From Hypanus sabinus (lineage: Eukaryota), in NCBI RefSeq assembly GCF_030144855.1, contig NC_082719.1, forward strand, positions 88,784,001-88,848,000: DNA of 64,000 bases. The letters are read 5' to 3'. Both the position numbers and the translations under genes were made by a program. Under the pieces are notes generated by a model. That model saw only the letters and a list, made by a program, of their open reading frames with translations, searched no databases and was not told the origin of the DNA. This document shows positions 1 to 64,000 of the stretch, one piece after another; position 1 is the first letter of the stretch, and each line of letters starts with the position of its first letter.

Positions 1-245
1 CGTGTTGAAATAGAGCCCACAACTCCCATTTTCTCATACAGCTCATTCCACACTTTCACCACCATCTGAGCGAAGAAGTTCTCCCTCATGTTCGCCTTAA
101 ACATTTCACCGTTCAACCTTAACCTATGAGATCTAGTTCCAGTTTCACCCAACTTCAGTGGTGAATGCCTATTTCTCTGAAAGGATTACACTGTCTATGT
201 CCCTCATAATTTTGTACGCCTCTACTAAATTCTGCTTCATTCTCT
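1..245 (-). mobile_element. CR1 LINE 3' fragment (end of ORF2), truncated by window edge
   Basis: Reverse-strand similarity to the ORF2 C-terminal region of the CR1 copies at 32274-36033 and 58095-58570 (cattccacact...aagaagttc...cctcataattttgta). Confidence 0.7.
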
Positions 246-339
246 TATGATTTTATGGTTGGTGGTTGCTGTTACTGTTGTTGGTTATCTGGACATTGCT
301 GTTGATGCTCTTTTACCAGAAGCACTTGTGTGGGTGGGC

Positions 340-545
340 TTGTGGTTAGATGAATAATGCTCTGGCCGACAATTGTCCCTGAACAAGTATCATTAAATAA
401 AACAGATTATTTTTATTTTCACATTGCTGTTTATTGAAAAATGTTGTGTGTAAATTAACCATTACATTTTCTGTATACAACATTTCCAAAAGTCTCTAAT
501 AATGATAAAAACAGTTTGAGGACATGGGGAAGGCAGCATGTACAG
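340..545 (+). mobile_element. Degraded Deu-domain SINE (SacSINE1/AmnSINE-like) 3' half
   Basis: ctggcc...aaacagattat...tcacattgctgttt...tgtgtgtaaatt...ccaaaagt is collinear with the better copy at 57640-58046. Confidence 0.45.
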
Positions 546-550
546 CAACA

Positions 551-615
551 TGAAAAAAATCTTAGGCACGTATATATATATATATAGCTTGGGTGCCTAA
601 GACTTTGGTACAGTA
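551..615. mobile_element. Tc1/mariner-derived miniature inverted-repeat element with (TA)n core
   Basis: Inverted arms aaatcttaggcac / gtgcctaagacttt...cagta around a (TA)n run; resembles Tc1-type TIR CAGTACTGTGCAAAAGTCTTAGGCAC. Confidence 0.6.
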
Positions 616-691
616 GTCTTAGGCTGTATATTATGTACTGTAATATACTGTACATAACATATTATGTTAGTACTGAATATTATTTTTTCCC

Positions 692-1052
692 CATCACTAT
701 TCAGGGCCCCAGACAGTCCTTCCAGGTGAAACGACACTTCACCTGTGAGTCGGCTGGTGTGGTATACTGCGTCCGGTGTTCCCAGTTTGGCCTTTTATAT
801 ATTGGTGAGACCCGACACAGACTGGGAGACCGTTTCGCTGAACACCCATGCTCGGTCCGTCAGAGAAAGCAGGATCTCCCAGTGGCCACACATTTTAATT
901 CCACGTCCCATTCCCATTCTGATATGTCTATTCATGGCCTCCTTTATTGTCAAAATGAATCCAAACTCAGGTTGGAGGAAGAACACTTTATATACCGGCA
1001 GGGTAGCCTCCAACCTGATGGCATGAACATTGACTTCTCTAACTTCCGTTAA
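692..1052 (+). pseudogene. PLE GIY-YIG endonuclease domain (C-terminal part of PLE ORF; no RT, non-autonomous)
   Basis: FTCESAGVVYCVRCSQFGLLYIGETRHRLGDRFAEH...VATHFN...RLEEEHFIY..GSLQPDGMN matches the VVY-x-YIGET GIY-YIG signature of PLEs. Confidence 0.9.
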
Positions 1053-1358
1053 TGTCCCTCCTCCCCTTCTTACCCCATCCCTGACATATTTAGTTGTTTG
1101 TTCATTTTTCGCTCTCTCTCTGCCCAACACTCTGTCTGTTCTCCATCTCCCTCTGGTGCTTCCCCCCCCCCCCTCCCACTTTCTTTCTCCCAAGGCCTCC
1201 TGTCCCATGATCCTTCCCGTTCTCCAGCTCTGTATCACTTTTGCCAATCGCCTTTCCAGCTCTTAGCTTCATCCCACCTCCTCCAGTCTTCCCCGATCAT
1301 TTCACATTTCCCCCTCCCCCCACTACTTTCAAATCTCTTACTATTTTTCCTTTCAGGT

Positions 1359-1394
1359 AGTCCTGACGAAGAGTCTCGGCCTGAAACGTCGACA
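1359..1394 (+). ncRNA. Minimal type I hammerhead ribozyme in PLE pseudo-LTR
   Basis: GUC-CUGACGA-AGAGUCUCGGCCU-GAAA-CGUC^GAC: conserved core CUGANGA/GAAA, stem I GUC/GAC, palindromic ACGU in place of stem III, predicted cleavage after 1390. Confidence 0.75.
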
Positions 1395-1579
1395 GTGCTT
1401 CTCCTTATAGATGCTGCCTGGCCTGCTGTGTTCCATCAGCATTTTGTGTGTGTTATGTTTTCCCAGTTACCAAATTACACTAAATACTGCTTAGCTAATA
1501 CAAAGCTAAGTACTCTTATTTCTGATTTGCAACCACCTTCTTATTTTAACCAATATACAGTACTGTACAAAGGCTTTTT

Positions 1580-1655
1580 TCCTGGTTTGGTTAGTTGAAG
1601 CAGTTCAGATCATTGCTTGGCAGATATTTAGCTTATTGAGGGATCGACTTCATGC
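1580..1655 (-). other. Candidate terminal exon of an unidentified minus-strand transcript (3' extent unknown)
   Basis: Minus-strand acceptor gtattcacag ending at 1656 in non-repeat sequence; no clear polyA signal found. Confidence 0.2.
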
Positions 1656-2090
1656 CTGTGAATACCCAAGTTTTCTTTTTAGGACATCAAATGTAAGCTG
1701 TCCAAATTTGAATCACTAACATAGAAAAAAAGGAAAATAAAATTTCACCAAACAGTCCGTCACATTTTTTTTTTGGCAAGTAAATATAACAGTCCCTTTT
1801 TGCATTGGGAATTCCTGCAAAAAAAAAACAGAATGAGATTTGTTTGCTTTTAACAGTTGCCAAAAGAAATTCACCCGTAATAGTTAAAGCTCTATGCTGA
1901 ATTGGTGACTTGCCCACAGTTAAAAAAATGGAAATGTATTAAAACTTATTTTTACCGCTAATATGATCTTTAAGAATTAAGTTTAAAAATCAAGACATGC
2001 CATATATATTTTCATGTACTAAATAAACTTTCATCTCTTTTTTACTGCAAAAATGCCAAGATATTGTTGAATCATGGATCATTTGCTTAC

Positions 2091-2179
2091 GCACAAAAAA
2101 CAGATATAGTTCCAGTTTGAGATTTCAGCTTCCAGATTCCATTAGTTGACTTGACCCAGCTGCTCCACAAAGTAATTGC
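2091..2179 (-). CDS. Candidate 89-nt exon of an unidentified host gene (possibly carrying the stop codon)
   Basis: Acceptor ttttggttgtcgcctatcag and donor gtaagc; reads (S)NYFVEQLGQVN* or, in another frame, AITLWSSWVKSTNGIWKLKSQTGTISVFC. Confidence 0.3.
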
Positions 2180-2418
2180 CTGATAGGCGACAACCAAAAT
2201 GGTGAATTTTAATAAAATACTTGTTTCACTACAAAAATGGAAAGAACAGGACTTATAACTGCAGGTGCCAATCATAAACACAAACCATATCCCATTACAC
2301 CCTCATCATTTCTATTCACAGTGGTCCCTTTCCACTCCAGCCGCAATCTCTTTCTACTGGCCATCACAACTTCTGAACTTATTTGACCATATTTCCCAAC
2401 TTAATCACTCAGATTTCT

Positions 2419-2970
2419 CAAACAAGAGAAAATCTGCAGATGTTGGAACTCCAGGCAACATATGCAAAATGCTGGAGGAACACAGCAGGGCAGACAGCAT
2501 CAATGGAAAAGAGTAAACAGTAAATATTTTGGACCGAGACCCTTCAACAGGACTGGAGAAAAAAGATGAGAAGTCAGAGTAAGAAGGTGACAGGAGGGGA
2601 GGAAGGAATACAAATTAATAGTGAAACTGGAAGGGAAAGGGGTGAAATAAAGAGCTGGGAAATTGATTGGTGGAAGAGATAAAGGGCTGGAGAATGGGGA
2701 ATCTGATAGTACAGGATAGACGGCCATGGAAGAAAGGAAAGGGGGAGGAGCGCCAAATGGAGGTGATGGGCAGGTAAGGAGATAAGGAGAGAGAGGGAAA
2801 TAGGAATGGGGAATGGTGAAGGGAGGGGGAGGACCACTACCGGAAGTTTGAGAAATCAATATTCATGCCATCAGGCTGGAGGCTACCGAGACAGAAAACA
2901 AGATGTTGCTCTTCCAACCTGAGTGTGGCCTCATCAGGACAGTACAGGACACCATGGACTGACATGACAG
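2419..2970 (-). mobile_element. PLE 3' fragment (EN C-terminus, spacer, pLTR with degenerate hammerhead and tail)
   Basis: Reverse complement of 930-1452-type sequence; degenerate ribozyme cagtcctgttgaagggtctcggtccaaaat. Confidence 0.85.
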
Positions 2971-3084
2971 AATGTTTCTCAACCTGATCACTACAGGCTC
3001 TACAAAACTAATCACTTTAGGACGAATAAACCATGAGGCACAAAAATTATCTAAGCACTTAGAATCAAAATTAGATTTATCTCT

Positions 3085-3420
3085 CAAATATGTAGTGAAA
3101 TTTGCTGTTTTGTGGCAGTAACATAGTGCAACACATACAAATTACTGTAAGTTACAAATTAAACAGTGCAGAAGAGGAATTTTGAGATATTGTTCATGGG
3201 TTCATGAATTGCCTATAAATCTGATGGCAGAGGGAAAAAGCTGTTCTTAAAACATTGAATGTGGGTCTTCAGGTTCTTGTACCACCTGCTTGATGGTAAT
3301 AATGCAAAGAAAGCATGTCTCAGATTGTGAGGGTCTTTAATAACAGGGGCTATCTTCTTGAGGCACCAATTCTTGAAGATGCCTTCAACAGAGGGGATCA
3401 TTGTGCCCATGATGTATTCA
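3085..3420 (-). mobile_element. Rex1/Babar LINE 3' fragment
   Basis: IKDPHNLRHAFFALLPSSRWYKNLKTHIQCFKNSFFP matches the Rex1 C-terminal motif DPxHPxHxLFxLLPSGRRYRS...NSFFP. Confidence 0.8.
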
Positions 3421-3924
3421 GTTTTAACTAGTACCATTGGTCAGATTTCCAGATCCACTTAAGTTTTAATAAAAATTAATTAATATAAAATTAATTAATG
3501 CTGCAGGCAACTTAGATTGCTCTTTCCCCTTCATTTATGTACTGTAATTATGTACAATACAGCATATTTTATTCTTGGGGAATTTTTGCAGAATATGCTT
3601 GAGAGGAAAATGCATTCATTTACTAAATGTGGTTCTTGAATGTAGCAAATCATATATAGTTTATTGCTCATTATTCTTGAAGAAATTGTAGTAAGCTTTT
3701 TACTGGAGTTGTCATAGTTCATATGGTGAACTTCTTTCTAGTCCGTGAGGCAAACATCAGTCACGGTTTACAGCAAATAATTACCAGCAACACAGAAAAC
3801 TTGGACACATTTAAAATATTAACTGTTGATAGGCAGGGTGGTTTCCAGCAAGCTTATGTTCCAAACCTTACTTTTAATCAAATGAAGAGCTAGTGGCTGA
3901 GGTGCAGGATATATACAAAGAAAT

Positions 3925-4400
3925 AGACTCAGGAGCAGCCGTTTGGACTTTCTTGCCTGATCTTTTAGATGACGATTTAAGCTCCAGGCTGAATTAGAAA
4001 GGTCGGATACAGGTCGAATCGAGGTAACGGGGTCCAGCACCCAGAGCATTTTGAAGCAACAGAACCCAATGTTTGGATGATGATTTAGGTGCTGGACCAG
4101 ATTGAAAAGGCCAAGATGTTGGAGCCCAAGGAAAGGTATGGGCTAGGTCAGCTCACTGCTCTGCAATGCTTTCTTGGTTCTGCACTGAAACAAGGGTCCA
4201 TAGACAGACTCCCTCAGTAGACTTCAGTTCTGAATACTATTTGCTTGCTTTTATTGTTCACATAATTTGATTTTTTTCCTGCACATTGGATGTTTGATGG
4301 TTGTCTTTTTCCTAATTGGTTCTTTTGGGTCTCTTTGTTTTGTGGCTGCCTGTAAGGAAGCAGAATTCAAAATTGTATAATGTATACATATTTAGATAAT
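3925..4400 (+). mobile_element. Non-autonomous SINE-like element with Rex1-type 3' tail
   Basis: Body repeated at 9830-10245 and partly at 11460-11610; ends gataataaatgtattttgaattttga like the Rex1 tail at ~22600-22672. Confidence 0.6.
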
Positions 4401-4775
4401 AAATGTATTTTGAATTTTGATCGACCATTCAGTAAGATTATGGTTCTTCTTTTACATTGATGCCACTTTCCTGACTAACTCTATATACTTTTTTTCCATT
4501 TATGTATATGGGTCTATTGATCTCAGTCTTGAAAGTACCACAAGAACAATGGATGTCACAATCCTATCTAGTTCAGTTCAATAAAAGAACAACATTGATT
4601 GAGTGTCAGTGTATTTCTGATCTGTAGTTTAGCTGTTTTTGAACTTTCCATAGGTGAAGCACTGCAAGAGGAAGCTACAGTGCCTTCAACTGTCAGATAT
4701 ACAAGACTAATTCCCCAAAATGCAGCAATTAACCTGGGTCATGTCTTGGCACAGCTACAGTATGCTATGTCTTAC

Positions 4776-4823
4776 TTTTGCCATAATATAAACATCGGTC
4801 ACTGTAAACAGTAGATATATCAC
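4776..4823 (-). CDS. Candidate 48-nt exon of an unidentified host gene
   Basis: Branch-like ctaat, acceptor ctttttgtagtacag, donor gtaaga; reads (S)DISTVYSDRCLYYGK or VIYLLFTVTDVYIMAK. Confidence 0.3.
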
Positions 4824-5059
4824 CTGTACTACAAAAAGCTCAATTAGCTTAGAAAAATTACCTTAGCTGATTAAGCATTTTAAAATGCTGAAGCAAAACA
4901 AATGAAAATTTTATTCCTTACCCATATTTTAACCTTTAAGTTTATTTTTATACAATACTTTACTCTTTATAATTGTTGATTATTGATGAGTAAATGTCGT
5001 GCCAGGACCAAAGCACCAACAGAGAATTTTTAATACATGTAAAAGTATATGATGAGTGA

Positions 5060-5298
5060 TCTATTTATCTACCTCCTTACTTCAAGATACAGCACGTGAC
5101 AGTCCCTTCCCACCCAACAAGCCCACACTGCCCAAATACACCCATGAGGCCAATTCACCTACCAACCTATACATCTTTGGGATGTGGGAAGAAACCAGAG
5201 CATCTAGCAGAAACCCACACAATCCCAGGGAGAACGTACAAACTCCTTACAGACAGCAGTGGGACTGAACCCAGGTCACTGACACTGTAATCACATTA
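5060..5298 (-). mobile_element. V-SINE/HE1-type tRNA-derived SINE with CR1-type tail
   Basis: Reverse of the V-domain ggagtttgtacgttctccc...gggtttc...ttcccacatcccaaagatg; B-box-like gggttcagtccc. Confidence 0.8.
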
Positions 5299-6118
5299 CA
5301 GAAAGTTACATACATTCCCTCAAAAATTTGATCCTTGATCCTTAAAATCTAGTCCTTCCTAATATTACTTCTGCTTCTTCTTATATTCCACAAATATTGA
5401 TTACAAATATCCAGCATATTTATGACAAAATCTATTGGCAGAAGGTTAAATTTCATCTGTCACTTGTAGATGTAATTTCTCTGAGGCTATATACTCCAGT
5501 GCCTTTTCTTTCTGGTAGATATTACCAAACAAAACAAAAGAATTGTACTTTGATGGTTCATCTTGCATTGTGGATAAGACTTCAGAAAATAGGTATCTAT
5601 CAATGAATGACTTCTTTTGTGTAGTCACTGTTGTAATGGAGGAACATAACAGATAATTTCCACGTGATGTTCTTACACAGGGAGGAATCTTATAAATGCA
5701 AAGATAACTGTTTATATTACATGAAGAATAAATATTCAGAATCAGGATCGGTTCAATATCACTGGCATATGCTGTGCAACTTGTTGTTTTGTAATAACAG
5801 TATATCATAATGCATAATAATAAAAAACTGTGAATTACAATATGAAGTCTATATTAGAAATTAATTTCAATAAGAGTAAAAAGAAAAAATAGTGAGGTAG
5901 TGTACATGGGTTTATTGTCCATTCAGAAATCTAATGGCATAGGGGAAGAAGCTGGTCAAAACTTTGTGTGTCTGTCTTCAAGTTCTGATACTAACTCCTT
6001 GTTGGTACCGATGGGAAGAGGGCATGTCCTGGATGATGGGGTCCATAATGATGGATGCCACATTTTTGAGTCATTGCCTTTTGAATTTGTTTTCAATGCT
6101 GGGGAGGCTACTGCCCAT

Positions 6119-6305
6119 CACACAAAATGCTGGAGGAACTCAGCAGGCCAGGAAGCATCTATGGAAAAAAGAACAGTTAACATTTTGGACCGAAACATCG
6201 ACTGTACTCTTTTTCCATAGATGCTGCCTGGAGTGATGAGTTCCTCTAGCATTTTGTGTGTGTTGTTTGGATTTCCAGCATCTGCAGATTTTCTCTTGTT
6301 TGTTC
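6119..6305. mobile_element. Palindromic mini-PLE (two inverted pLTR halves)
   Basis: Arms cacaaaatgctggaggaactca... / ...tgagttcctctagcattttgtg; TSD aggctactgcccat (6105-6118) / aggctagtgctcat (6306-6319). Confidence 0.85.
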
Positions 6306-6390
6306 AGGCTAGTGCTCATGATGGAACTGGCTGAGTATACAACTTTCTGCAGATTTTTCTGATCCTTTATAGTGGCTCCTCCATACCAGA

Positions 6391-6764
6391 GGTTTCAAAG
6401 GTACATTTAATGTCAAAGAAATGTATACAATAAATCCTGAAATGCTTTTTCTTTATAACCATCCACGAAAACAGAGAAGTGACCCCAAAGAATGGAAGAC
6501 AGTTAAATGTTAGAACCCCAAAGTCCCCCCCCCCAGCTTCCCTTCTCCCCGCATAAGTGGCAGTGAGAAACAATCCCCCCCTTCACCCACCAGCAAAAAC
6601 AACTATCGGCGCCCATGCACCCACCACCAAGCACTCAATCCTGAGCAAGGCAACAGCAAAGACACAGATTTGCAGTTACCTCAAAGACATATTGTTCACC
6701 CAGCATTCGATGTACCACAGTCTCCCCCTCTCTGTAATAAGGGAGAAAGAGATGTCTCCATTTC
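6391..6764 (-). mobile_element. SINE-like retroelement with Rex1-type tail, nested in Rex1
   Basis: Begins with reverse tail ggtttcaaaggtacatttaatgtc; flanked by 6-bp direct repeat accaga (6385-6390 / 6765-6770). Confidence 0.6.
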
Positions 6765-6807
6765 ACCAGATGGTGATACAACCAGTTAGATTGCTCTCCA
6801 TGATATA

Positions 6808-6866
6808 ACCATATAACAATCACAGCACGGAAACAGGCCATCTCGGCCCTTCTAGTCCGTGTCAAC
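6808..6866 (-). mobile_element. Very short CR1-type 3' tail insertion
   Basis: aaccatataacaatcacagcacggaaacaggccatctcggccc is the reverse of a CR1 3'UTR hairpin and tail; interrupts Rex1. Confidence 0.6.
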
Positions 6867-7052
6867 TATATCTGTAGAAATTTATGAGAATCCTTGATGA
6901 CATACCAAGTCTCTTCAAACTCTTATTGAAATGTAGCTGCAGTCATGCCTTTTTTGTAATTGCATCAATATGTTGGACACAGGTTGGATCTTCAGTGATG
7001 GTGACAGCCAGGAACTTGGCATGAACATTGGAAGAAGCTCACTTGCACTTAC

Positions 7053-7137
7053 TTGAAGAGATTTTTACATTACTTGAGGTGGTAACAAACATCCCATTTG
7101 AAAATTGCAGTGGTCCCTGCAATATCTGGAGTGAGAC
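7053..7137 (-). CDS. Candidate 85-nt exon of an unidentified host gene
   Basis: Branch-like ctgat, acceptor gtttgttgttcag, donor gtaagt; the only open frame is VSLQILQGPLQFSNGMFVTTSSNVKISS, ending in phase 1 and compatible with 4776-4823. Confidence 0.3.
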
Positions 7138-7674
7138 CTGAACAACAAACTTCTACATCAGTGCTAAAACTGTAATTATGGTAAAATTGGCAATTTTAAA
7201 GTTTTTACAAATTCATTTTACAAGATTCACACCATAATTCCTTGTATTTTCTGATACACATGGCCATTTACTCACACATTTCTGGAATTTTATCATTCTC
7301 ACCCTGGGTTAAATCTTAGCATATAAGCACTCCAGCCATACAAGTCTTGAACATACCGGTGCTTCCAAAGGTATGAACACTTTCACATAGTGATTTTTCA
7401 CTATCCCATTATTGATGACTGTGTTTCTTCCCTTCTGGAGTTCCTCAGCCATCCTATTTCTCTGAATTCCTTTTCTCTTTTAAAGTATTCTCTAGTATTT
7501 ATTCTCATATCTAGCCCTCTGAATCCTTATTCTGTTATTCCTTAACAAATCAAATTTTATTTCAGCAACACTCTTTCTGAAGCAGTTTCAGAAGTTTAAG
7601 TCAATTAAAGATATTACTAAAAATATAGTTTTTCTAGCAGTCAAATATTAATCTGCTTAATTTTTATACAGTAT

Positions 7675-8195
7675 ACAGACATATAAATTAGGAGAAGGAG
7701 TAAGCCACTCAACTCATCAAGTCTGGCTGACCTGATTACAACTTTAGCTCCATATTCCTATCCACCAGTAGTCACTTCTCACCATTTTAATAATTGATTA
7801 CCCTTCAACCTCTCCTTGAAAATATTTGACAAATCCATTTTCACTGCCCTTTGAGGAGAAGAGTTCCAAAGACTCACACAGCCTAGAAGCATCTTAAATG
7901 AGCAACATTTACTTTAAACATTGATACCTCATTCTTGATTCTTTTGCAAAAGGGAGCTTCCTCTCCCTTGTCAAATTGCCTTAGGACTTTGGCAATCTTC
8001 AATCAAGTCAAAATGGAGAAAGATGTTTACACAGGGAGTGTGGTGGGGGTCTTTGTATGAGCTGCCAAGGTTTGTGGTGGAAGTAAATGTGACAGTGGTG
8101 TTTAAGAGGTTATTAGATAGATGAGTGATGTGTAGGGAATGGAGAGATATGGAAGATATACCAGCAAAGGAGGTTTAGTATTATTTGGCATCATT
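7675..8195. mobile_element. Two old CR1 3' fragments (minus ~7675-8000, plus ~8015-8195)
   Basis: aaattaggagaaggagtaagccactc (reverse CR1 tail) and tttaagagg.tattagatagat...agggaatggagagatatgg. Confidence 0.55.
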
Positions 8196-8199
8196 TAAC

Positions 8200-9660
8200 T
8201 TCCAGAGACAGCAACATATCAATGTACATGGACAAGTCATCAATCAATAAACATGCTTTCACAATACCAATGTTTGCTTGATTTTTTTTCTTTCTGTTTT
8301 AAGTAACAGCCCATAACTAGCTTCACTATATTCAAGATCCAGTCTTTTGGGTGGTGCTTTATTTCTTTCAGGATGGTGACTCTGGACATGTGGAGTGGCA
8401 GTACGTTTGGTAGGTGCCTTGTCAAAGACAACTTTCTCTGTTGCCACTGTCACGCTGCTGTTGGTGACATGATCATCAATAAGAGGTTAGTCTGGTAGAT
8501 GCAATGTGTCCATCTTGTTGGATGCAATTGACTCAGGTGTGTTCTTCGGGTAAGCATCCAGTATCTGGTCCACATGACATCTCCATGTATGATCTCCAAC
8601 ATTTACTGTGTCCATCTTGGTTCTCGTAGCTATCCTACTGGGTGTCCACTTGTCTTCTCGATAATCATGTGTTAGGACTTCCTGTCCAACCTCAAAGCTC
8701 CTTGCTGATTTACTTGGCAACTGGCTGAACTGTTTATTCTGCACTTCATTCCATAGATCAGGTTTCAGGAGGTCTATGCAAGATCTCAGATTCCTGTTCA
8801 TGAATAGCATTGAAGATGTTTAATTTGTCATAACATCAACATAGTTCCGATACACAAAAAGGATGTTATCTATCTTGTGCTGAAGAAAATGTCTTCTTCG
8901 TCTATAGCTTTAATGGACTTTTTGAAGGTTTGGATAAACCTTTCAGCATTCATTGCTGGGTAGTTAGCAGCTGAACAGAACAGTTTGATGCCATTTATCT
9001 TCAGGAATAGTCTGAGCACTTCTGAAGTGTATTTTGGTCCATTGTCACTCACAATTTGTGCAGATAAGCCACTTCTGGAGAAGATAGTCCTCAGATTGTA
9101 AACAGCCCTTTCTGATGTGGTTGACTTCATTGGTATGCCCTCAGGCCACTTCGAATGAGCATCCACAGCAAATAGAAGCATGGAATTCACGAATGGCCCG
9201 GCAAAGTCAATAAGCACAATGGAAGATGGATCTGAACATCTGATTGAATTTGCTTCAAGATCACTGGTGACCGCAGAACACAGCAATACACAGACTGACC
9301 AAAAGGCCCTTAGTCTGGTGAAGATGGCCACTCCCACTGGAGTAAAGGTGCCTCTGGGGGTGCACGTTGAACATTGTGCCATTCCAACCAGCTTTTGGAC
9401 AATCTCTCTATCTATTTTTATACTGCAAAAAATACCGGGAAATGTGTTGCTTGGGTGAACAACCAACACTCGCGAGGATGTGCTAGAGTCAGCTTGCAAT
9501 ATTCGCCACATGTTCTGGTGTCACATAACATCTCACTAGTATTTGGCAGAACAGCACAGAAAATAACAAACTATGAAATGAGCAAAACAAACTCCTTTCT
9601 TCCTCGCCACTGGCTTGGATGCAGACATTAGGTCTTTGATTTCCACAGCAGACTTGCAGA
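8200..9660 (-). mobile_element. Gypsy-superfamily LTR retrotransposon remnant: integrase, pol C-terminus and partial 3' LTR
   Basis: APPEAPLLQWEWP, IDFAGPF...VDAHSKWPE...IVSDNGP...AERFIQTFK integrase core, WRCHVDQI, PERNKAPPKRLDL; 8200-8250 matches the LTR-like sequence at 11660-11710. Confidence 0.9.
9213..9320 (+). pseudogene. Gypsy RNase H fragment lying inverted inside the integrase
   Basis: MEDGSEHLIEFASRSLVTAEHSNTQTDQKALSLV resembles the Gypsy RNase H motif DGSERPIAFASRSLTxAExNYAQIDxEALxLV. Confidence 0.8.
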
Positions 9661-9829
9661 GATTCGCAGACTTGTGGAACATAGAAGCAATTAGAGATTG
9701 GCATGGACAGATGACTAAGTGCCTACCAAGAGACAGAGTGTAAGCATAAATGTTTCTGTTTCAGTTTATCATGATGGAATGAGTAGCACATCATAGGGTT
9801 TGGTGCTGGCATTTCAATGGAGAGCAAGG

Positions 9830-10245
9830 AATGAACCAATGTTTGGCTGATTTAAGCACTGGGCTAGATTGAAAAGGTCAGGGTATCAGGGCCGGAGGCA
9901 AGGAACAGGCCAGTATTCAGCTCGCTACTTGGCAAGACTTCCTCATCTCTATCCTGAACTGAAGCTGTGGCCTGCAACTAACAGGCTACCAGACTGGCTG
10001 CAGCAATGACTGGCTTCGTGACTGTGAACTTACTTTTGTGAACATTGGTTCTGAATGTTATTTGCTTACTTTTTATTGTTTGCATAATTTTTTTCTTTCT
10101 TTTTGCAGATTAGGTATTTACAAGTCTTCTTTTTGATTGACTTCTGTTGAGCTTCTCTGTTTTGTGGTTGCCTGTAAGGAGATAAATCTCAAGGTTATAT
10201 AATGTATATGTATTTGATAACAAATGTACTTTGAACTTTGAACTT
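9830..10245 (+). mobile_element. Second copy of SINE-like element with Rex1-type tail
   Basis: Collinear with ~4060-4400; tail aaatgtactttgaactttgaac. Confidence 0.65.
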
Positions 10246-10289
10246 TTCACACTTTCTATAAATGTCATTTTTCTATGCGTGCACCAGGG

Positions 10290-11415
10290 CACTGATTACA
10301 AAATATGATGGTGGCACAAAGAGGTAGAAAAGTAAGAGAAAGCTAAAAAAGTTTAAGATATTTAAGTGCCAGAAAAAATCTAGAAGAGAACTTAATGTAA
10401 GAAAATAAGAAATTGTCCATTTTAATAGAAAAAGTAAAGAAGAAGCATATTTCACAACTACAAACATGTACTTAGAGATTACAGGTCTCTGAATATTAGA
10501 GAATCATGTATCTTGGTACATGATTGTGGAAGGCCAGGACACAGGTAAAGCAAGTAATGTGGAGAACTATAGGGATTTTATCGTGCATTGCTGAGAAACT
10601 GGGCACATATATACAATCTTCTAAAACATTGGTGAAGCCATAGTTGGACCACTGTGTACAATCATAATCATCACACTATAGGAAGCATATGCTTGTGTGC
10701 AGAGGAGAGTCAGCAGGATGGTATAGAATGCCCTAGTTGCAAGAGGAGACTGTATGAGGTGGATTCATTTTTCTTGGAGTTACTGAGGCTGAGGGGGACC
10801 TTATAGAAATGTACACAATCATCAAGGGTAAGGATAAGGTGGACAGTAAGAAACATTTTAGGGGATTTGAGGAAGAACTGATCACCAGAAGAGTGGTCAG
10901 AATCCAGAATGCAGTGCCTGTGGGCTGCTGATGTGTAAATTCACACAACATGTAACAAATATTTAACAGGTTTTTGCGTCACTTATACACTTTGGTCAAA
11001 ACTGAGAGATAAGATTAGTATTATTAGGTGTGTAGGCCTCCATTAGTCTCGATAGACCATGGATTTGTGCCTTGGAAAGTTTCCAGGGCACAAGCCTGGG
11101 CAAGGTTGTATGGAAGACTGACAGTTGCCCAAGCTGCAAGTCTCCCCTCTCCGCACCACCGATATTATCCAGGGGAAGGGCATTAGGACCCATACAGTTT
11201 GGCACCAGTGTCGCCACAGAGCAATGTGTTGTTAAGTGCCTTGCTCAAGGACACATACACAGCCTCAGCCAAGGCTTGAACAAGCCTTAATGATTCATAT
11301 CACTAGATGAATGCCTTAACCACTTGGCCACGTGCCAACACAGTATTATTAGGTACTTGATGGTCAATGTAGAATGACAGGTCAAAGGGGTTGCTCCTGT
11401 GTTGTATTACTCTGA
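10290..11415 (+). mobile_element. Highly degraded CR1 ORF2 3' part and tail (interrupted by a SINE)
   Basis: gaggctgagggggaccttatagaaatgtacacaatcatcaagggt..gataaggtggacag; tail resumes after 11354. Confidence 0.6.
11030..11341 (-). mobile_element. tRNA-head / CORE-like / RTE-derived composite SINE with perfect 13-bp TSD
   Basis: TSD agtattattaggt at 11017-11029 and 11342-11354; A-box tggccaagtggttaagg on minus strand; CORE-like gttaagtgccttgctcaaggacac. Confidence 0.8.
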
Positions 11416-11654
11416 TTTTATTGTATGCATGGAGGTTATGCTTCACTTGTATAAAGCTGTCTGAGAGCGAGGAATGATCCGATGTTTGGATGATTTAAGA
11501 GCCGAGTCAGGTTGTCGGGACAGGAAGCGAGGGATGGGCCAGTTCTGCCTGATTCTTCTCCCTGCTCTGAGATGTTTACTCAGCTCTGCACTGATCTGAG
11601 GCTGTGACTGTATGGTACAGATTAATTTCCTTCAGCACAATAACTACTTTAGCA

Positions 11655-12590
11655 CTAATTATTGATTGATAACTTACCCATGCACATTGATTTGTTGCTG
11701 TCTCTGTGAAGTGAATATACAAGTTAATCTCATCTCCGAGTGCATGCCTTTACTTAGTTGATATGTAGTTGTACAGACACAACAGATAGGTGGTAAGTAT
11801 AAATCTAAAGTTAGTGAATATCACCAACTATACCAATAGTTAAAAGGTGACAGGACTTGGAGGAAAGGAAAGAGATAGCGAAAGGAAATAGTTAATCAGT
11901 ACAGAGAAGGCAGTCACAGATGCTAGCACAAGGATGCATGAGTGACAGTGCCTTAGTTGAGGAAGTTGACAAAGTTGATAGTGCTAATGAGGACTGGGAA
12001 TCATATAATGAGAGGATTGAACTGTGTGTAATGCTATCGATGTGGATCAGGAAAAAAAGTCTCACATTTTTTAGCTTAATCGGTGCTAAAACATAAAATA
12101 TCTTATGATAATTCGTGAAAAGCCAGCAGTCAAGATGTTCAACAAAATTGTTGAAATTTTACAAAATTAGTTGAGCCCCAAACTGCTAGTAATAGCTGAG
12201 GAATTTAGATTTCACAAAAGCAAACAGACAAAGAATGAAAGCACTTCTGAATACATTGCAGTACTGTGCAAACTTTCCTAATACTGTGACTTTCCTAATA
12301 CTGAGATGGAGTTTCTGATGTTTTAAGGGACAGGCTTGTATGTGACATGCATTGTCAAATTGCTCAAAGAGACTATTGTCAGAAAGATGTATTACCTTAG
12401 AACAGGCATTGACCATTGCAATATCAATGAAGATAGCAACAAAAGATGTGTCAGAACTATAAAAGAAAAGTTTAGAATGTGAAACATACCAGATGTCTCT
12501 GAATGGTACAAAAAGCCAAAAATGTTATCAATATGGCAATTCCTCTTATGATACTAATGACTGTTGGTTCAAAGAAAAGTTAGGACATTG
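11655..12590 (+). mobile_element. Gypsy remnant: partial 5' LTR and degraded gag with Cys-knuckle
   Basis: EDWESY.ERIE, SLIGAKT, LSPKLLVIAEEFRFHK, KRLLSE..TLEQALTIAISM and KCYQYGNSSYDTNDCWFKEK across frameshifts; LTR-like end ...acacaaca near 11785. Confidence 0.8.
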
Positions 12591-12774
12591 CTGGGTGGCA
12601 CACCTTGAAAGGCCAGAAGCGACTAGTCCATGCTGTCTCTCAATAAATAAAATAATAAATTTGAATCTTGAATCTTGAATCAAAATCCTCTGATTTGGAA
12701 GCTGATAAAATATCTTCTGAAAGTATTGCACATCCACTAGTTCTGCTTTTTATTCATTACACGTTTTAGAGTCA

Positions 12775-13190
12775 TTCTCCAACAGGACCGTGACCTTGTC
12801 GTTGGGCTTGTGTGCCTCAATAACCCAGAGAGCTATGTTGGCTGGAGTCAGGATTTCATGCTTTGACTCTTGGTAGGGTCACCCATGCCAAACATATCAA
12901 AGGGTAGAGACCAGACTAAGAGTGGTCCACTGGTTCTCCAGATTTGGTGATTCAGCTCAGGGCTAACAACTCTGACCGGTCAAACAAATTGTTATGAAGT
13001 CAGCAATGAAGAACCCTTCTCTATCTGAGTGTGACGGTATGACTGAGTCTCCAATGGGGAACTTATGACTGACAGTAGTGAAAACAGAAAGGAAGCTACC
13101 AACATGATGAAGGAAGCCCTGAACACTACCAGAGATGGAGGATCTTCATTGCACCCCTAATCATCAATGGCATAACGGGCAGTAAATCAG
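12775..13190 (+). mobile_element. RTE-derived bipartite non-autonomous element (5'UTR plus 3' end), copy 1
   Basis: Collinear with 36293-36716; gggtcacccatgccaaac...gggctaacaac; ends gggcagtaa. Confidence 0.65.
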
Positions 13191-14339
13191 TGCGTTAGAG
13201 ACATAGAGTCATAGACTCTAATGTGTGTAATGAGTAAAGGGGAGCTCTTGGATGTGAAATTACTTCTCACAAGAATTTGAATAAATTGGTCAAACATGGA
13301 CATGGCACGTAATGATGGTGAGTGTCAAAGCTGATTTCTCCTTTAAAAGTGCACATTGATTTTGCCTGATTTTCTAAACATTGGCTAATAACCCTGCTAT
13401 CATAGTAACATTTAATATTTCCCTTGACACAATAACATTTGAATTGAAGGAACATTACCTTGCTCTACACATTCCCTCATGTAAGAAGCAGATCAAACAT
13501 CTTTGACAATGAAAATGTACTTTGAACAATTTTCTTCTGCCTCATTCACCAACAGGAGTGGATTACACTGTCATGCATCTGTTTGCTTTGTAACTAAGTT
13601 GCAATTTCACTCAACATTGACTAAAGTGGTGTGAAAATACACCACAAATTGTTGCTTAATTCTGATTTTTCATAGTTCATCCTTCTTCAGTCATGTTTGG
13701 ACGATTTACTTTTAATCATTCGTTGGTTTGCTTTATCATTTAAATTCATATTAAATATTGAATTCCGTTGTAACACATTCTTAATGTCTTGTGCAGTTCT
13801 AGCTTAGTGAAAAATCAAACATAAGTTGAAATGAAAGACGTACTGTAAGTTGTGAGGTTACTGAGTACAGAGTGTAGCCAGATTCTGTGCAACGTTATCT
13901 GGTGGAATGAGACCCGTCCCTATAAAGTAGGTCGCTTTATGGCCCAGAACTTACTATGGGTCTGTGGCCTTGACCAATAACTTCCACTTTCTGAGCGAAA
14001 CAACATTCTTCCTATCTTCTGATCTGCCAGTTACCATCTTCTTTCTGATTTTCATCCTCCCTCCCACTGAAGCATCCCCCTCTTACCCCAGCAATCAATT
14101 CTCAACTGTAATTCTCCATTGAAATCCTTGCACAAGTACCCTTCCACTCTCTGACCTTGAATCCCTCTCCTAGTGCCTTGGTTTTAACTCTATCAACTCT
14201 CAGCCAAACTCTTGTCTATTCCCCTCTTGTTTTCTGAACCTTGGACTCCTCTACCCTTTGAGTCTTCCAATGACTCAGGTTGAGCCTACCTGATATTCTT
14301 TCAAACCTGGAAAGCCTACAGCACAATTACAGGCACTTT

Positions 14340-14510
14340 GCCCCACAAAACTTTGTTGGACAGGTCCTTACTTTAGAAATTACCTAGGGTTACCCATAGC
14401 CCTCTATTTTTCTAAGGTCTATGTATCTACCCAGGAGTCTGTTAAAAGGCCCTATCATATTCACCTCCACCATTGTTGCCGACAGCCCATTCCATGCACT
14501 CACTGTTCTC
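14340..14510 (-). mobile_element. CR1 3' fragment
   Basis: ttacccatagccctctatttttctaag... matches 37980-38100. Confidence 0.7.
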
Positions 14511-14709
14511 TACATTTACTTTCTGGAATAGTGAAGCTCCTGATACCTTGTTAAAGGTCTGTATCTCTCTCTGCTATTGTTTGGGCCTCATTTTACTTTA
14601 AATTTTCAGCATCAAGCCTTGAGCAGAACATTTATTGATGTACCACATATTTTAATTTGTTTTTGCTAGCATTGGGCATATGGGCTGTCCAAGGAAAATT
14701 AGCACCTTT

Positions 14710-15100
14710 GGTATAGGGGTTGACATGTCTATTCTGGGCAGCTCACTCACCTTTGATCCCTGCTGGACACTCAGCTCTCACCTGTGGCTCCAAGTAGCTG
14801 ATTGCATGCAGCTTGGACACTCGCCAGTATCTTGACAGGCAGGCTAAGCCAGACAAGAGTAGCTGGCAGGTCTCATACTCTGGTGAGATAGGGTCAAGTG
14901 TGTCGTAACATGCCAAGTCAGCTCTGGAAGACTGGGCTGACAAGATTAACAGTGAGATGTAACGGGCAGAAAGTCAGGTCTGCAATGTTTTGTGGAGAGT
15001 GAAGGGCATGACAAGGCACAGACTAAGTCATAGTTATCCATAACGAAGATCTCAGTTGTACGACCTCTTGTGCCACTCACTGAACCTACACTTCTGAGGA
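14710..15100 (+). mobile_element. RTE-like 5'UTR-derived repeat
   Basis: cagctctcacctgtggctccaagtagctg...gaagggcatgacaaggcacag pattern; family assignment tentative. Confidence 0.35.
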
Positions 15101-15189
15101 CAACAGATCACAAGCATCATTTAACATTGCAGATTTTCTCTGGTGTTAATGAAGGAAAATATAGTAGTGTGATCACTTGAGTGAGTGTG

Positions 15190-15520
15190 ATGTTCTTCTA
15201 AGATGTTGTCTATTGGTGGATCCTCAGTTAGCTGTAGAGACTGATCAGCCAATAGACAACCCCTCAGGAGAATGTATTCTGGTGCAGTATGAGCAAGAGT
15301 AAGTGGTAGTTGGGGTTAGTGGTTGGGTGATTTGTTTGTTCAGTACTTCCTTTTGCAGCAGCTGCTTGTTCTCTGCAGCACAGTGAAGGTCGTTCTCATG
15401 TAGCCCTTTTGAATAGATTTCCTCCAGGTGCATCTATTGAGTGCAATGCCTTCCCAGTTTGTCGATGCAATGTTAAATTTCTTCAGACTGGTTTTGAAGT
15501 TATCTTTGAAAAAATTATAC
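15190..15520 (-). mobile_element. RTE (BovB-like) LINE 3' fragment
   Basis: FKDNFKTSLKKFNIASTNWEGIALNRCTWRKSIQKG followed by CSYCTR zinc-finger remnant. Confidence 0.75.
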
Positions 15521-18344
15521 GTACATCCTATTCCACAAATCTTGAACATACAGAATGAATGGAGTTGAATGATGTGATTTTCCTGAAGTAGATGAGTTGT
15601 GAAATTAGTACTTGTGTTCAGACATAGTTTCCTTGGGATACAAGTCTACATGTGTTTAAGCCTGGATTACTGTCTTAACATCTGCAGTTCCTTCCTCTGT
15701 TACTTTAGTACAGATGAGGTTTTGCTTAAGAGAAATAAATTTATGTTACTGTTGAAAAAAGCAGAACAAAAAATGAGTGCATTAAACATCTGTTGACTTG
15801 TATATCAAGGACCATGAAGTTTTAATCAATGCCTTTTCAATAGACAGAAATTTTAAAGAAAGATAATGTTGACATTTCCTCTTGTTGAAATATGTCCTGC
15901 CAAACTTACCTTATACTGCATACCTTATTACAGTAAATATTATTCAAGTCCTTTTTAAACTTTAATATAGCCAACAGAGCATTACAATGATAAGTAAAAT
16001 AATAATGCTTTCTAATCCTTACAGATTTATTATTATAAACCTGACTGAAAACAGATAGATGTTTGGGCATCCTACATATTTAGTTTCCTAGATGTTCTTC
16101 AATGGCCCTGCATTGGGTTCTTAATGGAAATATGTTCCAGGCCAGACTTGTTACGAGAACACAACCTGAAATCATTTGACTGGAAGAGTTTGAAGTTCAA
16201 AGTTCAAAGTGAACTTAATATCAAAATATGTATGTCACAATATACTACCCTGAGATTCATTTTCTACTGAGTATTCACAATAGAACAAAGGAATACAAAA
16301 GACAGCACAGTGAGAGGTTACATCTATTTTTGATTAATTTTGTGCATGTGAAAAAATATTACTCATTTAGAAAGTATTTGTAAGTTTTTTATTTCATGGT
16401 TGGATGCAAAATGCTCCACATGTTGCAGAGAGTAGTTTGTTTGTTAGAGCCTCAACCCAGAAATATCACTGGGTCATCATATCACTTTGCGTATTAATTA
16501 AGCAAACTGAGATTTATTGATGATTGGTATTATTTTTGCACATTATTATACAAAGAGTCAAATTGGTTATTACAGGATCAGCAAAATTTCTAACACATTT
16601 TTCCAACGCTGCAAGTAAGGTCGGGTTCAAAGGCTATAGACAGCCTTCAGAAGTGATGTAGCAAAGCCCAAGGATTATTCTTGACTGAAATTGGGGTGTA
16701 ATAAATGCCTCATAGTTCAGTCATATAACACCTTTCAATCTGTTATTTTTCATCACAACAATATTGTGACCTCTAAAGTAACCCTCAAAACAAGCTTAGA
16801 CTGGTGCTACATTTCAAAATTTTACAAGAAAAATAACTCAATGTTGAAAGGATTTTGATTTGACAGTACAAAGCCCAGACTCAAAATTTTGACAAATCCC
16901 ATCTTCTACTATGAAGAAAAACAAATATTGATCCTAAACACACCTAATTCATCTCTGCACATGTAATCCCAAATGAAAATGCCCGAGATGACCAGAGGAC
17001 GTTCAATATTTTTCCCATCTTGTAAAATCAACATCAGTTGCATTGTATATCTCCACATGCTATGAGTCATTCAACAAACTAAGTCTTGTTTTTTTTTGCA
17101 CTATGTGATAGATATTAGTCAGTTGATGTGGTTAATTAAACAATGTCACAGACAAACTGATTGATGAGACACCCTTTGAGTGCTGCAATTTTTTTGCTCT
17201 TGGTAAGGAAACATCAATGAACTTCTGACCCTGCACATTAATATTGTGTTCCAGTTGGCAGAATAATAATCTGTTTAAATTAGTTTACAGCAATCCAATT
17301 TAATAACCATTGAAAGATCTCAACTAAAGAACATGATGTTAACACTATTATGACTACACTGCAGTAAATGGTACAGATAGAACAACCTGATGATTACTTG
17401 GGTATCTTTTAGATTTATGGCTTTGCAGCAACAAAGTGCTTTTATACATCAAAGGAAAAAAAGTATTGACACTACATTTGTGTCAACCGTTACAATAAAT
17501 ATGTTTAAATATAATATTTTCTGTCTAAAGCAACTCAGATGAATAATTTTAATTTTAGATATAATAACAGAAAAAATAATCCCTTGACCAGTTCTTGATT
17601 GTTAAGAGAGCTTCATTTCTTGGTAACTGCTTAACTCAGCACTTATGCAAACAAAACAATTTTTTTTCCATTTCGTACTTTATATTGAGTATTTTGCTTG
17701 TTTCTTTGTTGCCATTTGGGCAATTTATATATTTTTTTATCATGAAGGTCTTGATTTTTTTTCTTTGAACAGGTTTCTTTTTTGATGTTTTGTGGCTGTC
17801 TGTGGAGAAGACAAATCTCAGGGTTGTATACTACACACATAATTTAATAAAATGGAATGTGGAATCTTTGAATCTTTGGTAGTTTTAAACTAAATAATTG
17901 CAGCATATTACAGAGGTATGTGGGAGAAATTGTTATGAACTTTCATTTAGATTAAATCCCAGATGTAATCTTTTATGCAAATAATTAGTTTGCCATAGAT
18001 TCTACAGGTAGTGACTTTTGAAGTCTTGAATGCCCACAAAAATCTATTACAAAATTGCTAACCAATTTTAATTGCTGTGGTACAAGTTATAGTTGCTGAA
18101 GAACAAGTAGGTGTCTCAGTTTTCACTTAACATGAAGTGGAGCCAGGAAAAGATGTTCCATATTTGATCTTTTAACCTATCAATCTACTTAAGAAAGGGG
18201 ACAGAGAGAAACAAGAAAAATACAGACCTAATGAGAAACACTGCAAAAAGTAGAAATCTGAACTGAGAATAGAAAATGCTGGGAATACTCAACAGGGGTG
18301 CCAATACCTCTGGATAGTGAAACAAAACCAATATTCCAAGTTGA

Positions 18345-18605
18345 TAAACACAAGAGATTCTCAGCTGCTGCATTCACAAAATGCTGGAGGAACTCAGTAA
18401 TTCAGGCATCCTTCCCTCCACCTGGTCTCACCTATGACCACCTAGTTTATACTCTTTCCTCTCTCCCCTGAACCCCACCTTCTTATTCAGGCTTTTGCCC
18501 CCTTCTGTTCTAGTCCTGATGAAGGGTCTCAGCATGAAGTATCAACTGTTTGTTCCCCTCCCTAGATGCTGCCTGACACGCTGAGTTCCTCCAGCAAATT
18601 GCGCG
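18345..18605. mobile_element. Degenerate PLE with inverted pLTR piece, spacer and pLTR
   Basis: cacaaaatgctggaggaactcag followed by tagtcctgatgaagggtctc...gctgagttcctccagca. Confidence 0.75.
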
Positions 18606-18979
18606 TATTTTAATTTGAAGATTTTTCATGCGACATCATCAGTACAGAATTAATGACCAATTGATCTAATATCTTCTGTAGTTACTGAAATCCATATTTA
18701 AGGACAGTGACACCTAATACTTTGATGCATTCCAGTTGTTCTGAGTGAGCCTGAGTGGATTGATAAAGTTTGTTGATACCTGATGAATTTGATTCAATGT
18801 TGATTTATCGTGGCAGTGTTAACAGCACCCATCGAGAATGGGTATTGTTAGCACGACCAGCATTTATTGCCTATCCCGAAACATCCTTGAAAGGCTGGTG
18901 ATAAGCTTCTGTTCTGGACTACAACTGGCTGCTGTTAGATAGTGATTTCTCAGATATCGACATGCTGTTGATGGTCGTG

Positions 18980-19340
18980 TATTCCCAAATCAGTATAAAG
19001 CACAATTTAGAAGAAGCGACTAAATTAATGGATAGTGAAATGTCAATGGATGTTATTTATATGGTGTTCCAAATGTCATTCATTAAATTTTCACATAAAG
19101 AAATATTAGTTAAAATTAAAGCTTACAGAACTGAGGACGAATTATTGACTTGTGATGGAAATTGACAGAGTGGTAGGAGACTTACATTAGAGAAAATGAA
19201 CTGTTACTGAATTTGGTGAGATCTAATTACAGGTTTCCCACAAGAAAGGGTCTATGTTGCAGTCTCAAATATTCACTGCTCTTATTTAAAAGTTTAGATG
19301 ATGGGATAAAGGATGATATATCCAACTTTGCCTTATAGCA
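18980..19340 (+). mobile_element. Old CR1 RT fragment
   Basis: LEEATKLMDSEMSMDVIYMVFQMSFIKFSHKEILVKIKAY resembles CR1 RT ..VDVVYLDFQKAFDKVPH.RL..K. Confidence 0.65.
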
Positions 19341-19744
19341 CCTAGAGACAACATTGAAAACAATAATAGCTTAAAAGTATTTTAAAACTTTCAATCATAG
19401 AATGTAGAGAGCTGACAAGCAATTCAAGAAAGAAGAGCAAATGGAAAAGTTTGAAATGCTGAATCTGAAAGACTGTCTGCTGTGCTGTAACAGCTAAAGG
19501 AGGCAAGTTGTGGGAGAATACATATTTACTGGTAATCCACAGATAAGGAAATGTTTTCACAGGCAGTAACTCAATGCAGAGAACATCATATCCTTACAGT
19601 TCTAATGAAAACAAAAATGTTGACAAAGTGGTAGCTGTGAGCAGATAAAATGTTTTTCACTTATTGTATAACTATTTCAGATTGAAATGCTGGTATAATT
19701 CATGGTTGCTTCAGATCAAGTCTACAGCATTCTGACTGGAAAGA

Positions 19745-21760
19745 ATGAATAGCCAGAAGTCATGGTACATATTGGTACCAATGACATAGGTAGGAAAACA
19801 GAGGAGATGCTGAATAGAGAATATAGGGAGTTAGGTAGAAAACTGAAAAAACAGGTACTCCAGGGTAGTAATCTCTGGATTGCTGCCTGTGCCATACTCC
19901 AGTAAGGGTAAGAATAGGATGCTTAGGCAAATTAATGTGTGTCAGAGGAATTGGTGCATGGGATAGGGGTTCAGATTTCTGGGTCATTGGAATCAATTCT
20001 AGGAAGGTTTAACCTGTACAAATAGGACGGTTTACACCTGAACCTGAGGGAACTAATATCTTTGCACGATAATTTTCCTGAGCTGTTGGAGATGATTAAA
20101 ACTAATTTGGCAGGAGGTTCAGAATTGGAGTGATAGATCTGAAGATGGGGCATGCAGATGCCGTATGTGGTAAGACTGTGAGGAAGTACAGGCAGATGAT
20201 AGGGCAAAATTTCAGTCAGTGGGATGAATTGCATTGTAATATGAGGGTAAAAATTATAAATGATGAGTAATACTGGACCGAAGGTGAAAGCATGCAGTAA
20301 ATAGAATAAGATAGATGATCTTGTCATGCAGTTCGAGATTACATGTGACATGGGTATCATTGAGTCTCTGCTGAAAGAAAATCATTGTTGGGAGCTTAAC
20401 ATCCAAGAATACTGTACAAGTTGTATCAAAAAGAGAGTCAAGGGGGTAGAGAGAGTGAGGTGGCTCTGTTGGTAAAAAAATGAAATCAAATCCTTAGAAA
20501 GAGGCAACATAGGATCAGAAGATCCTTGTGCGTGGAGTTAAGAAATTACAAGGGTAAAATAACCTTGATGGGAGTTATAAACAGGATTCTGAATGGTAGC
20601 CTAAAGGTGATAGAAAAGGGAATGTAAAAAAAACGTAATGTTACGTTAGTGATGGTGGATTTCAATATGCAGGTAGATTGGGAAAATCAGGTTGGTGGTC
20701 GATGCCAATAGAATTAATCTGTAGAATGGCTATGAAGTAGCTTTTTAGACCATCTTGTGGTCAAGCCTAATGGGAGAAAGGTAATTCAGGATTGGGTGTT
20801 GTGTAGTAAACCAGATCTGATTAGGAAGCTTAAGGTAACTACTACTAGTACTACTACTATGTCCACTCAGGCCTAGGGGGCCGGCGTCGGGCATGATGAT
20901 GGACTTTCCACTCCTCCCTCTCCCTCATCAGTGTGTTCAGTTCATCTACATTAGCCATGCCGCTATCTTCTAGGAGAGGGTTGACTATAGTCTTCGGAGG
21001 GCGCCCAGGGTTCATCCTCCCATGCTTGTGCTCCCATGCGATTACTAGGCTGGCAGGTAGCTCAGGGTGGTGTAGACAGTGCCCCGCTAATTGCAGTTTT
21101 CTCACCTCGATTTTAGTAGTGAGTATTGGTAGGTCGTCATAAAGCTCGACGTTCGTCATGTACTGTTGCCAATTCACGTCAAGAAATATCTGGAGCATTT
21201 GTTTATAGCAACCATCTAGAGACTTTCACATGGTCTTGGTGAGTGTCCATGTGTTGCGTCCTTACGTGAGAATGGACTCTATGATTGCTATGAAGATCCT
21301 CTTTTTGAGCTCTCTGGTCAGGTTCGACCTCCAGATTTCCTTCGTGTCATTCATTGCCCTCCACGCCAGTGCCTTCCGTTTCTTTATGACCTTCTCCGAA
21401 CTCATCATTCTTGACCCGAGGTACTTGAAGTCTAAGACTTTCTTAATGGTATCATTCTTTACAGTCTTGAGAGTACCTTTATCGCAGATGAACACCATGT
21501 ACTCTGTCTTTTTAGCGTTTAGGTGAAGTCCAACTTTATTGCACTAAGGTAAAGGAACCCTTAAGAGACAGAGGTTATAAAATGATAGAAATCACCCTGC
21601 AGTTTGAGAAGGAGAAGATAAAGTTAGATGTATGAATATTACAATAGAGTAAAAGGAATTACAGAGGCATGAGGGAGAAGCTAGCCAAACTTGATAGGAA
21701 GGGGATACCAGCAGGGATGACAGCAGAACAGCAATGGCGGGAATTTCTGGGGGCAATTAA
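19745..21760 (+). mobile_element. Degraded CR1 (ORF1 esterase and APE endonuclease), interrupted by an RTE
   Basis: VHIGTNDIGR (SGNH block III) and APE-region similarity to 33130-33930; sequence resumes after the TSD at 21545. Confidence 0.8.
20839..21544 (-). mobile_element. 5'-truncated RTE-clade LINE with (TAG)n tail and 8-bp TSD
   Basis: FKYLGS, KKRIFIAIIESIL, LQLAGHCLHHPE, GRMNPGRPPKT motifs; TSD taaggtaa at 20831-20838 and 21545-21552. Confidence 0.9.
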
Positions 21761-22084
21761 GGACAACTGAGCATGGACAAATAAGGCTAATTTGTGTTAT
21801 GCTAACTTTATCAGCACAGAATATCATTTAACACATGTAGGTATTAAAATTTATACAGGAAAACTATGGAACATGTATTTTAATGTAGGTTGGTGCATGG
21901 TCTTCACAGTTGTCAGGCCAGAAATAGACAGGAGATCCTGTAGATGCTGAAAATTCAGAGTAACAGATAAGAGTGATTGCTAAGTGATAACCAGTTTGAA
22001 GCAGTCTTGTTTCAAAGAGACAAAATGGCCATAATACTTTGATCACTGAAATGTCGTGGACAGTATAATAAGGTTAGCTAAATT

Positions 22085-22672
22085 CTTGTCATTCTGGGGA
22101 GATGAAAAATCTTGCTGAGTGGTGCCATAACAACAACCTATTACAGCGTTGTTGCAGGAAAGATGCATCCTTCATCAGGGTCTCCCACCACGCAGGTCAT
22201 GCTCTCTTCTCACTGCTGTCATCAGGAAGAAGGTACTGAAGCCTCAGGACTGACATCACCAGGTTCCAGAACAGTTATACCCCCTCAGCCATCAGGCTCT
22301 TGAACCAAAGAGGATAACTTCACTCAATGTCACTTGCGATCATTGAAATGTTCCTACTACCTGTAGCCTCACTTTCAAGGACTCTTTATCTCATGTTCTT
22401 ACTCTTTATTGCTTGCTTGCTTATGTATTTATTTATTTATCTATCTATCTATTAATTATTATTATTATTATTATTTCTTTCTTCTTGTACTTGCACAGTT
22501 TGCTGTCTTTGGCATACTAGTTGAATGTCCAAGTTAATGCAGTCTTACATTGATTTTATTATGGTTATTATTCTATTATGAAGTTATTGAGCATGTCCAT
22601 AAGAAAATGAATCTCACAGTTGTGTATGACATATATTTAATTTGGTAATAAATTTATTTTGAACTTTTGAAT
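22085..22672 (+). mobile_element. Rex1/Babar 3' fragment with AT-rich 3'UTR and tail
   Basis: catgctctcttctcactgctgtcatcaggaagaaggtac...aggttccagaacagtt; tail aataaatttattttgaac. Confidence 0.75.
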
Positions 22673-23630
22673 ATTAAAAGGTATAAGGTAGTAGTCATGG
22701 TAGAGCTACTCGAAGCAATTCTCTGTTCTCCACAGAGGATACTACACATCTTAAGGATGATATATTGGCCTTGTATAGATTGAAAACTGGTTTTGCTATT
22801 TTGGTAAATAAATTCCAAGAAATAAATTTCAAAATGCTAACAGCAAGACAAGGATTACATTTATTGACATTTAAAATACTGAGGAATGAAGTTTCAGTCT
22901 TGTCATCAGAACTGACTGCATGGACAAACAGAAATTACTTTCATTAGCTGTAGTAATTTTAAAAATCTTTTCAAGTAAATATATGATCAAAGTACATATG
23001 TGTCACTATACACAAGCCTGAGATTCATTTTCTTCACGAGTAAGAAAATGCTTCACCAAGTAAATTACAATAGCACCTCTAACTCTTATATTACTGGCAA
23101 TCAATGCCAATTCCCAGCATTGAATCTGAATTTGAAACTATCCTGAAAATCAAAGATAGCCTATTTTTGCTTATAGCTTTTTGAGGATTGCACTCTAGTA
23201 CTCCAGCCTGTTGCCAGCTCACAGCTGCTCACCTTTCTTTTTACATTAGTTCTCAAAAGATATATCACTGGTTTCATGCTGGCCAAGAGTTATATAAGGT
23301 CACAGCTCATTTCTTTTATAGTAAGTTTCAGCTTCCCAAATTCATTGTGAAGAAGCACATTCTTCCTGCATATTTCTGTGATTAAAAACAATACTCGGGT
23401 TATTGAGACAGCTGGCACAGCATTAAATCCTATTTTGTTGTTCATTGCAACAATTTCACTTATGAAATTAAAAATATTACATTTTACCAAATATTTAATA
23501 AATCCTATGTACCAATAAATACTATCTAAATAGTAAGATGGAGTTGTTGTATTTAATAAAACAATTCCATCAGTTAACATAAAATGCTGGTGGAACACAG
23601 CAGGCCAGGCAGCATCTAAGGAAGAGGCAC

Positions 23631-23666
23631 AGTCGACGTTTCAGGCCGAGACTCTTCATCAGGGCT
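23631..23666 (-). ncRNA. Minimal hammerhead ribozyme (minus strand)
   Basis: AGCC-CUGAUGA-AGAGUCUCGGCCU-GAAA-CGUC^GACU; core intact, one mismatch in stem I. Confidence 0.7.
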
Positions 23667-23672
23667 AGAGTT

Positions 23673-23708
23673 AGTCCTGACGAAGGGTCTTGGCCCGAAA
23701 TGTCGACT
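23673..23708 (+). ncRNA. Minimal hammerhead ribozyme (plus strand)
   Basis: AGUC-CUGACGA-AGGGUCUUGGCCC-GAAA-UGUC^GACU; stem I AGUC/GACU, stem II GGGUC/GGCCC. Confidence 0.7.
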
Positions 23709-24856
23709 GTGCTTCTTCCTATAGATGCTGCCTGGCCTGCTGCGTTCCACCAGCATTTTGAGTCCTGTGTGTGTTGCTTGAATTTTCAGCATCTGCAGAT
23801 TTCCTGGTGTTTCCATCAGTTACTGTGTGATAAAGAAAGCCCATATAGAATGCCACCTCCAAAGTAAAAAAAAATATTTCTAAGATTGAAAAATTTGCAT
23901 TTCCATACCCTTTCCATATTATGCATGTATATATGTAAGTATTTATTTTTTCATTCATAGAATCTGAGATAAAGTGGGAGAAAATAGTTGAGCTTAGTAC
24001 ATTAATGAGGAACTCCTTCAGTGATGTTCTGACACTGATCTAACTTACTGCCAACGACCACAGCCATCCACCAGTATTCAGGTATGATTCCAGTAATTGC
24101 TATGCTTTCCTTATTTCTCATTGTCTTCGGTCTCACTGTGGCTCCATAATACCTTCAAATCAGGACCGACCTGGGGGAAGAAACAGTGGCCTTGCCTCTG
24201 GCACAGAGTCTGGCCCTGTGGCTCATAAGGTCAGGAAACTGAAGGGGATGGCAGCAATCATAGGGCTCTCTATAGTTAGGGGGACAGATAGTCAGTTCTG
24301 TGGAAATAAAAAGGAAACACGGATGGTAGTTTGCCTCCCAGGTGCCAAGGTCTGCGATGTTTCTGAAAACGTCCACAACATGTTGAAAAGGGAGGGTGAG
24401 CAGCCAGAAGTCGAGGTACATATTGATACCAACTATGTAGGTAGAAAAAAGGAGGAGGTCCTGAACCAGAATACAGAGGGTTAGGAAGGAAGCTGGGAAG
24501 CAGAACCTCAAGGGCAGTAATCTCCAGATTGCTGCTGTGCCACACGACAGTGAGGATAGGAATAGAATGAGGTGGTGTGGTTGAAGAATTGGAGCAGGGG
24601 ACAGGGATTCAGATTTCTGGATCATTGGGGCCTCTTCTGGGGCAGGTGTGACCTATACAAAAGGACGGGTTGCGCATGAATCTGAGGGGGTTTAATATCC
24701 TTGCAGGCAGGTTTGCTAGAGCTGTTGGGACTAATATGGCAGGGGGATTGGGACCAGTATGATAGAGCTAAGGATGAGTCAGGAATTTTACAAGTAAATG
24801 ATGTAATATGTAACATGACAGTAAGGAAGGACAAGTCAATGATTGGATATTGAATT

Positions 24857-25830
24857 GACTTTACTTCATACATACTTCACATACATGAGGAGTAAAAATC
24901 TTTATGTTACATCTCCATCTAAATGTGCAATGTGCAATCATAGCAATTTATAATAAATAGAACAGTCAATGTAATATAGAGTGCACTCAAATCAGTGTGA
25001 GTTCATCAGTCTGATGGCCTGCTGGAAGAAGCTGTCCAAGAGCCCGGTGGTCCTGGCTTTTATGCTGCAGTACCGCTTCCCAGATGGTAGAAGCTGGAGT
25101 AGACTGTGGTTGGGATGGTTTGGATCCCCAGTGATCCTACAGGCCCTTTTCACACACCTGTCATTGTTAAAGTCCTCAATCATGGGAAGTTCACAACTAC
25201 AGATGTGCTGGGCTGTCCACACCACTCTCTGCAGAGTCCTGTGATTAAGGGAGGTACAGTTCCCATACCAGGCAGTGATGCAGCCAGTCAGGATGCTCTC
25301 AATTGTGCCCATGTAGAAAGTTCTTAGGATTTAGGGTCCCATGCCAAACTTCCTCAACCACCTGAGGTGAAAGAGGCGCTGTTGTGAGACCCTGTAAGGT
25401 TCTCAGTGATGTGGATGCCAAGGAACTTAAAGCTGATTACCCTCTCAACCCTAGATCCATTGATGTCAATGGGGGGTAGCCTGTTTCTATTCCTCCTGTA
25501 AGCCACAACCAGCTTCTTTGGTTTTTGTGACATTGAGGGAGAGGTTGTTTTCTTGACACCATTGTGTCACGGTGATGAGTTCTTCCCTCTAGGCCACCTC
25601 ATTGTTGTTTGAGATTAGGCCAATCAGTGTAGTGTCGTCAGCAAATTTAATGAGCAGATTGGAACTATGAGTGGTGATACAGTCATGTGTATGCAGAGAG
25701 TTAAAGAGGGGACTCAGAACGCAGCTCTGAGGGCTCCTGTCTTGAGAGTTAGAGGGTTGGAAGTAAGGGATCCCATTCTTACAACCTGTTGGCAATTTGA
25801 CAGGAAGTCCAGGATCCAGCTGCACAGGCA
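24857..25830 (-). mobile_element. Rex1/Babar LINE (RT 3' half) nested in CR1
   Basis: CVLSPLFNSLHTHDC..IKFADDTTLIGLI; IESILTGCITAWYGNC...DPNHPNHSLLQLLPSGKRY...DSFFQQAIRLMN. Confidence 0.9.
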
Positions 25831-26949
25831 AAATCAAGGTACATATTGGTACCAAATAGTAGCCAAGATGTGGAGTTGTGATTACAAAGGGAGCTGGAAA
25901 GGGCATGTAATAATTTTACTAACAGTAATGTAATTGGGACTTCAATATGCAGGGGAATTGGGAAAATCAGTTGGTGCCCAATCACAAGAGAGGGAATTTG
26001 TTGAATGCCAATGAGAAGGCTCCTTAGAACAGCTTGTGTTTGAGCCCACTTGGGGAAAGGCTATCTTAGATTGGGTGTTGTGTAATAACCCAAATCTTAT
26101 TAGTCAGCTGAAGTAAAGGAATACTTAGGTGGCAGTGATCATAGTATGATTTAATTCTTACTATAATTGGAGAGGAAGAAGCATAAGTCACATGCAAAGT
26201 ATTGTAATGGAATAAAGGGAATTACAGAGGCATGAGAGAGGAGCTTGCCCTGGTAGATTGGAGGGAGATACTGGTGCAGATGATGGCAGAAGTCAGGTGG
26301 CTGAAGATTCTGGGAATAGATCACAAGGCAAAGGATAGATAAGCCCCACAGAAGAAGATGTTCCCAAATGACAGGGCTAGGCAACTGTGGCTGTCAAGGG
26401 AAGCTTAGGACTGCCTAAAAGACAAGGAAAGGGCATATAAGGTGGTGAAAGTGAGTGGGAAGTTGGATAATTTGGAAACTTTTAAAATCCAACAAAATGC
26501 AACTAAAAAAGCTATAAGAAGGGAAAAGTTGAAATATGCGATCAAACTAGCCAATAATATAAAGCAGCTAAATAAAGACTAAAAGGGAGGTGAGAGTTGA
26601 TATTGGAACACTGGTGAGGTAGCAATTGGGGACAAAGAAATGGCAGATGAATTTCATGAGTATTTTGCTGCAGTCTATACTCTGGAAGACAATAGCTGTA
26701 TGCCAGAGCTCTGTTAGTGTCAGGGAGCAGGAGTGAATGCTACTGCTATTACAAACAAAGAAGTGCTGAGCAAACTGAAAGATCTTCAGGTAGATAAGTT
26801 ACATGGACCAGATAAACTACATCCCAGAGACCTGAAAGAGGTTGCTGAAGAGCCAACAGATGCATTGGTCTTGATCTTTCAAGAATCACATGATTCTGAC
26901 ATGCTTTCAGAGGAGTGGAAAAGTGAAAATCTCATTCCACTCTTTAAGA

Positions 26950-28108
26950 TCAGAATCAGAATCAGGTTTATTACCATTGGCATGTGATGTGAAATTTGTT
27001 AACTTAACAGCAGCAGTTCAATGCAATACATAACATAGAAAAAAAATAAATGAAATAACAATAATAAATAAATAAATTATAGTATATGTATATTGAGTAG
27101 TTTTTAAAAATGTGCTAAAAACAGAGATACTATATATTAAAAAAAAATGAGGTGGTGTCCAAGGGTTCAATGTCCATTTAGGAATCGGATGGAAGAAGGG
27201 AAGAAGCTGTTAATGAATTGCTGAGTTTGTGCCTTCAGGCTTCTGTACCTCCTACCTGAAGGTAACAGTGAGAAAAGGGTCATGCCCTGGGTACTGGAGG
27301 TCCATAGTAATGGATGGTGCCTTTTCTGACAAACCACTCCCTGAAGATGCCCTGGGTACTTTGTAGGCTAGTAACCAAAATGGAGCTGACTAGATTTACA
27401 ACCCTCTACATCTTCTTTCGGTCCTGTGTAGAAGCCCCTCATACCAGACAGTAATGCAGCCTGTCAGAATGCTCTCCACGGTACAACTATAGAAGATTTT
27501 GAGTGTATTTGTTGACATGCCAAATCTTCAAATTCCTAATGAAGTATAGCCACTGTCTTGCCTTCTTTATAAGTACATCAATATGTTGGGACCAGGTTAG
27601 ACCCTCAGAGATCTTGACACCCAGGAATTTGAAACTGCTCACTCTCCCACTTCTGATCCCTCAGTGAGGATTGGTATGTGTTCCTTTGTCTTACCCTTCC
27701 TGAAGTCCACAGTCAGCTCTTTCATCTTACTGATGTTGAGTGCCAGGTTATTGTTGGCATATCTCACTCCTGTGTGCCCTCTCGTCACCACTTGAGATTC
27801 TACCAAAAATGGTTATATCATCAGCAAATTTATTGATGGTATTTGTGCTATGCCTAGCCACACAGTCATGTGTATACAGAGAGTAGAGCAGTGGGCTAAG
27901 CACACACCCCTGAGGTGCGTCAGTGTTGATCATCAGCGAGAAGGAGATGCTATCGCCAATCCACACAGACTGTGGTCTTCTGGTTAGGAAGTCGAGGATC
28001 CAATTGCAGAGGGAGGTACAGAGGCCCAGGTTCTGCACCTTCTCAATCAGGATTATGGGAATGATGGTATTAAATGCTGAGCTATAGTTGATGAACAGCA
28101 TCCTAACA
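26950..28108 (-). mobile_element. Rex1/Babar LINE nested in CR1 RT region
   Basis: [15 protein letters not shown]...[18 protein letters not shown]...KFADD; (CTGATT)n tail; taaga on both flanks (26945-26949, 28109-28113). Confidence 0.9.
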
Positions 28109-29589
28109 TAAGAAAGGAGGAAGACAAAACAAAGAAAATTTTAGGTCAGTTAGCCTAACCTCAGTGGTTGGTAAAGTGTTGGAGTCCAATATTAAGGATG
28201 TTTCAGGGTACTTGGTCACTTATGATAAAATAAGTCAAAGTCAGCATGGTTTCTGTCAAGGGAACTCTTGCCTGTTAGAATTCCTCAAGGTAGTAACAGG
28301 CAGGGTGGACAAAGGAGAAGCAGTGCATGTTGTTTACTTAGGTTTTCAGAGGGCATTTGATAAATTGCCATACATGAGGCTGCTTAACAAGATCAATTCT
28401 TTCGGTATTACAGGAAATATACTGGCAATGAGAGAGGAATGGCTGACAGGCAGGAGGCAATGGATGGGAATAAAGGGGGCTTTTCTGGTTGGCTGCCAGT
28501 AACTGGGGGTGTTCCTCAGAGGGTCTGTATTGGGACCACTACTTTTTGCATTGTCTGTCAGTGATTTGAATAATGGAATTGATGGCTCTGTAGCAAAGTT
28601 TGTAGATGATACGAAGACAGGGAAGGGGTTGGTAGTGCTAAGAAATCAGTGCAATTGGAGCAGGACTTAGACAAATTGAAAGAATGGGCAGAAAAGTGGC
28701 ATATGGAATACAGTGGTGGGAAATGTATGATAATGCATCTTAGTGAAAGGAACAATAGTCCAGACTATTATCTAAATGAGGGGAAAATTCAAACAACAGA
28801 AGTGTAAAGGGACTCAGAAGTCCTCGTGTAAGACTCCCAGAAAGTTATTTCACAAATTGACTCTGTGATAAAGAAAGCAAATGCAATATTGCCATTTCTT
28901 TCAAGGGGAATAGAGTTTAAACACATGGAGATAATGCTGAAGATTTATAAGACACTAGTCAGGCTATATTTGGAGTATGGTTAACAGTTTTAGGCCCCAT
29001 ATCTCAGAAGTGATGTATTGCCTTTGGAGAGTCCAGAGGAAGTTCACAAGGATGATTCTGGGAACGTAGGGGTTAACATATGAGGAGCGTTTGGCAGCTT
29101 TTGATCTGTACTCACTGGAATTTAGAAGAATGAGTGGGGACCTCTTAGAAACTTACCAAAAGTTGAAAGGACTAGATAAAGTAGATATGGTGAGAATGTT
29201 TCCTCTGGTAGGGGTATCCAGAACTAGAGGGCACAGCCTTGATATTGAGGGGCAACCTTTTAGAACAGGTTTAGGAGGAATATTTTTAGCCAAAGAGAGC
29301 TGAATCTGTGGCATGCTGTATCAGAGACTGCAGTGGAGGCCAAGTCTATGGGTATATCCAAAACAGAAGTTGATAGATTCCTGATCGGTCATCAAAGGGT
29401 ATGGTGAAAGAACAGGTGTATGAGGTTGAATGGAATCCAGGATAAATCATGAAAATATGGTGGAGAGGACTCAATGGACTGGATGGGCTAATTCAGCTCC
29501 TGTGTCTTATGATCTTACGGTCTTAAGTTCAGTTTCAAGTTTAATTGCCATTCAATCATGTACATGAATACAACCAAATAAAACTGTTC

Positions 29590-29960
29590 CCTTTATCTTA
29601 GACACCCCTTCCATGGGAAATAGCTTTGTCATCTCCAATCTGTTCAAGCCTTTTAACATTTTGGAATGTTTCTATGAGATTCCTCCTCATTCTCCTGAAC
29701 TCCAGGGAGAGCAGCCCAAGAGCTGCCAGACGTTCCTCATCCCTCCTCCACCTACCTTTGTATTATTGGCACATTTAGCCACAAATCCATTAATGCCCTA
29801 GTCCAAATCATTGACATACATCTTAAAAACTAGCGGTTCCAATGTTGTTGCCTGTGGGACTCCACTGGTAACCAGCAGCCAGCCAGAATAGGATCCCTTT
29901 ATTCTCACTCTCTGCTTTCTGCCAATCAACCAATGCTTCACCCATGCTTGTAACTTTCCT
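29590..29960 (-). mobile_element. CR1 fragments (ORF2, internally deleted)
   Basis: gcctgtgggactccactggtaacc (reverse VTSGVPQ) and CR1 C-terminal region. Confidence 0.6.
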
Positions 29961-29964
29961 GTTT

Positions 29965-30336
29965 TGATTGTTATGTGCCATGTTGTATAACTTAGGTGTT
30001 CATGTTCTTTTCATGACCATGATTATTCTTGTCAATTTTTTCTGTAGAAGTTGTTCGCCATTCCTTTCTTCTGGGCAGTGTCTTCACAAGACAGATGACC
30101 TCAACCATTATCAATACTCTTCAGAGATTCCCTGGCATTCATGGTCGTATAACCAGGACTTGTGATATGCACTATTTGCTCATGCATCCTCCCACCACCT
30201 GCTCCCATGGCTTCCACTTACCCTGATCAGGGGTATAAGCAGGTGCTACACCTTCCCCAAGGGTGACCTGCAGACTAGCGGAGGGAAGAAGCACCTTACA
30301 CCTCCTTTGGTAGAGACATATCTCACCCTGCCACCC
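29965..30336 (-). mobile_element. Non-autonomous retroelement (RTE-derived, tentative), copy 1
   Basis: Reverse complement of 53283-53663. Confidence 0.65.
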
Positions 30337-31214
30337 AAGACACCATCTTACCGATGTCTATGTAACAATCATATGTAGGGCAGTCACATTCAGCTTACCT
30401 CTGGAATTCTACTATTTAGTCCATATTAGACAAAAGATCTGGACTAAAATGGGCTTACATAACTGAACACCAGTGGGCAAGTTATTAATGAGTAAGTGTT
30501 CAATTCCCACTGTAAGGAGATTGTATGTTCTCCTCACAGCCGTGTAGGTTTCCTCTCACATTCCAAAGATATACAGGTTAGGGTTAATGAGTTGTGGACA
30601 TGCTTTGTTGGCACATCTTTAATACTACAGCTAGGATGTCATGTGGTTCTGTGGCTGAGACTTATATCGCATTCTTATAATTTATTATGTAATGCTGCTG
30701 GTGGTTAGGGCAGCAAAGAAGGTCTGCTCCGCCATTCCATCATGGCTGATCCGTGATATCACTCAACTCCTTACACCTGCCTTCTCGCTATATCTTTTGA
30801 TGCCCTGACCGATCTGGAAACTATCAACTTCCGCCTTAAATATACCCATGGACTAAGGCTCCACTGCAGTCTGTGGCAGAGCATTCCACAGCTTCACTAC
30901 TCTCTAGATATGAGAATTCCTACTTACCTGTGACCTAAAACAAGTGCCGCTGTATCAGCTTTTAGAGCAGAGGTGCGAGTTTCCACTGCAGTACTCGGGG
31001 ACTGAATGGATTCCATTCACATTGAAACAGGACTCAAGACACTGGCGCTCTGACAGTGCATTGTGGTTGAGTCTGCATGTGTTAGACTGGGGTTAGACAT
31101 ATTCTCAATATACTCATATACTCAATATTGTAATGTATGTGGGAGAATCTCACTCTTAACTTTGCACCTGTTAACTATGCATTATAATTAACCAAGAATT
31201 TTATATTATAAATT

Positions 31215-31740
31215 GTGTTCAGTTCCAGTTGTGTCATTTTAGGAAGGATGTGGAATCTTTAGAGAGGATGCAAAGGAGATTTACAAGGATGCTGCCTGGA
31301 TTAGAGAGCATGTTATATGAGATAGGTTGAGTGAACTAGGACTTCTCTGTTTTGGAATGAAAGAGGAGAGTGGTGACTTGATAGACATGTACAAGATGGT
31401 AAAATGCATAGACTGAGTGCTTAGACAGACACTTTTTCCCAAGGCTAATATAAGAGGTCACAATTTTAAGATGATTAGAGAAAAGTATAGGAGGGTGTGT
31501 CAGAGATGAGTTCTTTACATAGAGAATGGGTAATGTGTGGAATGCGCTGCTAAGGGTGGTAGTGCAGTCAGATATATTAGGGGTATTCAAGAAACTCTTA
31601 GATAGGTGCATGGATGATAGAAAGATAAAGGGTTATATAGGAGAGAAGGGTTAGATTGATCTTAGAATAGGTTAAAAGATTGGTACAACATTGTGAACTG
31701 TGCTGTGTACTGCGCCTGTACTGTGCTGTAAAGATCTATG
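31215..31740 (+). mobile_element. CR1 3' fragment
   Basis: aggaaggatgtgg...gagaggatgcaaaggagatttacaaggatgctgcctgg...ctcttagataggtgcatggatg. Confidence 0.8.
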
Positions 31741-32124
31741 TTTGATGCTCAAATACAACACAATCCTTGTTATTCAACTTTGGCTATGGAAAAGCCTGAC
31801 AAACTATAAGCATCTCAAAACACACATTAATCACCTTTCAGCTGTAGACTACCCTATCCATATTCAGAACAGCAAGACTGGGTGTCACCTTGCCGTCTAG
31901 GTTTACAGCACTCGAGAAGAAATCATTTCCTGCCCTGGTTGAAGGGCAATTACACCTGGTGTCTCGCACTGTGTAGATCAGGTATCTAAACAAACAACTG
32001 GATGCAGTATGCCCATGCCTGACCTGGTGACTCTCAGCATCTGTTTGATGTATGAGTATTTTCTTTATATCCCAGAGTTCTCTGGTTCAGAAATCAGAGG
32101 CTAGATAGTAGGAAGTTTTACTTA

Positions 32125-32273
32125 TTTATTTGTATTTATTCATTTAGAGATACAGCACGATAATAGCCCCTTATAGCTGAATGAGCCCATGTCACCCAAT
32201 TGCACCCATGTGACAAATTAACCTACTAACCCATGCATCTTTGGAATCTGGGAGGAAACCCAAGCCTCCAACA
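32125..32273 (-). mobile_element. V-SINE 3' half (5' half at 36034-36136), split by a CR1 insertion
   Basis: Collinear with 5060-5298; breaks at ggaggaaacccaagcctccaacag and resumes at gaaatctgtgtggtca. Confidence 0.8.
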
Positions 32274-32850
32274 GAGGTTGGCACTGAGGTTGGACCCTCG
32301 AATAGGAAGGGGAGGAGGGAAGAGAAGAGAGCGGTAGTGATAGAGGATTCTATAGTCAGGGGGGTGGATAGGAGATTTTGTGGGGAAGATTGGGAGTCTT
32401 GGATGGTATGTTTCCTCCCTGGTACCGGGGTCCAGGACATCTCAGATCCAGTGCAGGTTATTCTCGAAAGGGAGGGCAAGAACTCAGATGTTGTGGTCCA
32501 CTTAGGGACCAACGATGTGGGTAGGATGAGTGCAGGGGTCCTGCGTAGTGAGTTCAGGGAGTTAGGTGTGAAGCTGAAGGGCAGGACCTCCAGGGTAACA
32601 ATCTCAGGATTGTTACCTGTGCCACGTGCGAGTGAGGCAAGGAACAGAAGGATTATACAGATTAATACATGGCTGAGAGGATGGTGCAGGAGGGAGGGCT
32701 TCAGGTTTTTAGATAATTGGGCTTTGTTCCAGGGAAGGTGGGATCTGTTCTGACGAGACGGTTTATACCTGAACTGGAGCGGTACTAACATTCTTACAGG
32801 AAAGTTTACTAGTGCTGCTCGGGGGTGGGGGGGGTGTTTAAACTAAATTT
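32274..32850 (+). pseudogene. CR1 ORF1 SGNH/GDSL esterase domain (disrupted)
   Basis: VVIEDSIVRG (block I, G>E), LPG, HLGTND, DGLYLN (H>Y); stop at 32751-32753. Confidence 0.9.
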
Positions 32851-33129
32851 GCAGGGGGCAGGGATCCAGAATGTGAGAGAGGATAGCGAGATGAAGAATA
32901 AAGGACAGGTGGGGATCACACGGTTCTGGAATATTAAGTGTATAGTACAGAAAGGTGAGGCGGAACAAGTGATTAGGAGGACACATGTACAGAGGGATGG
33001 TCTGACAGAACATGGAGTTAAATGTGTAGAAAGAATAAGGAAATTTAGGAAGGACAACAAAATTCAAGGGGCGTATAGCCCGATGGGAGTTCGGGGAGCT
33101 GGGTTAAGCACAATAGATAACAATTTAAA

Positions 33130-35953
33130 CAGAAAGAGGAGAAATGGGCTAAAAATTCTATATCTGAATGCACGGTGTCAGAAATAAGGTGTATGAGCTT
33201 GAAGCTCAGGTGTGAATGGGTAACTATGATGTTGCTGGGATAACGGAGACATGGCTGCAGGGAGATCAGACCTGGGAAATGAACGTACAAGGGTATATGT
33301 GCTATCATAGGGACAGAAATGTGGGCAGAGGGGGTGGGGTGGCCCTGTTGGTGAGGAATGAGATTCAGTGCTTTGCAAGGGGGGACATAGGATCAGGAGA
33401 AATAGAGTCTGTGTGGATAGAACTGAGGAACAGTAAGGGCAAAAAGACCCTAATGGGTGTTGTCTACAGGCCACCAAACAGTAGCATGGATATTGGGTGC
33501 AAGTTGAATAGGGAGTTAACATTGGCATGTGGCAAAGGTAATGTCGCAGTAGTTATGGGGGATTTCAACATGCAGGTGAACTGAGAGAATCAGGTTGGTG
33601 CTAGACCCCAGGATAGGGAGTTTGTAGAGTGCCTACAGGATGCATTCTTGGAACAGCTTGTACGAGAGCTGACCAGGGACAAGGCTATTCTGGATTTAGT
33701 GTTATGTAATGAACAGGATTTGATTAGCGATCTTGAAGTAAAGGAGCCATTAGGAGGTAGTGACCATAATATGATAAGTTTTTATCTGCAATTTGAGAAG
33801 GGTAAGGGCAGATCGGAGGTGTCAGTGTTGCAGTTGAACAGGGGAAACTATGGAGGCATGAGGGAGGAGCTGGCCAAAGTTGACTGGAAGGATATCCTAG
33901 CAGAAAAGACAGTGGAAAAGCAATGGTAGGTATTCTTGGGAATAATGCACAAGGTGCAAAATCAGTTCATCCCCTGGAGAAGGAATGATTCAAAGGGGGG
34001 AAAGGGGCCATAGTGGTTGACAAAGGAAGTCAGAGATTGCATAGCATTAAAAAAAAGTATGACAGAGCTAAGGTGAGTGGGAAGACAGATGATTGGGAAA
34101 TTTTTAAGGAACAACAGAACTTAACTAAAAAGGCAATACGGGCAGAAAAAATGAGGTACGAACGCAAGCTTGCCAGGAATATAAAGGAGGATAGCAAAAG
34201 CTTTTTTAGGTATGTGAAGAGAAAGAAGATAGTTAAGAACAATGTTGGTCCCTTGAAGAATGAATTGGGTGAAATTGTTATGGGTAACAGAGAAATGGCA
34301 GAAGAATTTTATAAGTACTTTAGATCTGTCTTCACTAGGGAAGACACAAGCAATCTCCCAGATGTATGGATGGGCCAAGGACATAGGGTAACAGAGGAAA
34401 TGAAACAGATTGACATTAGGAAGGAAACGGTGATGAGTAGACTGATGGGACTGAAGGCTAACAAATCTGCAGGTCCAGATGGCCTGCATCCTAGGGTACT
34501 AAAGGAGGAGGCTCTGGACATTGCAGATGCATTGGTAATCATTTTCCAATGTTCCTTAGATTCAGGATCAGTTCCTGAGGATTGGAGAATGGCTAATGTT
34601 ATCCCACTTTTTAAGAAAGGAGGGAGGGAGGAAACAGAGAACTATCGTCCTGTCAGCCTAACATCAGTAGTGGGGAAGATGCTAGAGTCCATTATTAAAG
34701 ATGAAATAGTGGCATATCTAGATAGCAGTGATAGGATTGGGCTGAGCCAGCATGGATTTACCAAGGGCAAATCAAGCTTGACTAATCTATTGGAGTTTTT
34801 CGAGGATGTAACCAGGAAGTTAGACAAGGGAGATCCAGCGGATGTAGTGCACCTCGATTTTCAGAAGGCATTTGATAAGGTCCCACATAGGAGATTGGTG
34901 TGTAAAATCAGAGCTCATGGCATTGGGGGGAAGATATTGACATGGATAGAAAACTGATTGGCAGATAGAAAGCAAAGGGTAGCAGTGAATGGGTGTTTCT
35001 CGGAATGGTAGGTGGTGACTAGTGGGGTGCCACAGGACTCGGCATTGGGACCACAGCTGTTTAAGATTTACATCAACGATTTAGATGAAGGCATTGAGAA
35101 TAACATCAGCAAGTTTGCTGATGCTACTAAGCTGGGTGGCAGTGTGACATGTGATGAGGATGTTAGGAGAATTCAGGGTGACTTGGATAGGCTGGGTGAG
35201 TGGGCAGATACTTGGCAGATGACGTTTAATGTGAATAAGTGTGAGGTTATCCACTTTGGGAGTAAGAACAGGAAGGCAGATTATTATCTGAATGGTGTAG
35301 AGTTAGGTAAGGGAGAAAAACAAAGAGATCTAGGGGTCCTTGTTCATCAGTCACTGAAGGTGAATGAGCAAGTGCAGCAGGCGGTAAAGAAGGCTAATGA
35401 AATGTTGACCTTTATTACAAAGGGAATTGAGTACAAGAGAAAGGAAATCCTTTTGCATTTGTACAGAGCCCTGGTGAGACCACACCTGGAGTATTGTGTA
35501 CAGTTTCGGTCTCCAGGGTTAAGGAAGGACATCCTGGCTGTAGTGGAAGTGCAGCGTAGATTCACAAGGTTAATTCCTGGGATGTCCGGACTGTCTTACG
35601 CAGAGAGGTTAAAGAGAATGGGCTTGTACACACTGGAATTAAGGAGATTGAGAGGGGATCTGATTGCAACATATAAGATTATTAAGGGATTGGACAAGAT
35701 AGAGGCAGGAAATAAGTTCCAGATGCTGGGAGAGCCCAGTACCAGAGGGCATGTTTTAAGAAAAAGGGGTAGGTCATTTAGGACAGAGTTAAGGAAAAAC
35801 TTCTTCTCCCAGAGAGTTGTGGGGGTCTGGAATACACTGCCTCAGAAGGCAGTGGAGGCCAATTCTCTGGATGCTTTCAAGGAGGAGCTAGATAGGTATC
35901 TTATGGATAGGGGAATCAAGGGATATGGGGACAAGGCAGGAATCGGGTATTGA
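33130..35953 (+). pseudogene. CR1 ORF2 APE endonuclease-reverse transcriptase (frameshifts and stops; FADD mutated to FADA)
   Basis: LYLNAR, GITETWL, VYRPPN, GDFN, GGSDHN, GPDGLHPRVLKE, NYRPVSLTS, DFQKAFDKVPH, VTSGVPQ, KFADATKLGG (35114-35125), RPHLEYC. Confidence 0.95.
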
Positions 35954-36033
35954 TAGTAGATGATCAGCCATGATCTCAGAATGGCTCGAAGGGCCAAATG
36001 GTCTACTTCTGCAACTATTGTCTATTGTCTATT

Positions 36034-36136
36034 GAAATCTGTGTGGTCATAGAGAAAATGTAGAAACAGCGGTGGAATTAAACCTGGGTCATCGTGCTGT
36101 AATGGCATATGCTAACCACTAACTCCCTTGCCGCCC
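36034..36136 (-). mobile_element. V-SINE 5' half (tRNA-like head)
   Basis: cagcggtggaattaaacctggg...tgctaaccact...gccgccc. Confidence 0.7.
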
Positions 36137-36292
36137 TTTGAAAGGAGAAAGTCACACAAGGTTTTGACATTCTGATGTGGTGTAAAGGGGGAAGTGGTTA
36201 AACATTCTTAATGCATCTGCATCCAATTAATTAGAAGCAATTGTGTGGCTAAAGGAATGCAGGATGTGTGAATTGTAATTAAGTATGAGAAT

Positions 36293-36716
36293 TCTCCTCC
36301 AAAAGGATCACAAACTTGTCATAGGCTTTGGAGGCTTGCACACCTCAGTGACTTGGAGAGCTATATTGGCTGGAGGCAGGGCCTCGTGATTTGCTCCTTT
36401 CTATGGTCACCTATGCCAAAAAGGTCAAAGGGTAGAAACCAGGCTAGGAGTGGTCCACCAGTTCTCCAGGTTCGGGGGTTCAGCTCGGGGCTAACAACCA
36501 TAACTGGTCAAATAAAGCTGTTACAGAAACAACAATGAAGAACCTTTCTACATCTGAGTGTGATGCCATTCCTGAGTTTTGGTCTGGAACTTGCATGACT
36601 AACAACATTGAAAACCAAGCTACTGACATGATGAAGGAAGCCCTATAAACCACCAGATATGCAGGACCTTCTTTGACGCCCTAAACACCATCAGTGTAAC
36701 AGGCAGTAGGTAGTAG
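36293..36716 (+). mobile_element. RTE-derived bipartite non-autonomous element, copy 2
   Basis: Collinear with 12775-13190; ends aggcagtaggtagtag. Confidence 0.65.
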
Positions 36717-36944
36717 TTAGGTGTATTCTGCTATTCTGAAACCAGTTTCTGTGCTGTTACTGGATATTACCTCTTGAGCTGCCCTGATGTGAAGGGAGCA
36801 AGGAAGCAATAAGAGATGTTTGAGGATTGTTGGAGTAGAAATATTTGGTGGGGTATAAGAAAATTAAGTATCAATATTGACAAATAGAAATCGGTATTAG
36901 GTGTGAAATGGTGGAGTTGAACATAGATCAATGCACAAGGAGAT

Positions 36945-37250
36945 AAAGATAAGCTTAATTAGTCACATGTACATCAAAGCACCGAAACATACAGCGAAAT
37001 ATGTCATTTGAATCAACAACCAACACAGCTCAAGGGCATCTCACAAGTGCCACAATGTTCCTGGCAACAACATTGCGCACCCACTATTTAGTATGCCTAA
37101 CCTGTACATATTTAGAATGTGGGAGGAAACCAGAGCATAGGAAGGAAATCCATTTGGTCATGGCAAGGATGTACAAGCTTCTTACAGGTGGGAATTGAAC
37201 CCCAATCACTGATGCTGTAAAGTGTTAAGCTAACTGCTATGTTACCATGT
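36945..37250 (-). mobile_element. V-SINE with alternative (non-CR1) tail
   Basis: V-domain plus tail gtcacatgtacatcaaa...catacagcgaaat, as at 45245-45540. Confidence 0.75.
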
Positions 37251-37254
37251 AACC

Positions 37255-37727
37255 TCAACAACAAATTCCTGATGGCCAGCCATTTCAATTTCTATTCCCA
37301 TTCCTATTCTGACATGTCAGTCCATGGCCTCCTATTTGGCATGATGAGGCCACTCTTAGAGTGGGAGTAATCTGTCATATACTGTCAAGGTAGCCTTAAC
37401 CTGATAGCATGAACATCAATTTCTCTTTCTGGTAATTTTTTTCTTTTTTTTCTCTTTTCCCCTCCCCTTTCGCTCTTTTTCTATTCCCCACTCTGGCATC
37501 TCATATCTTCTCATCAACTCCTTGTCGTGCCACTCCTTTTACCCTTTCTCCCATAATCCACTCTTCTATCAGATTGCTTCTTCTCCAACCCTTTACCTTT
37601 CCCACTCACACAGCTTCAACTATCACCTCCAGTTTGTCCTCTTTACCCTTCCCCATCTTTTAATACCAGTTGACTATTTTTTTTTATTTGGACAGATGCT
37701 GCTTGACCTACTGAGTTCCTCCTGCAT
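37255..37727 (+). mobile_element. PLE 3' fragment; hammerhead core deleted; runs into gap
   Basis: cattcctattctgacatgtcagtccatggcctcc (EN end), pyrimidine tract, gatgctgcttgacctactgagttcctcc. Confidence 0.8.
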
Positions 37728-37883
37728 NNNNNNNNNNNNNNNNNNNNNNNNNNNNNNNNNNNNNNNNNNNNNNNNNNNNNNNNNNNNNNNNNNNNNNNNN
37801 NNNNNNNNNNNNNNNNNNNNNNNNNNNNNNNNNNNNNNNNNNNNNNNNNNNNNNNNNNNNNNNNNNNNNNNNNNNNNNNNNNN
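37728..37883. other. Assembly gap (156 N)
   Basis: Run of n. Confidence 1.
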
Positions 37884-37885
37884 GC

Positions 37886-40800
37886 AGAAACTCTTAGAGA
37901 AACATAAAAACATAGCACAATACAGACCACTTGGCCCACAATGCTGTGCCGAACTTGTACTTACTTAAGAAATGACCTCAGATTACCCATAGACCTCTAT
38001 TTTTCTAAGCTCCATGTACCTATCCAGGAGTCTCTTAAAAAACCCTATTGTATCCTCCTCCACTACCGTCGCCGGCAGACTATCTCACACACTCACCACT
38101 CTCTGCGTAAAAACCTACCCCTGACATCGCCTTTGTACCTACTTCCAAGCATGATAAAACTGTGTCCTCTCGTGTTAGCCATTTCAGCCCTGGGAAAAAG
38201 CCTCTGACTATCCACATGATCAATGCCTTTCATTATCTTGTACACCTCTATCAGGTCACCTCTCATCCTCCGTTGCTCCAAGAAGAAAAAGGTCAAATTC
38301 ACTCAACCTATTTGCATAAGGCATGCTCCCCAATCCAGGCAACATTTGGTTGGTACTAACATTTTAGTAGCTCAAATATGGCAAATATATACATATCTCC
38401 TCTGCATTCTTTCTATAGTTTCCACATCCTTCCTGTAGTGAGGTGACCAGAACTGAGCACAATACTACAACTGGGGTCTGACCAGGGTCCTGTATAGCTG
38501 TAACATTACCTTTTGGCTCTTGAACTCAATCCCACAGTTGATGAAGGCCAATACATCATATGCCTTCTTAAACACACAGTCAACTTGCGCAGCAGGTTTT
38601 AGTGTCCTATGGACTCAGACCCAAAAATCACTCTGATCCTCCACACTTCCAAGAGTCTTACCATTAATACTATATTCTGCCATCATGTTTGACCTACCAA
38701 AATGAACCACCTCACACTTATCTAGATTGAACTCCATCTGCCACTTCTCAGTCCAGTTTTGCATCCTATCAATGTCCCACTGTAAACTCTGACAGCCCTC
38801 CACACTATCCACAACACCCCCAAGCTTTATGTCATCAGGAAACTTACTAACCCATCCTTCCACTTCCTCATCCAGATCATTTATAAAAGTCTTGAAGAGA
38901 AGGGGTCCCAGAACAGATCCCTGAGGCACACCACTGGTCAACAACATCCATGCAGAATATGACCCATCTGCCACCACTCTTTGCTTTCTGTGTGCAAGCT
39001 GATTCTGGATCCACAAAGCAAACCTTGCATGGGGTACCTTATTAAATGCCATGCTGAAATCCCTATTCGCTACATCTACTGTTCTACCTTCATCCATGTG
39101 TTTAGTCACATCCTCAAAAAATTCAATTTGACTCATAAGGCATGACAAAGCCATGCTGACTATTCCTAATCATATTATGCCTCTCCAAATGTTCATAAAT
39201 CCTGCCTCTCAGGATCTTCTCCATCAACTTGACAACCACTGAAGTAAGACACACTGGTCTATAATTTCCTGGGCTATCTCAAATTCCTTTCTTGAATAAA
39301 GCCTCCAATCCTCCAGAACCTCTCCCGTTCCCATTGATAATGCAAGGATTATTGCTGGAGGCTCAGCAGTCTCCTCCCTTGCTTCCCACAGTAGCCTGGT
39401 GTATTTCTCGTCTGGTCCCAGGGACTTCTCCAACTTGATGTTTTCCAAAAGCTCCATCACATCCTCTTTCTTAATTTCTTAGTTTTTTAGTCCACTGTAA
39501 ATAATCCCTACAATTGCATAGGTCCTTTTCCATAGTGAATACTGAAGCAAAGTATTCATTAAGTACCTCTGCTACCTCCTCCAGTTCCATATACAATTTT
39601 CCACTGCCACACTTGATTGGTCCTATTCTCTCACGTCTTATCCTTTTGCTCTTCACATACTTGTCGAATGCCTTGGGGCTATTTTCAATCCTGTTCTCCA
39701 AGGCCTTTTCATGTCCTCTTCTGGATTTACTAATTCCATTCTTAAGCTCCTTCCTGCTAGCCTTATACTTCTCTAGCTTTCTATCATTACCCAGTTTTTT
39801 TAACCTTTCGTAAGCTTTTCTTTTCTTCTTGATTAGATTTTTGACTCCCTTTGTACACCATGGTTCCTGTACCCTATCATCCTTTCTCTGTCTCATTGGA
39901 ACCCTCCTATGCAGAACACCACACAAATATCTGCTGAACATTTGCCACATTTCTGCCATACATTTCCCTGAGAACATTGGTTCACAACTTATGCTTCCTA
40001 GTTCCTGCCTGATAGCTTCATATTTCCCCTTACTCAAATTAAACAGTTTCCTAACTTGTCTATTTTATCTCTCTCCAATGCTATGGTAAAGGAGATAGAA
40101 TTGTGATCAGTATCTCCAAAATGCTCTCTCACTGAGAGACCTGACAAGGTTCATTTCCCAATACCAGATCAAGTACAGCCTCTCCTCGTGTAGGCTTATC
40201 TACATATTGTTTCAGGAAAACTTCCTGAACACACCTAACAAATTCTACCCTATCTAACCCCCTTGTTCTAGGGAGATGCTAATAAATATTGGGAAAATTA
40301 AAATCCCCTATCACTACAACCCTGCCATTACTGCACCATTCCAGAATCTGTCTCCCTATCTGCTCCCTGATACCCTTGTTACAATGGGGTGGTCCATAAA
40401 AATCACCCAGTAGAGTTATTGACCCCTTCTTGTTTCTAACTTCCACCCACGGAGACTGTGTACACAATCTCTCCTGACTTCCTCCTTTTCTGCAGCCATG
40501 ACACTATCTCTGATCAGCAGTGACGTGCCTCCACCTTTGTTGCTTCCCTCCTTGTCCTTTCTGAAACATCTAAAGCCTGACATTCTAAGCAACCATTCCT
40601 GCCTTGAGCCATTCAAGTCTCTGTAATGGCCAGCACATCATAGCTCCAAGTACTAATCCACGCTCTAAACATATCTAATTTGTTCATAATACTATTTGTA
40701 TTAAAATAGACCCATGTCAAAACCATCAGTCTGAGTGCATCCCTTCTCTATCACCTGCCTATCCTCCCTCTCACACTGCCTATAAACTTTCCTTATTTGT

Positions 40801-41312
40801 GAGCCAACGGCCCCTTGCTCTGTCTCTTCAGTTTGGCTCCTATCCTCCAGCAATTCTAGTTTGATCTCTCTCCAATAGCCTTATCAAACCTCCCTGCCAG
40901 GATATTGGTGTCCCTCGAATTCAAGTGCAACCCAGCCTTATTGTACAGGTCACCTCTGCCCCAAAAGAGGTCCCAGTGATCCAGAAATCTGAATCCCAGC
41001 TCCCTGCTCCTATCCCTCAACCATGCATTTATCCTCCACCTCACTCTACTCCTATACTCACTGTTGCATGGCACAGACAGTAATCCTGAGATTACTACCT
41101 TTGAGATCCTGCTTCTCAGCTTCTTTCCTAACTCCCTGTAGTCTGTTTTCAAGACTTCCTCCCTTTTCCTACCTATGTCTTTGGTACCAATATGTAGCAC
41201 AACCTCTGGCTCTTCACCTTCCCACTTCAGGATATTGTGGACGCAATCAGAAACATCCCAGACCCTGGCATCCGTGTGGCAAACTACCATCCGTGTTTCT
41301 TTCCTGCGTCCA
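37886..41312 (-). mobile_element. Degraded 5'-truncated CR1 LINE (esterase ORF1, ORF2 and tail)
   Basis: HIGTKDIGR..GLHLN; VIGDFNFPNI; LNEYFASVFT; LTSGVPQGSVLGPLLF..KFPDDIKLGG; RGDLIEVYKIMKG. Confidence 0.93.
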
Positions 41313-41699
41313 CTTGTGGTTAAGAGTTGTAGATATTCTCACTGTGGGATTTAGTATGCTGACATACTCACTGGCCTTGCCTCCATGTTGAAGGTTGATC
41401 TGCTTTGCTCCTTGCACCATTCTTCTTCGCCACTTCTTATTTCTGCTCCAGAGCTGATTTTGAAGACACTAGATCTCCAAATGTCTCTGAAACCAAGAGA
41501 AATTTCAGTATTAGTTAGACACAGCAATTATTGTCATTCAGTCCATTAATGAATCCCATGTAGGATTAGCTCAAGTAACAATTAATAACACATGGTGTTC
41601 AAGGTGATCAAACTTCAATGTTGCAATCTCCAATCATACAGCACTCCCTCTGTATTACACAGAGGTGCCAATTAACCTATTTCCTGATGTGGGGCTTTG

Positions 41700-43153
41700 A
41701 GAAGCCTGATTTTATCAAGTTCCCACCTGCTTTAAGAAGACCACTATCATTCCAATGTGTTCCTTAATGACTACCGCCTGGAGGGTTAGAATTTTATCAC
41801 CCCGAAGTGCTTTGAGAATCATGCCAGGCATGATTCCAGGCAACCTCGACATACTGCAGTTCGCCTACCAATTAAAAAAGGTCTATGGTGGACACCATCT
41901 CCCTAGCCCTACACTTATCTCCTTAGCAGCTGGACAATAATGACACCTACAGACTATAATGAGACCTTCAGACTATAATTTACAGACTACAAATCTTCCT
42001 TCAGTCCTATAATACCACACAATCATATTCTGGACCCTGGGAAAATCACAACATCCTGAAGAGCAGACTGGTCAATCAGGAGAGGGAAAAACGCATTCAC
42101 CACAATTATTCAAAATACAGGTGATCTATAAAGTTGAGGCCTCAGCCCCTACTCTACTCCCTATGTATTCCTGACTGTGTGGCCAGCTTCTGTCTAACAC
42201 CATATGCAGGTGTGAAGATGACATCACAAATAATGGGCCACATCTCAAATAATAATGAGTCAGAGTATAGGAAGGGGATAGAGAACTTAGTGACTTGCAC
42301 AAAATGTTGGAGGAATTCAACACGTCAGGTAACATCTATGGAAATGAATTAACAGTTAATATTTCAGCTGAGACCCTTGTTCAGCACAGGAAAGGAAGGG
42401 GGAAGATGCCAGAATAAGAAGCAGGGGGTTAGGAGAAGGAGTAATAGCTAGAAATTGACTTGTGAAGCCAAGTGGGTGGGGGAGGAGGATGAAATAAGAC
42501 ACTAGGAGGTGAAAGATGAAGAAGGTAAATGGCTAGAGAAGAAGGAATCTGATAGGAGAGGAGAGTGGACCATGAGAGAAAAGGAAGGAGGAGGGGCACA
42601 GGTGGGAGGTGATAGGCAGGTAAGAGATCCGTCCCTCTATGGTGGTATTACCTTCATACTTGGAGTTAGAACAGAAACTGGTCACACAGCAACAACAGTG
42701 TCTCTTCCACCTCAGGCGACTGAAGAAGTTTGGCATGAGCATCTAGATCCTCGAGACCTTCTACAAGGGCACCACTGAGAGCATCCTGACTGTTGTATCA
42801 CTGCCTGGTACAGGAAATGCACCAACTTTGATCACTGGGCACTGCAGAGAGTGGTACGGAGAGCCCAGCGCATCTGTGGATGTGACCTTCCCTCCACTGA
42901 GGACATTTATAGGAGCAAGTGCATAAAGAAGGCCTGGACGGCTAGTCACCCCAAACGTAAACTATTTCAGCTGCTTCCATCTGGGAAATGTTACTGCAGC
43001 ATTAAAGCCAGGACCAACTGGCTACAGGACAGCTTCTTTCTACAAGGCATTAAACATAAATACACATGTTTATGCATTGCAACAGAGTCACAATGCAAAG
43101 ATTTTTACTCCCGCACATTGTGGGATGGATATAAGATTTAAATAAATTCAAAT
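41700..43153 (+). mobile_element. Degraded Rex1/Babar RT region and tail, with nested PLE
   Basis: LDILQFAYQ; RRAQRICGCDLP..HPKRKLFQLLPSGKCYCSIKARTNWLQDSFF; 3'UTR similar to the reverse of 24860-24990. Confidence 0.8.
42298..42625 (-). mobile_element. PLE pLTR and spacer fragment inside Rex1
   Basis: cacaaaatgttggaggaattca...gagaccctt...purine-rich tract like 2560-2790. Confidence 0.75.
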
Positions 43154-43224
43154 TCACAGTCATGAGTGCACAGGGATTAGTGAACAGGGCTGAGGCCATA
43201 ACTTTGTAGAAACTTCCTAGAATG

Positions 43225-43355
43225 GGGAAATGAAGAAGAGAGAAGAGGGAGGAAAAATTTACCAGAATTTGGAAAAACATATCCATGCCATCAAGATGGA
43301 GGCTGCCTAGATGCAACTGAGGTGTTACTCTCCATCCTGAGAGTGGCCTCATCAG
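43225..43355 (-). mobile_element. PLE endonuclease C-terminal fragment
   Basis: catgccatcaagatggaggctgcc...cctgagagtggcctcatc, as at 2860-2935. Confidence 0.65.
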
Positions 43356-44409
43356 ACTGAATTTCAGATGTAAGGTTTTAAATTAGAATCTTCATATGCA
43401 GAAGTAAAAGTGCCTAGCATATTCACACAGGCAGTATTAAGATTGCATTAGCAATAGATTAACCATAGACAATACAACTAAGCAATATATAATAAGTTAG
43501 AGAAACAGAGGGAGAATACATTACAGAAACAGGAAGTTTCAGACTATTCTTCGAAGAAGAAAGTGCTGTCAGGATGACACGTTTATCCTCTTTCTTTATC
43601 ATATACGTATACAATTCAATAGTTCAATATTATTTTGTGGACTGCTTCTTCCTATTCTGCATTTTCTGTAATGAATGAGAATACTTTTCTCTTTCTTTTT
43701 AACCTCTGCCTACTTTCTGGAAGTCTTGGATGTGTTACAAGGCATTAAAATTGATTCATAACTGAGCAGCCTATTGGAAATGCTAGTAATAATTTTCTCC
43801 TCAACAAGCTGAAGAGCGTTTAATCAGTGCAATTAGCATGCAGCTGGCCAATCCAGCTTGGAATGAGGTACTTCAAAAGAAAATGGATGGAGAGAAGAAG
43901 AAACACAAAATCTAATTAAATGAAGGAATATTGTAGTTGACAGGTGATAACGTTTGAGGACAGAATATATTTCCTTGAGTAGAGAAAAGGAAACCTACCA
44001 ATGAAAAGATGTTTAGCAAAAACTGGAGGAAGCGGTGGAAGACCATCTCAAGCATGTGAAAAAAGCAGTCAACAGAGGCTAGTCCATCACAGGAAAAGCC
44101 CTTGTAGTGCTGCTACAAGAAAGTAACATACATCATCAAGGATTCCCAACATCTAGGCCATGCTTTCTTCATCTGGAATGAGGTACAACAGCCTTATGTC
44201 CTATATCATCAGGTTCAGGATCAATTATTACCTCTTCACCCTCAGACCATTTGGCCTACTGAATCTAGACTGAATGGTTTCAAGGGAAATTTATATCATG
44301 CTTGGAACTTCATTGAATTTGGGCTGTTCCTGTTAGTGTTACAGAGTGCAAAGTTGATTTCACTCCAAGTAAAATGCATTAGCTACTATTTCCACATTTC
44401 ACAAAATTA

Positions 44410-44760
44410 GAACATAGAACATAACAGCATAGTACAGGCTCTTCAGCTCATGATGTTATTCCGACATTGTGAGCTGAAGTACCTATCTAAGACTTCCTTT
44501 AATGATCCTAATGTATCTGCCTCTACCACCACTTCTGCAGGTTGCTCCATGTATCCATCACTCTATGTGTAAAAAAGCTTATCCCTGACACCCTCTTATA
44601 CTTTCCTACAATCACCTTAAAATTATGCTCCTCACTCCATCCGCCCCCACCCCCCCCATTCCCAGATTAGACTTTTTCATTCTGGAAAAAGGTCTCTAGT
44701 TACCCACCATCTATGTCTCTTATTATCTTGTACTGCTCTATAAAGTGACCCATCATCCTT
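44410..44760 (-). mobile_element. CR1 3' fragment
   Basis: (agaacat)n reverse tail; tatctgcctctaccaccac...accttaaaattatgc. Confidence 0.7.
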
Positions 44761-45244
44761 GATTGGATATGTATTACCTTGCTTGTCATTTTTCCAGCAG
44801 ACATGCAGCTATTTACATGCAGCTCAATTTTACGCCCACATCTATGCAAATTAGGACTCAAAATCTCCACGTTATTAGCAGGAGAATGAAGGGTCACAAC
44901 ACACACGAGATTTAAGGGGAGACTCTTTGATAATGCCAGGGCCTTTGACAAAGCAACTCTATGAGTCATTGGAGACTACTCATGCATACTTCTGTATAAT
45001 AGTGCTGTATTCAGATCAACAGTTATAAGGCGGAAGAGAAGGCATGGGAGAGATGGTGCAGATTAGTCCAAGAGCAAAGCTGGCCTTAGAAGGTGTTGCT
45101 GAAAAACATGGCAGAATGTTACCTCTGCACTGACATCCTCCTCTCCTCTCCTCTATAGTATTTTACAGGCGTTCAGGGTGATCTGGTGATGCTTTTGAAG
45201 TGATATGCATCAAAGTGATGGAAGCAGTGTTACACTTAAAGACA

Positions 45245-45540
45245 AAGATTTAGAAATTAGCTTTATTTGTCATTATGTACATCAAAACATACACTGAAAT
45301 GCTTCCTTTTCAATGAGGCTGTGTTGGGTGCAGCCTGTAGGTACCGCCATGCTTCTAGCGCCAGCATGGCATGCCCACAACTTACTAACTCGAACTGTAC
45401 ATCTTTGGAATGTGAAAGCACCTGGAGCACCAGTTAAAATTCCATGCAATTCATGGGGAAAAGAAACAAATTCCTTACAGACAGCGGTGGGAATTGAATC
45501 CTGATTTTGCAAGTAGCACCGTACAACACTATGACCACTG
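45245..45540 (-). mobile_element. V-SINE with alternative (non-CR1) tail
   Basis: ccttacagacagcggtgggaattgaatcc head; tail ttagctttatttgtca..gtacatcaaaacatacactgaaatgc. Confidence 0.75.
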
Positions 45541-46589
45541 CTGCATTGCTGTGGTACTGTTACTGAACCCATCCCCCCCCCCCCCACCTGTGTTGATCAT
45601 GTTTACAAATACTTATGATCAAAAAAGGCACACTAAAGGAATTTCAACAAGACTTCATTACTTTTTTTTTCTTCAAACCCCTTGTAGCAAAGGCCAACAT
45701 GCCATTTGTCTTCCTAATTGATTGCAGTACCTTTATGTTTATTTTTCATATTTCATGAATCAGCATATCAAGATCTTTCTGAACACCAATATTTAGTCAT
45801 TCCTCATTGTATAAAAATAAGGAAGTTGTGGCAGTTTAAAAGGGGGCTGCCAGAAATGAATGCATAGAGATATTGATCTTTTAATCTACTGTACTTGCAA
45901 ATTTCATGTAATTAATGATGGTTGTTGTTAATTAGTAGACCAAGTCAAATATGGAAAACATGAATAAGGTACAACTAAAATAGATTGATGATTATAATTC
46001 ACACAAGAGACAGCTTCCATCCTGCAGTTGATTTCTAAATGCTGATCAGGTATGGTGCATCACAGGTAGATCTTCAAGATGGAATGTAATCTGAAGTGCA
46101 CAGTACAAAATAACCACTTATTGGAAAAACATTTTTTATTTCATGCTTTAAATAGGTAGCTTTCAAAATAAGATAGCATTATAAAATATTACTTTTAGGA
46201 AATTAGGACCTCTACAAAGGGAAAGAGTTCTTACATAGCACAGGAGACATGAGCTGGAAGAGATGTTCATCCTTCTGTCCTGCCCATTGGTCATCAGGTA
46301 GAAACCACTGCATATGGAATATGGCATCTGTACAGAGGCTGTACCTTATAGATACTTTCAAAGTAGGCATGTTTCTCCTTTTTACCATCTCCATATACAA
46401 TAAGCTGTAAACACAAAAGATTTTGCAGATGCTGGAATTGTTGAGCAACACGCACAAAGGAGGAACTCAGCATGTTTGCTACCATGCAACATCTCTCTCA
46501 GCCTCATTTTCCTCTCCCACTAAGTTGTGCCACCTTGAGTCATTCATTTACTTGCACTTTTAGCCAAAACAAAAGGTTAAAAAAAGTCA

Positions 46590-47086
46590 TAAACACAAAT
46601 GATTCTACCAATGCTGGAAATCCCAAGGAACAGACAAAAAATTCTGAAAGAACTGAGCAGGTTAGGTAGCATCCATGGGGAGGAATAAACAGTCGATGTT
46701 TCGGGCCAAGAGCCTTTATCAGGACAGGATAAGAATGGGAAGAAACCAGAATAAGAAGGTAGGGGTTGGGGAAGGAATACAAGCTGGCAGCTGATAGGTG
46801 AAACTAAATGAGGGTGGGGGAGAGAGGATGATGTGAGACACTGGGGGATGATAGGTTGTAGAGGTAAAGGCAGAAAAAGGAATCAATTAACGAACCATAG
46901 AAAAGGAGGGGCACCAGAGCAAGATGATGGGATGAAAGAGGAACCAGAATGGGGAATAGAAAAAGAGAGAAGTGGAAGGTGCAGACATCATTGGAGGTTA
47001 GAGAGACATCAGTGTTCATGCCATCAGGATAGTGGTTTCCCAGACAGAATATGAGGTTTTCCTCCTCCAACCTGAGTGTGGCCACA
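46590..47086 (-). mobile_element. PLE 3' fragment with degenerate hammerhead
   Basis: ATLRLEEENLIFCLGNHYPDGMN; gtcctgataaaggctcttggcccgaaacatcgactg on minus strand. Confidence 0.8.
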
Positions 47087-48989
47087 TTTTTCTCTCTTAT
47101 TAATCAATTTCAATGAATTCTCAATATCAGTATCACAACACAACATTAGTGCAGCTGCAAAAATGGACTCTGGGAGTGAATCATGTCTGAAATGGGACAC
47201 AATCAAAGTAGAGTCATTATGCCAAAAACATCGGTAAAACTGCTGCAAATTGATACAAGACTTCATTCGCACAAGGTCAGGCATTGGACTAGCAGCTTGC
47301 AGAGGCTTAACTTGCCAGAGCCAATTCAAACAGGGATCAGAATAATCGTGAAGAGAATTTTGACCGAGGGCATCGAAATTGCTTTGAATGAATGATACCA
47401 TTTGAGTTTGAAAGAAATAGGAGCAAGTCATTCTTGTCAGCATTCAGGAGGTTTACATTAAATGTAGTTACAGTAAGAGAACTTTAAAAAGCTAGCCAAA
47501 AGTGGGCTGAATCTTAGACATAATAAAAACCATTAGTAAAATCCTTCTGTTTTGGGTAGAGATGTGCCAACTTCCCTCATGCAAAAGCCATCACGGCCTC
47601 ATGTCTTTTTCTTATATTGATTGCAATGATGAAGTCTACCACCAAAATTGGACCTACTTGCATCTAATTTCTGCTTGGGGCAATGCCCACAAAAAGAAAA
47701 AAATGTATAGTGAATTCTGACAATGTAACATAGAGAAGGATTTAGCAATCATTTGTTTTTGTGCAGAACATATGACAGGTGGTATTTCCGCTGATCAACT
47801 GAGAAGTGTATATTTTTAGTGTATTACAATTGAGTCATCTATATTAACAGAGAAGTACATAGGAATTGACTCAGTAAACAAATGAGTTCAGTTGGAATGC
47901 CTTTACGAGAGACACTTGAGGCACAAAGACTTCCACATCTGGGAACAAAACAAAGAAAATCATGGTGGAAGATTCTGCAATCTTTTGGCAACAGTTTGCC
48001 TTGTGAACAGATGCCAACAGAAGTAAGCTACCAAGACAAGCTTGAGTTCAAAAACAATAAATAATGAGTTAAAATTATATCAGAAGTTTATTGAAAATTT
48101 GAATTGCACCATAATGGAAATATAAGTACCTCAAGCAGGTAGATGACAATTCATTAAAATGTTGTTAATAATATGGTATAACTTCACACAAACTTCAGAA
48201 TGAAAGCAAAATGAATAATATTTAATGCTTCAGACTCTATAAGTGATTTACATTAGTTTATTTGTAATATTCTGAGCCCATGTCTGAAGTTAAACAGGCC
48301 GATCTTGGTATGTAACTGAACTAAACATTCAATCTGAAAAATCATAATTTGTTCCCAAGGTTACCATAAAGGATGGAAAAGAAAATCAGAAAATGCTATG
48401 AATACTCAGTAGGCCAGACAGTACCCGTGGAGACTGAAATAGTGGAAATGTTTCAGATCATATTTATATATATATAGATCAGAATTAGAAATGCATATAA
48501 GTTTGTTTTAAATAGCAGAGAGGGGGAGTGGTGGAGACCAAGATAAATCCATGGATAAGCCTTTCATCTGTTGCCAAGGCTCATGGCAAACTTTAGGAAA
48601 TCAACAATTTCAGCTAACTGCCGTTTCCTACTCTTTGCTTAATTGATCATTTTTGCCATGAAATCAACCTGTAAGAATAATGCAGTTTTTCTCTGTTCAC
48701 AGGTGTTTGTTGCCTTTTTTGTCATATTTCCAGCAACTGCTAATGCATCTTTTATGTTCTGTATTTTTTATTTGCTTTCCCATTGATTGCCCTCATTCAT
48801 ATTTCTCCTGGACAACTATTGCAGCCTATCTGTCACAAATGTTCTCTTTGTTCTCTCCCACCAACACCCCCCCCCCCCCAACAACCCACTCTACAGCTCA
48901 AAAGCCATTTGATTTATTTTACCAGGAGGGATATTGGGCCTTAGACTGAAACTCTGCTTTTCTCCTCACAGTTTCCAAGATGCTCAAAC

Positions 48990-49172
48990 AAACAGTCATC
49001 GTCAATTAGATCACATTTTTTCCTCATTCTGATGTTTGGTCTGAAAAACAACTGAACCTCTTGACCATGTCTGCATGCTTTTATGCATTAAGTTACTGCC
49101 AAATGATAGGCTGATTAAATGTTTGCATTAAGGAGCAGGTGTGTAGGCGTACCTAATAAAGAGGCCACTGAA
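48990..49172 (+). mobile_element. Tc1-like DNA transposon right end
   Basis: ggctgattaaatgtttgcatta..gagcaggtgt..aggcgtacctaataaagaggccactga resembles a fish Tc1 TIR (gtacctaataaagtggccactgagtg). Confidence 0.7.
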
Positions 49173-49779
49173 TGGGTTAAAGAGAAAATCGGAGTAAGGT
49201 TGGAAAGCAGATTGTCAGGGTTGCGGTTAGCCTGAGAATGACCATGAGTGCTGTTCCCCAGAGATCAGTACCAATATCACTACTCTTATTGATATGTATT
49301 AATGAGTTGATATAGAAGGTAAAATTTCAAAATCTACAGATGGTCTTAATCTTGAATAGATCCTGTAGTTGAGGAGGATATAGATAGGCTAGTAGAATGG
49401 AAAAACATGTGAATAATAATAAAGCAAAGTCTGAAGAAAGGACAAAAACAGATAACACAGAGTAAGTTCAAAGTTTGAAGCTCAAAGTAGAATTTATTAT
49501 CAGTGCACATAAATGTCAGCACATACAACCCTGAGATTCCTTGTCATAGCTCTAGTGGGTGAGCAGTAGATTCATTTACTGCTGGTTGTTTATTTATATG
49601 GATCATTGGAGATGGAGTAGGCATTGAGAAAGTAATTAGCATAGCATAGGATCCTTGGCTTCATAAATTACAGAAGTTCAGGAGCATTAGGGTATAAAGG
49701 GATCCTGGGTGCAAGTCCATTGCTCCTTGAAGGTCACAACACTTCTGTATACTCTTGTAGAACAAGTGTATGGCTTACA

Positions 49780-50790
49780 GGCCTTCGTCGGTCAGGATAG
49801 TCTGTAGAAAAGTTGGCTTGGGTTACATTTGGAGGATTGCATGCAGTTCTGGTCATTACATTACAGCAAGGATGCAGAGTCTTTCGAGAGGCTGCAGAAG
49901 GACACCGGAATTTTGTCTAGATTAGAAGGTATTACCTACAAGAAGAGGTTGTATTGTCTGGGATGTCAGAGGGTGAGAAGTGGCCTGATCAGAATCAAGT
50001 TTAATATCACCAGGAAATGCTTTGAAATTTGTTAACTCTGCAACAGTAGTACAATGCAATACAGGATAATATAGGGAGAAAAACTGAATTACAGTAAATG
50101 AATTACAATATGTACACCAAATAGTTAAAGTAAATAAGTAATGCAAAAACAGAAATAAAAAAGTAGTGAGGTAGTGTTCTTGGCTTGAATGTCCATTCAG
50201 AAATCATATGGCAGAGGCAAGGAAACTGTTCCTGAGTCGCTGAGAGTGTGCCTTCAGGCTTCTGTACCTTCTCCCTGATGGCTGCCTTGAGAACAAGGCA
50301 TGTCCTGCATGGTGGAGATCCTTAATGATGGAGGCAGACCTTTGAGGTACTGCTCCTTGAAAATGTCTTGGATACTAAGGAGGCTAGTACTCGTGATAGA
50401 GCTGACTAATTTTATGACTTTCTGCTGTTTACTTTGAACCCCACCCCCACCCATACCAGCCAGTGATGCAGATGAAAGTATGTAACATTATGGGAGGAAT
50501 AGATAGGGAAGATAGACAAAGACACAGGATGCAGGATGTAAAGAGCACAGATTCAAAGTGAATGGTCAAAAGTACAAGGAACCTAAGGATAGGGGATACA
50601 CACAGAATTATTACGATAATGATTAGTTGTTTGTAAAGATGCCAGAATCTGCGTAAATTCAGACTTTGAAAGGGTTATCAATTTATAAGCTGGGTGGGGT
50701 GGGGTGTGGAAAAAGAAGATTAATCAGTTTGTTTCGAATTATTCGGCAAGGAACTAACATGGTTGGCCTGTCTCTATGCTATAGAACTAC
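49780..50790 (+). mobile_element. Degraded CR1 3' part, interrupted by a minus-strand Rex1 (~49988-50470)
   Basis: EDCMQFWSLHYSKD..ERLQK; Rex1 tail atcagaatcaagtttaatatc; CR1 resumes at aagtatgtaacattatgggaggaatagatagg. Confidence 0.7.
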
Positions 50791-50889
50791 TCATTCTCAT
50801 TTAACAATCACAGCATAACATAATAGTGATATGAAGTTCTGGTGCATTAGGATAGAAAAGAAAGTTACTTCAGCACACTATTTTACACA

Positions 50890-51110
50890 ATATTTGACAT
50901 TGTCTTGTATCAGAAGGCTATTAGTCCATTCACACACAAGAAACCAAAGACACAGCTTCTTTGCAGTGCTGACTGAATGCTGCAGTATAATTCTGCTGGG
51001 AGATATTAAATGGAAGTCTGCTTGTTTGATTGACTTTATTGGAATCCACAACAATTAAGGCAAAAGCAGGTAAATCTCATTGCTAGACCAAAAGTTGATC
51101 TTCAATTTGA
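50890..51110 (+). mobile_element. Degraded Deu-domain SINE 5' half
   Basis: gacac..tgcagtgctgactgaatgctgca..gagatattaaa..gtctgc..aaagcagg; collinear with 57700-57860. Confidence 0.4.
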
Positions 51111-51854
51111 AGAGCAAGTATCTAGCCATTTTTTTCTCATAGCTGTCAGAATACCACCAAATCCAAAATGGCTTCTCTGCAAACTTCACAGAGGTGCTTT
51201 TAAAAGTAAATTCTTTCTTGCACATTCAGTAATAAAAAAATTAAAATTTTATAATTATTTTCCTGTACACTTATACCGAGAGCATGAAAGGACTTGATAC
51301 AGCACAATACTGTAAGAATCTTGGTCTGCTGATCTCAAAGGAGGAAGGCATGGAAAACTGAAAACATTGTATGCGATTCAGTCACCCATCTTAATCAATA
51401 CTGTAACTTTACCCATCAATCATATAAAGAGGTAGTTGGATGCATTGTAAGGACAATCAGATTATTGATCTGCGGCTTGAAATGGTATAAAAAGGTATCA
51501 CATTTGTTATGGGATTTTGAATTCAACTTGGGGAGTATTGTGAGGCTGATGCTCCTTAGTTCCCAAAATGAGATTTTCTTGATGTTTGATTTACTCCTCT
51601 TTGCTTGAAGGATTAAAAATTGAAAGTGAAATTCTCTCTGTTTGTGCATTGTCTTACAGTAATTGAATGAAATCGTCTTGAGCTTGCTAACTAACAATGA
51701 CATTTTACCAAATAGAAAATAGACAAAAATTGGTAGCCCTTTCAGGACTTAAGCCAATTCAATTTGTTATTATTTTTGAAAATTTCATTTATCTTTGCTG
51801 TGCTGCTGCTAGACATGCTACATTGGTACCAGACATGAGGCAATAGTGTAGCGA

Positions 51855-52140
51855 TTGGCATGGTAGCATAGTGGTAAGCACAGCATTTTACAGTACCAGC
51901 AACCTGGGTTCAATTCCCACCGCTGCCTGTAAGGAGTTTGTACATTTACCTCACGACTGCATGGATTTCCTTTCGATGCTACGGTTTCCTCCCATATTCC
52001 AAAGACTTACCAGTTGACAGGTTAATTGGTCATTGTAAATTGTCCCATGATTAGGCTAGGGTTAAGTTGGGAGATTGCAGGGTGGTGCAGTTTGAAGGAC
52101 TAGAAGGGCCTACTCTGAGCAATATGTCGACAAAAAAAAG
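51855..52140 (+). mobile_element. V-SINE (CR1-type tail) inserted into the tail segment of an alternative-tail V-SINE (51805-52230)
   Basis: A-box tagcatagtgg, B-box gggttcaattccc, V-domain; flanks rejoin into the 45245-type tail. Confidence 0.75.
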
Positions 52141-53282
52141 CTTGCAGGCTGCCCAGCACAATCCTCGCTGATTGGGTTTGACACAAAATGATGCATTTCA
52201 CTGTGTATTGCGATGCACTTGTGACAAATAAAGATGATCTGATCTTAAATATACTTGAATATGGGAGTTACATTTCAAGAACAAATAAAGTGATGATACA
52301 GGAGTTTAAATCCCCCGATCCAGATAATTTTGTCAGTGGGCTCATTCTGTAGTGTTTGGTGGCCTTTACTTTGACACAAAATATTAGCAGAGCATAATTA
52401 AGAGAGTGAAAGGTGTCACATCCGTTGCAGATTTGTCAAAGGCCTTAGCTGCATTTTGTTGATTGTTCTAATACCCTCCCAATTACAATATCTAGAGTGA
52501 CTTGCAATGCAAATTTGCAGACATACTGCACGTTTACATTTTGATATCTGTTAACCCCTCGAACCTTGGAACTTGCAAGTGATGAGAAGGCTGTAGCTTC
52601 CGATGAGTCTCTTTGTTATTTTACTCAGTCAAATAGAATATTCATAGTACTAGGTTTTCTTGAGTACTCCCTCAAGTGCCCAAACCTGTTTCTTATTATT
52701 TCACATGAAAAACTCTGATATTAAATGAAGAATTAGGCTCAAACTAAACAGTTAAACCGTCATATGGCAAAACAATTACATTTAGATGAGTCACTTAATG
52801 GAGCAATTACACTCTCATATGAAGTAACAAAACCCAGAGGCATGATTAACCATAATATTGCCTGGATACTTCTGCAGCATTTTGCCATATTTTATAGATT
52901 ACTAGATCTTCTATCTATGAAGTAAGTAACTACACAGCTTTTCCCCAAACAACTATAGCATTTAGCTCAATCTATTAGCAGTTTTTTTTTAACTCAAGTG
53001 GTTCATTAAACTATTTGATGAATTTTAAACCAAAGAATTAAAATGTCATTGGATTTGAGTTTCAAAAAGGAGAGAATATACAGTTGGCTGGGTGACTGAG
53101 CAGTTCACCTAGAGGACCCTGTGATGTGGCTGAAGTGCCATAGTTAGTTTAATGAGTTGACCAGGGCAACGTGGCTAAGTGTGATATGCTTCTTATGCTG
53201 TTAGCTCAAGGTGACCCCAGCACTGCAGAAACACTTGTGTCACACAATATATTTAATTTTACTTCAATGACAAGGTGCATCA

Positions 53283-53663
53283 CAAGGTGGCAGGGTGGAG
53301 ATACGTCCCTTCCAAAGGAGATGTAAGGTGCTCCTTCCCACCGCTAGCCTACAGGTCACCCTTGGGCGAGGTGTAGCACCTGCTTAGCCCCCCTATCAGG
53401 GTCATGTGAAGCCATGGGAGCAGGTGGTGGATGGTCGCATGAGCAACTGTCACAAGTCCTGGTTATGCGACCACTGATGCCACACAGACAATCTCTGAAG
53501 AGTATTGATTGCGGCTGGGGTCACCCATCTTGTAAAAACACTGCCCAGAAAATGGCAATAGCAAGCCACTTCTGTAGGATCAATTTATCAAGAACAATCA
53601 TGGTCATAGACCATAACTGCCTACATCATTCAACATAGCATGTAATGGTGGTGATGATGATGA
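53283..53663 (+). mobile_element. Non-autonomous retroelement (RTE-derived, tentative) with (GAT)n tail, copy 2
   Basis: Matches the reverse of 29965-30336; ends ggtggtgatgatgatga. Confidence 0.65.
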
Positions 53664-53717
53664 CTACACCACCTCTTCTCCACATTTGAATCACTTATTC
53701 AAATGAAATATAATACT

Positions 53718-54000
53718 ACTGGAGTGGTTAGCATGCCCTATTAGCGCTAAGTGCCATTGGAGTTTGGAGTTCAATTCTGGCATTCTCTGTAAGAAGTTAA
53801 TATGTCCTTCCCATGAATATATAGGCTTCCTCCGGGTGCTCCAGCTTCCTCCCATAGTCCAAAGATGTGCCAGTTAGTAGGTTAATTGGTCATTGTAAAT
53901 TGTCCTGTGGTTAGGCTAGTGTTAAATATGTGGGCTGCTAATCAGCTCAGCTCATTGGGCCAGAAGGGCCTGTTCTGCACTGTATTTCTAAATAAATAAC
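53718..54000 (+). mobile_element. V-SINE with CR1-type tail
   Basis: gagttcaattc B-box; ttcctccgggtgctccagcttcctcccat; gaagggcctgttctgcactgtatttctaaataaata. Confidence 0.8.
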
Positions 54001-54651
54001 TAAATATAGTAAATAAATACATGATGAAGAGACCCAGCTCTATATGTAATATCAGTTGAAAGAATCTGAGTTAATGTTTCAGGGCAAATGATGAAGATGG
54101 AGTGAAAACAAATTTCAGAGAAGGTTGGGGAAAGATAAATAGGACAATTGAAAATAAGATGAGACAAGGGTTGCCAAGGGGATAAGTAGTTGGCAAAGTT
54201 GTACGGTGGAGAGATTGATGAAGGTATATAAGGGAAGGACAGGACTAAAATAAAGGAATCTAAAATGGGTGAAAGGAAGACCAATTGGAAATAACCAACA
54301 GGTTAGACTAGCCTACTAGAGGAAGATAAACAGAGGCAACATTTCAGGTGGGGAAGTTTTGACAGAACCTGAGAAAGTGAATGACCAGCTGTTATTATCC
54401 TCTCAGTATAAATATGTCATATTCTGTCTTCTTTGTTAGAAACTCAACAATGTTTTATTTAGCACTTTGGTCAATCCATCTACATTTGTACATCCAACCA
54501 TTTCATAGTATAAGGGAATATAAAGTTCAATGTGAATTTATTATCAAAGGATGTCCATTTATTTATTTATTTAGTTGTACATTGCAAAGCAGTCCCTTCT
54601 GACCCAATAAGCCACATTGCCCAGCATTCTACCTATTTAACCCTAACCACA

Positions 54652-55957
54652 GGTGAGGTCTTCATTGGACCCTCTACAGTTTGCCTACCAATCTCATGCG
54701 GGAGTGGACGATGCTATCATCTACCTGCTGCAGAGAGCTCACTCCCACCTGGGCAATGCTAGTGGCATTGTTGGGAATCACATTTTTTTTTATTTTTCTG
54801 GTGCCTTCAATGCAATCCAGCCACTTTTTCTGAGTGAGAAGCCGCAAAGCATGGGCATAAACAAATCCACTATCTCCTGGGTTACTGACTACCTGACAGA
54901 TAGACCCCAATTTGGACAGCTGGGTAGTGCTCTAGTTCTCTGTCTTAGATGGTTGTGAGTGGTAATGGAGCACGACACAGATGGTCCTGACTCAGTTTCT
55001 GTACACACTGTACACTTCAGACTCTCAGTACAAATCTGAGACTTGTCACTTGTGGAAGTTCTCTGATGACTGCGGTGGTTGGGTGTATCAGAGATGGACA
55101 GGAGTCGGAGTACAGAGGACTGGTGGACACGTTTGTGGAGTGGTGTGGGAGGAATCATTTGCTCTTGAATTTGGCTAGAGCCAGGGAGATGGTGACTGAT
55201 TTTAGGAGGAAGAAGGCTGTGATGAGTCCTGTATACATCCTGGGAGAAAAAGTTGAGGTGGTGGAAGAGTACAAATACCTGGGTGTTCACGTCGACAACA
55301 GACATGACCAGAAAACCAACACCAAGGCTTTTTACAAGAAAGGGATGAGTAGTCTCTATTTTCCAAGGAAGCTGAGATTCTTCAATATGTGCAGCAGAAT
55401 GTTAGAGATCCTTTACCATCCTGTTGTTGTGAGTGCAGTCTTCTTTGCTGCCTTACGTCGGGGAACAGCTTCGGCGCTTGTGATGCAGATAGACTAAATA
55501 AACTCATCAGAAAGGCTGGATCCATCCTTAGCTACAATCCAGACTCTTTAGAGTTAGTGGTGAAGAGGAGAACACACTAAACAAACTGCTATCCATTATG
55601 GACAACATGGCACATCCTCTCCATGTCCTACTGAATAAGCAGTGGAGCACCATTTCAAACAGACTCGTTCAGCTCTGCTGTCTCAAGCATTCTTACAGAA
55701 AATCTTTCCTACCAAATACAAGAAGCCTATACAACAGCTTATCTCTGTGCTACAGGAGAACACACATCATAGTACAATAGTTTTTGTTTTACTATTTCAT
55801 ACATTATCTTTGCACATTGGTAAATTATTATTGTGTATATTATTATTCTGTACATATAATTATGTATGTTATTAGTTAAGTCTGCACACTGCTAAGTGTG
55901 TTTTTAAATGTTGCTGCTGTAAAGAAAGAATTTCCCACTTGGGATCAACAAAGTACT

Positions 55958-55958
<1 letters not shown>
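54652..55958 (+). mobile_element. Rex1/Babar LINE, second subfamily (RT to tail), frameshifted
   Basis: LDPLQFAYQ..GVDDAIIYLL; WVTDYLTDRPQ; KFSDD; YKYLGVHVD; HPLH..RKSFLP; tail aatttcccacttgggatcaacaaagta. Confidence 0.9.
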
Positions 55959-55990
<32 letters not shown>

Positions 55991-55995
55991 TGTTG

Positions 55996-56034
<39 letters not shown>
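55959..56034. repeat. Inverted microsatellite junction (AAT)n-(TTG)n-(TTA)n
   Basis: Directly visible; formed by two retroelement tails meeting. Confidence 0.95.
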
Positions 56035-56036
<2 letters not shown>

Positions 56037-56205
56037 CACAGTACAATTTACAATGGTCAATCAACCTACTAACTGGAACATGTTTGGACTATAGGTGGAA
56101 ACTGGAGCACCCAGATGGTCACGTAAACCCAGATGGCGACGGCAAGAATATAAAAATTCCTTACAGGTAGTGGCAGGGATTGAACCTGGGTTGTACAGTG
56201 CTGCC
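56035..56205 (-). mobile_element. V-SINE fragment
   Basis: caacctactaac..tttggact..ggaaactggagcaccc..ccttacagg..gggattgaacctggg. Confidence 0.7.
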
Positions 56206-57639
56206 CACCAAATATTACCCTGAGATTTATTTTCCTGCAGGCATTCACAATAGAGCAAAGAGATACAATAAAATCAATGGAAAACTACACACAGATAAAG
56301 ACTGGTCTGAATGATGGAGCCCTTGATGGTGGAAGTGCTTCTTGCAGATGAGTTCAGTAGTGGGGAGGGCTTTTTCTATGGTGGACCGAGCTGTATCTAT
56401 GGAATAGAAGGAAATTTTATGATCCATCAAGTCCACTTAGATGGAAAAGTGCAATTCAGTATAATATAATCCATTTCTCTGTCATAAGATTATCTGTTCA
56501 TGGGATCATGCTGACATTTTTAAAATGTGATGATGGCTTCTTCCTCTGACACTTTCATCCAGTTAGCTTCAGACTTCCGCCATCTTTTTGTTAATTGTTA
56601 GCTTCAACTACTTCCCTCCAGCTCTTGCAAAAGATGGAAAATTTTGCTCACCATCTGGTGATACTAACAAGATGACCATGGATAGCTATTATTTCCAAAT
56701 CATCAGTTGACCTTGCTCTAACTCATAGAATTTTCAGCCAAAAAAATACAGTATGTTGGGTAAAAAAAATATATTTTTAGATGTTGTGTCCAGTAAGTCA
56801 CAGATGTAAAAGTAGAAAAGGATTGGAAATAGCACTGAACCTTGACAAAAATGATAGAATGATTTCTCAGTTTTGTATGTGGGCACCAAGGTTGACCATC
56901 AAGCAAGTTCACTTAATTATAGTAAATTTATCAATTTCAATTTGTGTAAGTTTTTAAAAGAATAATATTAGTGCATTAATTCACTGAAAATATTTGTATA
57001 AAGTGTGTAGATAATGCAAATATCTTTAAAAATGTAATTTTCAATAAGCATGTTATTGGGTATTGCATGGATGTTGTATAAAACAAGAATATAGTATTAG
57101 AGTAAATGTGGCGGTGGAAGTAGAGATATGACTAGGGATTAGAAAGAAACAGATAAACCAATTTGTTTTCATAATGGTAGGTGGGTTATGTGCATATGAG
57201 ACTTTGATGAAAAGTATATCTTAAGTCAACCAATGCATGCACAGCCATAGATATCACTTGTAATCACACTTCATCCCTTCCTGTTCAAAACCCTGGAACA
57301 TTTCAAAAACGAGAATAGACCTGTGCTGGGTATTGAGATTTGAAAACCAGAAGCAAGTGATTAGATTCTCCAAATTTGCTCAACCCTCACTTTGCTTCTT
57401 AGTTTATCCAGTAAACTTCGTATGGAATACTAATACTTAGAGAAGAAATCTTGACCAGTCAGCTTGAATCCACATTTTATGTTCAGTTAAGGCAGGTTTC
57501 ACCAACTTGGCACAAGTCCAAGGTGCAGACTTGGAGCCAGTGTGGTGTATAGGAGGATTTAATACAGGAACATTCTATATCCGCAATTGGGGGATATGAA
57601 GTCATTATGAAAGATATATCATGCGATCATTTAACATCA

Positions 57640-58046
57640 GCCTGGCTTACCAGCAGAATTTTCAGCTGCGAGTCTCAAGCTTGCGAGTTCAAAACCAGTT
57701 GTTGTACAACCACAGAACCTATGTATTTTCTGAGGTGCATTCACTGAGATAAGATGTTAAACTGACAATCTGTCTGCCTATTCCAGTGGACACGAAGCAC
57801 TATTCCCAAAGCACTCTGAAATTTATTTGGTATCTGGGCCAAATTTATCCTTCAATGAGCACCACCAAAAACAAATTAACTGATCATTTATCACACGGCT
57901 GCTTGTGGACCTTGATGTGCGGATATTGACTGCCACATTTGCCTGAAAAATAACAGTGGCTGCACTTCAAAAGTAATTAATTGGTTGTTGAAGCTTTGGT
58001 ACATCTTAAGGATGTAGACAGTGTTACATGAATTCAAGTACTTTCA
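57640..58046 (+). mobile_element. Deu-domain SINE (SacSINE1-like), apparently full length
   Basis: B-box gagttcaaaacc; gataagatgttaaactga..tctgtctgcc..gtggac..gcactatt; gggccaaatttatccttcaa; gctgcttgtggaccttgatgtgc; acagtggctgcacttcaaaagtaattaattgg..gctttgg. Confidence 0.8.
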
Positions 58047-58094
58047 ATTTCTCCTTTATTACTGCTCTGACTGAAAAACAAATCAGACATGAAA

Positions 58095-58570
58095 ATGTTC
58101 AAGACCAAGACCTTGGTCAAAACTAGTTCCTGGGACTGAAGTACCTGAGTCAGAAGGAAAGATTGAATAGGCTAAGACTTCATTCCTTGGAATACAGAAG
58201 ACTGAGAGGAGATTTGATGGAGTTATACAAAATTATGAGGAGTATAGATAGGGTAAATGCAAGCAGGTTTTTTCCACTGAGGTTGTGTGGGACTACAACT
58301 GGAGTCATGGGTTAGGGTAAAAGGTGAAAAGTTTAAGGGGAACATGAAGGGAAACTTCTTCACACAGAGGATCATGAGAGTGTGGAATAGCTGCCAACAT
58401 GTGGTGCATTTGAGCTCAATTTAAAAGTTTTAAGAGAAGTTTGAATTGGTACATGGATAGTAGGAGTATGAAAGGCTCTGGTCCTGGTGCAGGTTGATGG
58501 CAGTAGGCAGCTTAAATAGTTTGGCACAGTCTAGATGGGTTGAAGGGCCTTTTATGTACTATACTTTTCT
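58095..58570 (+). mobile_element. CR1 3' fragment
   Basis: gaagactgagaggagatttgat...aagggaaacttcttcacacagagg...gaagggcct. Confidence 0.8.
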
Positions 58571-58974
58571 AAGACACTAGTTAATTTAAATTTTCTTTTG
58601 GAGCTGGTGAGTAAATAAAATGTATATGCTTGTAGACTGAAGCATTTGTGTTGACTGTGACTATTATATAATCACAGAGAATTCTCTACTGGGAAGAAGT
58701 GATTTTAACTAAACAATTATCTGTGTGTAGGCTTCTGTGTGGGCTAGAATATCATCTAATTCCCATTTTAAGAATCAGTTCCCAAAGTGATGGTCGTACA
58801 TGGGTGAAGGGGGATGTAGAAGTACCACATCCCAAAGCAGAATTAATAGCTGACAGGGTAATTCATAATCTAGTAGATATTACATCGTCACTACTTTTAG
58901 GGCAGTCCCTTGGTATTGAGGATGATTTATTTTCAGTCTTACAACTCTTTTGTCAGCAAAGGCTCTTGCATATT

Positions 58975-59530
58975 TCTCCAGCTGCACGGTGGAGTGCATT
59001 TAGACCAGTTGCATCACGGCCTGGTATGGAGCCTCCAACGCATAGGGTCGCAAGAGGCTGCAGAGGGCTCTGGACACAGCCAGTTCCATCTCAGGGATAA
59101 CCCTCCCTGTCATCAAGGACATCTTCAAATGGCGGTGCCTCAAGAAAGATAAACAAAAGATTATCTTTATTTGTCACTTGTATAATACATCAAAATATAC
59201 AGTGAAATGCATCATTTTTGTCAAATGAATTCAGCAAGGTTTGTGCCGGGGGCAGCCTGCAAAGTCAGCCATTTTTCTTGTGACAACAGAGCATGTCCAG
59301 AAGGTGGCAGCCATCTTTAAGGACCCTCACAATTTGAAACATAATCTTTTCACATTACTATCATTAGGGAGGAGATACAAAAGCCTGAAGATTCACACTT
59401 AACATCTAGGAACAGCTTTTTCTGCTCTGCTATCAGATTACTAAACAGTTCATGAAACCATGAACATTCCCCTGTTATTTATCTTTTGTGCTATGTATTT
59501 ATTTTTGTAATTTATGGTAATTTTTATGTT
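58975..59530 (+). mobile_element. Rex1/Babar 3' fragment, interrupted by a SINE tail (~59150-59300)
   Basis: gcatcacggcctggtatgg...ggtgcctcaagaa | gaaggtggcagccatc..aaggaccctcac. Confidence 0.75.
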
Positions 59531-60897
59531 CGACTTTACACTCGTGTACTGAAGAATGACAGTAAACAATATTCAATCCTGTAGCTTCTGGGGAGTTGGA
59601 CAATCAGATTAACCACAAGCGAATGGCATTTTCATGTCTTACTGTATTTATACTCAAACTGCTTTGTCTTGTCGGTACCAGAGGCACCAAAAGCGGTGGG
59701 TATAGCTACGGTGGGAAGTGGGAACTCCTGCAGGTGAAGAAAACGGATGAAAACGGATGAGGCTGGTTATTCGACAGAATTAAAACACCAGTTCCTTTTA
59801 TTTTAAAGAAAAAGTCAGCAAGTTCTGAACAGCTACAGTCAGGAAATATATGTACTGCAGTACGAGATACAAATCACAAGGATTTTGATGGAAATTCTGT
59901 AGATCCAAGAAACTAAATTCAGTCGCACCCAGAAGCAGACATCGGGTTTGTTTTGTGGAATTAGCTTGTACTCTTTGCTTCCAATGCAAGCAGTGTGCCA
60001 ACTTACTGCTGTCTGCTAATTAACATGATTGCAGGATACAGCCAACACTAACAATACTGTTGTGTGGCGACATGCCTCAGGAGAGGTCCCCGAATTCTGA
60101 GGAGCTAACATCACTTAAAGCAACCCTGCACTGATTAAAGTCAGGCTATGTGTCTCAATGGTGAACACAAAAAGGAAAGTGATGGAAATATGCTCTCGTT
60201 TCCTGATTCCATGTCAAAGCTACACTTACTTGTTTTCCTCTAAAATGGAAAATTAATTATGGCCGCGGCAGACTGCAGATTTTATTCAGGACTTCCTTGT
60301 TGTTGCCCAGATGGTACACAGATCTGATGAGAAGCAAAGAATGCAAAAGCCTGGAAAGCTGAAGCAACAGCAGAAAATGCTGAATGTAGACAGCATCTGT
60401 GGAAAGAGAAACCGAATTAATATTTCAGGTCTCCATCAGAGGGATACAGCATATAAACAGGCCCTTCAGAACACAATGTCCACACTAACTATATCATTAC
60501 ACTCACCTTGCCCATAAGATTCTACCCCTCACCTACATAATAGGGGCAATTTAGTGTACATATAATCTACAAACCCATGCCACTAGGATTTCATTGGAAT
60601 TGATCAAAATTCAAAGTTCAACGTAAATTTTTTATTGAAGTGTATATGTATATATATATATATATGTATATATATCACCATATACAGCCCTAAGCTTTGT
60701 TTCCTTGTGGGCATTCATACTAAGTACAAGAACCACAATAGAAGCAATGAAAATGTACTGAAAACAGAGATGGTCGAAAACAACCAATATGCAAAACCCA
60801 ATAAATTGTGAAAATCAAAAAAAGGGTAAAGAATTAAATAAATAATTTCAAGAACATTAGTGGATTCTGCAGTGAATCTAAGGTCACCCATACTGAT

Positions 60898-61094
60898 AAG
60901 AGAAAATCTACAGATACTGGAAATCCAAGCAATGCAGACAAAATGCTGGAGGAACTCAGTAGGCCAGGCTGCATCGATGGAAAAAAGTACAGTCGACATT
61001 ACGGGCCAAAGCCCTTTGGCAGGACTTGAAACATCGACTGCACTTTTTTCCGTAGATGTTGCCAGGTCTACGGAATTCCATCAGCATTTTGTGA
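60898..61094. mobile_element. Palindromic mini-PLE
   Basis: Arms acaaaatgctggaggaact...cagtcgac / atcgactg...tcagcattttgt; TSD gtcacccatactgat (60883-60897) / gtcacccatgctaat (61095-61109). Confidence 0.85.
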
Positions 61095-61591
61095 GTCACC
61101 CATGCTAATGAAAGGTCATCGATCTTAAAGGTTTCACCCCACATATAGTGTGTTGCCCGACTTGCTGAATATATTTAGCAGTATTTTCGGCACTTATTAC
61201 TTGCATTTCATACTCACTATGCATTGCTAAACTTTAGGTAGAACACACTCTGAACATATAACCAGCTCCTGAGAACTCTCCCTCATCTGCAGTGACTTGC
61301 CAGTATTGTGTGCTTCTTCAGATATTCACTGCAGATATTATTGACTTTGTGAATATTGCAACTGGAATGATCTGCCCCACAATTTTTTGCAATGGCATTG
61401 CAGAATCCACATTACTCCAAAGATCTCCACTATGGACTTTCAATCCTGACATTTTTCAATACTAACTTAAAAACATTGAAAGCACAAGCACTTTGTTAAT
61501 TTGCATGTGCTCCTCTGGACTAGCCTTGTCTCCCTGCTTTAGCATCTAAAACGGAAGTTAGCTGATAATTTAACTATCTAATCTTGATAGA

Positions 61592-61870
61592 TTGGGGTGG
61601 CACAGCAACATAGCTGTTAGCATAATGATATTACAGTGCCAGCAACATGGGTTCAATCCCACCTCTGTCTGTAAAGAGTTTGTACACCTCCCCATGCCCC
61701 AGTCAGTTTACTGTGGGTGCTCTGGATTTCTCCCATGTTCCAAAGACACACATTTGGTAGGGCATTTTGGTAGGGCATTTGGTCAAACAGGTGTAATTGA
61801 ATGCTGTGGGCTCACTGGGCTGGATGAGCTTGTTACAGCTCTGTAACTCTATATAAGAATAAAATAATAA
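61592..61870 (+). mobile_element. V-SINE with CR1-type tail
   Basis: gggttcaatcccac..tgtaaagagtttgtaca..gggtgctctggatttctccca..ccaaagac. Confidence 0.75.
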
Positions 61871-62875
61871 CAAGCCAGACTTTTATATTTATTCATTTCA
61901 CGTCGGCCTTTGAAAGACTTTGGGAAGATATCCTTTTAACTGGCAGATGCTTCCATTGGCAAAAAGATTCCAGATAACTTTAAGCACTAGAGGAATTTTC
62001 ATTTTCAAATTTGGGGAACAAAGCAAAAGAGATAACTTCACTTGAGATACTAAGTGAATGATTTTATACTGGTAACATTATCTATCTGCTTTCTTTGTAG
62101 CATTGACCCATTTTGCTAAAGAAAAGATCCTCTCAGCTTGGTTTTGCAGGCCACGAGTGAGTAACTGACTGAACTCATGACATTTTGAGAGCTCTTGAAG
62201 TCAGGTTTGACCTTCTATTGATGCTGAGCTGACCTGGGAAATCATGCATCAGAAAATGATATTTCTCACCTTGCTTTCATAAAGGTGCTAAGGAACAGTC
62301 TGGTGCTTATACTATTTGTGGGTTTATGACAGAAGCTTGAAGCTCCAGTAATTAGATTCTCCACAAAGTGACAATTTGCAGATCAGCAAAGTTTACTGAA
62401 TGGCAGAGGAATACTAATTTGTAGAGACATGCCTCCATTTGAATGCTTATCAGTATTCAGCAAAACCTGTGCAGCTGTGTACTGTTGCCATAATTTTCTG
62501 TTGATGATTAACAACCACGTGTTAAAAAAATGGAAGTAAGAATTAAATTTTACACATCTCAACAAATGTTTGTGCACTTTAGTCCAACCTTCAATCAGAA
62601 AGAAAAGAACCTCAGTTATTTATCAAGAAGTAGATAATATTCCACTTTTTCATTTCTTCCTGTGAAATGTACAAGGAAATTTCTCATTAATTCAAGATGA
62701 GAAAATAATCCAGCTGGTCTGAGAAATAAAGGGACTGTTGTTAAACATTGTAGCATTCTAACTTTCACCCTAAGTAAAACTAATTGGGCAGTAACAGTTC
62801 ATTCTCACTTGTCAGGACTAAATAAATGAGTTTACAGCAGTAATTTTCCCTAAAAACATTAAGTAATATGCTATC

Positions 62876-63002
62876 ACAAACAAGGGAAGATCGGCAGATG
62901 CTGGAAATCCAATCAACACACACAAAGTGCTGGAGGAACTTAGCAGGCCAGGAGCATCTATGAAAAAGAGTACAGTCGACTTTTCAGGTTGAGTCCCTTC
63001 AT
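62876..63002 (-). mobile_element. Solo PLE pLTR with tail, ending within the hammerhead
   Basis: gcagatgctggaaatcc..cacaaagtgctggaggaact..cagtcgacttttcagg..cccttcat. Confidence 0.8.
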
Positions 63003-63348
63003 TGTAGGCATGTACAGAATCTAGCTCAGATTTTGAATCCAGGAATGCTGTGCTACTATTCATGGTGCTGCACCCAACACTGCAGTCAATTGGTTTCTCT
63101 TTGTCACATATAATGAGGGACAGTGAAAAACTTTATTTTACATGCCATTCATAAATTTCATCACATTGGCCATTGAGGTAGTTCAGGAGAAAAACAAAAG
63201 AATGCAGAATAACATGTTACAGTTACAGAGAAAGTGCAGTGCAGACAGACCATGAGGTACATGGCCAAAATGAAGTAGACTGTGCAGTTATACGTTATAC
63301 ATTCATGTATATTTTGATCCTTACAAGTTGCTGTCAACTGTCCCTCGG

Positions 63349-63490
63349 TGTTACGTACTGAACATAATGTGAGAAGGTGTTCTGGGTAGATGATTAACAA
63401 TAAAATAATCACCTCTTTTTGAACCACACTTCTCTGTCTCTCAAGTGTATTGTTCACAGCCACCGGATTCCCAGTAATACAAACATAACA
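63349..63490 (+). mobile_element. Short Gypsy 5' LTR (TGTTACG...CATAACA) followed by PBS-like site
   Basis: 7-bp imperfect terminal inverted repeat, internal AATAAA, then ac-tggtgacaagga at 63491-63504. Confidence 0.7.
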
Positions 63491-63737
63491 ACTGGTGACA
63501 AGGAGACAAGTCCTCACGCGACATTTATTCTTTTGTTCCCTTCAACAAGAAAGGTTTGTGTGCAATGTGGGCGAGCGCTTCAAGTTCCTGGGTGTGGTCA
63601 TCACCAAACCAGGGAGCATGGTGACTGAAGAATTCAAGTGAAGAGAATGAGAATGGGATGGTTAAATAAGACAAGTATGAAAGGGAGAGAGAGGTGGATA
63701 AGACTAGTGAACTTCTGGAACATGATTGTGCTTGAAA

Positions 63738-64000
63738 ATGGTGACTATGTTTGGAAATATTTGGCATATGGCAAAACAACAGAGTGCTGGAGTTCATATA
63801 ATAAAATGTTTCAATATTCTGTACTAGCAAATCAAGTTTCAAATGATATTGGTGTTCCAACTTTTCTCACTGTGATTGGTGCAAAAGCGTTAAATTTATT
63901 ATGCAGTCCAGTGCAAGCAGCTAAGCCTAGCAATAAACCTCATGAGGACATAGCTAAAGTCTTAAAAGTCTACTATTCACCTAAGCCTTTGAGACGTTTA
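63738..64000 (+). pseudogene. Gypsy gag N-terminus (degraded, runs off window)
   Basis: WSSYNKMFQYSVLANQV...VPTFLTVIGAKALNLL..VQAAKPSNKPHEDIAKVLKVYYSPKPL; same gag type as 11950-12200. Confidence 0.8.

What the first reader, a model, noticed from the sequence alone, without database searches (positions are those of the whole stretch)
23565..23822. A 234-bp insertion made only of two back-to-back hammerhead ribozyme arms
Seen: a perfect 12-bp TSD (TTCCATCAGTTA) flanks an element with no coding sequence. It is an ~87-bp near-perfect inverted repeat with a 4-nt spacer and a ~50-nt one-sided tail. Each arm carries a minimal hammerhead (23631-23666 minus, 23673-23708 plus), so a transcript from either strand contains one ribozyme plus its full antisense. 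The arms carry different stem II variants (AGAGUCUCGGCCU versus AGGGUCUUGGCCC), and the first variant recurs exactly at 1370-1382, so the arms may come from two different template RNAs. Established: PLE pseudo-LTRs carry minimal hammerheads, and PLE insertions often have an inverted 5' pLTR and a short tail. Inference: this is a minimal ribozyme-only mobile unit in which hairpin folding and ribozyme folding compete.
Basis: partly seen in the sequence, partly recalled or inferred. Interest (0 to 1): 0.8.

Follow-up and report, generated by a model that had tools for sequence, protein, structure and literature searches.

The report
Truncated fold-back Penelope retrotransposon insertion
This 234-bp hairpin-shaped insert is a real but old and dead copy of the tail end of a Penelope-like jumping gene, in the inverted-plus-direct, one-sided-tail form already described for these elements, not a new ribozyme-only mobile unit.

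Summary
A perfect 12-bp target-site duplication (23565-23576 / 23811-23822) flanks a 234-bp insert. The insert has an inverted arm (23577-23668), a 4-nt centre, a direct arm (23673-23759) and a one-sided ~50-nt tail. Both arms keep the hammerhead core boxes.

The arms are the 3' pseudo-LTR end of a very abundant Penelope-like element (PLE). A sister copy (692-1452, 12-bp TSD) joins the same sequence to a GIY-YIG endonuclease ORF, and full-length homologues of that ORF are RT plus C-terminal GIY-YIG proteins.

Two more TSD-flanked inverted+direct+tail inserts lie in the window (6119-6305, 60895-61094). Their inner junctions differ and cut through the ribozyme. These are therefore independent aborted insertions, not copies of one mobile unit.

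The arms differ by 8 transitions (5 at CpG) and 1 indel in 87 nt, which post-insertion decay explains. Contigs from four other organisms carry the insertion at the same site, so it is old and fixed.

As RNA the hairpin (-173 / -158 kcal/mol) would swamp the ribozyme fold, and the minus-arm ribozyme has broken helices.

This layout is published (Arkhipova 2013; Craig 2021; Frangieh 2024). A follow-up on other DNA of this genome (s1-203380) reached the same verdict.

The parts
23565..23576 (.). Left copy of the 12-bp target-site duplication TTCCATCAGTTA
   Evidence: D3, 100%; one of only 6 such repeats in 64 kb. The flank is single-copy by contig depth.
23577..23668 (-). Inverted arm: the PLE pseudo-LTR 3' segment in antisense. 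Its outer end is at the proximal terminus (...CATTTT-GTGT on the minus strand), so it has no tail.
   Evidence: All other inverted arms in the window stop at the same outer end (6119, 61094, 18375).
23631..23666 (-). Minimal type I hammerhead motif of the inverted arm. Core boxes are intact. Helix I has a C.A mismatch, helix II has G.U plus A.C, and 15.2/16.2 = C,G (palindromic).
   Evidence: helix I 1 contiguous bp, helix II 2; helix II absent from the MFE; no Rfam hit.
23669..23672 (.). 4-nt centre (GAGT) of the palindrome. Positions 23669-23670 (AG) may still be templated, since the sister copy has CAGG before TAGTCC.
23673..23759 (+). Direct arm: the PLE pseudo-LTR 3' segment in sense. It contains the hammerhead and an ATG (23726) that in the family opens a frame running through the tail.
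23673..23708 (+). Minimal type I hammerhead motif of the direct arm. It has CUGACGA (N7=C), a bulged A, a 4-bp helix II (GGGU/GCCC), and a helix I of 4 bp plus one G.U. 15.2/16.2 = U,G, so the CpG>TpG change has destroyed the palindrome.
   Evidence: helix I 5, helix II 5; the family majority is C at 23691 and 23701.
23760..23810 (+). One-sided 'tail': the segment between the proximal and distal 3' termini of the family. It carries a 5-nt extra AGTCC at 23761-23765 relative to most family copies.
   Evidence: tailed copies end ...CTCTTGTTTG; tail-less copies end ...CATTTTGTG(TGT); table 4 (5 nt left out at 23761).
23811..23822 (.). Right copy of the TSD
692..1452 (+). Sister copy of the same subfamily. 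It is 5'-truncated inside a GIY-YIG endonuclease ORF (696-1052), followed by the 3' UTR/pLTR and the hammerhead (1359-1394). It ends at the proximal terminus and has an 11/12 TSD (680-691 / 1453-1464).
6119..6305 (+). Second fold-back doublet. The arms meet at GG(A)CC inside helix II, with a 1-nt centre. The tail is on one side and the TSD matches 12/14.
60895..61094 (-). Third fold-back doublet. The inverted arm is about 24 nt shorter than the direct arm, and the direct arm starts at the hammerhead's 5' edge. The tail is on one side and the TSD matches 11/12.

Best explanation
The insert is the product of one aborted retrotransposition event of a Penelope-like element (PLE), inserted dead on arrival.

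Shown:
- The two arms and the tail are the last ~90-140 nt of the family's transcription/insertion unit (pLTR end with the minimal hammerhead, and the start of the ORF).
- They sit inside a single 12-bp staggered-cut duplication.
- The family ends at two alternative 3' termini, a proximal one (after CATTTTGTG..) and a distal one ~45 nt further. The direct arm uses the distal terminus (hence the tail) and the inverted arm the proximal one.

Inferred:
- The element's GIY-YIG endonuclease nicked the target.
- Reverse transcription started at the distal internal start site of a PLE RNA and copied only ~140 nt, to the 5' edge of the hammerhead.
- Synthesis then turned around. Most likely the nascent cDNA folded back and primed on itself (about 0.55 of my belief). 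Alternatively the second nicked strand primed at the proximal start site on the same RNA and ran to the same 5' end (about 0.3).
- Either route gives two arms that were identical at birth, joined head to head.

Since then the copy has decayed, mostly by CpG deamination. It has no coding capacity and no evidence of further mobility. Its ribozyme motifs are passengers of the pLTR sequence. As a transcript it would be a long hairpin, not an active hammerhead.

The confidence given (0.78) is for identity, a single event and not being a mobile unit. The turn-around step itself is less certain.
For: Family identity:
- The element's sequence recurs more than 10 times in the window.
- Copy 692-1452 links it, within one TSD, to a GIY-YIG ORF.
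- That ORF has 3410 homologues at E<=1e-3. The long ones (816-927 aa) match it with their C-terminus, and four of the five tested carry RVT_1 plus C-terminal GIY-YIG, the canonical EN+ PLE architecture (the fifth, P0053, scored GIY-YIG only).

Known PLE insertion features, all present:
- An inverted 5'-truncated copy next to the direct one.
- A palindromic junction.
- A tail at one end only.
- A TSD.
- A hammerhead in the pLTR.
- The ORF start inside the pLTR.
Sources: PMC3846280, PMC8557442, PMC4209133.

Two 3' termini are seen across copies. This matches the two adjacent internal RT start sites, with the tail as the stretch between them, shown in vitro for an Anolis PLE that also extends both DNA strands (PMC11167929).

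Independent events: three TSD-flanked doublets in 64 kb have three different inner junctions.

Coupled arms:
- Inner ends coincide within 4 nt here and within 1 nt at 6119-6305.
- The inverted arm is never longer than the direct arm (4 of 4).
- A further symmetric junction appears in contigs of another organism (table 5c).

Decay: 8 of 8 differences are transitions and 5 of 8 are at CpG. The window's CpG o/e is 0.20. The family majority is C at 23691 and 23701, where the plus arm has T.

Age: flank contigs of four other organisms run into the arm or tail, with ~2-3% flank divergence, and no empty site was seen.

Hairpin dominance.
Against: - No full-length PLE of this family (RT plus both pLTRs) is in the window, so the position of the arm within the unit is inferred from one truncated copy and from the literature.
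- Under pure self-priming there is no shown reason why the fold-back copy should stop exactly at the proximal terminus in every case.
- Under both-strand priming there is no shown reason why both cDNAs should stop at the same point.
- One non-CpG arm difference (G/A at 23686/23653) is shared between the minus arm and copy 692-1452, so a two-template origin is not excluded.
- Direct-arm 5' ends seem to cluster at the hammerhead's 5' edge (here, 61026, and three contigs). Random truncation does not predict this.
- Only contigs, not raw reads, were available, and the census rests on 64 kb.
Confidence: 0.78

Rival explanations
1. Both-strand target-primed reverse transcription on two different PLE RNAs. 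Each nicked strand primes its own cDNA from a different source copy, and the two cDNAs are joined head to head, so the arms differed already at birth.
For: The Anolis PLE protein cleaves and extends both strands and starts at two internal sites (PMC11167929). The inverted arm starts at the proximal site and the direct arm at the distal site in all three TSD-flanked doublets. The minus arm shares AGAGUCUCGGCCU with copy 1359-1394.
Against: Two independent cDNAs should stop at unrelated points, yet the arms meet within 4 nt here and within 1 nt at 6119-6305. All 8 arm differences are transitions and 5 are CpG decays. Only one non-CpG site groups the minus arm with the other copy, and both arms share the subfamily markers (GTGCTTCT; CTG(C/T)GTTCCACCAGC) against the rest of the family.
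Confidence: 0.12
2. A non-autonomous, ribozyme-centred mobile unit. A short pLTR-only RNA (hammerhead plus RT entry site) would be a bona fide template that PLE proteins mobilise in trans, and the doublet, or its single arm, would propagate as a family.
For: The family module is extremely abundant (summed contig depth 1e5-1e6 against ~10 in the flanks). Direct-arm 5' ends recur at the hammerhead's 5' edge. pLTR-derived non-autonomous elements (retrozymes) are proposed for vertebrates (bioRxiv 10.64898/2026.07.22.740005). In vitro, the PLE RNA requirement is a short region around the RT start (PMC11167929).
Against: The doublets in the window differ in their junctions, and two of three lack a complete ribozyme in one or both arms. 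Many copies extend far upstream into pLTR or ORF. A transcript of the doublet folds into a -173 kcal/mol hairpin. No promoter or expression evidence was obtained.
Confidence: 0.07
3. Two separate events: a tail-less truncated PLE copy and, later, a second truncated copy inserted head to head next to it. Or a fold-back/MITE-type DNA transposon with 87-bp terminal inverted repeats.
For: PLEs tend to insert into or beside existing copies (PMC6765202). The insert has terminal inverted repeats and a TSD.
Against: A single perfect 12-bp TSD brackets the whole structure, and no internal TSD exists. The same layout with its own TSD recurs twice in the window. The termini are asymmetric (one tail) and coincide with retroelement 3' ends. 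Related copies are direct-only and attached to an RT-EN ORF.
Confidence: 0.03

Closest known systems
Inverted-pLTR insertions of endonuclease-containing Penelope-like elements (e.g. Pen2a_Av of Adineta vaga; Arkhipova et al. 2013, PMC3846280; general scheme in Craig et al. 2021, PMC8557442)
   Same: An inverted 5'-truncated pLTR abuts a direct pLTR head to head with a palindromic junction. An optional ~30-40-bp tail sits on one inverted pLTR only. One short TSD brackets the whole. The pLTR contains the first codons of the ORF and a hammerhead.
   Different: Here nothing lies between the pLTRs. Both are cut down to ~90 nt, so the insert has no ORF at all. The tail is ~46-51 nt and the TSD is 12 bp (8-10 bp in the rotifer examples).
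PAc (Poseidon of Anolis carolinensis) in vitro system, Frangieh et al. 2024 (PMC11167929)
   Same: Two adjacent internal RT start sites downstream of the hammerhead, with the tail as the stretch between them. Both DNA strands can be cut and extended. The hammerhead sits at the pLTR-ORF junction and is not needed for insertion.
   Different: That is a different family and host. Start sites here are inferred from genomic ends, not measured. The sequence at the proximal site here is a GU-rich run, whereas an AC-rich stem-loop was described for PAc.
Minimal (dimeric) type I hammerheads of metazoan PLEs, Cervera & de la Pena 2014 (PMC4209133); Lunse et al. 2017 as cited in PMC6765202
   Same: [quoted passage not shown] That paper already notes dual motifs on opposite strands 100-700 bp apart.
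   Different: The two motifs here are only 6 nt apart and mutually complementary. Each arm has lost at least one defining pairing.
Animal non-LTR retrozymes (Cervera & de la Pena 2020; Li, Clavereau & Pollet 2026, bioRxiv 10.64898/2026.07.22.740005)
   Same: Short, non-coding, hammerhead-bearing, pLTR-related sequences of PLE origin.
   Different: Retrozymes are tandem direct repeats, with hammerheads on the same strand that excise a unit-length (circular) RNA. This insert is an inverted pair with one motif per strand.
Hairpin self-priming by reverse transcriptases, and L1 5' inversions by twin priming (from general knowledge, not checked in a paper here)
   Same: A turn-around of cDNA synthesis, or priming from the second nicked strand, produces an inverted 5' segment within one TSD.
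   Different: L1 twin priming inverts an upstream part of the RNA, not the same segment. Here both arms cover the same segment, which gives a true palindrome.

Membership tests
Penelope-like element (EN+ PLE) insertion | The family encodes an RT with a C-terminal GIY-YIG endonuclease | tested here: met
   Not in this copy, which has no ORF. Sister copy 692-1452 has a GIY-YIG C-terminus (Pfam E=1.1e-3, 19.7 bits, below the 22.6 cutoff). Its homologues of 816-927 aa align at their C-terminus, and four of the five tested carry RVT_1 plus GIY-YIG (P0053: GIY-YIG only).
Penelope-like element (EN+ PLE) insertion | Pseudo-LTR carrying a hammerhead motif | tested here: met
   the motif lies ~300 nt downstream of the EN stop codon in copy 692-1452, and the same sequence is in both arms.
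Penelope-like element (EN+ PLE) insertion | Inverted 5'-truncated copy adjacent to the direct copy, with a palindromic junction, inside one TSD | tested here: met
   Two further examples are in the window.
Penelope-like element (EN+ PLE) insertion | Optional short tail at one end only | tested here: met
   23760-23810. Three tail-less and three tailed direct copies are in the window, and inverted arms are always tail-less.
Penelope-like element (EN+ PLE) insertion | AT-rich target preference | tested here: inconclusive
   Reconstructed empty sites are 59-75% AT against 60% for the window.
Minimal PLE hammerhead (min-HHR, Cervera & de la Pena 2014) | Core boxes CUGANGA, GAAA and a UH cleavage site in type I order | tested here: met
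   Both arms.
Minimal PLE hammerhead (min-HHR, Cervera & de la Pena 2014) | Extra nucleotide between 9 and 10.1, with a G10.1-C11.1 pair closing helix II | tested here: inconclusive
   The bulged A is present in both arms. G10.1-C11.1 is present in the plus arm, but is G.U followed by A.C in the minus arm.
Minimal PLE hammerhead (min-HHR, Cervera & de la Pena 2014) | Palindromic 15.2-16.2 allowing a dimeric helix III | tested here: inconclusive
   The minus arm has ACGU (palindromic). The plus arm has AUGU, after CpG decay at 23701. The family majority is C there.
Minimal PLE hammerhead (min-HHR, Cervera & de la Pena 2014) | Self-cleavage, as a dimer or with protein assistance | not testable with these tools
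   Needs in vitro transcription assays. Rfam hammerhead covariance models give no hit, as expected for motifs without helix III.
Non-LTR retrozyme | Tandem direct repeats with hammerheads on the same strand | tested here: not met
   Only one motif per strand, and no direct repeat of the arm in 23300-24100.
MITE / fold-back DNA transposon | Symmetric terminal inverted repeats reaching both ends, with a family-constant TSD length | tested here: not met
   There is a one-sided 50-nt tail, and the ends equal the retroelement's 3' termini. Relatives are direct-only copies attached to an RT-EN ORF. TSDs are 12, 12, 12 and 14 bp.

The most novel reading that the evidence does not exclude
The clustering of direct-arm 5' ends at the 5' edge of the hammerhead, a point preceded in longer copies by a polypyrimidine tract plus AG, may be real. 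If so, the templates of these mini-insertions would be short, defined RNAs. Either they begin at the hammerhead, or the RT enters at the upstream start sites of a normal mRNA and runs off its 5' end. The pLTR 3' module (hammerhead plus RT entry site) would then act as a SINE-like non-autonomous retroposon that inserts as fold-back doublets. These doublets would be natural records of how PLEs prime on both strands or on themselves.
Probability: 0.15. Interest if true: 0.5.

Novelty: already known. Interest (0 to 1): 0.2.

Why it matters
It matters mainly as a correction. A structure that looks like a purpose-built double-ribozyme palindrome is the smallest version of the standard Penelope insertion layout, and it is old debris.

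There is modest positive value. Such mini-insertions are clean natural read-outs of two poorly understood PLE steps, and they are very numerous in this genome. The steps are the use of two internal RT start sites (tail or no tail) and the turn-around that makes inverted pLTRs. A genome-wide census of them could discriminate between self-priming and both-strand priming.

If transcribed, an ~87-bp perfect-at-birth hairpin would also be a ready source of double-stranded RNA against the family. That is untested.

Tried and rejected
- Rfam gave no hammerhead hit for either arm or for the sister copy: whole window at gathering threshold, and 401-nt and 201-nt local scans at E<=10. The weak mir-2131 hit (E=1.3) only reflects the hairpin.
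- The RVT_1 ORFs at 34013-35953 were checked as a possible full-length PLE. They belong to a LINE with an AP-endonuclease N-terminus, so they are not the source family.
- ViennaRNA monomer and homodimer folds of the 40-nt motifs do not reproduce the hammerhead three-way junction. I used them only to show that helix II is lost in the minus arm and in copy 1.
- I tried to enlarge the census with DNA of related genomes. The two closest protein hits (stingray assembly) returned no DNA because the files were too large. A skate locus (L001) holds only 72-77% identical copies, so no census was possible.
- The papers of Pyatkov 2004 and Lunse 2017 are not held and are cited only through PMC6765202.
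- No empty-site allele appeared among the listed joints, but most joints were not shown.
- The composite at 18375-18600 (a 34-nt inverted piece plus a long direct copy) has no detectable TSD, so I did not count it as a single event.
Full report
**What is there**

- TTCCATCAGTTA occurs at 23565-23576 and again at 23811-23822.
- Between the two copies lie an inverted repeat with arms 23581-23667 and 23672-23759, 4 nt in the middle, and a stretch 23760-23810 that has no partner.
- Exact direct repeats of 12 nt or more at 100-400 nt spacing are rare: only 6 in 64 kb. One that abuts both ends of the palindrome is a genuine target-site duplication.
- The arms differ by 8 substitutions and one 1-nt indel over 87 nt. 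That is about 91% identity rather than near-perfect.
- The flanks are single-copy by contig depth.

**The genome**

The window has 40% G+C and a CpG observed/expected ratio of 0.20, typical of a methylated vertebrate genome. The closest protein to the transposon ORF described below comes from the stingray Hypanus sabinus (74% identity). The host is therefore probably an elasmobranch.

**The family**

The insert's sequence recurs more than ten times in the window, and reading those copies shows a retroelement 3' end.
- Several copies run further upstream: 1300-1452, 2427-2620, 18409-18600, 42300-42440 and 46611-46790.
- One of these, 692-1452, is bracketed by its own 11/12 TSD. It begins inside an ORF ending at 1052 that carries a GIY-YIG motif.
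- A library-wide HMMER search with that 118-aa peptide gave 3410 hits at E<=1e-3. The long ones (816-927 aa) align with their C-terminus, and Pfam finds RVT_1 plus a C-terminal GIY-YIG in four of the five tested (P0053: GIY-YIG only). This is the canonical architecture of endonuclease-containing Penelope-like elements (PLEs).
- The hammerhead lies ~300 nt downstream of the stop codon, in the pseudo-LTR, as described for PLEs (PMC4209133).
- An ATG in the arm opens a frame that stays open to the end of the tail in four of six tailed copies. This fits the published finding that the pLTR and tail contain the first codons of the PLE ORF (PMC3846280; PMC11167929).

**Two 3' termini**

Copies end either just after CATTTTGTG(TGT) or about 45 nt later at ...CTCTTGTTTG.
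- The proximal end is used by 692-1452, 18509-18600, 42300-42387 and all inverted arms.
- The distal end is used by the copies ending at 2427, 6300, 46611, 60895, 62885 and 23810.
- This corresponds to the optional tail of PLE insertions (PMC8557442; PMC3846280).
- In vitro, an Anolis PLE starts reverse transcription at two adjacent internal sites, and the tail is the stretch between them. That protein also cuts and extends both DNA strands (PMC11167929).

**The layout is not unique**

Two more inserts in the same 64 kb have the same plan: inverted tail-less arm, direct arm, one tail and one TSD.
- 6119-6305 has a TSD matching 12/14.
- 60895-61094 (minus strand) has a TSD matching 11/12.

Their inner junctions differ from each other and from this one.
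- At 6119-6305 the arms meet inside helix II with a 1-nt centre, so neither arm has the CUGAUGA box.
- At 60895-61094 the inverted arm starts only at GAAAC, while the direct arm starts at the hammerhead's 5' edge.

The doublets are therefore independent truncation products, not copies of a master doublet, and the ribozyme does not define their limits. This is the main reason I reject the 'ribozyme-only mobile unit' reading. Cervera and de la Pena already noted dual minimal hammerheads on opposite strands close to each other. Arkhipova and colleagues described inverted pLTRs with palindromic junctions, a one-sided tail and a TSD, and inferred self-priming.

**The ribozyme motifs**

A descriptor scan finds the complete boxes in family context only at 1359-1394, 23666-23631 (-) and 23673-23708 (+). 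Other copies have lost them.

The family consensus has the following features:
- helix I AGUC/GACU;
- CUGAUGA;
- a bulged A;
- helix II GGGU-CUCG-GCCC;
- GAAA;
- ACGU with no loop;
- cleavage after GUC.

This fits every feature listed for metazoan PLE minimal hammerheads, which are thought to act as dimers and cleave poorly in vitro.
- The plus arm keeps helices I and II, but a CpG>TpG change (23701) has turned ACGU into AUGU.
- The minus arm keeps ACGU, but has a C.A mismatch in helix I, and G.U plus A.C in helix II.
- Rfam's hammerhead models do not score them. This is expected without helix III, but it means the assignment rests on the descriptor and on family context.
- As RNA, either strand of the insert folds into one long hairpin of -172.9 or -158.4 kcal/mol (z about -20). 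Each transcript holds only one motif. Hammerhead folding is therefore not a realistic competitor.

**Are the arms from two templates?**

All eight differences are transitions.
- Five are CpG/TpG alternatives (23681, 23691, 23696, 23701, 23743). Three are not (23675, 23686, 23713) (corrected by the ungapped pairs).
- Five of the 12 ancestral CpGs have been lost, against about 3 changes in ~150 non-CpG positions. This is the usual tenfold-plus CpG excess.
- The pile-up of family contigs shows that the plus arm's T at 23691 and 23701 departs from a C majority.
- Both arms and copy 692-1452 share subfamily markers against the rest of the family.
- The 13-mer shared by the minus arm and copy 1 rests on one non-CpG site and one CpG>TpG change. 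That change also occurs in half of the other copies.

Decay from identical arms explains the data. A two-template origin is not excluded, but nothing requires it.

**Age**

Contigs from four coded organisms were laid on the locus.
- In all four, a contig runs from the unique left flank into the inverted arm.
- In two, a contig runs from the tail into the right flank.
- Flank divergence is about 2-3%, and no empty site appears among the listed joints.

The insertion is fixed and predates the split of these organisms from the window's source. A non-CpG arm divergence of ~2% per arm and an intact TSD are consistent with that.

**Mechanism**

Shown:
- one staggered-cut duplication;
- arm and tail ends at the family's two 3' termini;
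- inner ends of the arms coinciding within 4 nt (1 nt at 6119-6305);
- an inverted arm never longer than the direct arm (4 of 4);
- a further symmetric junction in another organism's contigs (table 5c).

Inferred: target-primed reverse transcription began at the distal start site, stopped after ~140 nt, and turned around.
- I favour fold-back self-priming of the cDNA. It explains the coupled inner ends and was proposed for PLE palindromic junctions.
- Priming of the second nicked strand at the proximal start site on the same RNA, running to the same 5' end, is a close second. It explains why the inverted arm always begins at the proximal terminus.
- Each model leaves one feature unexplained.

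**Loose ends**

- Direct-arm 5' ends recur at the hammerhead's 5' edge: here, at 61026, and in three contigs. Longer copies carry a polypyrimidine tract plus AG just upstream. This recalls the intron end at helix I in Drosophila virilis Penelope. Ascertainment bias is possible.
- The 5-nt extra AGTCC at the arm/tail junction, together with the next TG, repeats the first 7 nt of the direct arm. It may be a template-switch scar or chance.

**Verdict**

This is a real, old, dead, severely 5'-truncated fold-back insertion of a very abundant PLE, in a form already described in the literature. The same conclusion was reached by another follow-up on other DNA of this genome (s1-203380). Interest is low. 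The only forward-looking value is as material for a census that could settle how PLEs make inverted pLTRs.

Noticed in passing
window 692-1452 (+): A 5'-truncated PLE copy with a GIY-YIG endonuclease C-terminus (696-1052), pLTR and hammerhead (1359-1394). It ends at the proximal terminus and has an 11/12 TSD at 680-691 / 1453-1464. It belongs to the same subfamily as the two arms of the finding.
   Followed up: yes
window 6119-6305 (+) and 60895-61094 (-): Two more TSD-flanked fold-back PLE doublets (inverted tail-less arm, direct arm, tail), each with a different inner junction.
   Followed up: yes
window 18375-18600 (+): A 34-nt inverted arm fragment (proximal terminus) lies directly in front of a long direct pLTR copy. 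No TSD was detectable, so it is unclear whether this was one event or two.
   Followed up: partly
window 1340-1358, 18490-18508, 2559-2580 (-): Longer copies carry a polypyrimidine tract plus (C/T)AG immediately 5' of hammerhead helix I, which looks like a 3' splice site. Short copies tend to begin exactly there.
   Followed up: partly
window 23761-23765: A 5-nt extra AGTCC lies at the arm/tail junction. With the following TG it repeats the first 7 nt of the direct arm (23673-23679). It breaks the family's N-terminal reading frame.
   Followed up: partly
window 32241-35953 (+): A LINE with an ORF1-like ORF (32241-32753), an AP-endonuclease-like N-terminus (33216-33584) and RVT_1 in two pieces (34013-34957, 35012-35953). 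It is unrelated to the PLE family.
   Followed up: partly
window 8870-9511 (-): An ORF with an integrase core domain (Pfam rve, E=6e-11). It is presumably an LTR-retrotransposon or DIRS remnant.
   Followed up: no
window 37640-37727 (+), N run from 37728: Another copy of the PLE arm is cut off by the 156-N gap. The gap was left untouched.
   Followed up: no
window 8505/8607, 11017/11342, 43859/44174, 52177/52370, 55566/55754: Five other exact 12-13-nt direct repeats at 100-330 nt spacing. They may be TSDs of other short insertions.
   Followed up: no
protein P0001 (XP_059828265.1, Hypanus sabinus): A gene model named 'mucin-2 isoform X2' ends in a PLE endonuclease domain that is 74% identical to the window's. 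It is probably a transposon fragment absorbed into an automatic gene model.
   Followed up: no
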